Of a stretch of DNA of 64,000 nucleotides, positions 1 to 64,000 are shown one piece after another (position 1 is the stretch's first letter; every line of letters starts with the position of its first letter). This DNA is from Hydrolagus colliei (Eukaryota). Below the pieces are notes generated by a model, which was not told the DNA's origin, did no database searches, and saw only the letters and a list, made by a program, of their open reading frames with translations. The translations under genes and the position numbers were made by a program. The stretch lies in contig CM068749.1 of NCBI GenBank assembly GCA_035084275.1, positions 23,126,001-23,190,000 of the forward strand, given 5' to 3'.

Positions 1-3000
1 CCCAGTTATTTACAATCAAAAATACAACTACCGTAAGTATAATTTCAACAAAATCATTTGTAATTCCATTCTTCTTCATTCATATTGATTGTGGAAAGTT
101 TTAAATGGTTGATTGTATAGAATCTACATATGTGAGATCCAAAGGCAATGATGCAGCACGGCATGATCCATAGATACCTAACATTTCTGTTGTGGATATA
201 CTGTACAATAAACCAATGGTCATACAGAAAAAGAAGACAAAAGAAAAACCTCTGGTTGTACCTTTAACTTTGAGTCTCACGGAAAACAAATGTGAGAGAA
301 GAGCAATGAAATTGATAGGATTTGGACTTGATATTTCACAGCCCAGGAGACACAGGCATTTGTTGAAAAGCATAAGGGTTTTGACGGTTGCCACTTCTTT
401 TGCAAATTACATGAGGATTCAAGAGGCTAAAATGACACACTGGGTCTGTGCTGTGCATCTGAGTGGTTGGCTTATTACGTCTGCCTCTCGTCTCTCCGAG
501 TGTAGAGAGAGAGCGAGAGGAAGAGCCCTGAAGTTCTACTCATTTCTTGCTCATTTGACAGATTGCAGAGCAGTGAAATGGTGGGATGGACTCCCACGGA
601 GACAACACAGCTATAACCAGGGGATAGTTTGTGTAGCAATTGTTTGCTCTGACCCTCAAAAGCTCCTGATCTGTAACCGTGAAATCTCTAATCTCATGGT
701 GGCAGGAGGGAGGAGTAGAAATCTACACATTCCACCGGCAAAAAAATTATTAGAATCTTGGCTTATCTTGTCTAATAATCATAAGCTTTCATCTGCATCG
801 AATATTTAGTGCTTTTACGGATCTGTACCTGCTTTATTCTGACGATATTCTATTAGCAGACTCAGAAGTCCAATACAATATAAATAGATTAGAGTTTACT
901 AAAACATTACTAGTGTTATTTAAAATATGTTTAGAATATAAACCTCCAGTCCAAAATGTGTTCATATGTCAAAAAAGCAGAAACTACGCTGAATTATTAG
1001 AATCAATGTTGATTAGGTGGAGGATTTTTTAAAAAATCCCAAAAAATGAAAGTGATTTTTTTTAACCGTTTTCCTCAAGAATATAATAAAGCAGAAATAA
1101 CACTATACATCTACTTGGTAAACTCTCTAAAAGACAATTTTTTTTTCAAATTGCAGATTACATTTCTGCTTTCAACAATTTTCTAGTTAAATCTTTTTAA
1201 AATTAAAAAGTTCTTGCCCTTTGCTTCATACTGTTGTTGGCCGCCCTGCAATGGTGTGTTAAAATTCTATTTTCTATAGCTTTGTTTTTGTTAAATCATT
1301 TTACTTAAAATCCCCCCCACCCCACCCCCTCTACTGCTCGCTCACTCTCTCGTTTTAACAAATGTTTGAACTGTTGCGTGAAAAAAGGGGATAGAGGGGA
1401 AAAAAAATAGGTGCAGATGGTGTAGTGTTTTTGATGGCCTTCATGCAACTGAGGGGTGTTTTCCCTTATTCTCCATTGTGCAGAAGTTTCTTGAGTGGGT
1501 GTGAACGCTCTCTTCTCTGTCTCACTTTGTCTTTTTCTCCTCAATGCACACTTTCAAGCCTTTCCCCTTGTTAAGTCCAGTGTGCAGTGCCGTGAATTAA
1601 AAATGAGTCGGGAGAGACGCTATAAAATAAACTCCCTGCAATAGTGGGTGGCCATCCAACACCCAGACAGAGCTAAACGTGGAAAACAAGACACATGTAA
1701 CACACGTTTCCTTTTAAATAGAAGATGGAAAACAATCTTTACTTTTTTTTTAGCAGTTTAGAGTTTTATTTTTAAGTGGATTTGTTTCAAAGATCCTGTG
1801 TTAAAATACAATGTGGTATGGACTGGGCATCAAACGGTTTTCAAGCACAGCATTTCAGTGGGTGTTTTTTGTGTGTCTGCAGCATAAATAATGGTAACTT
1901 TATGGTTATTAGGTGCAAGTGAAGACACAGTGGCATACAAGCGGAGAACACCAGCTCGCCTTCAAAAGAAACAGCCTGGCATAAAATGTTCTGATAATTG
2001 CATTACTGTGGGGTTTAGTCTTTTTTTGTGTCTGATTTGTCCCTTAAGCCAGCGTAACGCTTCTGCTGCTGAAGGAGAATGTGAACTGCAAATCGTAGGC
2101 AGAGCGTGAATGACACTACATGGTACACTGCTGCTTTATTTTAAAATTCTTTCTCTCCAGCCTCCCCTGCCACTGCCATTCAGTACATTGCCTCTTACCT
2201 CCCTACTGTCTCTTAGCCCCACCACTACACGCACACAAACATACACACGCACATACCCTGGCAAGGCAAGAAGCTCCACAACTACATCTCCTTGATTCGG
2301 TGTCTAGTTGAACTTGTGCATCACAGTTGGCAGCTATCTCAACCACATAACAAGGGGGAGATTGCATCTCTCAAGTGAAGAACGTTCCTTGGATGTGAAG
2401 TATTGGTTTTGGGAAGGTTAAGAGGGGCCATGGCAACATGAGGATTTCAAGCCACATATCCAGCTATAATCTGACAAGATGCTGTTTTTTTGCAGCCTCT
2501 AACAGTTTGCCCAGGAAGGATTTTCTGGACTGTTTTTTTTTGTGTGGGCTGGGCTGGTGGGGGAGAGAAAAGAAGGTTCTAGAGAAAAAAAATGATTTCT
2601 AACATTTTATTTTGCCTGCGTTATGAGAGTGTCCTTCAAATATGAATATTGATCTCCATTACTAAAGGGAAGACTTTACATTTCATACTTCTTCCTTAGG
2701 GCTTGGTAGTAAATCGTTTGGTCAAAATGTGTTTTGGTGCATTTATATTCATCTAGATTAATCTTTAAATTTAAGAATAACGAGAATGTTTTGTGCGGTT
2801 TGGGAAAAATAACACTCGGAAGACTTAGCATTATTCTATTTAAATAAGTGTTGCTCCCTCTGTCTCCTTTGTTTTCTCACTGCTTTCGCCACCCTGAGTA
2901 GAGCTGTCCCAATGGTGTTCTCAATTAGTTATTGAGAATTTTGCTATTTCCTCCAATCTAATTTCATTCTTTGGCATCCAGTTTCTGCTTTCTTCTCACA

Positions 3001-3062
3001 AAGTGACACCAATCTATCATCCTACTGAGGAAACTTTCTAAACAAAACCATTCTCTCCTTCT

Positions 3063-3420
3063 AATGGTTGTGGCTGAATATACCATCTGGTCTGGAACTG
3101 AGCCATACAGATCGAGAAAGTTCCAGGTTCCTTTTCTGTGCAGAAATAGTTGACCTTAGCCAGAGTGGCAGTGTGACACTATAATTGCTCTCAGCATCTC
3201 TTTGCTAGGTAAGAGTGAACCAACAAGATTTCCATCCTGATTGCTATCCACTGATCCTTTTGATGTACAAGTGCTTGGACATTTGGTGATGGCAGGATCA
3301 TGTTTTAGCTATAATGCTAACTGTGATCACGGCTTTAGGTCACATATGAGCAATGACCACTTAGGTGAGAGTCTGGACAATTGTTGGGAGTCCATAGAAG
3401 CATATCTCACTATGACTCAC
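3063..3420 (+). mobile_element. Ancient SINE-like repeat, family B
   Basis: Blocks actgagccatacaga / cctgattgctatccactga / ggcaggatc / cacatatgagcaatgaccactt recur at 16140-16445 (-), 34630-34900 (-) and 44700-44930 (+). Confidence 0.6.
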
Positions 3421-5110
3421 TGGAAAAGATTGTATTAGAAAGGATACAGAAAAGACTGATGGGACTGATCCTGAGTGTAAGTGGAGTGACATGATTGAAC
3501 TCACTTTCTCTGGCTATGGAATGCTTTGCATTTCCTGCGTTGTTATAGAACGCCGAGGTTTCTGGATGGGATTATGCTGAGAGGGATGGCTAGTAAAACC
3601 ACAAGTGTGCTTGTCTCAATTGTTTTGCACTTTCAAATCAGAAGAGAGGTTTCTCTGCTATCTGGAGATATTTCAGGGTGTGAATTTTCTTTCTTATGGC
3701 AGTTGCTCTCTCTTTAACACGTCCATCAAGCTTTTCTGTTTTTTGGCTTCTAATTTCTGCACTGTGATACATAACACATAAGCTACTGCACAGTGTGCAT
3801 GCTCTATCTACTACTCAGCCAGCACTTTACACATATATGATTTACAAAACTTAGTGGATTGCTTCCAATTGTTAGTCAAGGCTTTGAGCGTGGTGCTCGT
3901 TTTTTCCCCGCCAATAAATAGAATCAATGCCTGAAACTTGGTTAACTGTAAAGATTTTGCTCTTGAACACTTGAACATGAATCATACCGTTTTTGTTTAT
4001 TTTTAACACGTTTGGCAATTTCTGTTTCTCGTTTTACAAAGTCAATAACATTTAAGCCAGCCAAAAATAGAAGTGCTGTACTTAAAGACACAAGAGAAGA
4101 GAAAAACAAAGAGAGATATTTTTTCTGAAAGAATTAGATTGTGTTCGAATATTAACTCTTTGAGTGTGTGAGTAATTCATTTTTCTTTTCATCTGGATTA
4201 CATTGCTATTCGTTCTTCTTTGAAAGGCTTGACATTCACCTTGACTCTTGAGGGATTTTTAAAACAAATTAAAAGGAGAGAAAATGATAAGATACCAGAT
4301 TTGGGTTGTATTGAAGGTTAAGAGGGTCTATAATCAGAGTGGATCTCAGCATATCAAGCCAGGGAGTGTTGAAATGCCACCAAAGTTTTCTGCTAAAGTG
4401 GCCATCACGCCTTGACAGTCATAATGTGGCCTGTCTTCTGACCCTTAAATGCACTCAAAAGGATCAGGTTTTCTGTATTATCTAAGAGCCTGAAAAGAGC
4501 CAAGTAAAATGGGGCTTTTGTTAATTCTCTCCTTTTTTAAAAAAAATCTAGTGATGACTGCTGTTTTTTTTATTGGTAGGAGACAGTGGCGGCTGACTGT
4601 TAGCAAGCCATCTGTGCCAGAGTTTAGGTCAATGCATGTGAAAATTATACAGCACTTGGAAAATAAATCTTTTTAACCACTGATATTCACCACACCGTAT
4701 TAACCCCTTCGTCGGCCTATCACTTCAATAGAAAGGCGCTGCACCTCATTCAGGTTTTCGCTTGTGACGGACTAATTTTCAAGTTCACTTATTTTGCTTA
4801 TATTTATTTGTTTGTGGTGCTTTGTTACAGTGTTTTCCAACCCCTCCCGTATTTCTGCCATTTTGTCTCATCTTGGAGGTTGCTCATCCCGGCATATGCT
4901 CTTTGAATAGGATAGGCAGAGCATAGTGGGTCCACTAACTTATCCATGACTGGCTTAATTAACATTGCTGTCCTTTGACTGGCTGGCAGCATGCAAGGCA
5001 TAAAGTAGGCAAGAGTCAAAGCGTTAGTCGCCTGACTAACTCTCTCGTCATGCCTTGCCCTTCCCCCCCACACCACCCCCCAAACCATTGAAAGCCTCAA
5101 CTATGCCAGA

Positions 5111-5125
5111 CTCCATCTAGTGGCC
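5111..5125 (-). promoter_or_regulatory. CTCF-like motif next to a CCAAT cluster
   Basis: Minus strand GGCCACTAGATGGAG versus CCASYAGRKGGCR (1 mismatch); ATTGG/CCAAT at about 5147, 5164, 5171 and 5190. Confidence 0.35.
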
Positions 5126-5504
5126 TGGCTAAGATTGATCAATCTGATTGGCAAGGCGCTGGCCCAATTGATTGGAACACACACAACCTATTGGTGCAAA
5201 AAATCAATTAAACTGAAATTCTTCCATATTAGTTGAATTGATAATGTAGTAGACAATGCAGCAAAATCATATACATTTGGATTCAGGCTGCAAATCCAAT
5301 AAGATTCCAGCACTGCCATAACCGGTGAGACTTGTAAAGCCTCATAGACGATGTTAATAGACAATGTTAATATGTTTAAAAGGGAAATTAATAGTTCTTA
5401 ACTTGTATTATAAATGGGAAGATTTCAGTGGTTTGCATTTGCATTTCTGCCACTGATGCAATTGCTAATTCCAGCTGTGCATTCCTGATAGAATGATATA
5501 ATTA

Positions 5505-6476
5505 TAGATTCATAGATTCATAGAATTTTACGGCACAAAAGGAGGCCATTCGGCCCATCTAGTCTGTGCCGGCTCTTTGAAAAGAGCGATTCAATCCCAC
5601 TGCCCTGCCCGCTCCCCATAGCCTAATAGACCTGTTCTCCCTAAATGAAGATATAATTCCCTTTTAAAAGTAGTTATCGAATCAGCCTCCACCACCTTTT
5701 CAGGCAATGCATTCCAGATTCGAACAACTCGCTGAGTGAAAAAATTTCTCCTCAGCTCCCCTCTACTTCGCCTTGAAACTATTTTAAATCTGTGACCACG
5801 AGTCACAGATTCGCCCACGAGTGGAAATAGTTTTTCTCTATTTGCCCTGTCGAAACCCCTCATGATCTTATAAACCTCTATTAGGTCTCCCCTCAATCTT
5901 CTCTGCTCCAGAGAGAATAACCCTAGCCTATCTAGCCTCTCCTCATAGCTGAAGTCCCTCAATCCTGGCACCATCCTAGTAAATCTTCTTTGTACCCTTT
6001 CCAAAGTCTTCACATCCTTTCTGTAGTGTGGTGACCAGAATTGAACACAGTATTCCAGCTGAGGCCTCACCAAAGTCTTATAGAGGTTAGTCAGCACTTC
6101 CTAACTTTTGTACTCTATACCCCTATTTATAAAGCCTAGTATCCCATATGCCTTCTTAACAGCCTTGTCTACCTGTCCTGCCACCTTCAACGAGTCACTA
6201 ACACAAATCCCCAGGTCTCTCTGTTCCTTCACACCATTTAAAATTGTACTATCTAGCCTATATTGCCTCCCTTCATTTCTTCTCCCAAAATGCATCACCT
6301 CACACTTCTCTGCATTAAACTTCATCTGCCATGTGTCTGCCCACTTTACCAATTTGTCTATATCCTCTTGCAGATGGCTACTATCCTCCTCACTATTTAC
6401 TATTCTCCCTAACTTAGTGTCATCTGCAAACTTGGAAACTGTACTCCGTACACCCAAGTCCAGATCATTGATGTCT
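5505..6476 (-). mobile_element. CR1-clade LINE, 5'-truncated, young (RT C-terminal part, 3'UTR and (TCTATGAA)n tail)
   Basis: Minus-strand ORFs 6101-6679 and 5591-6097 are in the same frame, split by one TAG at 6101-6103. Translation has CR1 hallmarks INDL..SKFADDTKLG, WQMKFNAEKCEVMHFG, LYKTLVRPQLEYCVQFWSP, LERVQRRFTRM, RRLRGDLIEVYKI. Octamer tail repeat at about 5505-5527. Confidence 0.95.
5591..6473 (-). pseudogene. CR1 ORF2 reverse transcriptase fragment with one nonsense codon
   Basis: FADD catalytic motif; reads YKS*EVLTNLYK across the internal stop; sequence beyond about 6476 is unrelated flank. Confidence 0.9.
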
Positions 6477-7021
6477 AGTCTGCAATCATGCAGCTTGGTT
6501 TTCCAGAAAGGAAATTCTGGTGTCTTACCACAAGGCAAACCAAAGGAACAGATCAGTAACTTGCCGTCTCGTGATATCCAACACAGCCAGTCTAGGCCAA
6601 GACTGGAGTTTGAAGCTGCAGCCCAAATCTGTGTACTCAGGATGCCTTCCTTAAGATTTTTAAGGAGGTTCTGGATCAAAAACTGACTCTATTCCTCCTG
6701 TGAATTGTTATAATAATCTTTAATAATCCTTGCATTTGATAGAGTGCCTTATCACGTCATCGAGGTATTTCAAAGTGCTTATCAGGATATACCGTAATTT
6801 GAATGGCCATTGATGGAATGTTAGAAGCGGAGGGCTGAGATTCAAAGTTGTGGAAGTAATTCAAGACAATCTGATGATAGCATACCTAAAGCTGGTTTGC
6901 CTTCTAAAGATGAACACTACCAGTGAGATTGAATCACTGTATTTATCAGCTTCTTGATACTTTATATATTTACATATATATATCTATATATCTAAATAAT
7001 ATTTTTTTACTCATGTTGCAG

Positions 7022-7039
7022 ATGCTCCGAGTGGTACAG
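7022..7039 (+). other. Candidate 18-nt microexon
   Basis: tttttttactcatgttgcag|ATGCTCCGAGTGGTACAG|gtgaca; donor only moderate. Confidence 0.25.
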
Positions 7040-9039
7040 GTGACATGATATAACTGAAAGGATAACAAAGAGGACAGTAGTAGTTGATGGTGTATGATAT
7101 GGCTTGACTAGGACTACAACACTCATGTTTGTTCTTTCTCTATCGGATGTCAAACCCTATATACTATATATTAGAATACACTACGTCCTGTAAGATATAA
7201 ATAATTAGTTAAATGGGGCATCTCAGGTTGGGCAATAAGGAGAACGGCTTACTTGAAAACAAAGTCATGTCAGAAGACGCTATTGGCAGAGCGAGTAAAT
7301 GTATACACAGTGGTGACATTTTTAGATAACTCAAATACAGTGGATGGATCATGTTGCTTTTTCTCTTTGTTTGAATTTTTCTTCCTCCTTTGTAGTTTAT
7401 TGTTGCCTATTCATCCACAGTTGTAATTAATCTTTCACCTCAAATTGTGAACTGTCCTCGGAATTCAGGCCTTTCTCAGGATCTGGCCCGAGTCTTTAGG
7501 GATGAGACACAGGGAAGATTTTATTAAAATTGAGGTGCTGTGGCCTTTTTTTTTTAAAAAAAGGTTTAGTACTAGTTTTAGACACAATATCTATCAGGTC
7601 TGTACTTTTGCTAAGGACTCATATTTTTAGAGTTTCTGAATTCATTGTAAAGACACTTTAAGCTATTTCTTGACTGATGACAAACGTTTGCAAGTTATTT
7701 CCCAGACAGAAAGTTTTAACGATGCATTGTTTTTCAGTCATTACACTTTAATGCAGTTTTTATTTGGACACCTGACAAACTGTTGCAATCATTGTTCGCA
7801 ATAATGCCTCTGCCCTGGTTGTGTCATATTCGATGTTTAAAAAGTCAATCTTTTTTAAAAAAACACAAGAAGGCTGAATAACTTTTCCAATTTTTTTCAC
7901 AAATAGCTTTCACTTGATAAAAATAATTAATTGTTGCCTTGATTTACATTCTTTTTGAGAACAATCTGCACAAAAAAGTATAGCGTTCTGTGCTTAAAAG
8001 CAGCTGAGCTGTTTGAAAGATAACCTTGGCGTTTCGAGGGTTAATTTCCTCGCGATAGATGGGTCCCAGTATTTTAGTATTCTGAGGCATTCTTTTGCAT
8101 TTGATGGCACCAGACTTAAGTTTTACAATTCAGCCGTTTTTTTTAACATGATGGACTGAAAGTGGGTGTAGATTATAGCCCTCGCACTTCTGCTGGCTAT
8201 CAGGCAGTCAGTAATGGAGGCCTAGCCACACACATGATGTGAAGCTAATGGTCATAATTGCCCTCAGTGTTTGACAGGGCCACTATCAGAGCTCTTGAAA
8301 ACTCTATGTTTAAAGCAGGATTTACAGTAAATTACACCATAATGGTGAAACTACCACTGTTTGTGTATACACACACAAACACTCTTCCTGCTTCACTCTA
8401 ATCGTGTCTTCCCACTGCACAGTCTGGCTATATAGCTAAGTGGGACAAAGTTATAATGTTTGACAGTTATTAGATTGTTAAACGCTGGAGTACATTTTCA
8501 CCTCTTGTGATGCAGAAAGGTAGCTGATCACCAGAACGCAGATCAGAATTGGAGCCCCAGAGTGAAGGTTTAAAAAAGTTAGACTGTCATGTAAATGCTG
8601 TTTTCCTTGGATGCATAAAAATACAGGAAGTCGCAAGCGCACAGAGAGCAATTGTCTACAAACTGAGGAGCAACCTCCAAGTGGCAGATTCCTTGAGGAG
8701 CCCAGTACCAAAAGATAATTTAACTGCAACCCAAAAAAATCCAATGATATTAGGATTAATATGAAATAGTCTTTGCATTTACATAACATTTTAGAATGTT
8801 GAAATGTCTCAAAGTGCTTCATGATAATCACGATTAAGTGTAGCGACTGCGTATCTGAAGGTAATTGCCGCAGCCAATTTACCCGGTAGAATATGCCAGA
8901 AGCAGCCAGTCAGTGAATTAACAATTTAACTGGCAGATTATTGGCCAGGACACCAGTAGAAATGATGGTCCTGAATAACAGTTGAGATCTCTGTGTAACA
9001 TCTGAATTGAAGGATGCACAATGCATTGTCATGATATAA

Positions 9040-9222
9040 AATAATAAAAATAATCCTTGCATTTGATCTGGTGCATAGGTCTCACAAACAATCAGATCAC
9101 TGATGAGTATGACTATAAAAATAATCCTTGCATTTGATATAGCGCTTTTCACATCTTCTAGACGTCTCAAAGCGCTTCACAGAATATACTGTAAAGTGAA
9201 TTGACTGTATATTTGTGGGCAA
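9040..9222 (-). mobile_element. SINE family A 3' part with duplicated and extended tail
   Basis: ataatccttgcatttgatatagcgcttttcacatcttctagacgtctc..., with the tail motif present twice around a 50-nt spacer. Confidence 0.85.
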
Positions 9223-9611
9223 TGCTCCCCTAACACTGCACTGAAATGTCAGTCTGTATCACAAGTTCAAACCTCCAAAAGGAGGTTCCCTCAAAGGATC
9301 ATTTATGATAGTAATCTGCCAGTGTTTAGCATTGATTACACTTCAGAGCAAAGGCAGTTTGGTTTAGCGCAATCCCTACTTATGGGAGCTTCATTGCCTA
9401 CATCAAATATGTACATGATTCAAACAGAACATTTATACTCAGATCAAATCTATACCCTTTAATAGCTTAACCCGTAAATCAGCACCTCTTTTTATATTTA
9501 AATTATCCATAAATGTAATGTACTTTTAATGTTGCCTATTGGATTGTATATTCAAATTCTAGATCATCTGATCAGAAAACCCGATATGTTTATGGCTAAT
9601 GGCAAGTTAAT

Positions 9612-9728
9612 TCGCCCACAAATACACAGTCAATTCACTTTACAGTATATTCTGTGAAGCGCTTTGAGACGTCTAGAAGACGTGAAAAGCGCTGCTTCAA
9701 ATGCAAGGATTATTATTTATTATTATTA
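9612..9728 (+). mobile_element. SINE family A 3' fragment
   Basis: Near-exact inverted copy of 9118-9220. Confidence 0.88.
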
Positions 9729-9769
9729 ATGTACAGAATTTTTAGGTTTGTACGGCTAAAATACTTTGA

Positions 9770-10850
9770 TAGTCTTAAAACCAACAAATCCCATGGGCCA
9801 GTTAGTACAGCATGCTGACGGAGGACAGGGCTATCATTGTGAAAGAATTGCTAGGCACTGGTGAGATTCCATTGGACTGTAACATGTAAGCTTATATATG
9901 AAGAAGGGCAAAGACTGACTCTGGCTATTAGCTTAACACCAATAGCATGTAAAATCATGGAAATCCTTTCTGAGGAATAGATTGAAAGAGCACCTGTATA
10001 GCAATAACTTAATAAGAAAGCAGCCATCATAGATTTAGGAAGGCAGAGTCTTGCCTGACAAACCTTGACTTCTTTTAGGATGTCACAGATAAAGTAGATG
10101 GTGGCACTCCCTATCATATCGTTTATTTAGATTTTCAGAAACCTTGTGACAAAGTTCCACATGAAAGACTTTTAATTAAACTAAAAGCCACAGGGATCCA
10201 AAGTGGTATAGTACAAGGAACTGGTTTTTTAAAAAAGATAGAAAACAAGAGAGTATAGTGTGGAGTAATGTCGTATGTGGGAGTGAGTGTTGGAAGTTCC
10301 ATTAGGTTCAGTGCGTGGACCCTTATTATTTTTAATCTACATAAATGACCTAGTTATAGACAAATACAAGCTGGTTGAATCTGCTGACAACACAAAAAAT
10401 AGGAACAGCATAGACAGAGGATTGTTCAAAAGGTTTGCAAAGGGATTTAGATTGCATATTCAATTGGACAGATGCATGTCAAATTAATTTAACGTAGCTA
10501 AATATAAAATAATACACATAGGTCTAAAAATGTGGACTTGTGTATAAAATGAATGGAATTGAATTAGACTGTGGAGATTTGGAAAAGATCTAAGTAATAC
10601 TAGACATCTCGCTTTCCATGTTCATATATGTGATGAGAAGCAAATTACAAAGCAAATAGGACACATAGCTGGAACAAATAAAATACAAGTCTCCAGATTT
10701 ATCCTAGGTCATTTTCATTCACTAATCAGATCATGCCCTGAAAACAGCATTCATCCTCACTGGAAAAAATGTATTAGAAAAGATGCAGAAAAGATTGATG
10801 AGACAGATCCTGAGTGATCTATGAAAAATAGACTATAAGAGTGTAGTAAG
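9770..10850 (+). mobile_element. Old, decayed CR1-type LINE RT fragment
   Basis: ORF 10287-10487 EVPLGSVRGPLLFLIYINDL resembles the RT motif GVPQGSVLGPLLF..YINDL; YLDFQK-like and DKVPH-like remnants at about 10120-10165; many frameshifts. Confidence 0.85.
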
Positions 10851-13539
10851 CCTTACTATTAAAGAAAGGATTTTATTTAAATATATATGAAATACCCATA
10901 AAACTACTCAATTACACAGCATGCAGCCAGGTGCCCCTGAAATGTGTGAGCTGAGTGGTATGTATCATGCACTGCACTGAGGTCTAACTGTCATCTAACT
11001 TGTTCACAAACAGTTTAAGGGGTTGAATCAGTGATACCCTTTAGATAGAGTTTGAGTCACCTTGCTACGGATGGGATGCAGCATGGAGACATGACCAGTT
11101 TGTTGAATCCGAATATAGGAACCAGGCAAGCTCTATTTTGAAAAGGTCAGATACAACAGCTTTGGCTGCAGCTAATTTTGATTTATAGTTAAACTATTAA
11201 TGCAATGTCAATATTGTCTGATCCGAATTTGAGTTCAAAGGAAAACAAACATACATTTAAATCATTGGGATTGTGGCAAATTTGGTAAGCTTGTGATAAA
11301 AGTAATGCCATTTCAGCAAGCTGGCAAAATACACTGTGTACCTAAGTCACCACTATCACATGTGCAGAATCACTTGACGCAAAATAATTCAAAGGATGTT
11401 CATACTTAAGGCTTCATGGATCTCAGACCAAAAATAGCACACCCTGTCTTCAATGTCTCAGCATCATTTGACCAGTTGGCCATTCCCTCAGAGCGGACAA
11501 GCAGCTTTGTTTTGTTAATGCAGGTCCCTGGCTCATGAGAATGTTTAGTCTGGATGACTTGAGCGGCTCTGACATCCTGTGCATCGTGAACATCTGTGGA
11601 ACTCATTGCTTTTTCCAGAGGTCCCAGAATATTTGTGACCTAAAATGAGCCCTGGTAAGTTTTTTTTTCTCCAGATAATATGCTGAACTGACCACCTGAA
11701 TAGCGTAGCGCATTGGATGCAATGATGTGCTGCCCCAGAGGGAAAAGGGACAGAGTCAGAGGGAGGTGTGGAGATGTGAATGGTGAACAGAGACGAGGTG
11801 CCTTCCCACAGGAAGAGAGGCAAATAAAAAGAGGGCAAGTCAACCATTACATCTCCTGTTAGGAGGGAAAGAGATGTTAGAGAGTGGCACTGTTGGAGTT
11901 TTGGAAAATGATGTAAGCACCAATGTTTTTTAAAAGGAAAGGAAAGTTACTTTGTGTTGCCAATTTCTTAAGATTATGCAGTGTTTCTTGAGTAAAATTA
12001 GTATTTTATTTCATTGTACCATCTCATTTATATACATTCCAAATTAAATACTCTTTTTAGTGTTTTGCAAATATTAAAATCCTTGCAATTTAAACAGATA
12101 TTGCATTGGTGCTTGTGCAAACGTGATGAAGAGTGTGAAAAAAAGAATGATTTATTAAATATTGGCAGTTTGTGTCTTGTAACTTCGATCTCATCACCCC
12201 CCAGGAAATGACATTTCAATAAATGACATTGAAAAAGATTACTTCTACTTCTTCAAGATTTGATTACCTTGAATTTGTTTTGTAATATTCAGTACTAACA
12301 CATTTTCAGGAATATTGTGAAGGAAAACTTTTTTTTTCAAATACAGTGAGTATGGTTACAGTTTCTATGTATTAGTGCCTTTTGGGATCTGTAATGCTTC
12401 ATCACAATTTGATCAAAACTGTATTATAGGGAAGTTTTTTCGATATGTTATGGTTAGCCACAGGGCACTTTGCTTAGTGTCTTTCACAACTTGTCATCAT
12501 TGTTGTAATTGCAATAACCATCCTGGAGTATGTAATTTCACATGTTGTAAACATGCCTGCTTTTTTGATCCCGTACTTTTATATTAGTATCAAAGATATA
12601 GAACCCACAATTCCAAGTGAATGGCAGTGTGATATGATAAACAACATCTGTGTGAGAGCTACTGATTGGCAACATTCTCATTTTAAAATGCAGCGGGGTG
12701 CTGGAGCCTGTTCAGCTCTACCGCTAGTGTAAATACAAGTAAATGTGATAGGCCAGCCTGGCATACAGGAAATAACCTATCCTAAACAGCCCCAAGACAC
12801 TATGTAACTCACAAATGAGCAGCAAAGTTGAGTGGAGCTTTCTACACTATTGGGCTGTTATGAAAAAGACCTGTGCATATGTTTTTTTTAAATTGTAATG
12901 GAATTTGTCCCAGTGTGTAAACATAATACTGATTCATACGGTCTTATGAAGCCTTGGTCGTCAATAATGTTTCTAATCTTTGCTGTGTTCACTTATCTGA
13001 TCCAAAGCAATAAATAAATAATAATAATCCTAGTGTTTAATATAGCACTTTGTCATATCATCGAGACATCTCAAAGAGCTTCACAGGATATGCTGTTAAA
13101 GTAAATCAGCAGCCGATTTGCCCGCAGCAATGTCTCACAAACAGCAAAAGAAGCAGGGTGATAGCCGTAATGTGTCTAGGGGAGGGCGGGTTCCTGCTTC
13201 TGAACATTGTTCAGTGGCTAAGTGTCTGTGTGATTGCACATTACCTTTGGACAGGACCTTTTGGTCAAACAGTTCACTCACATTCACTATTCGGCGCCCA
13301 CAAAAATAATATACTGTAAGTGGGTCATATGCTAAATTGGGGGACAGGGATGGTGGAAAGAATTCTGCCTCTCAATTCTGTAATATGATTTGATATTTTC
13401 ATGTTGGAAGTTAGATGGAATTGTTACAATATAAATAGTACTATTTCCAATGCTCATCACCCTGTGAATGCTGTTTTACAGCTGATGTATATTTTTGACT
13501 ATTGAATTTGGATGTCAAGCATCAGGTTTTCCTTGTCGG

Positions 13540-13800
13540 TTCCTGATATTTGATAGTGGACCTTATCACGTCATCAAAACATCTCAAAGCCATTGGAACA
13601 GGATGGTCCTCAACCAGAGGAACATAACTAATTCATCTGTGTTGTAGGATTTTTTTACATCTACTGAACTGCCAGGTGGATGTCAAACCCAATCCCCCAG
13701 AAATGCATTGAAGACGACAACCCTGCTATTTTAGTCATGAGAAATGAACCCACATATCGACAGGCTTAGTACAAAATGACCCCACATCATTTGTTAAAAT
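13540..13800 (-). mobile_element. Decayed Deu-domain SINE
   Basis: Tail remnant at 13545-13590 plus ggattttttacatctactgaact...gaagacgacaacc, an antisense Deu-like segment. Confidence 0.45.
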
Positions 13801-14387
13801 CATTTAGTGTGTACAGGAGAATGTGCTATACCTATACTGACATGAAAACAAAAAGGGTTCTCTTTCAAATGTCTTGAAAGCGATGAACTTTATGCCTGCA
13901 GTTTGTTCATATTTTGTTTTAAGTAGGTACTGACTAATGTTTTACAAATTAAGTGGCAGTTCATAGCCTTCAGCTGCCTCTTTGTGCACCACCCTTGCTA
14001 AAAACACCTGTGGGTAGGCTTGGGATAATGTATTCATTACATTCACAAAACCCTGAAGAATGTTGTTTTTAGTTCTTGTAAGTGGTGAGTGGTTGATATG
14101 CTGGCTGGGATAGAAAAAGGTGCTTCCAGTCATAGCAGACAAAACTGATCTCCATTGGAGTATTATAAAGGAAATTAATGGCCCAAGTGATGTGAAAGTG
14201 ATCACAAACAATGATTAATCTGATCAGGGACTTCAGTAGTATTTTGTTCTGAGCAGGAAAGGCTTTCTTAGGCCACAACCAGCTTTATGTTAGATAAATA
14301 TGCAAGACGTTATTCAGAATGAGTTCATAAGCATTTTATAAATAGATTTGGACAGGTTAACTCATTTTTTTCCCCTTTTCCTTGCAG

Positions 14388-14480
14388 ACGAAAACATTTC
14401 CTGTTAGGAACAAGCTGAACATGGCTATTCCAGATCTATGATTGAGACAGACACAGTCTGTTAAAGCAGTAGTTTCAGAG
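14388..14480 (+). other. Candidate non-coding or poison exon (93 nt)
   Basis: gttaactcattttttttccccttttccttgcag acceptor with branch-like TTAAC; GAG|gtacca donor; stops in all three frames. Confidence 0.25.
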
Positions 14481-15780
14481 GTACCACAGCTTTCTTTGGT
14501 GGTGCTTGAATGAAAACTTGTGCTTGGGACAGTTTTCGATGGCTTAGAGTTTAGCTAGATTCAGTGTAACATACATCACTCCTCACAAATATGAAAAGCT
14601 AAAATAATTGATACAAGTCTGAATACAAGCATAAAATGAAATCATGGTGTGATTATTTATATACAATTTCACATATGTGGCAAGTACAGAATAATGTATT
14701 TGATTATTGTCTTTTGGGTTCACAAAGCCATTAGGACTTTCCAATTTTTAGAGGTACAGTAGTTTGTTTTAGAGCTTATCTTCTAAAATAATTGTGGTGA
14801 TTCTTTTGATGGGTAGACTGGTCGAAAAACTGGTTAGTAAAGTTCCAACTTTAAATCCACAGAAAGTTCACGGTATTGGGCACTATTTGATGGCTCAAAT
14901 AGCGATAACATCACTTATTGTAATAATAATCGTACATTACAATTTACATTCCTCTGAGTGAGTTGCTATCATAACCCTGTTCTGCCAAATGTACCCCTTC
15001 TGTTGGAAAAGTTCAGCATTTGCTAACCTCATCCTTGTCAACAAAGGTTTTGGCTTCAGATTTAATCAATAACATGTAATCTACTGGACAGGTGCAAAAT
15101 TCAGTGCACGGCAAATGTAGTCATTTTTATCGCTTTCAGGTATAGTAGAGCCCAGTGTAAACTATCCCAGGCAGCCAGTGTGACAACATTTACACTGAGC
15201 TCTCAGAGTGTGATCTGTGCCTGGTTAGTTCCAGGAACTGAACTTGTCTAAATACTTGTCTTATACAAGGACAGTAGCCCATTAAAGGTCAGTGCAGTGC
15301 ATCTCAGTTCCTGTAGAGTGCTGTTTAAGTGTATGTATATATCTGTTATAAAACTGATAAAGGAAGCACAGTGATGTCATTTTGTTCAAATAACTAGCAT
15401 CTTTGGCGCCCGCATCATACATTTAAACATGTTTGGAGAAAGCATCGTCTTTTGTTATTGGTAGAGGGCTCTCATATTATTTCGTACTTCTGCTCATTGT
15501 TTTACAAGCAGGAAAATCTGGCTTACATGTCAAGAACTCATTACAGAACTCCCCTTTGGGTAAGATTGACAAAAAAAAAAATTGCACATGCATTGGTACA
15601 TTTAAACTCTTTTGAGAAAAAATCACTAAATCTTATAAATTCACCTGTATTTTTTTCTAAAAAATGAACAATATTGACCAAAACATTTTTCGTTCATTAC
15701 AAGCAGTTTGGACACAATGTTGTTTGCGTTCCAAGGTGGGTAACAGGATTTATTATTTCCAATTTTCCTTTTTCTTTCCT

Positions 15781-16085
15781 CAACAACAACAATGAATTAC
15801 ATTTTTATAGCACCTTTCACGCCGGGAGGACACCCCAAGGCACTGGACAGTCAGGGATTTGGGTCCGAGCTGGGGTTAGGATCAAGGTGTGATGGAAGGT
15901 AGGAATAGGAGGAAGAGGAAGGTGTTAGACATATGTTGAAGGAGGCAATGAAGGGAGCAAAGTGAAAAAGTTCCAAGGGGTAGGGAGGCTGAAAGCCAAC
16001 CGCCGATGGTGGGGCGGGCTAGGCGGGGGCATGGAGCAAGCCAGAACCTGCTGAGCGGTGGGGAGCGGACAGGTTGATATGGCAG
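15781..16085 (-). mobile_element. L2 LINE 3' end
   Basis: (AAC)n tail, tatagcacctttcacgccgggaggacaccccaagg stem-loop, then purine-rich antisense ORF2 end (ggctgaaagccaaccgccgatggtgg). Confidence 0.75.
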
Positions 16086-16139
16086 AAATTAAGACAATGG
16101 TTCCTGTTACTGTACAGTTGTAAGAGCAACATCACCTTC

Positions 16140-16445
16140 CCAGTAAGTGGCTGTTCTTTCTGACCCTTGACCGTGAGTGTCAGCAAGCTACTCAACCACA
16201 GAGTGCATCAAAGCCAAGCCCAATCTTTTCCTCACTCAGCATCCACACACATGTATTGTGCAGTCAAGGTCACTGGATAGAAATGATAATGAAGAACATT
16301 GGTGTTAATCCCCCCTCCCCCCCACCATCCGCCCTCACCATAGGGGAATTGAGGCCAGTTGCAGTCTCTCTGACGTAGTAACTAAATCAACAACAGACTG
16401 AAGAACAAACTAGACCCTTTCTGTTCTGTACATTGAGCAGTGTAC
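16140..16445 (-). mobile_element. Ancient SINE-like repeat, family B
   Basis: aagtggct..gtgagtgtcagcaagcta..catccacacac..ggtcactggatag..tgaggccagttgcag is the reverse of the 3063-3420 blocks. Confidence 0.6.
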
Positions 16446-19374
16446 CCAAATGTAATGAAACTAAATTAAATTTAACTTTGAAAGGGAAAATAAAAGTTTT
16501 GTAAAGGTATATAATTGGACTATGGTCTTGATTGTTGTGGAATACCACGTAGAGCCGAACATAAAATGGCTTTATAAAAATGTTAGGTGGGCTTTTATTG
16601 AATGTTTAATATGTGTTAAAGTAGGGGAGATGTGTTGTATATGGCTAAGGAAAGTGGGTGCTGAAGTGTTAAACTTCAGATGTTTCCTCAGTGTTGACAT
16701 TTAGGGCATCCTGTGGTGTTTCTGGTTTTCCACCTGAATTTTATGACCGGTCCTGGATGGCTTCACAGAGATAAAATTGGATTTGTCAGTTTCCATCAGT
16801 TTCTAAGATCAAATTTTAGTTAACTGGAAATCTCTCAACAACAACAACAAAATGCCACTTGTATAGCGCCTTTCACGTTGGGACGATGTCCCAAGGCACT
16901 GATAACAACTACCTCCACCCTCCCAAAATAAAAAACAGGCAAATGAGGATATTTTTAATAAAACCAACATGTTTGTGTTTCTTTTGAACATGGTGTCTGT
17001 TGCCAGTAGTGTGATGATCAATGTTATTGTACCTTTGAATAGGATTATGATCTTCAGTTCTGTGCAGTACATGCTTCAAACTACTGAGACCCCAAAATTC
17101 TTCCTAGTTTTTATAAGACCATTTGTCCCTTTCTGTTTTCAATTTCGTGACCATTTGTGAGAATGTGTCAGACATTTGGTTACCTCAGAAAATGCGTGTG
17201 ATATGCACTCAGTCATTCTAAAAAGTACCAAGCTTCTGAAAATGACAAAGTAAACAATGTGAAATACAAAAGTTCTAACAATTGAAATAAAATATTATTG
17301 TGCCAATACAAATCTATTGTTTCAAGCAGTAATACATTCTCAATATTCACAGACTCAGTTTTCACATCAGAAGTACTATATGCATTAACCATGCAAGCCA
17401 AAGCCCTAATGAGTAGGTGGTCCTCAACGGACAAACTGCAAGAAGCTTGGCAGATAGTGTTCACAATGCAAACTACGTGACATCAGCTGGTTAACAGCAT
17501 GCAATCTGGGGTCCGTAAGCCTTGGACCTTCCTAACCTGGCGCCTAATACTTCTGGAGTATAGTAAGCAGGGCGCATCCCTCTAGAGACAGAGTGTGTTC
17601 TCAATTCCAGACAAAGAGACATTTGCATAGGTGGCATACATGTGTGAAACTCTCAGCCTGGTTTGGCTACTCTTGAGCACGGTGAAGGATTTGCGTGTTT
17701 GTCAGACACCCGGCTGACTAAAAAATAAGTAGAGTCTTTTAAGATTGATGTAGTGTATGACATCATCTTGAACCCAATTGTTGTTACTGCTTTGTTACTC
17801 CATCCAGCTATGTTTTACAACCGCTGGTGGCCACATTTCCTTAAAGAAACCAGTTTCTATTTTTCAGACAACATAGAATATAATTCAAATTACTTGGCAA
17901 AATGAAAGCCTAAAAGGAAATGTCTTCAAATGTAATTGTTATAAAGTTGCATGCGTTTTTTTGGGGGGCCAAATCCACTTTGAAAGCATTTCTCAAAAAT
18001 TGCAAGGGTTAAAATTTAGGGTTAAACTCATGATTCTTCACAGAGAGTTAATGGAGGGTAAATTGGGGAACAAGTTACTTAAGCTGCTTTCATTCAACCT
18101 AGAGCAGCCGGCTACAAAGATATAGGAAAAAATCGGATGTCCTCATACTTTCTCCTGGTTAGAAAAACACTACAAAATTTGATGGGAAGAGAGAAATAAA
18201 CGATTTTTAAAAATGTGGAGAGCAAATGAATTAGATGTGGGGACAGAGGCAAAAATGAGAGTAAAGGAGGACGAACTATGCCAGAAATATTTAGAAGACT
18301 GCAGGAATGTATGTATCAATTATTTTTGAGTGGTTTTAAATTTACTATTGTGAATTTTAGAGAAAAAGTTTATAGTTAGTTTTACTTCATGATATTTTGC
18401 GTTGAACGTGTGCAGAAAATCGCTTGTGTGTTTCCATTAAAGATGAAGGAAACCCAAAGCCATTTCCCCAAATTGCAGAGGATATTCAGCACCGCAATGG
18501 GTTAATGATGTTTAGGCTACCGATTGTTATTCACAGCTCTGTGTACAATAAGCAATGTTTAAAATAAGTGTCGTGACCGGGACTTCTGTTTTAGCAGCCA
18601 CCAGCACAGGCCCACCAGCAGACTAGAGGTTTGTATTTGACTTCCTGCAGTTTGTGAACCTGGGGGGTGTGGAAGCCCATCCCACTGTCTCCCTGGCTAC
18701 CCAGAGCTATTTTGCTGTGTTATTCAAGTCGTTTGTGGAGTGTGAATCCATTCACCTCACAAATGTGGGAAATAAAAACAGACCCAAGTTTTATTATGAG
18801 TTTATCACCGTCCTGACTGCTTTCAACATTGATTTCCTTTGACGCAAAGCTCTGTTTTCCCATTCAACCAGGGCAGCAATGTTCAATATTTCATTTGAGG
18901 GTGTTAATCGCATTACCATCCTTGACGTTTTACAGATATCATATTATGGCCGCAAATTTGGCAAATTATTGCAGGCATAATGTATAGCTTGTCATCGGCG
19001 TTTAGAGATCTAGATATACTGTGGCTTATCAGGAAAAGCAGTGACTCAGGGTACTTTCCAGAGGCAGTGGAGAGTTGTAAAAAGGAATCTGACTGGCTTG
19101 TCAGCCTCTGAAAGATGTTGTTTGCTCTATCAGCGAAATACAGAACTGATAAAGAGTTACATTTTCCCAATCTGGCTTTAGGTTGAGCAAGAGGTCAACA
19201 AGCAGGCAAGTAATATTTCAAACCAAGCTTTAAAAGGCTGAGTTTTAAATTCTGTGTTGCACACACACTCACAATGCAGTGTGTGCCTTTTAGCCCATAC
19301 AACACCAAATCCACATAGCTCCATGGAGACATTCTCAAAACTTTACCAGGCTGAATTTTGTTTACAAAACCAGG

Positions 19375-19610
19375 ATTTTCCTTACTCCACACCTCTAAAT
19401 AATAATCCCTCGAAAAAAACAATAATAAAATTGCTCATTTCAATCCACAACTGTTTGTGGGGACACAGCTGTGCGCAATTGGCTGCCGCATTTTCCCCAC
19501 AAATATGCAGTCAATTCACTTTACAGTATATTCCATGAAGCACTTTGAGATGTCTAGAAGATGTGAAAAGCGCTGTATCAAATGCGAGGATTATTATTAT
19601 TATTATTATT
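19375..19610 (+). mobile_element. SINE family A, 5'-truncated
   Basis: tttccttactccacac...caaatgcgaggattattattat matches the full-length copy. Confidence 0.88.
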
Positions 19611-22600
19611 AATTGTGTTGAAAATCTAACTGATTACAATTAATTGAACCCTTTTTTCTCAGAAAAAGTTAACTAAATATATGTACTTTTAAAGAACTAT
19701 TATTAATTTTTCAAAAATCTGGATTAATTGTGCAATTCGTAGCACAATGACAATTGTTGAAATTGCCACAAACAGAAATTTACTGCATTCTCCAAATCCT
19801 CCTCCCACTCACCACCCCCACCCATATTGTATTGTAGTTTGGACTAAACCCGTTCCTCTGCAGACAGAGGAAGAAAGTAACCTCCTCCTTCCCTGGTCTC
19901 TGTAAAGTGCATCTTCGCGATGGAATGATGCAGTCTGACGTAGCTACAGAGCAAAGTAGGGAACAAAATAATAATAAATCTTGCTTTTGATATTGTGCCT
20001 GCACATCATGTCTTTGAGACACCTCAAATCCCTTCACATCATATACTATAACGTGAATTGACTGTGCACTTTGTGGGAGAGATGCGGCAACCAAAGAGCA
20101 ATACAACTCGATAAAAGAAAAAAAGCTTGCGGTTGTTTCCCTTCTCTAAATTTTTCCGTAACAGCTGCATATATAATAGACATTTTGTTACCACTCCATG
20201 CAGCTGTTTCGCAGGGAAGTCCTGTCAGGAACACATCCCTGAGAAATGATTAAAGTTCTGTGACGACCAGGTTATTCACCAACAGGAAATGATTGCGGAT
20301 GTTTTTGGTTGGGAAAGATCTGGACCCATGAGGGACTATCTCCATGCTGAATTTTTAAATATAATTTAAAGGGCTGTCGTCGCTCAGTTTTTATAAGCTG
20401 GAAAGATTTGTAGTGACTATTAAACCATTGCCGATAATGAAGGCAGCAATTAAAGTACTGTTAGATCACTCCGTAAGGGTGGCAGTGTTCAAACTTTTAG
20501 AAGTAGTACGCTAAAGTGCGTTATACTTTTACCAACAGTACTCTACACTGAATGCTGCTTTGGTGCAAATACTATTTGTGTTGCTAATTAAAAAACAATT
20601 TTTTTGTATTTATGGGAGTGAAGGAAGTTGCAGAAACGTAGTTTAAGGGTGGATTTCTTTTAAGTACCCAGCTGAAATGAGATCATGACATTTCCCTAAT
20701 CACAGTGAACTGTGTGTGTTTTGATGCCTATCTGAAGCAGGGCCTAAGGTTCAGATGACTTTACCACGCACTTCAAAAATAGTCTCCAAATTCGCAGTGG
20801 ATTTTCAATACAAATCAGAAAATGTTTTCAGAAATAAAGTGACACAGTGGCAACATTCCCTGGAGGTAGGGATGGTACAACATCAATCATTTCCCTCCTT
20901 TGCTCAATTTGAAATGGCAGCCACATAAAATGACACATTGGCACCAGGGAACAAGCACTGTCACGTTAACTTATACCATTCGCATTCATTTCCTTGAGAC
21001 CGGTTACAGAACTGTATTACCAGCAAGCCTGAAACAAGTCACCCACCCGACTGTTTTCTCAATTGGGGGAATGTTTCACCACACTGAGAGGGCAAAGTTT
21101 TGATAAGGCAAGTTTTATAGTAAGTTATAAAAAGAACGCACAGTTTTAATGGTACAAAATGGGCAGGAATAAGATCCAAATAAGATAACAATTATAACAA
21201 AACTTAGGAACCAAACTGCATCGAAGGATTGTCTTGTTAATCAGTCGGGGAAAAAAAATCTGAAATTGTTCCACCCCTGAGTCTGAGTCTACACATACAC
21301 TTTTATCCATTTTAATCCCCCTGTTTGAAACCAGTATATTAGAATGGTTTTAAGATCAATTGAACCCAGAAGGATTTAAAATCTTTTCTCTAAGTAGTGG
21401 CAAGTCGCGCTCGCTCCTTTTCATTTTCATGGAAATGTGCTTGCAGTTTGTAAACGATGAACTACTCAGGGACTGAGCAAGAGAAAGAGGATTGTGTAAC
21501 TTGAATTCGCTCCCTGCTGATCGGAGAATTGATATCATACCCTTCATTATATTGTTAGGCAGAGGAGTGTTCCCGCTGTGCATCGTCAATTGCGACAGCT
21601 GAGATCAGTGGAATCCATAAAATCTGACTCCAAATTTTCTTTTTGACGAGTGCTACTTGACAGGCGACAAGCTGCAAGCCCCTTCCTCTCCCCACACCGC
21701 ACTCCCCACACTTCCCTCTTTCCTTTCCCCACCCCACCCCCCTCAGCTACACAGGGGAGCATGTAGTCACTTCAGTAATAAATATGCCTGGAGATAATTG
21801 GTATGAAAACAACACTTGTGCAGTATATAACGTTTTATGGCTGTTTCATGTACTTTATTATAATACTAATGAGAGGTTGTATATCAAAGTTAACTACATG
21901 CAAGATTAGCTTGTTAGAGGGATCAAGCTCTGTATGTCGATAGACAGCTTTCCCTTCATTTGCACTTGGTAATTAGTATGCAAATTACATAGAGGACCAC
22001 ACAAGTTCCAGTATATTATAACAGCTTTATTATGCTTCCTTGAAGATGAGACACAAACAAACTGTGACAGTATTTACACACACACCTCTCCCCACACTTA
22101 ATGTTAGTGAGGTGAGCTGAGTGGAAGCTTTTTTTCTTTAAAATCATATTGTTGAATCTTTTAAAATGTAACCCAACAGCAGCGTTCATCTTTAAAGCTA
22201 TATATAATACACTGTTTTTATTGCTTCGACTTTAGGAAATGCACTTATGTATGACTCAAATAAATTACTTTAATTTTAAATAATTATAAACAAATATTTA
22301 TGTAGATATTTTAAGAGGAGAACTATATATTAAATATATATAAAACTTCATGTCAGTTATGTAAATATTCCCAATTAGTTTAGAGCAAAACATTAAAAGA
22401 ATAATCTTTGAGATTTCTGGTATTTGGTGTAAGTTATATTGAACATCACAGAATGTCTTTTGTTGTTTCATTTTCTTCTTATTTATTGTGCCTATTGTGT
22501 AATTGCAGTCAAACTGCATAAGAATAAAAATAATAAGGTTAAAAAAAAGATCATAAACTATATGCCCAAACTGGAATAAGTTAGCACTAAAATAGCTGAG

Positions 22601-23519
22601 TGCCAGGCAGTTTTAGTAAAGTGTTCCTCGCTGCTACAGATCACTGCATCACAAGCCTGATGTCAGCTCCAAAATGTACCACAGGAGACTCATTATAAAA
22701 AGCAAATATTATTTCACAGAGAAATGATTTATAGTAAAGAAATATTTTTTTTCTACTTCTTGTATGAATGTTATTTACAGTCTAGGCTTAAGGCAAGTTG
22801 TGGTGATGAGGCATAGCAAAAAGTCTCTTGATTCTGTCTGCCTTTCTCTTATGTTGTCTTGTCTATAAGTTTTTATGGCAGGGTAAATCCAATGTAGCTT
22901 CAGCCTTAGAATATAATGGGAGTGCGAATAGTCTGGTGGAAAATAGCAGTATAACAACTATTGCAAGCAATCATTGGTTCTATCCCAGCATTAAAACAAA
23001 TGAAGTTTATGGCGTGTTATAACGTCAAACTTTGTACAAGTCATTACTGTCAAGTGTAGTGACTGCTTTTTGTCATCAAATGCAGCAGTCCCACAAACAA
23101 CCATGACATTTACATTTGTATAGCACCTTTCACGTCAGGAGGACATCCCAAGACTCTGGGGTGAATAGCCAAGTAAACCGGAGAATAGAGACTGGATAAA
23201 TGATCAGTCAAAATATCCCAAATGTGATATTTGTAAATTGTGCCTACACCAATTGTGACTGAAATTGTAGTATTTGCTAGCAAATTTGCTAAAAATATAA
23301 CTTTCTCATGGTTTTAGCCTTAAGAAAATATATTAAAATTTAAGACTGTGCAAATTATTGGAAAATTCTTAGTTCAGTGGTGGTTTCACACTTTTCTAAA
23401 TGAAGAATAAATGTAACGATTTTCTTTGAAACTGTAAAATCTTAAATTTTAAGATGATGGTTTGATGACGTGAAAAATGTTGGCTCACAGAAGCTGTGAT
23501 ATTTTTACGATTACGTTTA

Positions 23520-23625
23520 ATAATAATAATCCTTGCAATTGATAATAGGGCCTTATCACATCTTCTAGACGTCTCAAAGTGCTTCACAGAATATAAAGTG
23601 AATTGACTTTTTGGAGGGCGAAATG
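23520..23625 (-). mobile_element. SINE family A tail fragment (similar short tails at about 6710, 13015, 19965, 40285, 47030, 52680)
   Basis: aataatccttgcaattgat...cttctagacgtctcaaagtgcttcacagaatat. Confidence 0.8.
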
Positions 23626-24539
23626 CAAAATAGTTTTTACGGTCATTATTTTGTGCACCAAATGAGGAGAATGATTTAGTTCTGACTGTTTTTTTGAGGG
23701 AGTCTGTTCCATCAATTCTTCCAACCTGTCCAAAGGCCCACACTGCGCACATGGAATGAAGTTGACACATAAACAAGGCTGATAATAATCATATTATTAA
23801 TAATATAACCCTTTTAAAAATATATATAGGAATGAACCAAGGCAGAGCCCAGTTGAAGTCTTTGTGCTTTCTGTGTGAAATTTGGGGCAAAATGTTCAAT
23901 CATTTTTATGTTTAAAAAAATCTTGGTAACCGTTAGATTTTTATTTCTTCCCATTGTATTGAGTGTTGTTGTTTTTACACAAACACAAGTAGCTTTGTGT
24001 GTCGGTTAGCGACTGAAAAATGTGGGTTTGGAGATTGGTTTTGTATCACTCACTTCAGCTCAAACTCTATGGGGGACACGCAAGAGATGAGATGAAATGG
24101 ATGGCCACCTCCTCTTTTGTGCTTGCTTTCAAGTTTCAGCCCTGCTCCCATTACAATCCTATGTCTGTTTCTATGGAGCTTGTAGCTAAGCATGGGTTAA
24201 TGTCCTATGACACCTGTGGAGGGGATCGTTGGTGGTACTATTGTCAGTGTTCCCCAGGACCAGGGTGTTCTTTGTATCGCTGGCAAATAAATGAAGAAGG
24301 GAAAGTGGTTATTCCCTATCAGTTACAGCAGGAGGGTCAACCTCTGTACATGACATGACAAATTGGGCCTCTTTGGAAATTATGGCATAGGAGGGCAGCT
24401 GGGGAGAGGCTGGCGGAGGGCTGAAAAAATGGTGGATTGTTTGCATTGTACCTCACACTAGAAAGAACATAACTATGCTAATTACTGCACACTTTCTAAA
24501 GGGACAATAAACTGCCATTGGCTTTTTTTTTCTAGTTTG

Positions 24540-24800
24540 TGTGCATGGAGGAGAGGGGGTAGTGGGTGGGGGGAAGGGGCTGGGGGGAAGCTCTGTCTGT
24601 TTCTTTGGTAACAATGGGGGAAATATGAACTGCGGAGCAGAAGGCACCACTTTGTTCCACCTCGTGTAGTCCTCTTTGTAGCTATTTAGTATACTTGTTT
24701 GCCCAGCAGTGATTGTAATGTTTAGACAAACTCCATGCCAAGCAATTAATGAAGGCTTATATAGGAGCGTTTTCACAGCAGCTAGTAAAAAGAACAAATA
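24540..24800 (+). promoter_or_regulatory. Putative TATA-containing alternative promoter
   Basis: G-rich tract 24555-24587, SOX-like AACAATGG, MEF2-like GCTATTTAG, NFI half-site TGCCAA, homeobox CAATTA, TATA/CArG-like CTTATATAGG near 24756, then a GA-rich leader and about 1 kb free of repeats. Confidence 0.4.
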
Positions 24801-27800
24801 GCTGCTCGGAAGAGAAGAGAGGCAGAGGGTCAGACAGACAGACAGACCGAGAGAGAGAGAGGAAGTGAGAGAAAAAGAGACAGTAGCCTAAAGAGTGTTC
24901 TCTGTATCTGTGACAGCACACTTGCTGTTGCTCTCTAATTTTGGCCATTATTTACCCAGCGATAATTGGTGATCTAGTGCTTTTTACCCCATTGGCCTGT
25001 CAAAACAAAGATTTTATACACTCCTCATCCTGTGAAAAATTGGTGGAAACGTATTGATTTTTGTCAGCCCACCTCCGGTCTCCTGGCTGATGACCTGACA
25101 GCTGACTTAATGCTTAAACATACTACCTCAGGAGTGGCAGCCACTGACTGGCAGAGCATGACGCCTTGCTGGGAATCAGATCTCAGCTCCTTACGCTTTG
25201 CCATCACTGAGTGCAGTTTATAGCTACTTTCTGACACTGTAAATTAGCTGCGAGTTCCAATTTGCCATCTGATCTATAACGTGCTGTCGAGAAAAATCCA
25301 AAAGGCAGCTACTCAGGCTCTGTGTGCTTTTTTTTATTGGCAGACTTGGCTTTTTTTTGTTGCTTCTACTGCTGGGAAGGACTAGCGATTCCTGCTCAAG
25401 CTCGCTCGGTTATCTATTTACTCAGCTTGAGCAGCCTGCACCCTGTCATTTTTGTTTTACTCTGAGAGCTATGAACTTAGCAGAGAATATTTTTTCATAC
25501 TGAAAGCTTTCATCTGCTTGGCCTTGTTTAGCTTGCCAACAATAAGCAAAGTGGAAAGAGAAGTTTATTTTCAATTTAATACTTTAAAACATTCTTCTTC
25601 CCCACCCCATTCCCATTTCCTCCTAAATCTGGGTCCTCATTGGAACTCTCTTATCTCGTTGCCGTATCGTTTGGCTGAAGGAACAAGTGAATGAGCCATA
25701 GGTTCCAGCAGTTTTTGATGAAGGTGATGCTATCTACACAGATAACAAAAGATTAATTTAATGAGCTATCCCCAGCCATGACTAAAATAACAGTGGTATA
25801 TGTTATATGTGGGTTTGAGGAACACACAATCTCAGCACCAAACACATGGGTGATTTTCAGAGATAGTTGGAAAGTAAGAGTATTAAGGGGTATAAAGAAA
25901 AGGTTGGCAAATAGTACTGAAAATCTGCCATTGTCCAATAAACTCTTGTTCCCATCTTGCTTTTAATTAAAGATGTTTTGAAGAATGGTCTGTTTTTACA
26001 ATGAAATTCTGCAGGAGAGGAGAGAAAGTGCATAATATGAGGAAATAAACTGGGCAAGTAATAGAAACACAATATTGAGCCATAGATGTTTTTACTTGGG
26101 GAAACTGTTTGAACCCCTAGTAAAGTATGGGATTTTTTTTGGCAAGACCATTGAGATCAAAGGGTCTTTTGGTGGTAGCTGAAGCAACATACACTGTTTG
26201 GGGGTGGTCTGGTGAAGTATTGTTGGCCATGAGGGAAAAGGACCCACATAAATACAACAGTACATATGGTATTGGGGTTCTTAGTATTGGGGACCCTGTG
26301 GAAATGGTGTATATAGCTCAATTTTGAGCTGTGGAAATGATGGAGCTGTCAGTCTGCGGAGTTAGCTAAATATTGGTTTATCAGTGAAATGTGGAGAATG
26401 GGTGTGGTGGGAGATATGCTGGGATTTAATCAGACATGTTTATAATGTATCTGACAACCTGATTTGAATTGATTTGCTATGGAACTAGTTGTAAGCCGGC
26501 CTTTTCAGTTCCATCTTTATAATTCAGCAGAAAAAAAAGAATGTACAGTTTGCACAAAGAATGGTAATCTGGCTCAGCTGTAAATGTGTAGCACAAGCTG
26601 ATTTGTAACTAAAGTGTTTAAATGGGGGCTTTATCTGCTGTGTGTCACATGGAGACTTTCACTATTAATCATTCAGGTAAACGTTAGTCTTTCTTTCTCC
26701 CTCCCCACCCCCCCCCCTCCCACCCCGTTAACTGTCCTGCTCTGAAAAATTGCATGAAGTGCCCCCCCCAACCCCGTCTCCGAGACTGTGTTAAAGTATC
26801 ACATTGCTCTGAGCTATATTACTGCCTTCCAGCTCGATCATCTGGTTTCAACAGGGTGGTCTCAGAGTTCACTCTGTGGTTACAGTCATCGACCAGGGAG
26901 AAGCAAACCATACTGCAGCTATGATCTAGTCATTTTTTAAATGGCTGTATTGTAAAACAAAGTATTGATTGAGTAACACGACACATATGCTGTATTGGGC
27001 GCGCGGGCACCCACCCGGTTAGCACCACCTTCACACGGGTTTTTTGTCTTTAAAATTTGTTTTCTTTCCAAACCTTTTGAAGTTTTCTTTACATATGGAG
27101 AAACTATGAGTAAATAAATTAAAGCAGAAAAAAAATAAACATTCCAACGCAGCTTGACGTAGGAACTGTTTGAAAACGGAGCTGGACTGTAGATGAATTT
27201 TTGGCTGATGGGTCTGTTTTAGTGATGAGCATTATCACCTATTCCTGGACTATGTTTTCCTAACCTGGCAAGCATATGGGATGTGGGTTGCAAGATTTAT
27301 TTTATATGGGAAATCGTGCTGTTCACCTTGTTTGAATTCTTTTTGTTTTTGTTTTCCCATTACATTTTTTTCTTGAAACATTCAGCTCCTTGATCTTGCA
27401 CTTCATATCAATTTGCTTATTTTCATAACACATTATCTTATGTTACACAATTGTCTAATACATGTAGGAGTGAGGAAAGTGGGAGTTTAACTAGTCTACA
27501 TGTTAACATAATAATTTCTGTGTAAGTGCATGGCTGAACCAGCTGTGGTGTTGTGCTGGTTTTGCAATGTTCCAATTGGCCTGTATCACTGTATCTCCCA
27601 GCATAAAGAGAGATACCAAATACATGGCATGGGATGGGGGTGGGGGAAGAGCAGAGAAACCAAAAAGGAAAGAAAAATAAATTGAATATGAAGGCAGGGA
27701 CAGATACAATTTCATCTGTTATCTATTACATGTAGATATATCCAAACGCAACACTGTCTCCACAGGCTCAGGCCCTGAATCATGCACACAGATTCTGTGT

Positions 27801-29679
27801 GTATCCAAGGTGGTTGGATTAGGAGGAACTGTATTTCTGGTGTGGGGAAGAAAGGTGAGATTGGCATTGGATAGGAGTATAACAACAGTGGCCCAAGGAA
27901 GGTATTCCCTTTGCCTTGGGAAGAAGACATGTAGGCAAAACTCAATCTGGATATAAGAGGAATGGGACCATACCGCAGATCGACCTGATTAGATCAGCGT
28001 TTTAGTTTCTCATTCACTTAAATGCATTCTTGAAATATTTGATCTGCTCCCAACTAGAAGTAAAATACTGGTTCAGATTTATTCTGAATTCATCAAAAGT
28101 GTATTACTTTTTCATTTCAATCTTTTCATGCATACATTCAATTTTTTTTAATTCCCTTCTAAAAACATATTTAAACTCCTTCATAAACAATTCTATTATT
28201 ACAAACCTAACATAATCAGTTTATGTTGTTACAATTTTTTATGATATGCCTTTGGTTTCTAGAAAAGTCATTTTATAAGAAATTGAATTCACCGCAAGTT
28301 TTATATTATTGCAAACTTTGTTCTTACTGACGAGAAGCCTCATTACAAATGCTGCCTTGTGACAAATCTAACTATAACAAGCATTACTTTTTCAATGACT
28401 GTAAACTGGTATTATTGGCTGTACATTGTTACAACATACTATTGGAATTCACATTATTTAACAAACCCCATTATTAGAAACCTAAGGGGCGATTATTTAC
28501 TGGTCAGTAAATTTCACAATTTTGTTGATGCTAGTGTCCAATTGAATTTCACATGATAAACTCACCGGTGATGCTGAGAAATATACTGAAAAATCAATAA
28601 AGAATAAGATATATTTGGCTATCAAGGTTAGTAAATGATTGCAGAATCACCAGTCTAGTGGTGGTTGTAATTATAAAGCTCTCTTTGTAACACACTCCAC
28701 TATTGCTAACGTCACATTTTAACAAATGCCAAAGTTGCACAACAGGGCATCAGAAGCCACACTAACTGGTGCATATTGTGTCCAATGCATAATTAACCCC
28801 ACCCTAACACACATTGAACCTATGCTTAGAGCAAGTTTGTTCGCTGCAGCCAATTCCCTGTTCTTCCCCTCCCTGTACACATTTATTTTGTTCTTCTTCA
28901 AATACTTTTCACACTCTCTTTTTAAAATATGTTTGGAAAAGATACAAGAGTAAGGGTTTGACTTCACCTACGTTTATTGTTTTACTTCAGTTGCGTTAAG
29001 TTGAACGCATTCATTTTATTTCTCCAATGTCATGAATCAGGCACAACTGAGATCATGGAGTATTTGGGGAACCAAGGAAGTTGCATTAGGAAAAATATTA
29101 GGTTGGAGACATCTGAGGGGGTGGGGTGGGAGTCAAACCAGTGCAAATAAAGTATCAAAAATGTAAGACATATTCTGTAATATCTGCAAGTTGCTTTGAG
29201 GGGGGTGCATAGTAGAAATGCTTCTACAGCATGAGAAACCTTTATGTAATTCTAATATAAACACAGCTGAATATTCAAAATTGATTCATCCCTTTCCCCC
29301 TCTTCTTTCGCTAAAGTTATGTCTGAAGTAAAGGAAATAATGTCGGCTGGCTAGGATTAGTTGTCTGCCCTGCACAGGAGATTCCAAAACAGGAGGTCTT
29401 ATTATAGCAACAGCATTTGGTTATAGTATGCACTGGGATGCATGCCCTCCTGAGGTGAAAGTCGCTATACAAATGTCATTTGTTGCTGTTGTTGTTGCAC
29501 TGGATTTCGAGAGAACTGACCAAGGAAGAGCTGATGTACGGATGAAAAGTGATGGAGTGGTTCACTTCATTGGCCATTGAGGCCACCTGGTTCTCCAGTG
29601 CATGAATGTGCTTGTGTTACTCCGCATTGTAGGGGCTTCAATTGAGCCTCTCTCTTTTTTTCTCTCACTCTCCCCAAGA

Positions 29680-30200
29680 CAGCAAGACACTGCTGATGGC
29701 AAACAGCCTTTAATCTCCATTAAACTGCCGAGGATCTTGATGAAGTTCAGTCCCCGTTAAGATCATCCATTGGGGTGCAATTACCACCCAGCAGCAATTT
29801 CTCTGAAGTCATTCATTTCAGCGAGATTATTTTCCCTGTGTATGCATGTGAGCCAATGGGCGCGCACTGCATTACATCTGTCAGACGCACTGCTGGGCAC
29901 ACAGCATCACTGGAAATATGCAAGACTGTTTGAAATAATTTATTTTTACTTGAAGTCCTTCCTTGTTAGGGTCAACACGGAGGCCGTGTTTTGATTACTG
30001 GCCCTATCAGTAGTGCAAGGCTTATCCAGCCGACTGCTCTCACAGTATCCAGCAGCAAGCTCCCACATCTGCTGTTCAGGGGGAAACATATATTGTTTTT
30101 CCCTCACGGTGGTTACTCTGAGGTAATGACTATTGACCCCTTAACCTCTGAAGTCGAGCTGTAATCTTGTTGTGACTGTATAGCAGGTGTCCAAAGGGGA
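29680..30200. promoter_or_regulatory. Possible conserved non-coding element or enhancer
   Basis: Repeat-free, CpG-retaining, with homeobox (TAATC, CAATTA), TALE (TGTCA), octamer-like ATGCAAGA and CCAAT motifs; judged on composition only. Confidence 0.3.
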
Positions 30201-30697
30201 GGGGGAAGTGCGCCGTACAGATTACTGGGGAGGAAGGCTTTCGTTTGAAGGGGTTGTGTATATATGGAGGGAGGGAGGGGGGTGGAGGGAAGGTGGTCAG
30301 TGTGTGAGCACAGTAGCTGCTACTTTACTGAAGCTGTCATTTTCATGAAGGATCATTCCAGTCAGGCAGAAAGAAACTAAATAACATCAATGCTTGATAT
30401 GTCAAATAATAAAAAATACCATCTCTCTTTTTTCTCTGTACTCAAAACAAGCTGTGTGCAGCCAGGAGTAAGGAAAGAGGTTTTATTTAAGCCAGTGACA
30501 CGGAATAATAAATAATCCGAATAGCTCTCAGTGACTGTTCTTGCCTTTGAGCTCCCCACCACAGACTCCCAAGTTCAGGGTATTCCATATAACCCTGGTG
30601 GCATTAGTTTGGTGTTAAGGAGCTTGTCATTTCTCTTTGAGATTTTTCCCCCTAAGTAAGACTGATTCAAACATGTTCACATTCTACTATTGTAACT

Positions 30698-30810
30698 CAA
30701 TGAGCTATGAAGAGAGGCTAAAAGGGGCTCAATCTGTTCTCTTTGGAGAAAGAAGACAGGAGAGGGAATAACATGACCCAAGGTTTTTAAGACCATGAAG
30801 GGAATTGCCT
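30698..30810 (+). mobile_element. CR1 ORF2 C-terminal fragment
   Basis: atgagctatgaagagaggcta...ctgttctctttggagaaagaaga matches the SYEERL..LFSLE.RR segment of the intact CR1 at 5.9 kb. Confidence 0.7.
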
Positions 30811-32831
30811 ACAACAATTTGGCCACAAAAATACAGTCACACCACTTTACAGTGTGTCCTTTACAGTGTTTCCATATTTGAGATCTTGGCCACCTAATAA
30901 GGTGCTATACCAAATGCAAGATTTAGGATTATTATTCTAAATATGGATGAAGGAAGTGGAACCATAATCACTAATGAAATCAAAAGCAGGTTATGATTCA
31001 TGGAATTGTTTTACAGGGAAGAACTTTTAGCTTTTACAGTAAGCTATCAATGAATTAACACAATGAAGATGGGCTTTATTTAAGCACTCAAAAAAGAAAT
31101 GAACAGATTGCTAAACAACTGGGAGCAGAGGGAATATGTTCTTAATGCAGGGACAGGTAGGGAATAGTGGTGGGTGCAATGCATGACAACAATTTGAGCT
31201 AAGTACTCCCATCTTCTCTCATTCTCCTGTGCCATTACCAAAGTATGAAAACTACAACCCATAACAGATGGTTGTTCCCTTTTGTGTCATGACTATTCTT
31301 TTTCTTTTATTTTAACAATATAGTTGTCCTAATTTAAAATGCATTTTCTCGCACCACTTATTTGCTCCCGGAGCCCTGAGCTTAATAATGTGCTGAAATC
31401 ACTGACAGACCTAAAAATGTGCTTTAAACATTAAACAAAAATCACGCAAATGGGAAAAATGTTTAACCCTTAGTTTACTGAGAGCTCTATGGAAACATAT
31501 CACTATTACTCGTGCTCTGACACTGTATACAAACATACATTAAGCAACCGGCAAGTTGACACATCATAACTTAAATTTTCTCTTTTTTTAAAAAAATTTC
31601 ACTTTCTTTAATAGGGGCCCTCCACTTTAGAACCCGACACAATTCACCTTTCTTTTCAGATAGGATGGTTAAATCATTTCATTTGGTGTTAGGTTTATGC
31701 TAGTGTTGCTCTGTAACTTGCTACTGGGAGGTATTTGACAATTTCTCTTTTCCTGTTGAGAAGGCACTCCCCTCTCCATTCCAGTGACCTTATCGAGACT
31801 GGAAGCTCAATATATGGAGAATCACAGGCACAAAGCTATGTCCCCCCATTCAAGTGTTTAAATGCAATTCCTTTCCAGATTAAAAACAAGTAGAATGTTT
31901 CTGTAAGGTCCCAACGGACCACTTTTACTGATATATAAACAGTATGTCCAATGATAATGAAACCTACCCAACAATTTGTGACATGGGATGAAATTACTGT
32001 ACACAGTCCAGGGTTAATAATACATGGTGGCAGGTGGTTGTGTTACACGCTGTTGAACAAGTTTGAAGAATTTAGTCCTTCAGGAATTTTATATCTTTGG
32101 AAAATTTTGATCTGGTATTATTCTGCCCACATGTACTTCATGGTAACTGTGAGAAATCAAAATAATCTTTGCAACAATCTGTTCTTCTGTACTTCAGGCT
32201 TTTACCCGCTTATGTAATGACCCGTCACCCACATGGCAAAATCTTGGAAATGCTTCAGCTTTTTTTTAGAAAGCCAGTACCTGTATATTTTCCCTTTTTG
32301 TTGTGAACCCATGCTGGTGCTTTGGTGTTTCGTTCACATCGAGATGTCAAGATTGCTTTACCGGGTTTTATTAGGTGTCTGCTGTCACACCGTTTGCTTT
32401 CTACTTCATTAAATCTGTAGCAGAGGCTGATAGAGTTGTTACAGGTGGGGTAGGGAGCTATCCACTCTGCAGGAGAGCAGCTCAACAGTTCACCACACTG
32501 TGCATCCCACTTTCAAGTCGGTATTTGAGTTATCTGAAAGGTTTAACTATTTGGTGTCTGGTACAGTGATGGACAGAAAGTACTATATTCCAAAATGGGT
32601 TGTACACATAGCTGCTGGATAACAATGGGAGGTCTACTCATAGAAAATGTTGGCTAATGACTAGATCCATGCATGAGCAATGGTGAGGCCCCACTCACCC
32701 CCGTGTAAGCTGAATTTGAGCAGAATGCATTCCTCAAGGGAATGAGCAAGTTGGGTGACCAGATATCTTCTCCGGCCGATTGGCAAAACCAAAAAAGGAG
32801 ATGTTTCTATCACACATATATCCCAAGGCGT

Positions 32832-32886
32832 AACCGATAAGAACAGATACCGCACTTGATCTGAGCCAAATGGTGGTAGGAAGGAT
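32832..32886 (-). ncRNA. U2 snRNA-like 5' segment (variant gene, pseudogene or SINE head)
   Basis: Reverse complement of 32832-32870 is TTTGGCTCAGATCAAGTGCGGTATCTGTTCTTATCGGTT versus vertebrate U2 nt 16-54 TTTGGCTAAGATCAAGTGTAGTATCTGTTCTTATCAGTT: 35/39 identical. A loose ATC-CTTC start lies at 32886. Confidence 0.85.
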
Positions 32887-32930
32887 GTGTTGATAGGTAG
32901 GAGAAGTAATGTGTTGGCTTGTATAAGGGA

Positions 32931-32950
32931 AATTCAAGTCAGAAGGTTAG
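32931..32950 (-). promoter_or_regulatory. PSE-like snRNA promoter element
   Basis: Minus strand CTAACCTTCTGACTTGAATT; GACTTGAAT ends about 46 nt upstream of the U2-like +1, similar in sequence and position to the human U2 PSE (TCACCGCGACTTGAAT, recalled). Confidence 0.4.
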
Positions 32951-33182
32951 TGTACACCTGAATCAATATTGACTGGTGGTAACGATGCTTAAATGATCTT
33001 TGTTTTGCCTTAGCAATGATTCAAATCTCGTATCTTGAACTTTTTAGAAGGCGTGGATAAAAGTTGACTTTGATGACTGCAACCTCCTTTTTGCTTAGGA
33101 TAATAAGGGCTCAGATGATATTATGTACCACAAAAGGAAAGCTGAAACCATTTTATTGTGAGGCCTTCTGTTTTGTTTTTAG

Positions 33183-33199
33183 GTGCTCTTTGTGTCGAG
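33183..33199 (+). other. Candidate 17-nt microexon
   Basis: ccttctgttttgtttttag|GTGCTCTTTGTGTCGAG|gtaagt: polypyrimidine acceptor and a consensus donor. Confidence 0.4.
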
Positions 33200-33804
33200 G
33201 TAAGTGTCAGCAAGATTCCCTGTCTCTGATGTATGATGACGTTCACAAAAGGGTATTAAAGTCTTGCGATGCCAACAAAAGGGTATTAATGAGATTTATT
33301 GCCCAGTAGATTACCAAGATTTAGCTTACTCAGTGTATATTAATGGAAGAACTGCGAGTTTATAGGAACAGTTTAGTCTGGGGTTGTGACTTTAAAGACA
33401 ATTCTGAGTGCGTGCTTCAACTGATTCATTATGGGATTAGCACACGTAAGTGCTTTAAACAAAAGCAATAGTCTTATTTGCATCTGGTTAACAACAATCT
33501 TGACCTGCTTTGATGAGAACTGATTTGACTTTCCATAATCAGATGAGAGTGTAGTTCATATGAACACAATTTGCATAAACCTGCTGTTATTGACATACAG
33601 CAGATCTCTTCTGAGGGCAAACTTAGTGTAGTCTTAATATCGGTTCTTATTTTCTTGTAACATTTATTTCACACTATTACCAGAGTTCCATTTGAAAGCT
33701 GCACAGTTGCTAGGAGTTATTATTGACCACACATTTTTTCTCCTGCCTCTTTCCTGATATTTCCATATGATATATTTTTGCCTTGATGGTGTTTAAAGCA
33801 GCGA

Positions 33805-34032
33805 GCGCTGATGATGGTATCATGGGAATGGCTGGGAGGAGTGACTGAGTTCAGAAGTGTGAAGGAGCTGATTTAACAGATACAGCTGAAATAATCCAAT
33901 CACTGAGGCATTGGAGTTAATGACTGTTTAGCTGCTGATGCTAATTCAGCTCCTTCACATGGATGCTTCCTCAGTGACACTCAAAGTCAACCCATCCCCA
34001 CCCCACACACACACCCTACCATAATATCATTA
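33805..34032. repeat. Imperfect palindrome of about 230 bp (old MITE-like element or RNA hairpin)
   Basis: tgtgaaggagctga (33858-33871) pairs exactly with tcagctccttcaca (33946-33959); inner and outer arms pair imperfectly. Confidence 0.65.
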
Positions 34033-34629
34033 GTACTTGAGAAACTAAATATTCAAGAAATCAATAGAAATGGATAGATAAATAAAATGTTAACATCAAT
34101 TAAGTCAGTCATGATTTCATATTTATTTACAATTTGATCCATTGAATGGATGTTTATGTAAACTCTTCCACTGGAGTTCTGCATATCACATTGAATCTGC
34201 AATGAAATGTTGCATTTATGATATGCACACATACTCTTAATTCCAATTCCCTGCTCTCTCACAGACTCTTTTATATTGCTCCTCTTCAAATAATTATTCA
34301 ATGCTCTTTTAAATGTTAATCTTAGCTGCAACTGTGACTGTCACAAAGGATTCAAGTTCATAATAAATATGCCCAATTGGATTCACAAACAGTTAATGGT
34401 TTTACCTGCAACTAACTTTGTGTCTGGGTGAAAAGTTTTCAAATCAGACATGTCTTGTCTGGATACATATATCCATTTTGAGATGTTTTTGCTTCCCCCA
34501 TGGCTGTTATATTGGCCTTGAATCGTAAGTACCAGCAGATCATAAAATTACCATTTACAACAGGTCAGGCTGGAATGCGCAGCTTATAAAGCTGTAAAAT
34601 GATTTTTTTCATGAAATATTTGTTACACT

Positions 34630-34900
34630 TATGACTCACGCTGAGGTTCCATAGCTGCGAGGAGCCCTCTGCTGCCTCGCCCAAGTGGCTATTATTCATG
34701 TGTGAGGTTGTATGGTGAGTGTTGGCAGGTTGTTTAACTGTGAAGGAAGCTTGTCCCTGGGCATAAGCTTGTCTGCAGCAAATGCCCCTACACACACGCT
34801 GACATTTCCATAAGCATCACTCGACAGTGATTACAAGCAGTAAACTTGGTTGCCTGTTCAGATGGGCATTAAAGAACCGCTTATGTCAGTTGACCTGGGC
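34630..34900 (-). mobile_element. Ancient SINE-like repeat, family B
   Basis: cctcgcccaagtggctattattcatgtgtgag...gtgagtgttggcaggttgttt aligns to 16145-16200. Confidence 0.55.
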
Positions 34901-35109
34901 TGGCAACCTTTTGCCGCGGCAAGCACATAGCGTTACTATGGCACAGGTGTGGTAAATTACAGTATTCTCAGCCAGCATGACGTAAACTTCTGTCTCTTTC
35001 CGTTCTGTTAATCTGCCCTCTTTCTAAGAGGATTGGAAGCTGCAGCTATAAGATTCCAAACAAATTTGTGCCTGGCCCACGTGTTGCAGGCTTGAATCGT
35101 TTGGAAGAC

Positions 35110-35205
35110 CACTGATTAACAGTCAGGGTCCAAATCCCTGGCTGTCCAGCATCTTGGAACGTCCTCCCGACCTGGAAGGCACTATACAAATGCAATTTAT
35201 TGATA
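35110..35205 (+). mobile_element. L2 3'-end fragment
   Basis: ggtccaaatccctggctgtccagcatcttggaacgtcctcccgacctggaaggcactatacaaatg. Confidence 0.7.
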
Positions 35206-35335
35206 TTAGCTGCCCATGACAATCTTTAGATGACCTGTTCCCTTTGTGTAAAGCTTTCCTGTCCAAATAGTGGATGCAAGTTCTCAACTACGGCCACAGA
35301 GTACTTGGGAAAAATTAGACATCTCTTTACCTTGA

Positions 35336-35690
35336 TAGGTCTCACATACAATCAGATCACTGATGAATATGACTATAAAAATAATCCTTGCATTTGATAT
35401 AGCACTTTTCACATCTTCTAGACGTCTCAAGGCACTTCACAGAATATACTGCACAATTAATTGACTGTATATTTGTGGGCAAAATCGGCAGCCAATTGAG
35501 CACAGCAGCGTCCCACAAATAGTCGTGGAATGCAATGACCGATTTATTAAAGTTTTTTGGGATTGATTATTATTAGGCGTGTGGAGTAAGGAAATTTGTC
35601 CAAGGTTTCACCCTGACCTGGCTGGATTCGAACACAGATCTCACACTTGAAAGGCGAGTGCTCTAACCAGTGAGTTACAGGACTCCACAG
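35336..35690 (-). mobile_element. Full-length SINE family A with extended 3' tail
   Basis: Reverse complement has head GGAGTCCTGTAACTCACTGGTTAGAGC...GTTCGAATCC, body and tail, plus an extension of about 45 nt shared with 9075-9120. Confidence 0.9.
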
Positions 35691-36550
35691 GACTCCAGGC
35701 TATCCATGGGAGAAGCACATATTTTATAAGCCCTAATTCTTTTCTCTTTACCAACATAGCTGATTTCTAGAAATTAGACATGACTTGGTGTTAGGGCATT
35801 TGTTTAGCTGAGCTCCACAAGCATATGTTTGCATGTGCAGATCTCTTTACTTATGCATGGCCCAGGGTATTTCAGCATTGCATGCGGAACAAGCAATTTA
35901 AATGTGGAGCCAGCTAGCATTCTTTACTGCAGGCACCAAATCTAACTGCTGCCTGTTGTGTAACTGAGGCATTAATTACATTGATTTTGTCATCTTTCAA
36001 TTTAAAGACAGTGATATTGCAATAAACTGATAATAATATCAGTGAATGGCTGTAAAGCAAACTTGCTCATTCCAGCATATGGTTGCCCTCTATTGTGCTC
36101 ACTTTAAAATCCTGATGTCTACGATAGTCACGCTACAATGGACCAGACTTAAAACCCAACACAATGATCTGTTGGGCCAACCGGTGCATTTAGCAATGGA
36201 CCAGTGCCAGTGGGTGTGCAACTGATTTGGTGGGCCAGTGAATCCATTCCAACAGCACTGCAATCCTGAGAAGATTCTTGTATAAGCTTTTTACAAACTG
36301 CCTCCAACAAATCCCTTTGTATTTACAGTATGGTAAGTCCAATTTTCATTTCCATTGTGTTGACGGACTGGTGGATTTCACGATGCCTCACTGCCTTTTT
36401 TTTTCTTTATTGACCTCACTGCTGTCAAATTGAAACAGAAACAGAAGTACAATTACGAGCAAGGATCAGTAGCCATAGCCCTAGAAAACAAATCAGTTGT
36501 ACAGAATTCTGTTTGAATAAAATAATAAATTTTTTTCCTCTTTTTTTCAG

Positions 36551-36571
36551 ACCATATTTCTTTATCAAGAT
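36551..36571 (+). other. Candidate 21-nt in-frame microexon
   Basis: tttttttcctctttttttcag|ACCATATTTCTTTATCAAGAT|gtaagt; no stop in any frame. Confidence 0.4.
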
Positions 36572-37680
36572 GTAAGTACCGAGAGAATCTACAGGAAATG
36601 TAGCTTTGAGGAGTTAATTTGAAGGTGTGAGGAAGGGAAATCAACATGATCTTAAACTATACTTAAATGACATTATCTCAGCTATTGTTGCTTGCCATAT
36701 CAGGTTCAGGAATTCCTCCCAGCATCTAGGACACCTTCAGCAATTTCTGGTCAAGTAAGCTTTTTTCCTTCAGAAAGTTAGCATAAATAGCAAAAGATTA
36801 TTATTAATATTGATCACTTTCATATGTCATTCAGCCCACTGAGTCTCTTCCACCATATTATATTAGATCGTTGGAGCTTTTAATATAATTTGCGGGTCTT
36901 TTCTACATATCCCTTAATCCTTTTTCTAATAGTTTCCAAGTTCAGTGCAACCCCTTCATAAAATCCTTTTATATAGTATGGAATTGGTTATCTTGTGGTT
37001 GCAGTGTGGATCCCATTGTCCCATGTGTTGGGATTTTATGGATCCCAACCCGTATGTTATAACAGGGCTCTACTGTATCTAACTATTTTCCTTTGAAACA
37101 TCCTAATCGGTTCAGTGTGTTCATTATTCTGATAGCAGCATTCGGTTTTGTCAGAACTGCAAGTGCAAACTAAACGTTTACATGTCAGAAATGAGCTTAT
37201 TTATATAGAACAGATGAAATCTCCAGTCAGTATGACAGCAACCAGAATCAAGATAACCCTCACAACTATTGCTAACATCGCTACTCAGTGATGATTTTGG
37301 TTTTCAAAATATTATACAGTAGCACTTTGTGAATATTATAATGGATAAGCAGCAACAAAACAGATTATAAGCAGCAATAAAACAGATTTCATCATCTTAA
37401 AAATATCACAGAAAAATTTAAATAAGGCTTACTATATATAGTAAGCTCTCTGCGGCGCTATCTGGCGTGGAGGGTGCAGTATAACTGTAAATTGTTGTTG
37501 TTACAGTAATTCCATATCAATGACATTTTAGTCAAACCAGAATTGAGTGGAAAACCTGACTAACTGCAGACCATTTCCTATGGTTGAAGCTGGCAAGCGC
37601 ATGTATTGAAAAAATAACTTATTTCTGAGGCTGTTTGAAGTTCTATACTAAATCTATTTTTCAGACAGACATAAAATTGT

Positions 37681-38017
37681 GGAGCTCCTGTGGCTCAGTG
37701 GTTAGAGCACTTGTCTTGCAAGCTGGGGAGACCTGTGTTCGAATCCAGGCAGGTCAGGGCGAAACCTTGGGCAAGTTTCCTTACTCCACATGCCTAATAA
37801 TAATCCCTCCAAAATAACACAATAATAAAATTGGTCATTTCAATCCACGACTGTGTGTGGGACACTGCTATGCGCAATTGGCTGCCGCGATTTGCCCACA
37901 AATATAGACAGTCAATTCACTTTACAGTATATTCTGTGAAGCGCTTTGGGATGTTGATAAGATGTGGAAAGCGCTATATCAAATGCAAGGATTATTATTA
38001 TTATTATTATTATTATT
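37681..38017 (+). mobile_element. Full-length tRNA-derived SINE (young family A) with L2-type tail and (TTA)n
   Basis: A-box TGGCTCAGTGG, B-box GTTCGAATCC, body shared with more than 10 copies in the window, tail AAGCGCTATATCAAATGCAAGG(ATT)n. Confidence 0.92.
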
Positions 38018-38890
38018 AAAATTATTTTCCTTTTTTAAAAAAAACTTTTGATTTCATTTTGCTGCATCTGTAATGTGCTTGTTTAACCTTGCTGACATTC
38101 AGTGAAGGAGTTGCACTACATGTTGTGACTCATGACAATTCTTCCAATTTGCTCCGTTTGGTGAAAAAGGCGAGAAGCGATTGATATTTCTTCCTTTAAA
38201 TTATTGAACCCCCGACTTGTGTTACGCTCTCCGAGGACCTGTTCTGATGCTGAGTGTAACAGCCATTGACTGCTGATGCTAAAAATGTGAAGTGGAAATT
38301 GATCAACCTTCTCATATTTAACACGGTGACTGAATAATATTTTTAAATCAGTTTCTCACAAAAAAAAAATTCCGGGTTCGACTCATTGATTTGCTTACTG
38401 AAAACGGAGGAAGCAGCCGCATGTTACTCCCTCTCAGGATCAGATACATTCCATTAAATTGATCAATACACACAACGCAAAAACCCTGAGTGTTGACAAA
38501 ACTAAATAAATATAGATGAGCCAGAAGGAGAAATTAGATTTATGTGAAAGAATCCTGGGAAAACATATTTAACCCTTTCACCTTTACAGGGTCTGTTTAC
38601 ATGCCCTGTGCAGAGAGGAGGGTTTGAGATGACACAAAGAGAGCCTTAACATTTTTATATCCGTAATATCAGATTCTGGGCATAGGCCTTTGAGAGCAGT
38701 TCAAAGAGTGAGTGATGAAAAGCATTGGATTTTGACTTCAAATAAAGATCAAAGCCAGATTGGAACAGATGACTCTCCCGTAAGGCACTAGGTATAGAGT
38801 CAATTGAGGTGTTTAAAAGGGAAATAGAGAGGTATTTGGGTATTGGGAGATATGAATAAAAGACATGGAAAAGACATTAGAAAGATAAAT

Positions 38891-39341
38891 GGAGCTCCTG
38901 TAGTTCAGTGGTTAGAGCACTCGCCTTACAAGCACGAGACCTGTGTTCGAATCCAGGCAGGTCAGGGCGAAATCATGGGCAAGGTTCCTTACTCCACATG
39001 CCTATAACAACTTTGATTTATATAGTGCCCTCCACGCTGGATGGGGTCTCAGAGCGCTTCACAGTAGCGGATCCCGGGACCGAGCCAGGGGCAGGGGCAG
39101 AAAGGTGACCAAAGGCGTGGTTGAAGAGAAAGGTCTTTATCTGTCAAAACAAATCACAATAATAAAAATTGGTCATTTCAATCCACGACTGTTTGTGGAG
39201 ACACTGCTGTGCGCAATTGGCTGCCACGTTTTGCCCACAAATATACAGTCAATTCACTTTGCAGTATATTCTGTGAAGTGCTTTGTGACGTCGATAAGAT
39301 GTGAAAAGCACTGTATCAAATGCAAGGATTATTATTATTAT
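38891..39341 (+). mobile_element. Full-length SINE family A carrying an antisense L2 insertion
   Basis: Same head, body and tail as 37681-38017, with about 130 extra nt at 39006-39138. Confidence 0.9.
39006..39138 (-). mobile_element. L2 LINE 3'-end fragment nested in a SINE
   Basis: aacaactttgatttatatagtgccctccacgctggatggggtctcagagcgct is related to 42510-42565; ggtgaccaaaggcgtggttgaagag is related to 42346-42370. Confidence 0.75.
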
Positions 39342-40961
39342 ATATAACTTCTAGTAACTAAATAAATGATAGAGCGAGCTCCAGCGACTGAATGTCCGAC
39401 TACTTTTGTTCCTATGTTCAAAATCATTTGAAGTGGATTGGCTTTGGCCAATTGACATTTACATTTGAAAAGTTTTGAATTTAATCTTTAGTAGGGATTC
39501 AGATAAACCCATTCAAAAAATGTTTTAAATCATCTGTACAGTGGGACAAGATGCATGTTTTAATTTTTTCTGGTGCTCATTATTTTATTTTGAGGGGAGG
39601 AGAAAGCAAGAGAATGTTAATGATCTTCAGTAGACGATGTGTACACCTTATTGTCCACAAATTTGCTGGTTGTATGCTCGTGATTGCTTCATAGTTAAGT
39701 GCAGACTCTTCCCTTGATTAGTGAAGCGTCCTGTTAAAGGACATGGGATAGAGAAAGTAAGTACCTTGGTGCGTTTTCATGAGTGAGGCTCAGTGATTTC
39801 AAGTTCATTTCAGCGGGTTTGTTTTGAGCTAGCATAAATCTATCAAATATAAGAAACTTTTTTTATCATAATCCTAGTATCCTTAATGCATTGCTGAATA
39901 TTAAAGTTCCCAACTTCCAAACCTATACTGCGAGCATGGGTATAGTTGACACAAAATTGTCGCTCTCTAGTCACTCACTCTGGTTTGGCTGTTTTCTTCC
40001 CTATACACTGTGTACAAGTCCCTGAATTTGGAAACTGGTAGATTTTTCTGCACAATGACATGCAGACGTTACATGTTCAGGTGGCGTGGGTGGGGTGAGT
40101 GGGGGGGTGGGGGGAATTCTGCCTCTTTTGCTTGATGTTGCCTAGTGTTGTTTATTGTAAAGGATCCTACTGGGATATTGTGCTTCATTTAACATGGAGA
40201 ATATGTCATTTTGTCAGAATAAATTATTTTCTCAGGTGTCAAGCTAGATTGTCAAGGGCGTTGGGACGTCCTCCCAACATGGAAAATAATAATAATAATC
40301 CTTGCATTTGATATAGATCCTAAACATATATTTGAGATGCCTCAAAGTGCTTCACATGATACATTAGAAAGTGTAGTCCCTGCGTATTTTGTGGATAAAA
40401 TATGCGATATAAATTTGTGCTGTATTGTAATAATCTTTTTCATTTAGAAAATGTAATGGTATTTATTGTTTAACATGGCATTAATCAGCACACAGCTAGT
40501 TTTTGAATGAATCAGAATAACTGGCATCACCAGCAGAAATCTGTCTCCTCCCTATGTAAATTCCAGTGTGCTCCCGTGTACTTCCTGGTGGCCGATCACA
40601 AAACAACATTGGGAGAAGCCTGGGAACCAATTGCCCGCTGACGACCTTCAAAGCCAGGACATGGCATGTGATGGGTGGAGACAAATAAAAAATCAGGGGG
40701 AAGTTTCACATTCTCAACATAATCTCATTATATGAGGCAGGATTCTCAGCCAGCGGTAACCATTTTTAATCAAATTTTAATTTCAGAAGAATTTATCTCA
40801 AAGCTGGATGAGCTCAATTGCTGACTGGTATATTGGACTCTGTATTAGATCAGGCTAGATCCATATTTCTATCGACCTTTGTTTGATTTCCTATATACAC
40901 AAATATAAAACAATACTAACTGAACCCTTGTCCCTTATGCGTTCAACATTCTTCACATGAA

Positions 40962-41101
40962 AAACAAACGGAAAATACTGCAGAAGCCTGGAAATCTGAT
41001 ACAAAAACAGAAATGGCTGGGAACACTGAGTGGGTCAGGCAGCATCTATGGAGAAAGGAAAAGTCAGTCAACATTTTAGGTCCATAACTCTTCATCAGAA
41101 C
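40962..41101 (-). mobile_element. Penelope-like element terminal-repeat relic with a decayed hammerhead core
   Basis: Minus strand reads TTCTGATGAAGAGTTATGGACCTAAAATGTTGAC...CTCCATAGATGCTGCCTGACCCACTCAGTGTTCCCAGCCATTTCTGTTTTTGTATCAGATTTCCAG, matching the common shark Penelope-derived short repeat as recalled. Confidence 0.7.
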
Positions 41102-41469
41102 ACAGTTATTCTTAACATGAACCCTGTCCTAGGAGAGAGACCAGGTGCAGTCTCCCCACCCAGCCCTGGCTGTAAGGACACACTAGGAATTATTGCTTTG
41201 TGTAGCTGACTAAACGGTAAGAGAGGGTAGATTTGCTCATTGATTTTTTCTAATGTGAGACTTTTTACACTTAGCACCTTCGACTGAAATGATTTATATC
41301 ATTGTATGAAATGGGACGTCCTCCCGACGTGAAGGGGCGCTCTATAAATGTAATTTTTGTAATTGTTGTTGTTGTATAATGTCATATTTAAGCGAATGCA
41401 GTAGCAGTTCTAGGGTAAACAAAAATCTAAATTCCCTGCTGCTTGATTTTTTTCTAAATGCCTTCCATT

Positions 41470-41655
41470 CTGGACAGTGAAGCAGTTCAAATGGAGATAC
41501 AAATGGCATTGCTACATAAGGGAGGAGGGACTAGAGAGATATGAGAGAGGGGATTCAGAGCAGTGTATACTCCTGTAGAGTATAAATACCATCACTGACT
41601 GGTTAGGCTAAATGGCCTGTTCCTGTGCTGTAATCATCTATGTAATGCTATGTCC
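41470..41655 (+). mobile_element. CR1 3'UTR fragment
   Basis: ggctaaatggcctgttcctgtgctgtaatcatctatgtaatgctatg resembles the CR1 3' end seen (reverse) at 5510-5560. Confidence 0.7.
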
Positions 41656-42216
41656 AGTAATTACATGTAATCCTTTCGCGAAGAATTCAATAGACCAGTT
41701 TTTTTTCTATGCCTTGCCTGTTTTAGACTATATTGGCAAAGCAGTTGGGCACTGCAAATGAAAAATAAAAAGATTTTCTATCTTGTGCTGTTCTATTCAT
41801 TCCCGTTAGCTAATTAGGTTTAGCTGGAATCTATATTGAACAATTGCATATGGGATAATGGGTAGCTGGCAGAGAGTTTGCAAGCTGTAATTCAAACAAG
41901 TGAAATAGGATGGCGTTCATAAAGCACTCAACCTTGGTTCTTGTGGTTTATGAACATCAACAGCAGCAAGAGATTCAGTCACAACCTTAAACATTCTCTG
42001 CTTGTGACATTTATTCTGTCCACTCTGTCATTTGATGCCCAAGGTAGAAATACTATGTCAAATTTTATTTTTCTTATTAATATTTGCCAATTGTGGTGCA
42101 CATTTTAGAAGCACTGCAGAGTAATTGAAAGGGTATTGAAGATAATATCTAGTGGTATTTGGCTTTATGATAGCAGTAGTGCCGTAATATAACCCGTTTC
42201 ACAAGAGCCAATTACA

Positions 42217-42372
42217 AGCAACAACAACAAATTGCATTTATACAGCGCCCTTCATGTAGGGAGGACGTCCCAAGGTGCTGGATAGTCAAAGGTTTGCACC
42301 TGAACTGGGGGCTGAAGTCGAGAGGGGTGGAAGGCAGGTGAGAGGATGACCAAAGGCACAGTCAAAGAGGAA
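42217..42372 (-). mobile_element. L2 LINE 3' end
   Basis: (AAC)n + gcgcccttcatgtagggaggacgtcccaaggtgctggatagtca, the same family as 15781. Confidence 0.75.
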
Positions 42373-42704
42373 GCATGTACATGATACACTATTTAATACT
42401 ATATACATTGACTGTATTATTTACCAGCAATCAATTATCGATTGTCACTCAGTAAACTAGGAATGATTACATCTCATTGTTCATCCTAAAGGGATGTCAC
42501 AATGCAAGATCAACAACTTCGATTTATATAGCGCCCTCCATGCCGGACGGCGTCTCAGAGCGCTCTAAATCAGTGAGATAGAGACATAAATGGCTGGTTG
42601 TCAGTGTCTACCATGTTTTCACTGTTAATAAAAAAAGGAGCCAAATAACAATACCCATGAATAAGCTACAGTATTATATTATTATAAAAGTTTATAATAT
42701 TATT

Positions 42705-42890
42705 CAATAATAATAATTTGGTCACTTAATCCACGACTGTTTGTGGAGTTGCTGTGTGCAATCGGCTGCCACGTTTCGCCCACAAAACATACTGTTAATT
42801 TGCTTTACACTATATTCTATGAAGCACTTTTTGAGATGTCTAGAAGTCATGATAAGGCGGTACTGTATATCAAAGACAAGGATTATTGCA
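42705..42890 (+). mobile_element. SINE family A 3' half (diverged)
   Basis: ggtcacttaatccacgactgtttgtgg...caaggattatt. Confidence 0.8.
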
Positions 42891-43034
42891 TAAAAAGGAT
42901 TACTTCATGTAACACAACTTTTAGATCATTATCAGAAGCTAGTTGAATGTGCTTCACTCATTATTTGAAGGACATATATTTCGACTACCCAATAACCCAT
43001 ATTTATATTGTATCCGTGAAATGTAGTAAAGGCA

Positions 43035-43245
43035 ATGTGAGCTTGGCACAGTTGGTAGCACTCTCAGCTGTGTGTTTGACGTGATGTAGTTTGAAGCCCT
43101 ATGTTGGGGACTTTCAGTTCATGGTGTAGACTGACACTCGTGTGGGGAGGTGGGAGAGAGCTGCATTGTTGGAGGTCCATATGTTGAACCTAGGTCATAA
43201 TGTGATTTTGTGTTATGTGCCTGTTCAAGTGGATGTCAACAATTG
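43035..43245 (+). mobile_element. Old tRNA-headed Deu-domain SINE relic (SacSINE/AmnSINE-like)
   Basis: ttggcacagttggtagcactctc head, then ctgacact...gctgcattgttggagg...tgcctgttcaagtggatgtcaa, resembling the Deu domain as recalled. Confidence 0.6.
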
Positions 43246-43246
43246 G

Positions 43247-43500
43247 AGGGTGAAACCTTGGGCAAGGTTTCTTACTCCACACATCTGCCTAATAATAATC
43301 CCTCCAAAAAAACCACAATAATAAAAATTGATCATTCAATCCACGACTGTTTGTGGGACACTGCACTGCTGTGCGCAATTGGCTGCTGTGTTTTGCCCAC
43401 AAACAGTCAATTCACTTTACATTATATTCTGTGAAGCGCTTTGAGACGTCTAGAACATGTGAAAAGCGCTATATCAAATGCAAGGATTATTATTATTATT
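43247..43500 (+). mobile_element. SINE family A lacking the tRNA head
   Basis: agggtgaaaccttgggcaagg...caaggattattattatt. Confidence 0.88.
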
Positions 43501-44699
43501 TACATGCTTGTTGTTTGTGGACTAACTCTCTGCAGAAATCGGCTGCTGTGTTCTCTCTCAAAATACATATCTAATAACAACTATTGTGAAGTGCTTTGAA
43601 ATATTTCAATATGATGGGAGCGGTATCAAATGCAAGGATTATTAGTCTTATTATTATTACATAATGTGTAGACATATATTTTTGTGTCTCATTGAAATCA
43701 CCAATAACAAATAACACACAAACACATTCTGGAGCAAATGTTAAAAAACCTCTTTGGTTTAACATTTCACTACAGGGCTTTCATATTGCAAAACAATTTT
43801 TTTATTTGCAGTTACAAAAGAAATCCAGATTTTTCTATCAAACACATATGTCAATCCTTGTGAAGCATTGGATTCAAAATTGAATGCAGTTTTGCGGTTA
43901 GCAGCCTATTTAATTACAAAGGCATAATACTACCCTTTAAAAAGCCTATAAAATGTTAACCAGCCCATGCAATACTTTTTTTTAATACTTTGTAGAGACT
44001 GATAATAAACACACTATCAAAGGGATGATGTTCAGATTTCAGTTTTCTGAAATAGTGGAGACCCGCAGAAGACATACTGTTTTTTCTAACCTTTCCATTT
44101 TGAGAAATTAATTATTATTTTTCTTGTTTAAGGATACAGGGGTTAGGGACAAAGTTGAAATAACATAGTCTGGAATGTCCATGTTTTTGAGCAGAATTTG
44201 GCTGCGGATTGCAATGTCTGCTGCACACATGGCTGTCTCAACACGGCAGGTGGCTTGATACAAATGCTGCCTCGTCTGAGCACTACTGACTTGGCCTCCG
44301 TCTGTTAGGATCTAACACTGTTTAACCCTTTTAGGTCTTCTCCCTGCTGTACTTCCATTGGTAAACACAGCAGAAATATTAAACATTGTAGTTCCTCATC
44401 ATCTGGCCAGTCTAGATCCAAATTTGTGTGGTATTTTAGATGTATCAGCACAAAACAGATGGGACAAAACAATAGTTTTCAGAGTTGTTGCTTTTGGAAA
44501 GTAGATGTATTATTCTTCTGAATGCAGGTCATAAAGATCTGCAGTAGAGCATTAGCTCGTTGTGAGTACTGCTTCAAATGTGATCTCATTACATTAGGTA
44601 AATATTACACTGAATACAGCTACAAGTGAAGATTTCTCGCTCAGCTTTGGGTTAACTGGAATATGGTGATTACAGTAAGCAAAATGTGTGGACAGGGGA

Positions 44700-44930
44700 A
44701 CGTTCGGTGATGGATCAGTTAATATGTTCCACGTTTTGAAGCCTAGTCTGTTTTGAACCAGCTTATCTCATCTGGGGGCTACAATGGTCACTGCAAATTG
44801 ACCTCAGCCTCCCTTGGGTAACTCATGGGTAAGGAGGAGAGAACGTACTTATTCTTCAGTGACCACTGATGAAAAAAGCACACTGTAGATATTGGGTGAA
44901 GACCAAAAAGGGCAGACTGATACCTCATGA
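44700..44930 (+). mobile_element. Ancient SINE-like repeat, family B (very diverged)
   Basis: aattgacctcagcctccc...cagtgaccactgatgaaa...gatattgggtgaagac. Confidence 0.45.
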
Positions 44931-47520
44931 GAAAAAGCAGCAAATTAAACAGGGTAGGAGTTCTGTTTCTTCATATTGATTTGTGCTGCTATTTGGAGAT
45001 CAACAATGAGCACTTTAAAATCCAATGTGTGTGAATGTCACTGACCCGTCAGGACCCTTACCAGTTCTCTTACCTCGACTCTGCTCTCGGCTTTGAGCCC
45101 TGTTGCCAAGAGATTTCCCCAAACTAGAGTGAGCTGAGCAGTTCCTTCTTTGAGGAAACCTTTGAGGGGGTAGTTTGACATGAAAGAAGGTTCTTGTTTC
45201 TGATTTTGTCTGAACTGCTATAAATTGGTGGGTCAGAGAGAATGTAAATGGACCACTGAGTGCTTTTTGGAAATATTTTACAGTGGAGAATAAGGTACAG
45301 TATGTTACAGATGTTATGGGCTACTTGAGGGAGGTAGTTTAATAGTGCATCTGAGAGCCTTAACAATTTTAGAGTCCTTTTAACTTACTTCACATCACTT
45401 TCCTTTGATATGCTCTTGTCTCCTAGGCTTTTGTTCAGCTTCCTATAATACAGGTAACAACTTTATTTTTGCATTTTTATCCCTTTTAAAATTCTTTCTC
45501 ATTATTTCTGCCTGTGAATAACTCACAAAATTGCACTCTATCCAGCTGAGGGAGAGAGGATTATGAGTCACAGGAGTCTCTGTAACTGCCTCTGAGTTAC
45601 TGTCAAATGGGTCACTTCAATTTGGGAAAAGGTCAAGTGTGTCGCTTTTACTGTATTCACATCCCACCTATCTCGGCCTTTCTCTAAGTTGGAATAAACT
45701 TGCTCTCAATACTCACAGCAAGTGTTAGTGCCAGGACTAGTGATTATCTGGTTAAAGTGTAAGCGCTCTACTCACTCTACTCACTCACACCTTGGAGTCA
45801 GGTACCTTAGCTGCTCACAGAATGAGAGACAGACATGTATACGTGCAAGAGGAACCTGAGACAACGGTATGAATGCACCACAAGTCATGCCAAATGACAG
45901 GTTAGGTACCCTGCCCATTGCCACCTGGTGCAGATGGGTTAAATTGTTATGTCCTTTAGTTTGACAAAGATTTAATAGGAACTTGAACAAAGATTTCCCA
46001 CGGCGTTGGTTTGCGAGTACATATCTAGTACATATCTAGCTGCCCTCCTGTGGACTGGAGCCAGAAGCTACATTTGGAATTTTTCCACTCTAACTCATGG
46101 CCAATGGTTCGAACCTCTGGCTTATTTTAATAGGGAGCAGCTAATGAATTCTCTATTAATAGTGCTGCAAACTTTGTCAAATTGCAAATGTTCTGTTCTA
46201 AACTCTTGTAAGAACCTTTATGTATTTTGTCCTTTGTCATAAATCAGATCTTGCAGAAGTCCCTCAGCTACTCTCCGTTAACATTGTTAAAATCATATTG
46301 TGGCACATTGAATCCCAGGAAAATAATCTTTTTTTATGGCTAATGCATTTGGAAACATGACTTTTGTTGCTCATTTGGGGAATTTGTCAAGTGATAGTGA
46401 TAGGTTTCCTACATTGGTTGAACGCAATGTCAGTCAACCTGCAGAGAGTGAACAATAAATAAAGCAATAGTTCCAGAGACACAGATTTATGACAGATAGA
46501 TATTGTACAGTATACAGTGGTGGGTAAATACAGTAGTTGAGCTAAAAGTTCAACAATATAGTAGTTATATAGATAGACAGGTAAATGCATGAGGCTACCC
46601 CATGTGGTATATCATTTACATAATTGTGCCTGAATCATAACACATGAATGAAGAAGGTACCCATGGAGAAGGACCGATGTGTATGAAACTACTATCTGTA
46701 TCCCAGCTGTATTGAATACTTTCTTCCCCACAAGTTTATTACATTTTTTTTTAATATTGCAGCGGGTTATCTGACATGCTGCAGGACGGGCTTTTGCTTT
46801 GGGCTTTTTGCTAAGATTCATTGCTTTCATTGTACAAATGCAGATATACACCCTCTGGCCTGATCATTATCTGAACATGCTGCCCTGTTGACTTCTCATG
46901 TTAATTCCACTGACATACAAATGTTGTTTTTTGTGTTGAATCCAGATTAGGTGCCACTTCTGAATAAACACTGTTGCCTAAGAAATTCATATTAGAATGA
47001 CATGGTTATACTTTTTTTTGTCACTTCCTATTAATAATAATCCTTGTGTTTGATATAGCTTTTCATCTCATCTTTGAGACGTCTGAAAGTCACAAAGAGA
47101 TTGGTCGTGTTTGAGTGTGATAATTCAGGCAAAAATGATTTTATGGGTCTAATCCCTGTGTATATACAATGTGCAATGAATGGAACTGTAGAGATCAAAG
47201 AGGGCAATATTTTGAAAGGAAGTGGGAATTGGTGGAAATATTTGAATTGAGAAATAGTCTTGTTTATTTAATTGTGTGCATTTTTTTAAACTATCTCACA
47301 GCACATTTCTGGGGCCAAGAAGTTATTCTTGTATTTAGTGTTTCCTTAACAGCTGCGATATCTATTTAGTGCAATTTCTTTAAGCTTTTAATGGAGTATT
47401 GTTGATGGGGGAAAATCTTATGCACCATTTTACCAGGTGTGTGAACATGACATGATGTGCTACCTCGTCGGTTATGCTCATAAGATGAAAGTCACATTGA
47501 AAGAAGGTTGTGGGTAAGGC

Positions 47521-47595
47521 AGCAACAACAACAAAATAACAAAATTACATTTATAGAGAGTGCTTTTCACGTCGGGAGGACGTCCCAAGGTGCTG
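47521..47595 (-). mobile_element. Tail-only L2 fragment (similar about 60-nt copies at 16838, 23108, 29440, 41312, 48037, 60222, 60601, 62357)
   Basis: caacaacaaaataacaaaattacatttatagagagtgcttttcacgtcgggaggacgtcccaagg. Confidence 0.75.
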
Positions 47596-48933
47596 GTATG
47601 GGAGTAATGATTACCCGGTCCCCTATCCCAGCAGATCTGGGAGTAATGATTGGTAAATTTACCAAATCTTTGTGGGCGAGAACGTTGCATCCTCTATCGG
47701 TATGTAAATTTGTGGACCATGCTGGTGTGAGTTTATGGCTTACACCGCCAGAGTTCATAAATTTAGGAAATTCAGAAATTCAGAAAAAATAGGATTACGT
47801 TATTGTCAGTGATACAGTCACTATCAGGATATCTAGGGGAGTGCAAACTTAGCACAGGTGGGTGCACAATGAGCTTAGTCTAGCTAAAGCTTTCCCAGTG
47901 TGAAGACCATCATCATTTAACCCTCCCCAATCCCATGTATCATTATAAATTTTGCCATGCAAACAAACAATTTTCTGATACACAGAATGAGGACCTTGTT
48001 GTGTATCAAGGACTGACAGCTGTGGACAGGTTGAGAAGCAACAACAACAAAATTACATTTATAGAGCGCCTTTCACGTTGCGAGGACGTCCCAAGATTCT
48101 CATTTTAAGATAGATCCAAATTGTGGACGAGATTGGGTGCTGATCTTCCCACTACCATCTAGGCTGAGGCTAAAGAATACATTGTTCTGCGAGCAGCCAA
48201 AGACCTTCATGTTCTCTTGGTACACGTCAACGCCAGCACCTTGCTGGGAAGCTGGGGTTCCTGACAACGCCAGAGCTTTAAACTGTAACTCATGTTGTGT
48301 TTCTCTGCCGCGTAATTCAAATGAATTTTTCTCTGTCAATAGTTTAGAGGTTAATTTCCCAAAACCTTTACATTTAATCCTGTGAACTGGCTAATAGAGA
48401 GGAGATTTTAAAACCAGTGCGATGGGGGTGGGGGGGACACACAATTTGAATTTCAAGCTGTATGCAAGCAGTTTCCAACTTTCTCACTGACCGGAATGCT
48501 TAAGAAGGTACACTCTCGCAAGCCTTTTCCCTTTGGCAAGAGAAGTCGTGACAGCTGAAATACTGAAGGAATAAAGTTTAATGTTGTGTGGAAGGGTTTT
48601 TCTTTGGTGGTAATGCACAAAAGGTAATTGAGAGCGGCTATTCTGGTGTAATGTACAGCTCGGGGCTGCAGGGGTTGTGTCTCCACAAAGGGTCTCCATT
48701 GTACTCTGTCTGCAGTTGCTCAGGTTACTGGCTGTATTGTTCCTGCAATTTGTTCAAACAGTGTCTTAAAGGAATCTGATAGACCGAGTCATGACACCAC
48801 ACTTAGGAAAGCTGTCAGCTGCCAGAAAAGAGTGATGATTTACTGGCTGTGAGGATGGCGATTCATGCTACTGCCTCGCACTGATTGCAGCATTGTCACT
48901 GGGAAACAAAAAACCAAGAAAGAGGGAGTTTGA

Positions 48934-48948
48934 GCGAGAGAGAGAGAG

Positions 48949-48981
<33 letters not shown>
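48934..48981 (+). repeat. (GA)n microsatellite
   Basis: Direct inspection. Confidence 0.95.
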
Positions 48982-48986
<5 letters not shown>

Positions 48987-51900
48987 TGAGTGAGTGAATG
49001 ACAGAGAGAATGGGAGAAATGCAAAAAGGTGAGAATGTCAGGAATGTATTCTATGCAACTGTGATGATCATGTGAGAAATGTAAATCTATTCAACATCTT
49101 GTCCTTCTAGTATTTTGGGAGCAATATCACAGGATTCTTTGAGTGGCTGGATAATAGAGTTTTAGAGAGGCAATAGTAAAATAAGACTCTTCATCACATT
49201 TTTCAGAAAATGTCTAAAAATTCCAATTCATAATTCTTATGTATTTTAGGCTGACTAACAAATCTCATTAGAGGCTCAAATTGGAAACTGATTTTTTTAT
49301 TTTTAAAACACCTAGAACTGAGGTTGACCGGATACATAACTTGCGTTTGCCTTAAATTGCAAGCGAGTTCTGATCAGGCTCAACGAGTGGCGATATTGAT
49401 TAGATCTAACTGCTGCCCATGGTTGATTGTATTTATAGAACACTATTCCATTTAAATTTCAGATATAATTTTACAATGCATTCATGTTTTTACAACCTTA
49501 CAAGTGCAGAGATAACAAATAACAGTGTCACACGTCTAGTGTAGAGGGCTGAGAATACATCATGGCATGGTAGGGTGTTGGCTCCATAGCATGATGGGTT
49601 GCAGAGTATTTAGAGTCAATTATCTTTTCCCTGCGAGGGGTGGTGGGGGGTGAAAAGGAGGGGGCAAAAACAGAGTTGGCAAGTTATTTTCCCTTTCTTT
49701 TTAATTAGTTGGATACAGATTGATGTTGGCAAAGGCATATTGTCCCCACACATTTGACAGTACATCATCCAAGTAAATCCTGAAAGAATGATGGAATAAA
49801 GAGATTGAGTGAATTTAAAGAAAATAAACATTTTTTTTAAAAATTGCGCTGTTGAGTTTTCAGGTAAATAGTGACTGAATTGTGAGACATGAATAAAACA
49901 CAAAAGATATAACACGAGAAGCAACTTCACTTTGAGACGGGATCTGAAATGATACACACACAACTGAGTGTGAGCTTTGGTTTGTCACCAGAGTAGAAAT
50001 GTAAAAAGATTTTATATCCCACAATTTGTGAAATCCTCTGTTAGCATATTGCTGGTGTACTGTGCAATTTTAAAAATATCAATTACAGGAAAACACTTGA
50101 TGGTCTTTTAACATTTTGTTTATTTTACGCAGGCAACCGAGAGTAAAGTACTATTTTCTCGTGTCATGTTCTGATTTTTATCTCTGTAGTTCTGGGACTG
50201 CAGACATGCTGTAGATAAATGAAGAATACCAGCCAGCAGCAGTGTGATATGCTAAATGCCTTTGCAAGTGAGGGTGACTGGATAATACAGAACCAACAAT
50301 GTAGCAAGTGGCTTACAGTCAGCCTCACAAGTGAGAGTATTTATCATATCACGTTTCTGCCCAATGACATTTTTGATTACTAATGCTGGTACCATGTTTT
50401 CAAACGCAAAATTATTTTTTAAGGGATATTTGGTTTATTTTGATTTAGGTCAAGAAAATCAATGGGAGCCGTTTATTGGTGTCACTTTAGCCGTAGAAAT
50501 CTGCTTTTCTAAACAATTTTGGAAAAAGGAGGAACGCATGATGAAAGAATGATAAATGTGCGAGTGCGAGAGCCAGGCAACGTGATTTGAACAAGTAGAG
50601 AGACAGTGTTAGGAGAAGTGAGAGAACTCAAGAAAGAAAGCAAAGAAGCATTTGGGGGTGGGGAGTAGACAGAAAGAGTTTAATTATATTCTCTAATACC
50701 ACCTGTACAAGAAAAACCTGAAAAGTGTACTGAATTCTAAAGAGAGCTGTTGATTTTGAAAATACAGCAACATTTAACAGACGATTAGTTTTTCAAGTAA
50801 AGGTAGAATACAATGAGCCTTGTGTAGCCAGTGCTTTTACTGTTAATTGGTAGCAAAGCAGCCGAGAAAAATGCTATTAATGTTCAGTAATCACTGGGCC
50901 AAGTAATAGTAATCGCTGTTTAGGGGCAATCTTATTACTATGTAACTGAGGGCCTGATTACTCTATTAGCCTCTTCTACCCATTCTCCTAAAGCTTGCAC
51001 AGAAATCAAATTATGACATGAATGACAATGTAAATCATTCGTCTCTACCATAATGGACATAAAAAATTTGCCAAAGGGTCATGCAAAGTTCACACCAGTT
51101 AATGAAAGTGGCACTGAGGTAATAGCTTCAACAGGGGGGTGCGATTGGAGCTCAGTGTCTCAGCATCTGTGCTTGTTAAGGCCTCAGCTGTCTAGTCACT
51201 TGATTGACTGCATATTCAATATCTACTCATCTTTATGTGTCATACTGCAGATTCACCAAATAATGTATCTCATAAAAGAAGGTGAATGCTTCCCCAAACC
51301 TGTGGGAGAGACAGGGGAGAGATTTTAATCAGTGTCACTCTTTTGACGACAGCATCTCTCCGAGTTGACTCTTACAGGGCTAGCGTGCGCAGTGTATTAA
51401 GCAGCGAGGAGAAGTGCTTTTTTTTCCCCCCTCCTTCTTCCAATTCAGCTTTTCATTTATTTAGTTCCCTTTGCATTTTCATCTCTTACCTCAGACAGGG
51501 AAGGCTCACTCAAAGACATACATGGGACTTGGCAGCTTGTTCCATGCTGTTTTTTAACATGACAAATGACCTCAGGAAAAATTCCCTGCAAGATTTATCC
51601 TCTACCCCCACCCCTCCCCCTTCTCCCATAAATTTGATTTTTGATTTGTTTTCTCTCCTTTGCCAGTGCAAGTTTCTATTACTATCGCTTATGCTGGTTC
51701 AGAATTGAATTACCAAGCCGGCTAAGGCTTGCATGCTACATGGAACAAGGTAAAATATCAGAAAAGAGATTCTTTAAACGAATGTCAATTGCCCGCGAAC
51801 ACAATTTCATCATTGCTCAATTAATATTCAGAGGTCTGCAGTGGGACTTATAGTCTTTTTGTAATGGTAAAGAGAGAAGATGCACTTTGCTCCCGCCTGA

Positions 51901-52935
51901 TAGTCCTGCCTTAGATATATATGCAGTTGGTCACCTTTTAGTGCTTCAATAAATGGATTTGTACTCATTAGAAAAAGCATGAAGCTGATTATCAAGGTAT
52001 TACAGCATAGTGACCTGTTCCACTTGGTCTGGAGTTGAGAATAAATTCCATGCAGGGGGTAGTACACAATCCAGTGGCATTTGAGCTAGATACAATGTAA
52101 ATAAATCTTGTAAAAATACATTTTGAAAAACAGGAGTAAATTCTGAATTTTTTGAATGATCTTAAAGGGTAATTGTAATGGCTTGAATATTGTCGGAGAG
52201 TTCCTGTGAGTAGGGACAAAATATTTCTGGTTTCCTATCTGAGGGATCCTATCATAAATTGTCACATTACTAGACCTGGGTGCCTGCCTGCCTGTCTCAA
52301 TGCCTGATTCAACCACTAACACATAATCTGTTGAGTTGATGCAGGATTGTTTGGTGTGGCGAGGCAGCTTAAATCCACTGTTTGTCCTTTCCAAACTGGA
52401 GGCGATATCCCATCATATCCAGCGGTACAAGTGGAGCGTTAGTCTTATTGTTAACTATCCAGAGAGAATGCGTACCACTTGTTCCATTACAATGAAAACT
52501 GTTGTAAGAGTAGGGAGGCTTTCCACAATACATCACCATGTTGGCCTTATAGTGATATTGTCACAACAATTGTGTCTCCTACGATGATATCATTGTGGCA
52601 CGGAGGACTTGTATTAGACTGATTTTGTATACTATACGACACTTTCAAAATCCCTTTTGCTTCAAAATAAAAACAATAATGTCAATAAGATGTGAAAAGC
52701 GCTATATCAAACGCAAGGATTATTATTGTGATGATTAAAGCACTTCACGGGATATTATTGTAAACTGAACTGAATGTATATTTTATATGCAAAATGATCC
52801 ATACTGAAACTGGTAGCAAACCAAATGGAGTAATTTCATTTGATCTGATTTGTCTGCACAATACTGTGTACCAATACCAAGCATGTTTATTGGAAAAGGA
52901 ATTAAAACAGTTTACCAATATCTGTACATATTCAT

Positions 52936-53100
52936 AATAATAATAATCCTTCCATTTGATATAGCACTTTTCATATCTCAAAGCACTTCACAGAATATAC
53001 CGTAAAGTGAATTGACTTTTTTTTGTAGGCGAAATGGGGCAGCCAATTGCAAACAGTGCTATCCCACAAACAGTCGTGGATGGAGTGACCAAATTATTAT
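52936..53100 (-). mobile_element. SINE family A 3' half
   Basis: aataatccttccatttgatatagcac...cccacaaacagtcgtggat. Confidence 0.82.
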
Positions 53101-53772
53101 TCATTTATTTTATATTATCCCATTATGTGGATGTATATATCTTTTGTTGAGGTGATGATTTCTGTTTCTATCCACATTGGAGTCTAATTTGCTGTATTTC
53201 TTAATGGGATTCCTGATTAAGAAACTTGCATGCAACATGTGGGAACTCACTTCAGCCACTTGTGGATTGGGAGGAGTCTTCATTTGTGAACTCTGAATCC
53301 TTATTGAGAAATAAATCCTACCAAGAAATACCATAAATGAGACCCGGATTTATTCAGTTCATGTATTATCCTTTTATGCATATTTTAGAAACAAATAATA
53401 GCTTGGATTAGAAACAAACACAGCGATACTGGACAATCAGCTACAATAAGAGTATAGGAATCCCACAGGATCTCAAAGCTATCAGTGTAGCATAATGTGT
53501 GATTTCTGTTAACTTGTTATTTTGTACTGCTGCAACTCATTAATGAAAACCTGAGACCATTTTAAATGTCGTTCTCACATTGATTAGTGTGTGGGTGGAC
53601 AGTTAATTTGTGACCACTAGACTTCTCCGCATAAACCACTGATACCATTTTGGGTTCTAAAGGCTGTTGTGCTACCCTGAACAAACCTATAGGTTTTCTG
53701 TTTGCATTTGGTATGATGATGGTGAAAATAATAATAATAATGAACAATAATAAGTATGACATTCAGTATGAC

Positions 53773-54113
53773 AATAATAATCCTTGCATTTGATACAACG
53801 GCTTTTCACATCTTATCGATGTCCCAAAGCGCTTAATAGAATATACTGCAAAGTGAATTAACTGTATATTTGTGGGCGAATTGCAATTGCGCACAGCAGT
53901 GTCCCACAAACAGTCGTGGATTGAAAATGACCAATTTTATTATTGTGGTTTTTTTGGACGGATTGTTATTCGGCATGTGGAGTAAGGAAACTTGCCCAAG
54001 GTTTCGCCCTGAGCTGCCTGGATTCAAACACAGGTCTCCCCAGCTTGGTCTTCCCAACTTGGTCTTCCCAGCTTGCAAGACAAGTGCTCTAATCACTAAG
54101 CCACAGGAGCTCC
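53773..54113 (-). mobile_element. Full-length SINE family A with a 14-nt triplication in the tRNA head
   Basis: Reverse complement of 37681-38017; ggtctccccagctt / ggtcttcccaactt / ggtcttcccagctt repeated at 54033-54074. Confidence 0.9.
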
Positions 54114-54139
54114 ACATTCATTTATTTTATATTATCCCA

Positions 54140-54425
54140 ATATAATCACGTCTTCAAGACATCTCAAGCGCTTCACAGCGTACACTGTAAAGTGAATTAA
54201 CTATATTTTATGGGTGGAATGTGGCAGCTAGTTGCGCACAGCAGTGTCCTACACACAGTCGTGGATTGAGTGACCAAATTATTATTTTGAAGAGTTTATT
54301 ATCCCAGAGAAACAATCTGCCAATCAGCTAATAACCAGGTTCCTACTTACTGATATATAAACAGTGGAGCTTGGAGTAAGGAAACTTACCCAACGTTTCG
54401 CCCCACCCGGGAATCATACCCAGGT
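54140..54425 (-). mobile_element. SINE family A variant with a different central segment
   Basis: Family A tail and body plus ggagtaaggaaacttacccaa, separated by a distinct block containing ttactgatatataaacagt (also at 31924-31942). Confidence 0.7.
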
Positions 54426-55413
54426 GAACAATGTCAATGTTTTCAGTCCTTCAGTCGCATCCACCTAACCTCCCGCCAACATTCCAGTGATTAAGGAAAG
54501 CTGAGCCAAGTCTGACAGCTGGCCACCAGCAACCAATGGCTTCATTCACATCAAATCTCCCAGGTCTTACAAAACACATGCATACACACATTCTATTTTG
54601 GAGATGAACACTGCAGAAACTGATCAGGTGATTAGCAATAAAAAATTTTTAACAGGGATTTGTATGTGCATATTCCTGTCATTTTTATGAGGTCATTTAC
54701 TCAAGTAGACACTGAAAGCCTCAGTAAATCCTCTGGGGCTTACAGTAGATTTTTTTTACACACCCAATCTTGTGGAGATATGACTTGAGGCCATATTTTA
54801 GAATGTCCGACCATAGTAAAATATCCCCCACTCCCACTTGATACATGGACATATGCATTGTACTGCTGTGAGAGCGATTTATGCTGATTTTTTTTAATGC
54901 TGAGCTGGCCAGATTTCATACCTTGAGATCTGCCAGATATATTCGAAGGATCGTCCAAAGTTTCACAATTGCTACTGTGGTGGCTATGGTCACACTCTCC
55001 CTATTGATTGCTTCAATGGTGGCCTTCAAGCAAGCTTTTTTCTCCTTCATTGCGATCACTCTTTGGTTAAAGCATGTCATATGTAGCATACATTACACTT
55101 ATGGTGCACAGAACCCAAGCTGCAGGTTTCACAATGCTCAGCCCTAGGGACTGGTTTTCATGAGCAATATCTATATTGCTGGGTCTACAGCTGTTTTGCC
55201 CCCCAAACTAATGTTTAGATGTTTCTGGTTTAACCACTGTGGCCCACAGCACTCTGCAGTGACCCCAGGGTTCCACTAGTGCAGCTGGGCCAATCTTTTA
55301 TGTGTTTGTTGGTTGAGCTAGGTTTGCCCTTCTATTAATTTATTACAGGTTGTGATCGTGTATGCTGTTTCGCAAATGGATTCCTATTCATCATCAGAAA
55401 GGGCACACTCTAG

Positions 55414-55436
55414 ATCTCTCTCTCTCTCTCTCTCTC
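55414..55436 (+). repeat. (TC)n microsatellite
   Basis: Direct inspection. Confidence 0.9.
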
Positions 55437-56294
55437 AGGGTATTTTGCTGAGCCGTGCTCTTTGAGAACCAGAAATGATTGCTTATCCTTATGAAACTAA
55501 TTTCTAGAGCTGTGGGTGGTTGGGTAGCCCAGTTAGTCTCATCAGATCAGAAGTATTTTATTTGCAATTACCAATGTAGCTTTTGTAGTGGGTCGAGCTG
55601 GATTGTCAGTTGAAGTCACTGAAGGATTTATCAGCTCCTATTGTTGATGAGCTGCAACAGTCTGTATAAGTCAGGACTGGAAGCCCCTCCTAAGGTTCCA
55701 GGTGGGAGGTCAAAGGGTAAAAGTAACAGCCACAAAACTACATACCCAGACCATGCTGCTTGACACCTGGGAGGCTGTTTGAATTTGGTATTTTCCTTTG
55801 TTGAGAATTCGCTGCCTTGGCATTCACGATTTGCCAGCCGACAAAGAGAACCACAGTCCCAGAGACTGGATTTAGCGAACCAGAAGTGGTAATTAATATA
55901 ACAAATCGGGTTTCTGACTATCAACCAAGAAGTGATTCGCTCCAAATCATTTACGACTCTGAACAGCAGGGATCCAGAACTGTACCAGCCTCTCTCTCCA
56001 GATAGAGCTGTTTCCATGTACCATCACCTTTTGAAATTAGTATTTGATCCAACTGATTAATTTGCTGTACTTCCGTGAGCTTTAAGCTTCATTAAAATCT
56101 CTACCTAGCCATAATTAAACAAAAGAACAGTTATTCTTGGGTCGGAGTTACAAGATCTTTCATGTAACTACACAGAATGTACAGCACTCGCTTCCAATTC
56201 TCAGCCCATGAATGACAGCCGATTCTCCTACTTTACTGTCCCAATTGCTGTTAAATCACCTTTGGTGTTCACTCAGACTCCAAATGTTTGTTGG

Positions 56295-56416
56295 GTCAGG
56301 GTATCAATGGATGTGGGGCAAGGGCAGGTAATTGGAGTTGAGATACAAATCAGCGGTGATGTTATAGAATGGTGAAATAGGCTCAAGGGCTAAATGACCT
56401 TCTCCTGTTTCTATGT
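56295..56416 (+). mobile_element. CR1-type 3'UTR fragment
   Basis: ggggcaagggcaggtaattggagttgag...ggctcaagggctaaatgaccttctcctgtttctatgt, typical of shark CR1/HER1-like ends. Confidence 0.65.
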
Positions 56417-57974
56417 AGACCCCGCCTTGCATATCAGATTACGCTTTGTTCACTAACCGTTACATTGAGATTGGAAATGATTCAGGGAACAGCTAGGAAA
56501 GGCATATATATCAAAAGCCTGGATACCGGACAGTTGTAACAGTGGTATATTGAAATGACTGTTGTGGGGGTGTATAGCTGAGGTGGGGAAAAGTGGAGCT
56601 AGTCTAGGAAACTATGTCAGAGGTGTAGGTGGAATTGGGAATGGTGTTTAAATGGAATTTGAAAATGGTGTGGAGGGATATATTGTAGGTGGCATAGAAT
56701 GATGAATTCTCACTGTATTTCCCTGTCTGGGTTGGCCATCTCCTTCAATCCACTTTAGTTTGATTTGGGAGAATAGAACACTTCCGGCTCACCAACTTTC
56801 CCCCCATGCTACCCCCTGAGTGCTGGTATGCCAGTCTTTATGGTTTTCAAAGGGACCAAACGATGATGACTTCTATCCTTCTCACTGCTTTGATTGTACA
56901 TCTCGGCACCATGACCAGCATGAGAACTAAATGTTCCTCCCCCATTTCCTCCAGCATCGCTGATGCGATGAGACACTAGAGCAGGCAGCCCTGGGTCTCT
57001 GTGTTTGTGACCATCTGGCAGGAGAGGCAGGCACTCGGCTGCTTGTGCTATCAAGCTACTAGAGTTGCTAATGTTTTGTGTTATTTTAGTGTCACAGTCT
57101 GTGTTTTTTTTACAATGCAAAGCCACTAATCTAGTTCCAGCTGTTGTGGTATAACTTCCAGCCCCTCTGTTCACGTCCAAGAATGGCTGATTTGTTATTT
57201 GTGTACATTAATATTGTCTGAGTGCCAAGAATAGAATTGGTGCTCAGACTGGATTGCTAATGAAAACCTTACATGAAACATTGCCAGGAGACAGAGATAA
57301 GTTAATATAGCGGTGCGTCTGAGCTGCACTAGGCTAGTGGAACTAATACTCCCGTGTGGAAGCTGCAGGTGTGTCTGAAAGAAAGAAAAAAAACTGAAAC
57401 AAAATGCTTCCCTTCAACCTGATTTCTATCTCGGTCCGAAAAAATTACAAGGTGGATTCATGTATTATTACAGATTACATATACCATGACCTTTATTTTG
57501 ATAGCCGACATACGTCATGGTTAGTACCATGAGTAAAGATCGATTTTAGTTTGCCACACTTAATGACATCTGTTTCATTGTACTCTTGCTCTGCCAATCA
57601 TTATCCTAAGAACATGAGACCAGTGGTAAACTTTACGAGATTATACTTTTGGAATGATGAATCTGATAATTGGGATTCAAGAGAAAAGTGTTTAAAATAA
57701 GCATTTCAAAAAAATTGTGGTACAGTTCATTAAAATAAGGAAGCTTATCAATATTATTAAAATGTGATCAGACCTAGAGCCATGCTACAGCATGCCAATT
57801 AACATGCTTAGAACACACTGCCATTATGTGATATGTTTCCAATAATTGCAAACTTGGTTATTTTACTGGAGAGTAACAAAATACTGTAGGACCTAGTTAA
57901 ATACCAGGTTATAAAGACAGATGTGCGTGGACACACAGTTGGATGTGGAGCATTTGGGTTTATTGACAGAATCC

Positions 57975-58220
57975 AAGGTGTTGTCCTTCAGATGAGATGT
58001 TAAACCAGGGTCCCATCTGCCTGTTCAAACAGGCATTGAAGATTTCTTCAAAAAAAGAAGGGAGTTTCAGTTAAAAATTGGTTTATTATCTCATGGCTGT
58101 TTGTGGAACCTCAATGTGCACAATATGGCTGCCATGTTTGTCTCCAACACACAAAAGTAATTGCTACAAAATGCTTTGAGACATTTTGATGCAAAGCACT
58201 GAAAATGCAATATCTTCCCT
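57975..58220 (+). mobile_element. Deu-domain SINE relic
   Basis: gtccttcagatgagatgttaaaccagggtcccatctgcctgttca is the Deu core; then gctgtttgtgg...ggctgccatgttt and a decayed L2-type tail. Confidence 0.7.
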
Positions 58221-61200
58221 TTTCTATATATATAGTATAATGAACATATAGAAGTGAGATTAATTTTGCATTCGGAGGGTGGATTATTCACTTTATTCTA
58301 CATACTGTATTATAAAGCAGTGATCTGTTTTTTTCAACGGTAAAAAAAAATGTTCTTTATGCTTGAGAATTCGAATTTGCTTTTGTTTCCTTTAACTAAC
58401 AGCACTTGGCTTGTAACAGATGCTGCAGAAGTGGTTTACATAAAAATTACAGGTAACAGATATTTTAGTCACTGTTCTTTTTAATCTCCCTAATATCTGT
58501 AACAGCCATTTGAACATATCTTCCTACAAATTGGAAGGATATAGGCGTTTGTGGCCCTGAATCTCTGCATAGTGAGTTCCAAACCTCAGCTGAGCTGGCT
58601 GACAGAGCGGCTAGAGTGGAGGATAAATTCTTTCCCATAGTGTAAGAAGGGCAGAGTTGATAGCTGAGTCAATGCGTGCCTCTCTCAGCCTCTCTGTAGT
58701 GCCCAGAAATCAGATCATCCGATGTTGAGAGAGGCCTGGGAGCAAGTCACCTCCCTGACCTTCCTGTCAGGAAATGATGCATAGTGTAGGGAGACTGAAA
58801 ATAACGGGGGAAAAATAAATAAAATATAAGGGTGGGGAATAAATCAGAAATACTGAAGTTTGTTTCTTGGGACTTACCAAAAGCCATTATTACAATTTCG
58901 AACCATTACTACATTTTGAAAGCGCAGTTTGCTATCAGATGAACCTGTGACCTCATAAGAAAACAAGTACCTTGTGACAAATTAGCTGATAGCAAATGAG
59001 AAGTTGTGTGTATATGGGAAACTTTTACCTCATCGGTGATTGCTGATGCATGAAGCAGAGGAAAAGCCTGAGACAAATGGGGGCTTCATTATTCATTATT
59101 GCTGGTCACCTCAGCATCTTGTTCACTGACTCATCCATAAAAATGAAATAAATCCTTTAAACTGTCTTTAGGGTCTAACTGTGGAACAAAATAGTTTTCG
59201 AACAGAATTGAAATTTGAAATGACAGACCAAGTGGCCAGAATTCTAATTCTGTTCAGAAATGTTCAATAAGACACAATTCAAATCCCAAATGTAATGTCC
59301 TGGTCTGACTATTTTGGAGATAGCTACTTGCAGTATAGATACAGATTTGTCAATAATATGAAAGCATTCAACTCCCTTTCTTAGTCGATGAACAATTTCA
59401 GCAATGATTGCAGTTTAAAGCATGTCACAAAGCGTGTGTCTTCGTACCGGGTTTTGGAAATGTATTGTGAAGGTGTAAATAAAACACAAAGATTTATTTC
59501 CCTGTTACACAACACAGTGTGTGTTGTACTTTGCAGAGGTCAAAAAGGCAAAGTTTCACCAAAGGGTGAATTCACACTGGGACCAATATCTTAGGGTCAA
59601 ACCTCTAACAACTACAGTAACAGAGTTAGCAACCTGCCTCAGAGGTCTGTGCAAACAGCACTAACTAAACCAATTAATGCCACCTAATCATCTCTGATAG
59701 ACGGTGGCAAGTCCTTAATATTTTGTCAGGCAGTGTGGCCTTGCCAGTAGGTTATTCTTCAAATGGCTAATGCTATAGTCCTAACCAAATTAACCTCTGC
59801 CTGAATGGGGTGAGAGGGAGGTTGTTTGCCGGGTGACTGCACCTTAGGGCCGAAGGAAAGAAAATAAAATTGGGCTCAAATTTGATCAGGGACCCCTGCA
59901 TGCACCCAAATGCACACATACACAAAATATTGTCAAGCAAGTCTTAAGAAGCACACGTTAATCACTTGCTCCTTTACCGAGAACAGCTTTCCCAAATGAT
60001 AAACACAAGTACGAGAAATTTGATCAGTAAATGAACCTGACGTGCTATAAACTGCAAAAAAAACTTGTGTCAAAATAAGTCCAAATTCAGTTCCGTATTT
60101 CAACTGTCTTCATCACTTTAACAAGCAGAGAAGTGAGTGATTTTAGTACAGATTTACTCTCTTTTGTTTTAATGTATTGTGCTCTCTCCCCATGCTTCTT
60201 ACTTCTTACATGCTTCTTCCAGTGCCTTGGGGCATCCTTCTGATGTGAAAGGTGCTATACAAGTGTAATTGTGTTGTTGTTGTTGTTACTGTTCCTTGGC
60301 TGAGAGAGAGAAAGTAAGCAACCTATTTCTAAGGTATGTGACAATGGGACTCATGAGCTAGCTCCCAGGAAGTGCTCAAGAGAAAAATTCTCTCTCAAAT
60401 TGTTCAAGCTCCCTGCCTATGTAGCATGGCTGAGATTATATTCCACTGTCTTGTAAATGAGCCTTCAGAAAACACTCAAATGGGGTTACGAAAACCTGAA
60501 CCGGGTGGCCTTCACCAGTGCTTTGTATGGAGACGCAGGCTTGTGTATTTATGGGCACTATACCATTAAAAGGACGATTAAATACTGAAGAGAATTCAGA
60601 AGCAACAATAAGAAATTGCTTTTATATAGCACCACTCACATCGGGAGGAGGCCTCAAGATGGTGAAAGAGTTAATCGACACGGCATAAGCTTCTGTTGTC
60701 GTGTGTCTGCAAAGAACAACAAGTAGGCCGAGAGATCTAAGATCTTATTTTCATTAGATAAAATAATTAGGGGAGGGCAGAATTAGGGCCTGTATTACGT
60801 ACAGTACATTACAGCATTCAAAAAAAATTGTGAGTAGGTCTACAAGGCATAATCCTTCAGCGGAAGTGGTGATCAGAACATTGTGTTCCCATCACAAACT
60901 AATGGATATTAGCAGCAGACACAACAACAGCTCATATACTGCGTCAATTAACTCCTTCAAAAGATAAGTGTCTGCTTAAGAAGGGTGCATGTAACTGAGC
61001 AAATAATCTCCGCATACAGTGCTGCTGGAATGGAAGGGGAATATTGTCTGTGATATTAGATTTGAATAGCAAACAGGTGGATGTGGGGTTTGGGGTTTTA
61101 GGGTATTTTAGGATTTTTGCTCAATTGCCTTTGGGGATCGGGAAGTACTTTGCCGCTGGAAATGATTCAAGCACTTCCCCACGTGAAGGGGTAATTAAAG

Positions 61201-63744
61201 TTGTTGTTGATTAGTGGGGCAAATCCACACATTTCCCATGATGTAGACCTTTGCAAGACAGTTGGACCACAAGCAGGACCACACAATGCCTCAGGCTGTT
61301 ATTGTGCCATTGGCCACTGGGAAGTGCAGGAAAGAAGCTCGCCGAGCACTGTGTCTGATGTTCCCTCTCTACTGGTGAGCAAATGTACGGCCCAGGTTCT
61401 ACACCTCCTCAAGGTTGAATAAGATCAAGGACTCAGCAGCGAGTGGAGTATCACAGCAACAAATCATAATTCTTCATGATTCAAATCAACTAATATTGCT
61501 GCTCGAGTTTGCCTTTTGTTTATTTAAGTCCTGAATAAAGGCAGGATATTTATATGGGGTTTGGGAAGAGACCTCTGTTGACTACTAAGGGTAGCCCATG
61601 GCTGTGTGTGTGCACAGTGGTCTGAATGGTATCCTTCAGTGCCGTAACGTGCTATGACTACGAGGGAAGAAGGTTGAAGTGCATTTCGAACATGATATTG
61701 TATTAATCTGGCTTTGGGGTGTGCAGTGTTAAAAACATTTCTAACTATGTCTCTTCAAGAATGAAACAGATTGCCGACCAGTCTGCCTTTAACAGGTCGT
61801 ATCCATCAAAAACACTTACAGTGTCCATAAATACAAAACCACTGATAGCTTTTTAAATGTATCGGCTGCTGCCTGTTTCAAATGAGACATCAGTTGCTAA
61901 CCAGAATTCCTGAACGCTATGTGGGGAAATGCTTCTCTGTCTTTCTTAGCATTTTTTATTAAAACCCTTCTCCTCAAATCCGATTGATTCAGATGGCCGC
62001 ACTTGTGCCTTAATTTGATTTGAATTTTTGTTGTTGTTCACGGGGAAGCCCAGGGGGCAGGTCAAGTTACCACATATCAGTTTGAAATGAAGCAGTTTTT
62101 CAACAGAATTCAGGATCTAAACGGGATAAGGCAAAACAATTCAAATTGGTTCAAGAATTAAAACAGGCAGTGAGTACTCCATACGGTTCATGTTTGATTG
62201 TATCACTGAACGAAGAAGCAAATTGCTCAGTGTTGGAATGAAGTGAACATCCCAAACATATCTTGGGAGATTGGTGCTATCAAGTTTTAGGCAGTTAAAT
62301 GCACTTTTAGAACTCGTATTTTTGTGGGAACAGAGTGGTGAATAATATACTATACATCAACAACAAAATTACATTTCTATAGCGCCTTTCACGTCGGGAG
62401 GATGTCCCAAGACACTACATCTTTATGTGAGTTGTATTACAAACATTACTGAACAAAACATTGTCTAATTTAGTTTATGCTTGACAGTACAGTCATACTG
62501 CATTTCACCACATTGATATAGTGTTGGTAGTGTTGAATCTGGCCCTGGATGACTCTCAGGCTGGAATATGAACCGTAGTGCACCAAGAGTGAACGTCTCG
62601 CCAGCTAGTGGCTTCTTATCATAGGATTGCCAATCCAATGAGTATTATATCAATTAGAGGCAGTTTTTTCTGCTGCGTAAATATGGATACTAAATATTGG
62701 TTGGGCTGAGATCATCATCCAAACCTATTTCACTTAGTATTCTTACTGCTCCCAGAGTGGAGGCTTTCATTCTATTAACTGGCGCTACATATAACTCAGG
62801 TTTCAGAGAAGACACTAGTGTTCTACTCTACCGCACTGTTCCATTCCCCTTACGTGTTCTGATCCAGCATTGATATTTTAATAGCCACCTAGGAGTGTGG
62901 GTTTCAGAAGACCTCATAAACCACAAGCTGGGTTTGATTTGTTTATTGGATTCCTGAAAATGGATTGCTGCATTTAAACTAGTTCTGCTCTTTGTAATAT
63001 GCAAATTTTGTATTTTGTCCACCCACGAAATACTTGCTGAAGAAACTTGGAGGCTACAGAGTGTTGTGATTGTAGTTGTCTCGAACTGCGGGAAAAACAT
63101 TTGGAGTGTACTTGTGAGCATAGCACGCAATTCAGACCGTAGTAATACGATATCAATGATTCTGAAACTGCAGTGAAATCTTACCATGTGATTCAAACTG
63201 CAGCGATATGGGCTTTTCTGTGATTGTTTGTTACTGGCAGACAGGAGGCTGGTGCGTATTTATTCCACTTTGATCTCGGATCCACAGTGAGATAATCGAG
63301 AACTGTGTCAAAGTAGTAGTCGTCATGAATTAATATCAGAATGGTTCAGAAGATGGGTACCTACCTGACTTTTTTTTTTACACTGCAGTTATTTATTTGT
63401 AGGTGATTGTTTTTCGCCTTGCAGTCATTTTATTTTTATTATGGGTCACAATAATAAGAATATAATTCTATTCTCCCGAACAAAGATATAGCAAAGTAAG
63501 CACTGGCATCAGGTATCTAATGGGATATACAACTATGGAATGGTTGCAATTTCAGAATCCCCTTGTTTTAACATCTATATTGATATATTTTGTTTGTACT
63601 GATAACACACGTATGTCGTGAAAATCAGTGCCTTATCAGCTAGCATCCACACTGATAACCAGCGTTTGCGCTGATTTTCAGTATCTATATTGATCGGAAG
63701 CATCTGCACTGATCACTCATCTACAGACTGAGAGCCATCATTCT

Positions 63745-64000
63745 GAGTCCTGCAGCTCAGTGGTTAGAGCATTCGCCTTACAAGTGGGAGACATGGGTTC
63801 AATTCCAGGCAGCGCAAATCCTTGGGCAAGTTTCCTTCCTCCACACGCCTAATAATAATCCATCCAAAAAGCAATAATAAATTGGTCATTTCAATACACG
63901 ACTGTTTGTGGGGACACTGCCGTGCACAATTGGCTGCCGCGTTTCACCCATAAATGTACAGTCAATTCACTTAACAGTATATTCTGTGAAGCGCTTTGAG
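63745..64000 (+). mobile_element. SINE family A (runs off the window end)
   Basis: gagtcctgcagctcagtggttagagc...ggttcaattcc head followed by the conserved body. Confidence 0.9.

Follow-up and report, generated by a model that had tools for sequence, protein, structure and literature searches.

Among the described systems closest to the locus reported here are the variant U2 snRNAs of human, of which those with changed recognition sequences can be expressed and enter snRNPs, and whose 5′ halves are generally better kept (PMC8457000). The Hydrolagus colliei copy resembles the human variants and pseudogenes U2-17P, U2-37P, U2-63P, U2-70P and RNU2-2 in being a dispersed single locus with a better-kept 5′ half and changes in its recognition sequence. 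Unlike it, however, U2-17P, U2-37P, U2-63P and U2-70P carry one recognition change each and are found in snRNPs (PMC8457000), and only 8 differences separate RNU2-2 from RNU2-1 (PMC12165851), whereas the Hydrolagus copy is about 40% diverged outside its core and lacks the Sm consensus.

Other comparisons come from mobile sequences and from fishes. Tailless U2 retropseudogenes (PMC5322556) likewise show a strong match limited to the 5′ part and carry no A tail, but the Hydrolagus copy has no TSD, is degenerate at its extreme 5′ end and is flanked by gene-like traces. The SINEU elements of crocodilians and the U2-targeting Keno retrotransposon (PMC4494074) also place U2-derived sequence at dispersed positions; the Hydrolagus copy differs from these in occurring once in the 64-kb window (the whole stretch of DNA analysed, 64,000 nucleotides), in having no poly(A) tail and an uninterrupted core, and in adjoining no retrotransposon ORF. 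The embryogenesis-specific snRNA variants of zebrafish (10.1101/858944) are, similarly, divergent fish snRNA paralogues, yet they are expressed and retain their mRNA-binding sites. Among the literature matches listed, which comprised titles and the starts of abstracts and included few subscription papers, no chondrichthyan U2 variant is described.

Set against U2 snRNA itself (RF00004), the locus retains 35 of 39 positions at nt 16-54, the U6 helix Ia/Ib strands and the BSL stem, and it follows the rough U2 order of stems IIa and IIb, U-run and stem III. It falls below the gathering score of the family, however, and GUAGUA, helix II, stem I, loop IIa/IIc, the Sm site and stem-loop IV are lost or unrecognisable. 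It is a further degenerate U2 copy, one that fails as a functional U2, and we regard it, from its sequence, as probably a DNA-duplicated pseudogene that does nothing. The consequence of that reading is small: it adds another decayed snRNA copy, though from a lineage in which snRNA genes have received little study. Were the core conserved and expressed, it would represent a natural U2 derivative combining A35G, which is dominant-pathogenic in human RNU2-2, with U34C, and would let one test in nature whether a U2-like RNA that has a second branch-site code, or a U2-derived regulator that works without Sm proteins, can persist in vertebrates.

U2 homology and layout of the locus

The minus strand is U2-like: RF00004 matches 32750-32886 (-) with 31 bits, at an E-value of 0.021 for the whole window, 5.3e-4 for 1.6 kb searched and 8.3e-5 for 251 nt, and it is the sole credible Rfam match there. 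The first-pass annotation, which had proposed a variant U2 gene at this place, had named an Infernal search with RF00004 as the way to check it. That search does return U2 but misses the gathering score of the family, which is 46; at 31 bits against the 46 needed, the locus has no match in a gathering-threshold Rfam scan. Homology to U2 extends over nt 1-68, and most of the features that define a functional U2 have been lost. Identities to the U2 rows of PMC5322556 Table S10, ten of which are vertebrate, are counts made by eye.

The features discussed below are as follows.

32871-32886, minus strand: U2 nt 1-15 in degenerate form, covering the helix II strand and the stem I 5′ arm, with the putative +1 at 32886 (Rfam alignment)
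32832-32870, minus strand: well-kept U2 core nt 16-54, with the U6 helix Ib/Ia strands, the BSL and the 5′ arm of stem IIa (35/39 by eye)
32848-32853, minus strand: altered branch-point recognition sequence GCGGUA, with U34C and A35G (sequence, Rfam alignment)
32819-32831, minus strand: replaced loop IIa, followed by GATA closing stem IIa (Rfam alignment, fold prediction)
32801-32817, minus strand: stem IIb-like hairpin (Rfam alignment, MFE fold)
32789-32798, minus strand: U-run close to where the Sm site would lie, lacking the required purine-A (motif search)
32739-32773, minus strand: relic of stem-loop III, aligned in register without gaps, 15 nt past the U-run (by-eye diagonal)
32677-32683, minus strand: CCATTGC, a possible but doubtful echo of loop IV, about 35 nt off register (sequence only)
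32633-32648, minus strand: 3′-box-like stretch (two published consensuses)
32930-32949, minus strand: PSE relic, -63 to -44 (published PSE consensus)
33183-33199, plus strand: candidate 17-nt host microexon (rough splice-signal scan)

The locus is single within the 64-kb window, where no second U2-like copy is found. A 29-nt match at 18520-18547 (E 0.006) was considered as a second copy and set aside; it covers the downstream flank only, in an alignment with no wider homology. A prokaryotic origin or contamination was likewise discarded, the 32-nt core having no exact match in the genome contig collection. For the 3′ half, Rfam yields chance matches to other RNA families only, with E-values of at least 2.9, and an ORF of 90 codons at 32661-32933 (-), for which no start codon was demanded, is taken to be due to chance.

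The core and its altered recognition sequence

The core at 32870-32832 (-) agrees with U2 nt 16-54 at 35 of 39 positions when counted by eye on the vertebrate rows in Table S10 of PMC5322556, a recount that reproduces the figure of the first-pass annotation, and at 32 of 35 positions over nt 16-50 in the Rfam alignment. The four substitutions are A23C, U34C, A35G and A51G. As had also been reported, GUAGUA, which occupies nt 33-38 of U2 (PMC12165851), reads GCGGUA in the Rfam alignment, while the U6-pairing residues GCU and GAUC are unaltered and nt 23 is changed. The same alignment shows both U6 helix Ia/Ib strands and the stem of the BSL (nt 25-45 of U2; PMC12424890) to be identical to U2. 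A35G is deleterious in other organisms: its yeast equivalent leaves 0-10% of splicing, and n.35A>G in human RNU2-2 is a dominant disease allele (PMC12165851). All four core changes convert A/T to G/C and two of them yield CpG; the locus holds 6 CpG in 200 nt, a count reached by 5-7% of windows (93rd-95th percentile).

How would the altered bases be presented in an RNA? In fold predictions, which are for naked RNA, the first three bases of GCGGUA are unpaired with a probability of 0.02-0.08, the variant bases GCG pairing with 32830-32828 at 0.83-0.90, and an alternative 7-bp helix between the recognition sequence and the loop IIa region reaches a predicted probability of 0.68-0.90. The altered recognition bases are thus predicted to be buried in a hairpin and hence not free to read a branch site. 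The true BSL also requires proteins for its formation (PMC13019295).

The hairpin concerned, at 32858-32824 (-), is imperfect, and three of the core substitutions, those at nt 34, 35 and 51, make G-C pairs within it. Random genomic 9-mers placed at the loop IIa position equal its energy in 67 of 2000 trials, and permutations of the same bases do so in 214 of 2000, for a hairpin that was noticed after the fact. The substitutions might stem from mutation templated by the arms of an inverted repeat; the statistics are weak.

Structural domains outside the core

Upstream of the core, nt 1-15 agree at 8 of 15 positions with the Rfam consensus, with one insertion, and at 9 of 15 with the vertebrate rows by eye. 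The U2/U6 helix II strand lies in nt 1-13 (PMC12424890), and its UCGCU at r.2-6 (PMC12165851) is changed here to UCCUU. In the Rfam alignment stem I keeps four of its seven pairs; the other three are broken and no change is compensatory.

Downstream, four outer pairs of stem IIa are possible in the Rfam alignment, yet their predicted probability is 0.0; the GATA that would close the stem lies at the expected distance, as it does by chance at 1.5% of positions. The stem IIb-like hairpin has five of seven pairs in the Rfam alignment and four pairs in the MFE fold, loop IIa is replaced, and the IIc partner strand that normally follows IIb is missing. The first-pass annotation had not mentioned that nt 1-15 and stem I are damaged, nor that loop IIa and its IIc partner are. 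From cow to rice, Table S10 of PMC5322556 shows no variation at nt 9-15, in loop IIa or the IIc strand, at the Sm-site A or in GUAGUA; every one of these is altered at the Hydrolagus colliei locus.

The U-run at 32789-32798 and its want of an A, both noted previously, are borne out by the sequence. The run falls in the expected window, where TTTTTGR occurs by chance within 30 nt in 1.1% of cases, and a search of 260 nt for the Sm consensus RAU3-6GR (PMC2582628) is negative. Past the run, the echoes of stem III and loop IV that had been suggested fare unequally. Stem III stands as an ungapped diagonal at 32773-32739, with 21 of 35 identities by eye to the dog row, the best of the rows compared, and 17 of 35 to anole; in simulations with random partners, 21 of 35 has a P of 0.019 when 41 diagonals are considered and of 0.065 when all are. 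Its lower stem keeps five of eight pairs, none compensated, at a predicted probability of 0. The covariance model leaves both stem-loops III and IV unaligned, Rfam is blank for the 3′ half alone, and the supposed loop IV is about 35 nt off register.

Nor is the region predicted to fold unusually well. Its 227 nt give a z of +0.45, with 134 of 200 shuffles equally stable, and nine sub-domain folds range from -1.14 to +0.92, with unusual stability nowhere. The U2 fold is not kept, on these predictions, and on most tests the locus is not a working U2.

These losses bear directly on the new pairing specificity suggested in the first-pass annotation, taken here to mean a variant U2 snRNP whose GCGGUA would read YCGAC or YUGAC in place of YUAAC and might serve a class of introns or the nearby microexon. 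The intact helix Ia/Ib strands and BSL stem would suit such an RNA, both changes are transitions that should still permit pairing with YUGAC, and splicing of complementary reporters is possible with U2 engineered to carry a changed recognition sequence (PMC13019295). However, the RNA would lack an Sm consensus, helix II, stem I and stems IIa/IIc are disrupted, loop IV is unrecognisable, the recognition bases are predicted to be sequestered, and A35G is deleterious (PMC12165851). Moreover, YCGAC or YUGAY occurs within 70 nt upstream of none of the three candidate microexons, a stretch from which the canonical YUAAY is also absent at all three. The new pairing specificity thus finds no backing, and we consider a variant snRNP very improbable. 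Since several parts that U2 needs are gone, a dead relic is likelier than a splicing RNA with a new target.

Putative promoter and 3′ box traces

The gene-like flanks were compared with three expectations, a PSE at about -55, a DSE octamer at about -220 and a 3′ box 9-19 nt past the RNA end. GACTTGAAT ends at -46, just as had been stated. The PSE-like element to which it was assigned is rightly placed but weaker than it had seemed, agreeing at 7 of 12 positions in the register first proposed, with one of five in its TCACC half, when measured against a published consensus (PMC5493778). The best ungapped agreement is 8/12, a level reached in 13% of random 10-position windows, and a 2-nt insertion is needed to attain 10/12 (as found at 105 of 3000 random sites, P 0.035), the TCACC-like half lying 2 nt off register relative to the ACTTGAAT half.

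The 9-mer at -54 to -46, which may equal the human U2 PSE, occurs twice in 128 kb; given this rarity, it would be the best single sign of DNA duplication if it does correspond to the human element. A second PSE-like word, GACTTGAA, lies at 32519-32510 (-), 367 nt past the U2-like +1, and no Rfam RNA follows it, which indicates that chance can produce words of this kind. An octamer DSE is absent at -220, in agreement with the first-pass annotation, the nearest approximation being 7/8 at -140; ATTTGCAT occurs at 33476 and 33569 (about -590 and -683).

At the other end, a 3′-box-like stretch that had been overlooked lies at 32648-32633 (-), agreeing at 9 of 12 positions (at 32647) and at 8 of 11 with two consensuses; the chance of this is 12-58% depending on the window. 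It presumably resembles the own element of the human U2 gene, and it would imply an RNA of about 220 nt.

Each of these flank traces is weak singly and was picked after inspection. Taken together, PSE, U-run and 3′ box recur at gene spacing at 114 of 127,160 anchor positions, and the addition of the GATA closing stem IIa reduces this to 8 of 127,160, with thresholds set afterwards at the observed values and the anchors of the locus itself included. A Fisher combination of the traces gives 4.6e-4, a post hoc value for which one input p was set by judgement.

Origin of the copy

On either side of the core, weak traces point to a copy of gene length and not to a 40-nt fragment. As the first-pass annotation had supposed, a diverged, DNA-duplicated U2 gene copy is the likelier origin, on the strength of the joint traces (8/127,160), the absence of a TSD beyond chance and the absence of an A tail, and from these sequence traces we judge a gene-length, DNA-duplicated origin likely. 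No TSD is found with its right copy at nt 50-75. Further out the best is 8 nt, which is equalled or beaten at 21 of 60 random sites; old TSDs can decay. The 8-nt direct repeat that flanks the locus (32919-32912 and 32655-32648, minus strand) is at background level for a TSD. As regards the retrocopy signature, the 5′ end is degenerate and weak homology runs past nt 54.

The copy might instead be a short captured or retroposed U2 fragment (approximately nt 13-54) in an intron, the remainder being unrelated DNA that resembles U2 by chance. This would explain the sharp drop of identity at both ends, would accord with an Rfam search that is blank for the 3′ half alone and with a PSE and 3′ box that are not significant ungapped, and has precedent in 3′-truncated U2 retrocopies, a known class (PMC5322556, PMC2912911). 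On the other side stand the missing TSD at nt 50-75, an outer repeat no better than that at 21 of 60 random sites, the absent A tail, and the joint flank traces with their post hoc Fisher value. In addition, PMC5322556 reports tailless U2 copies only from therians and a lizard (anole), no fish having been screened there. We therefore hold a captured fragment to be rather unlikely.

Uneven decay and the question of constraint

We infer the gene-length origin of the copy, its silence and the cause of its uneven decay along the following lines. A U2 snRNA gene would have been copied long ago at the DNA level, together with its promoter and 3′ box, into an intron and antisense to the host, and the copy would then have decayed. 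It would form no working snRNP, with the PSE halves off register, the DSE absent, the Sm site lost and the U2 fold gone, and the changes in the recognition sequence would be post-mortem substitutions and not a new specificity. The better-kept core may owe its state to a mixture of three causes: a former phase under partial constraint, conversion of a short tract by true U2 genes, and ascertainment, in that only relics with a well-kept stretch are noticed.

The unevenness itself counts against a plain pseudogene. The core, at 35/39, differs from both the 5′ end at 9/15 (p 0.02) and stem III at 21/35 (p 0.006), four or fewer changes in 39 would have a P of 4e-4 at a neutral divergence of 35%, and the best-kept stretch is the catalytically engaged one, with its U6 and intron contacts. 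The uniform A/T to G/C direction of the core changes, the CpG they yield and the existence of expressed human U2 variants with altered recognition sequences (PMC8457000) weigh on the same side. Such a pattern is also compatible with past constraint, a conversion tract or templated mutation.

The same pattern keeps alive, as an unlikely reading of the sequence, a constrained U2-derived RNA without an Sm site. In its broadest form, to which we attach a similarly small likelihood, the locus would be a U2 paralogue of long standing in chondrichthyans, with an snRNA promoter still driving it but devoid of the Sm site and of the 3′ protein-binding domain, whose U6-pairing and BSL core would be under selection and whose GCGGUA would be gated by the hairpin; it might act as a non-Sm regulatory RNA or, less likely, carry a new branch-site code. 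No such RNA in cartilaginous fish is described among the literature matches listed, which cover titles and abstract starts and for the most part leave subscription papers outside.

More specifically, a constrained gene transcribed from the PSE might yield an Sm-less RNA of about 220 nt that is no spliceosomal U2 but, at low levels, a decoy for U6 or SF3 or a regulator of either. It would keep the U6-pairing strands and the BSL and hide its branch-recognition bases in the new predicted hairpin; we think this proposal decidedly unlikely. Conservation centred on nt 16-54, a PSE relic at the right distance together with a 3′-box-like stretch, and three core changes making G-C pairs in one hairpin (67/2000 for random 9-mers) would all be expected of such an RNA. 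That hairpin, however, is equalled in 214 of 2000 permutations and was picked out only once seen, the PSE halves are off register and the DSE is absent, and the whole fold is no more stable than those of shuffles. Without an Sm ring, such an RNA is also expected to be unstable, which tells further against it. The decayed, DNA-duplicated pseudogene remains the reading we prefer.

Host intron and neighbouring elements

The window has 39% GC and consists of intron-like DNA with tRNA-headed repeats. The candidate microexon at 33183-33199 (+), 17 nt long, has the top score among the 32 exon candidates listed by a rough splice scan, and the distance of about 300 nt given in the first-pass annotation is confirmed at 297 nt from the +1. 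On sequence grounds it is best regarded as a neighbour of the U2-like locus, with no link implied.

Such a link is nonetheless at the heart of a further alternative, in which the strand that matters is that of the host pre-mRNA, whose 39 nt complementary to U2 nt 16-54 would bind true U2 snRNP and tune inclusion of the microexon. The orientation does make the intron complementary to U2, the best exon candidate lies nearby, with the U2-binding stretch about 310 nt upstream of it, and the preservation of nt 16-54 alone would be accounted for. But three of the four changes would be mismatches to true U2 and one a wobble, the bulged A is missing at the branch position, and the microexon is itself only a candidate. 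We consider such a U2-binding element exceedingly unlikely.

Three candidate microexons with GTAAGT-containing donors are present on the plus strand, at 33183-33199 (17 nt), 36329-36332 (4 nt) and 36551-36571 (21 nt). Their lengths sum to 42 nt, so that together they would keep the frame, and an exon of 4 nt would be unusual. Just downstream of the 17-nt candidate, CAAAAGGGTATTAA occurs twice, 30 nt apart, within 33240-33290 (+), possibly as an intronic regulatory repeat.

Several repeat families populate the window. The tRNA-like heads of SINEs lie at 35614-35683, 37687-37753, 38897-38961 and 63746-63817, with tails that end in ATT repeats, and two Rfam tRNA matches above the gathering score are best read as such SINE heads and not as tRNA genes. 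A broken reverse-transcriptase fragment of a CR1-type LINE occupies 5591-6688 (-); among its named matches, those in Chiloscyllium (60% over 99%) and Callorhinchus (63% over 73%) stand above those in birds and turtles (48-56%), in keeping with a cartilaginous fish but no proof of one. A second dispersed family of short repeats (D8, D9), with CAA repeats at the start, is found at 15782-15875, 16838-16904, 23095-23159, 42217-42310, 48038-48102 and 62354-62418.
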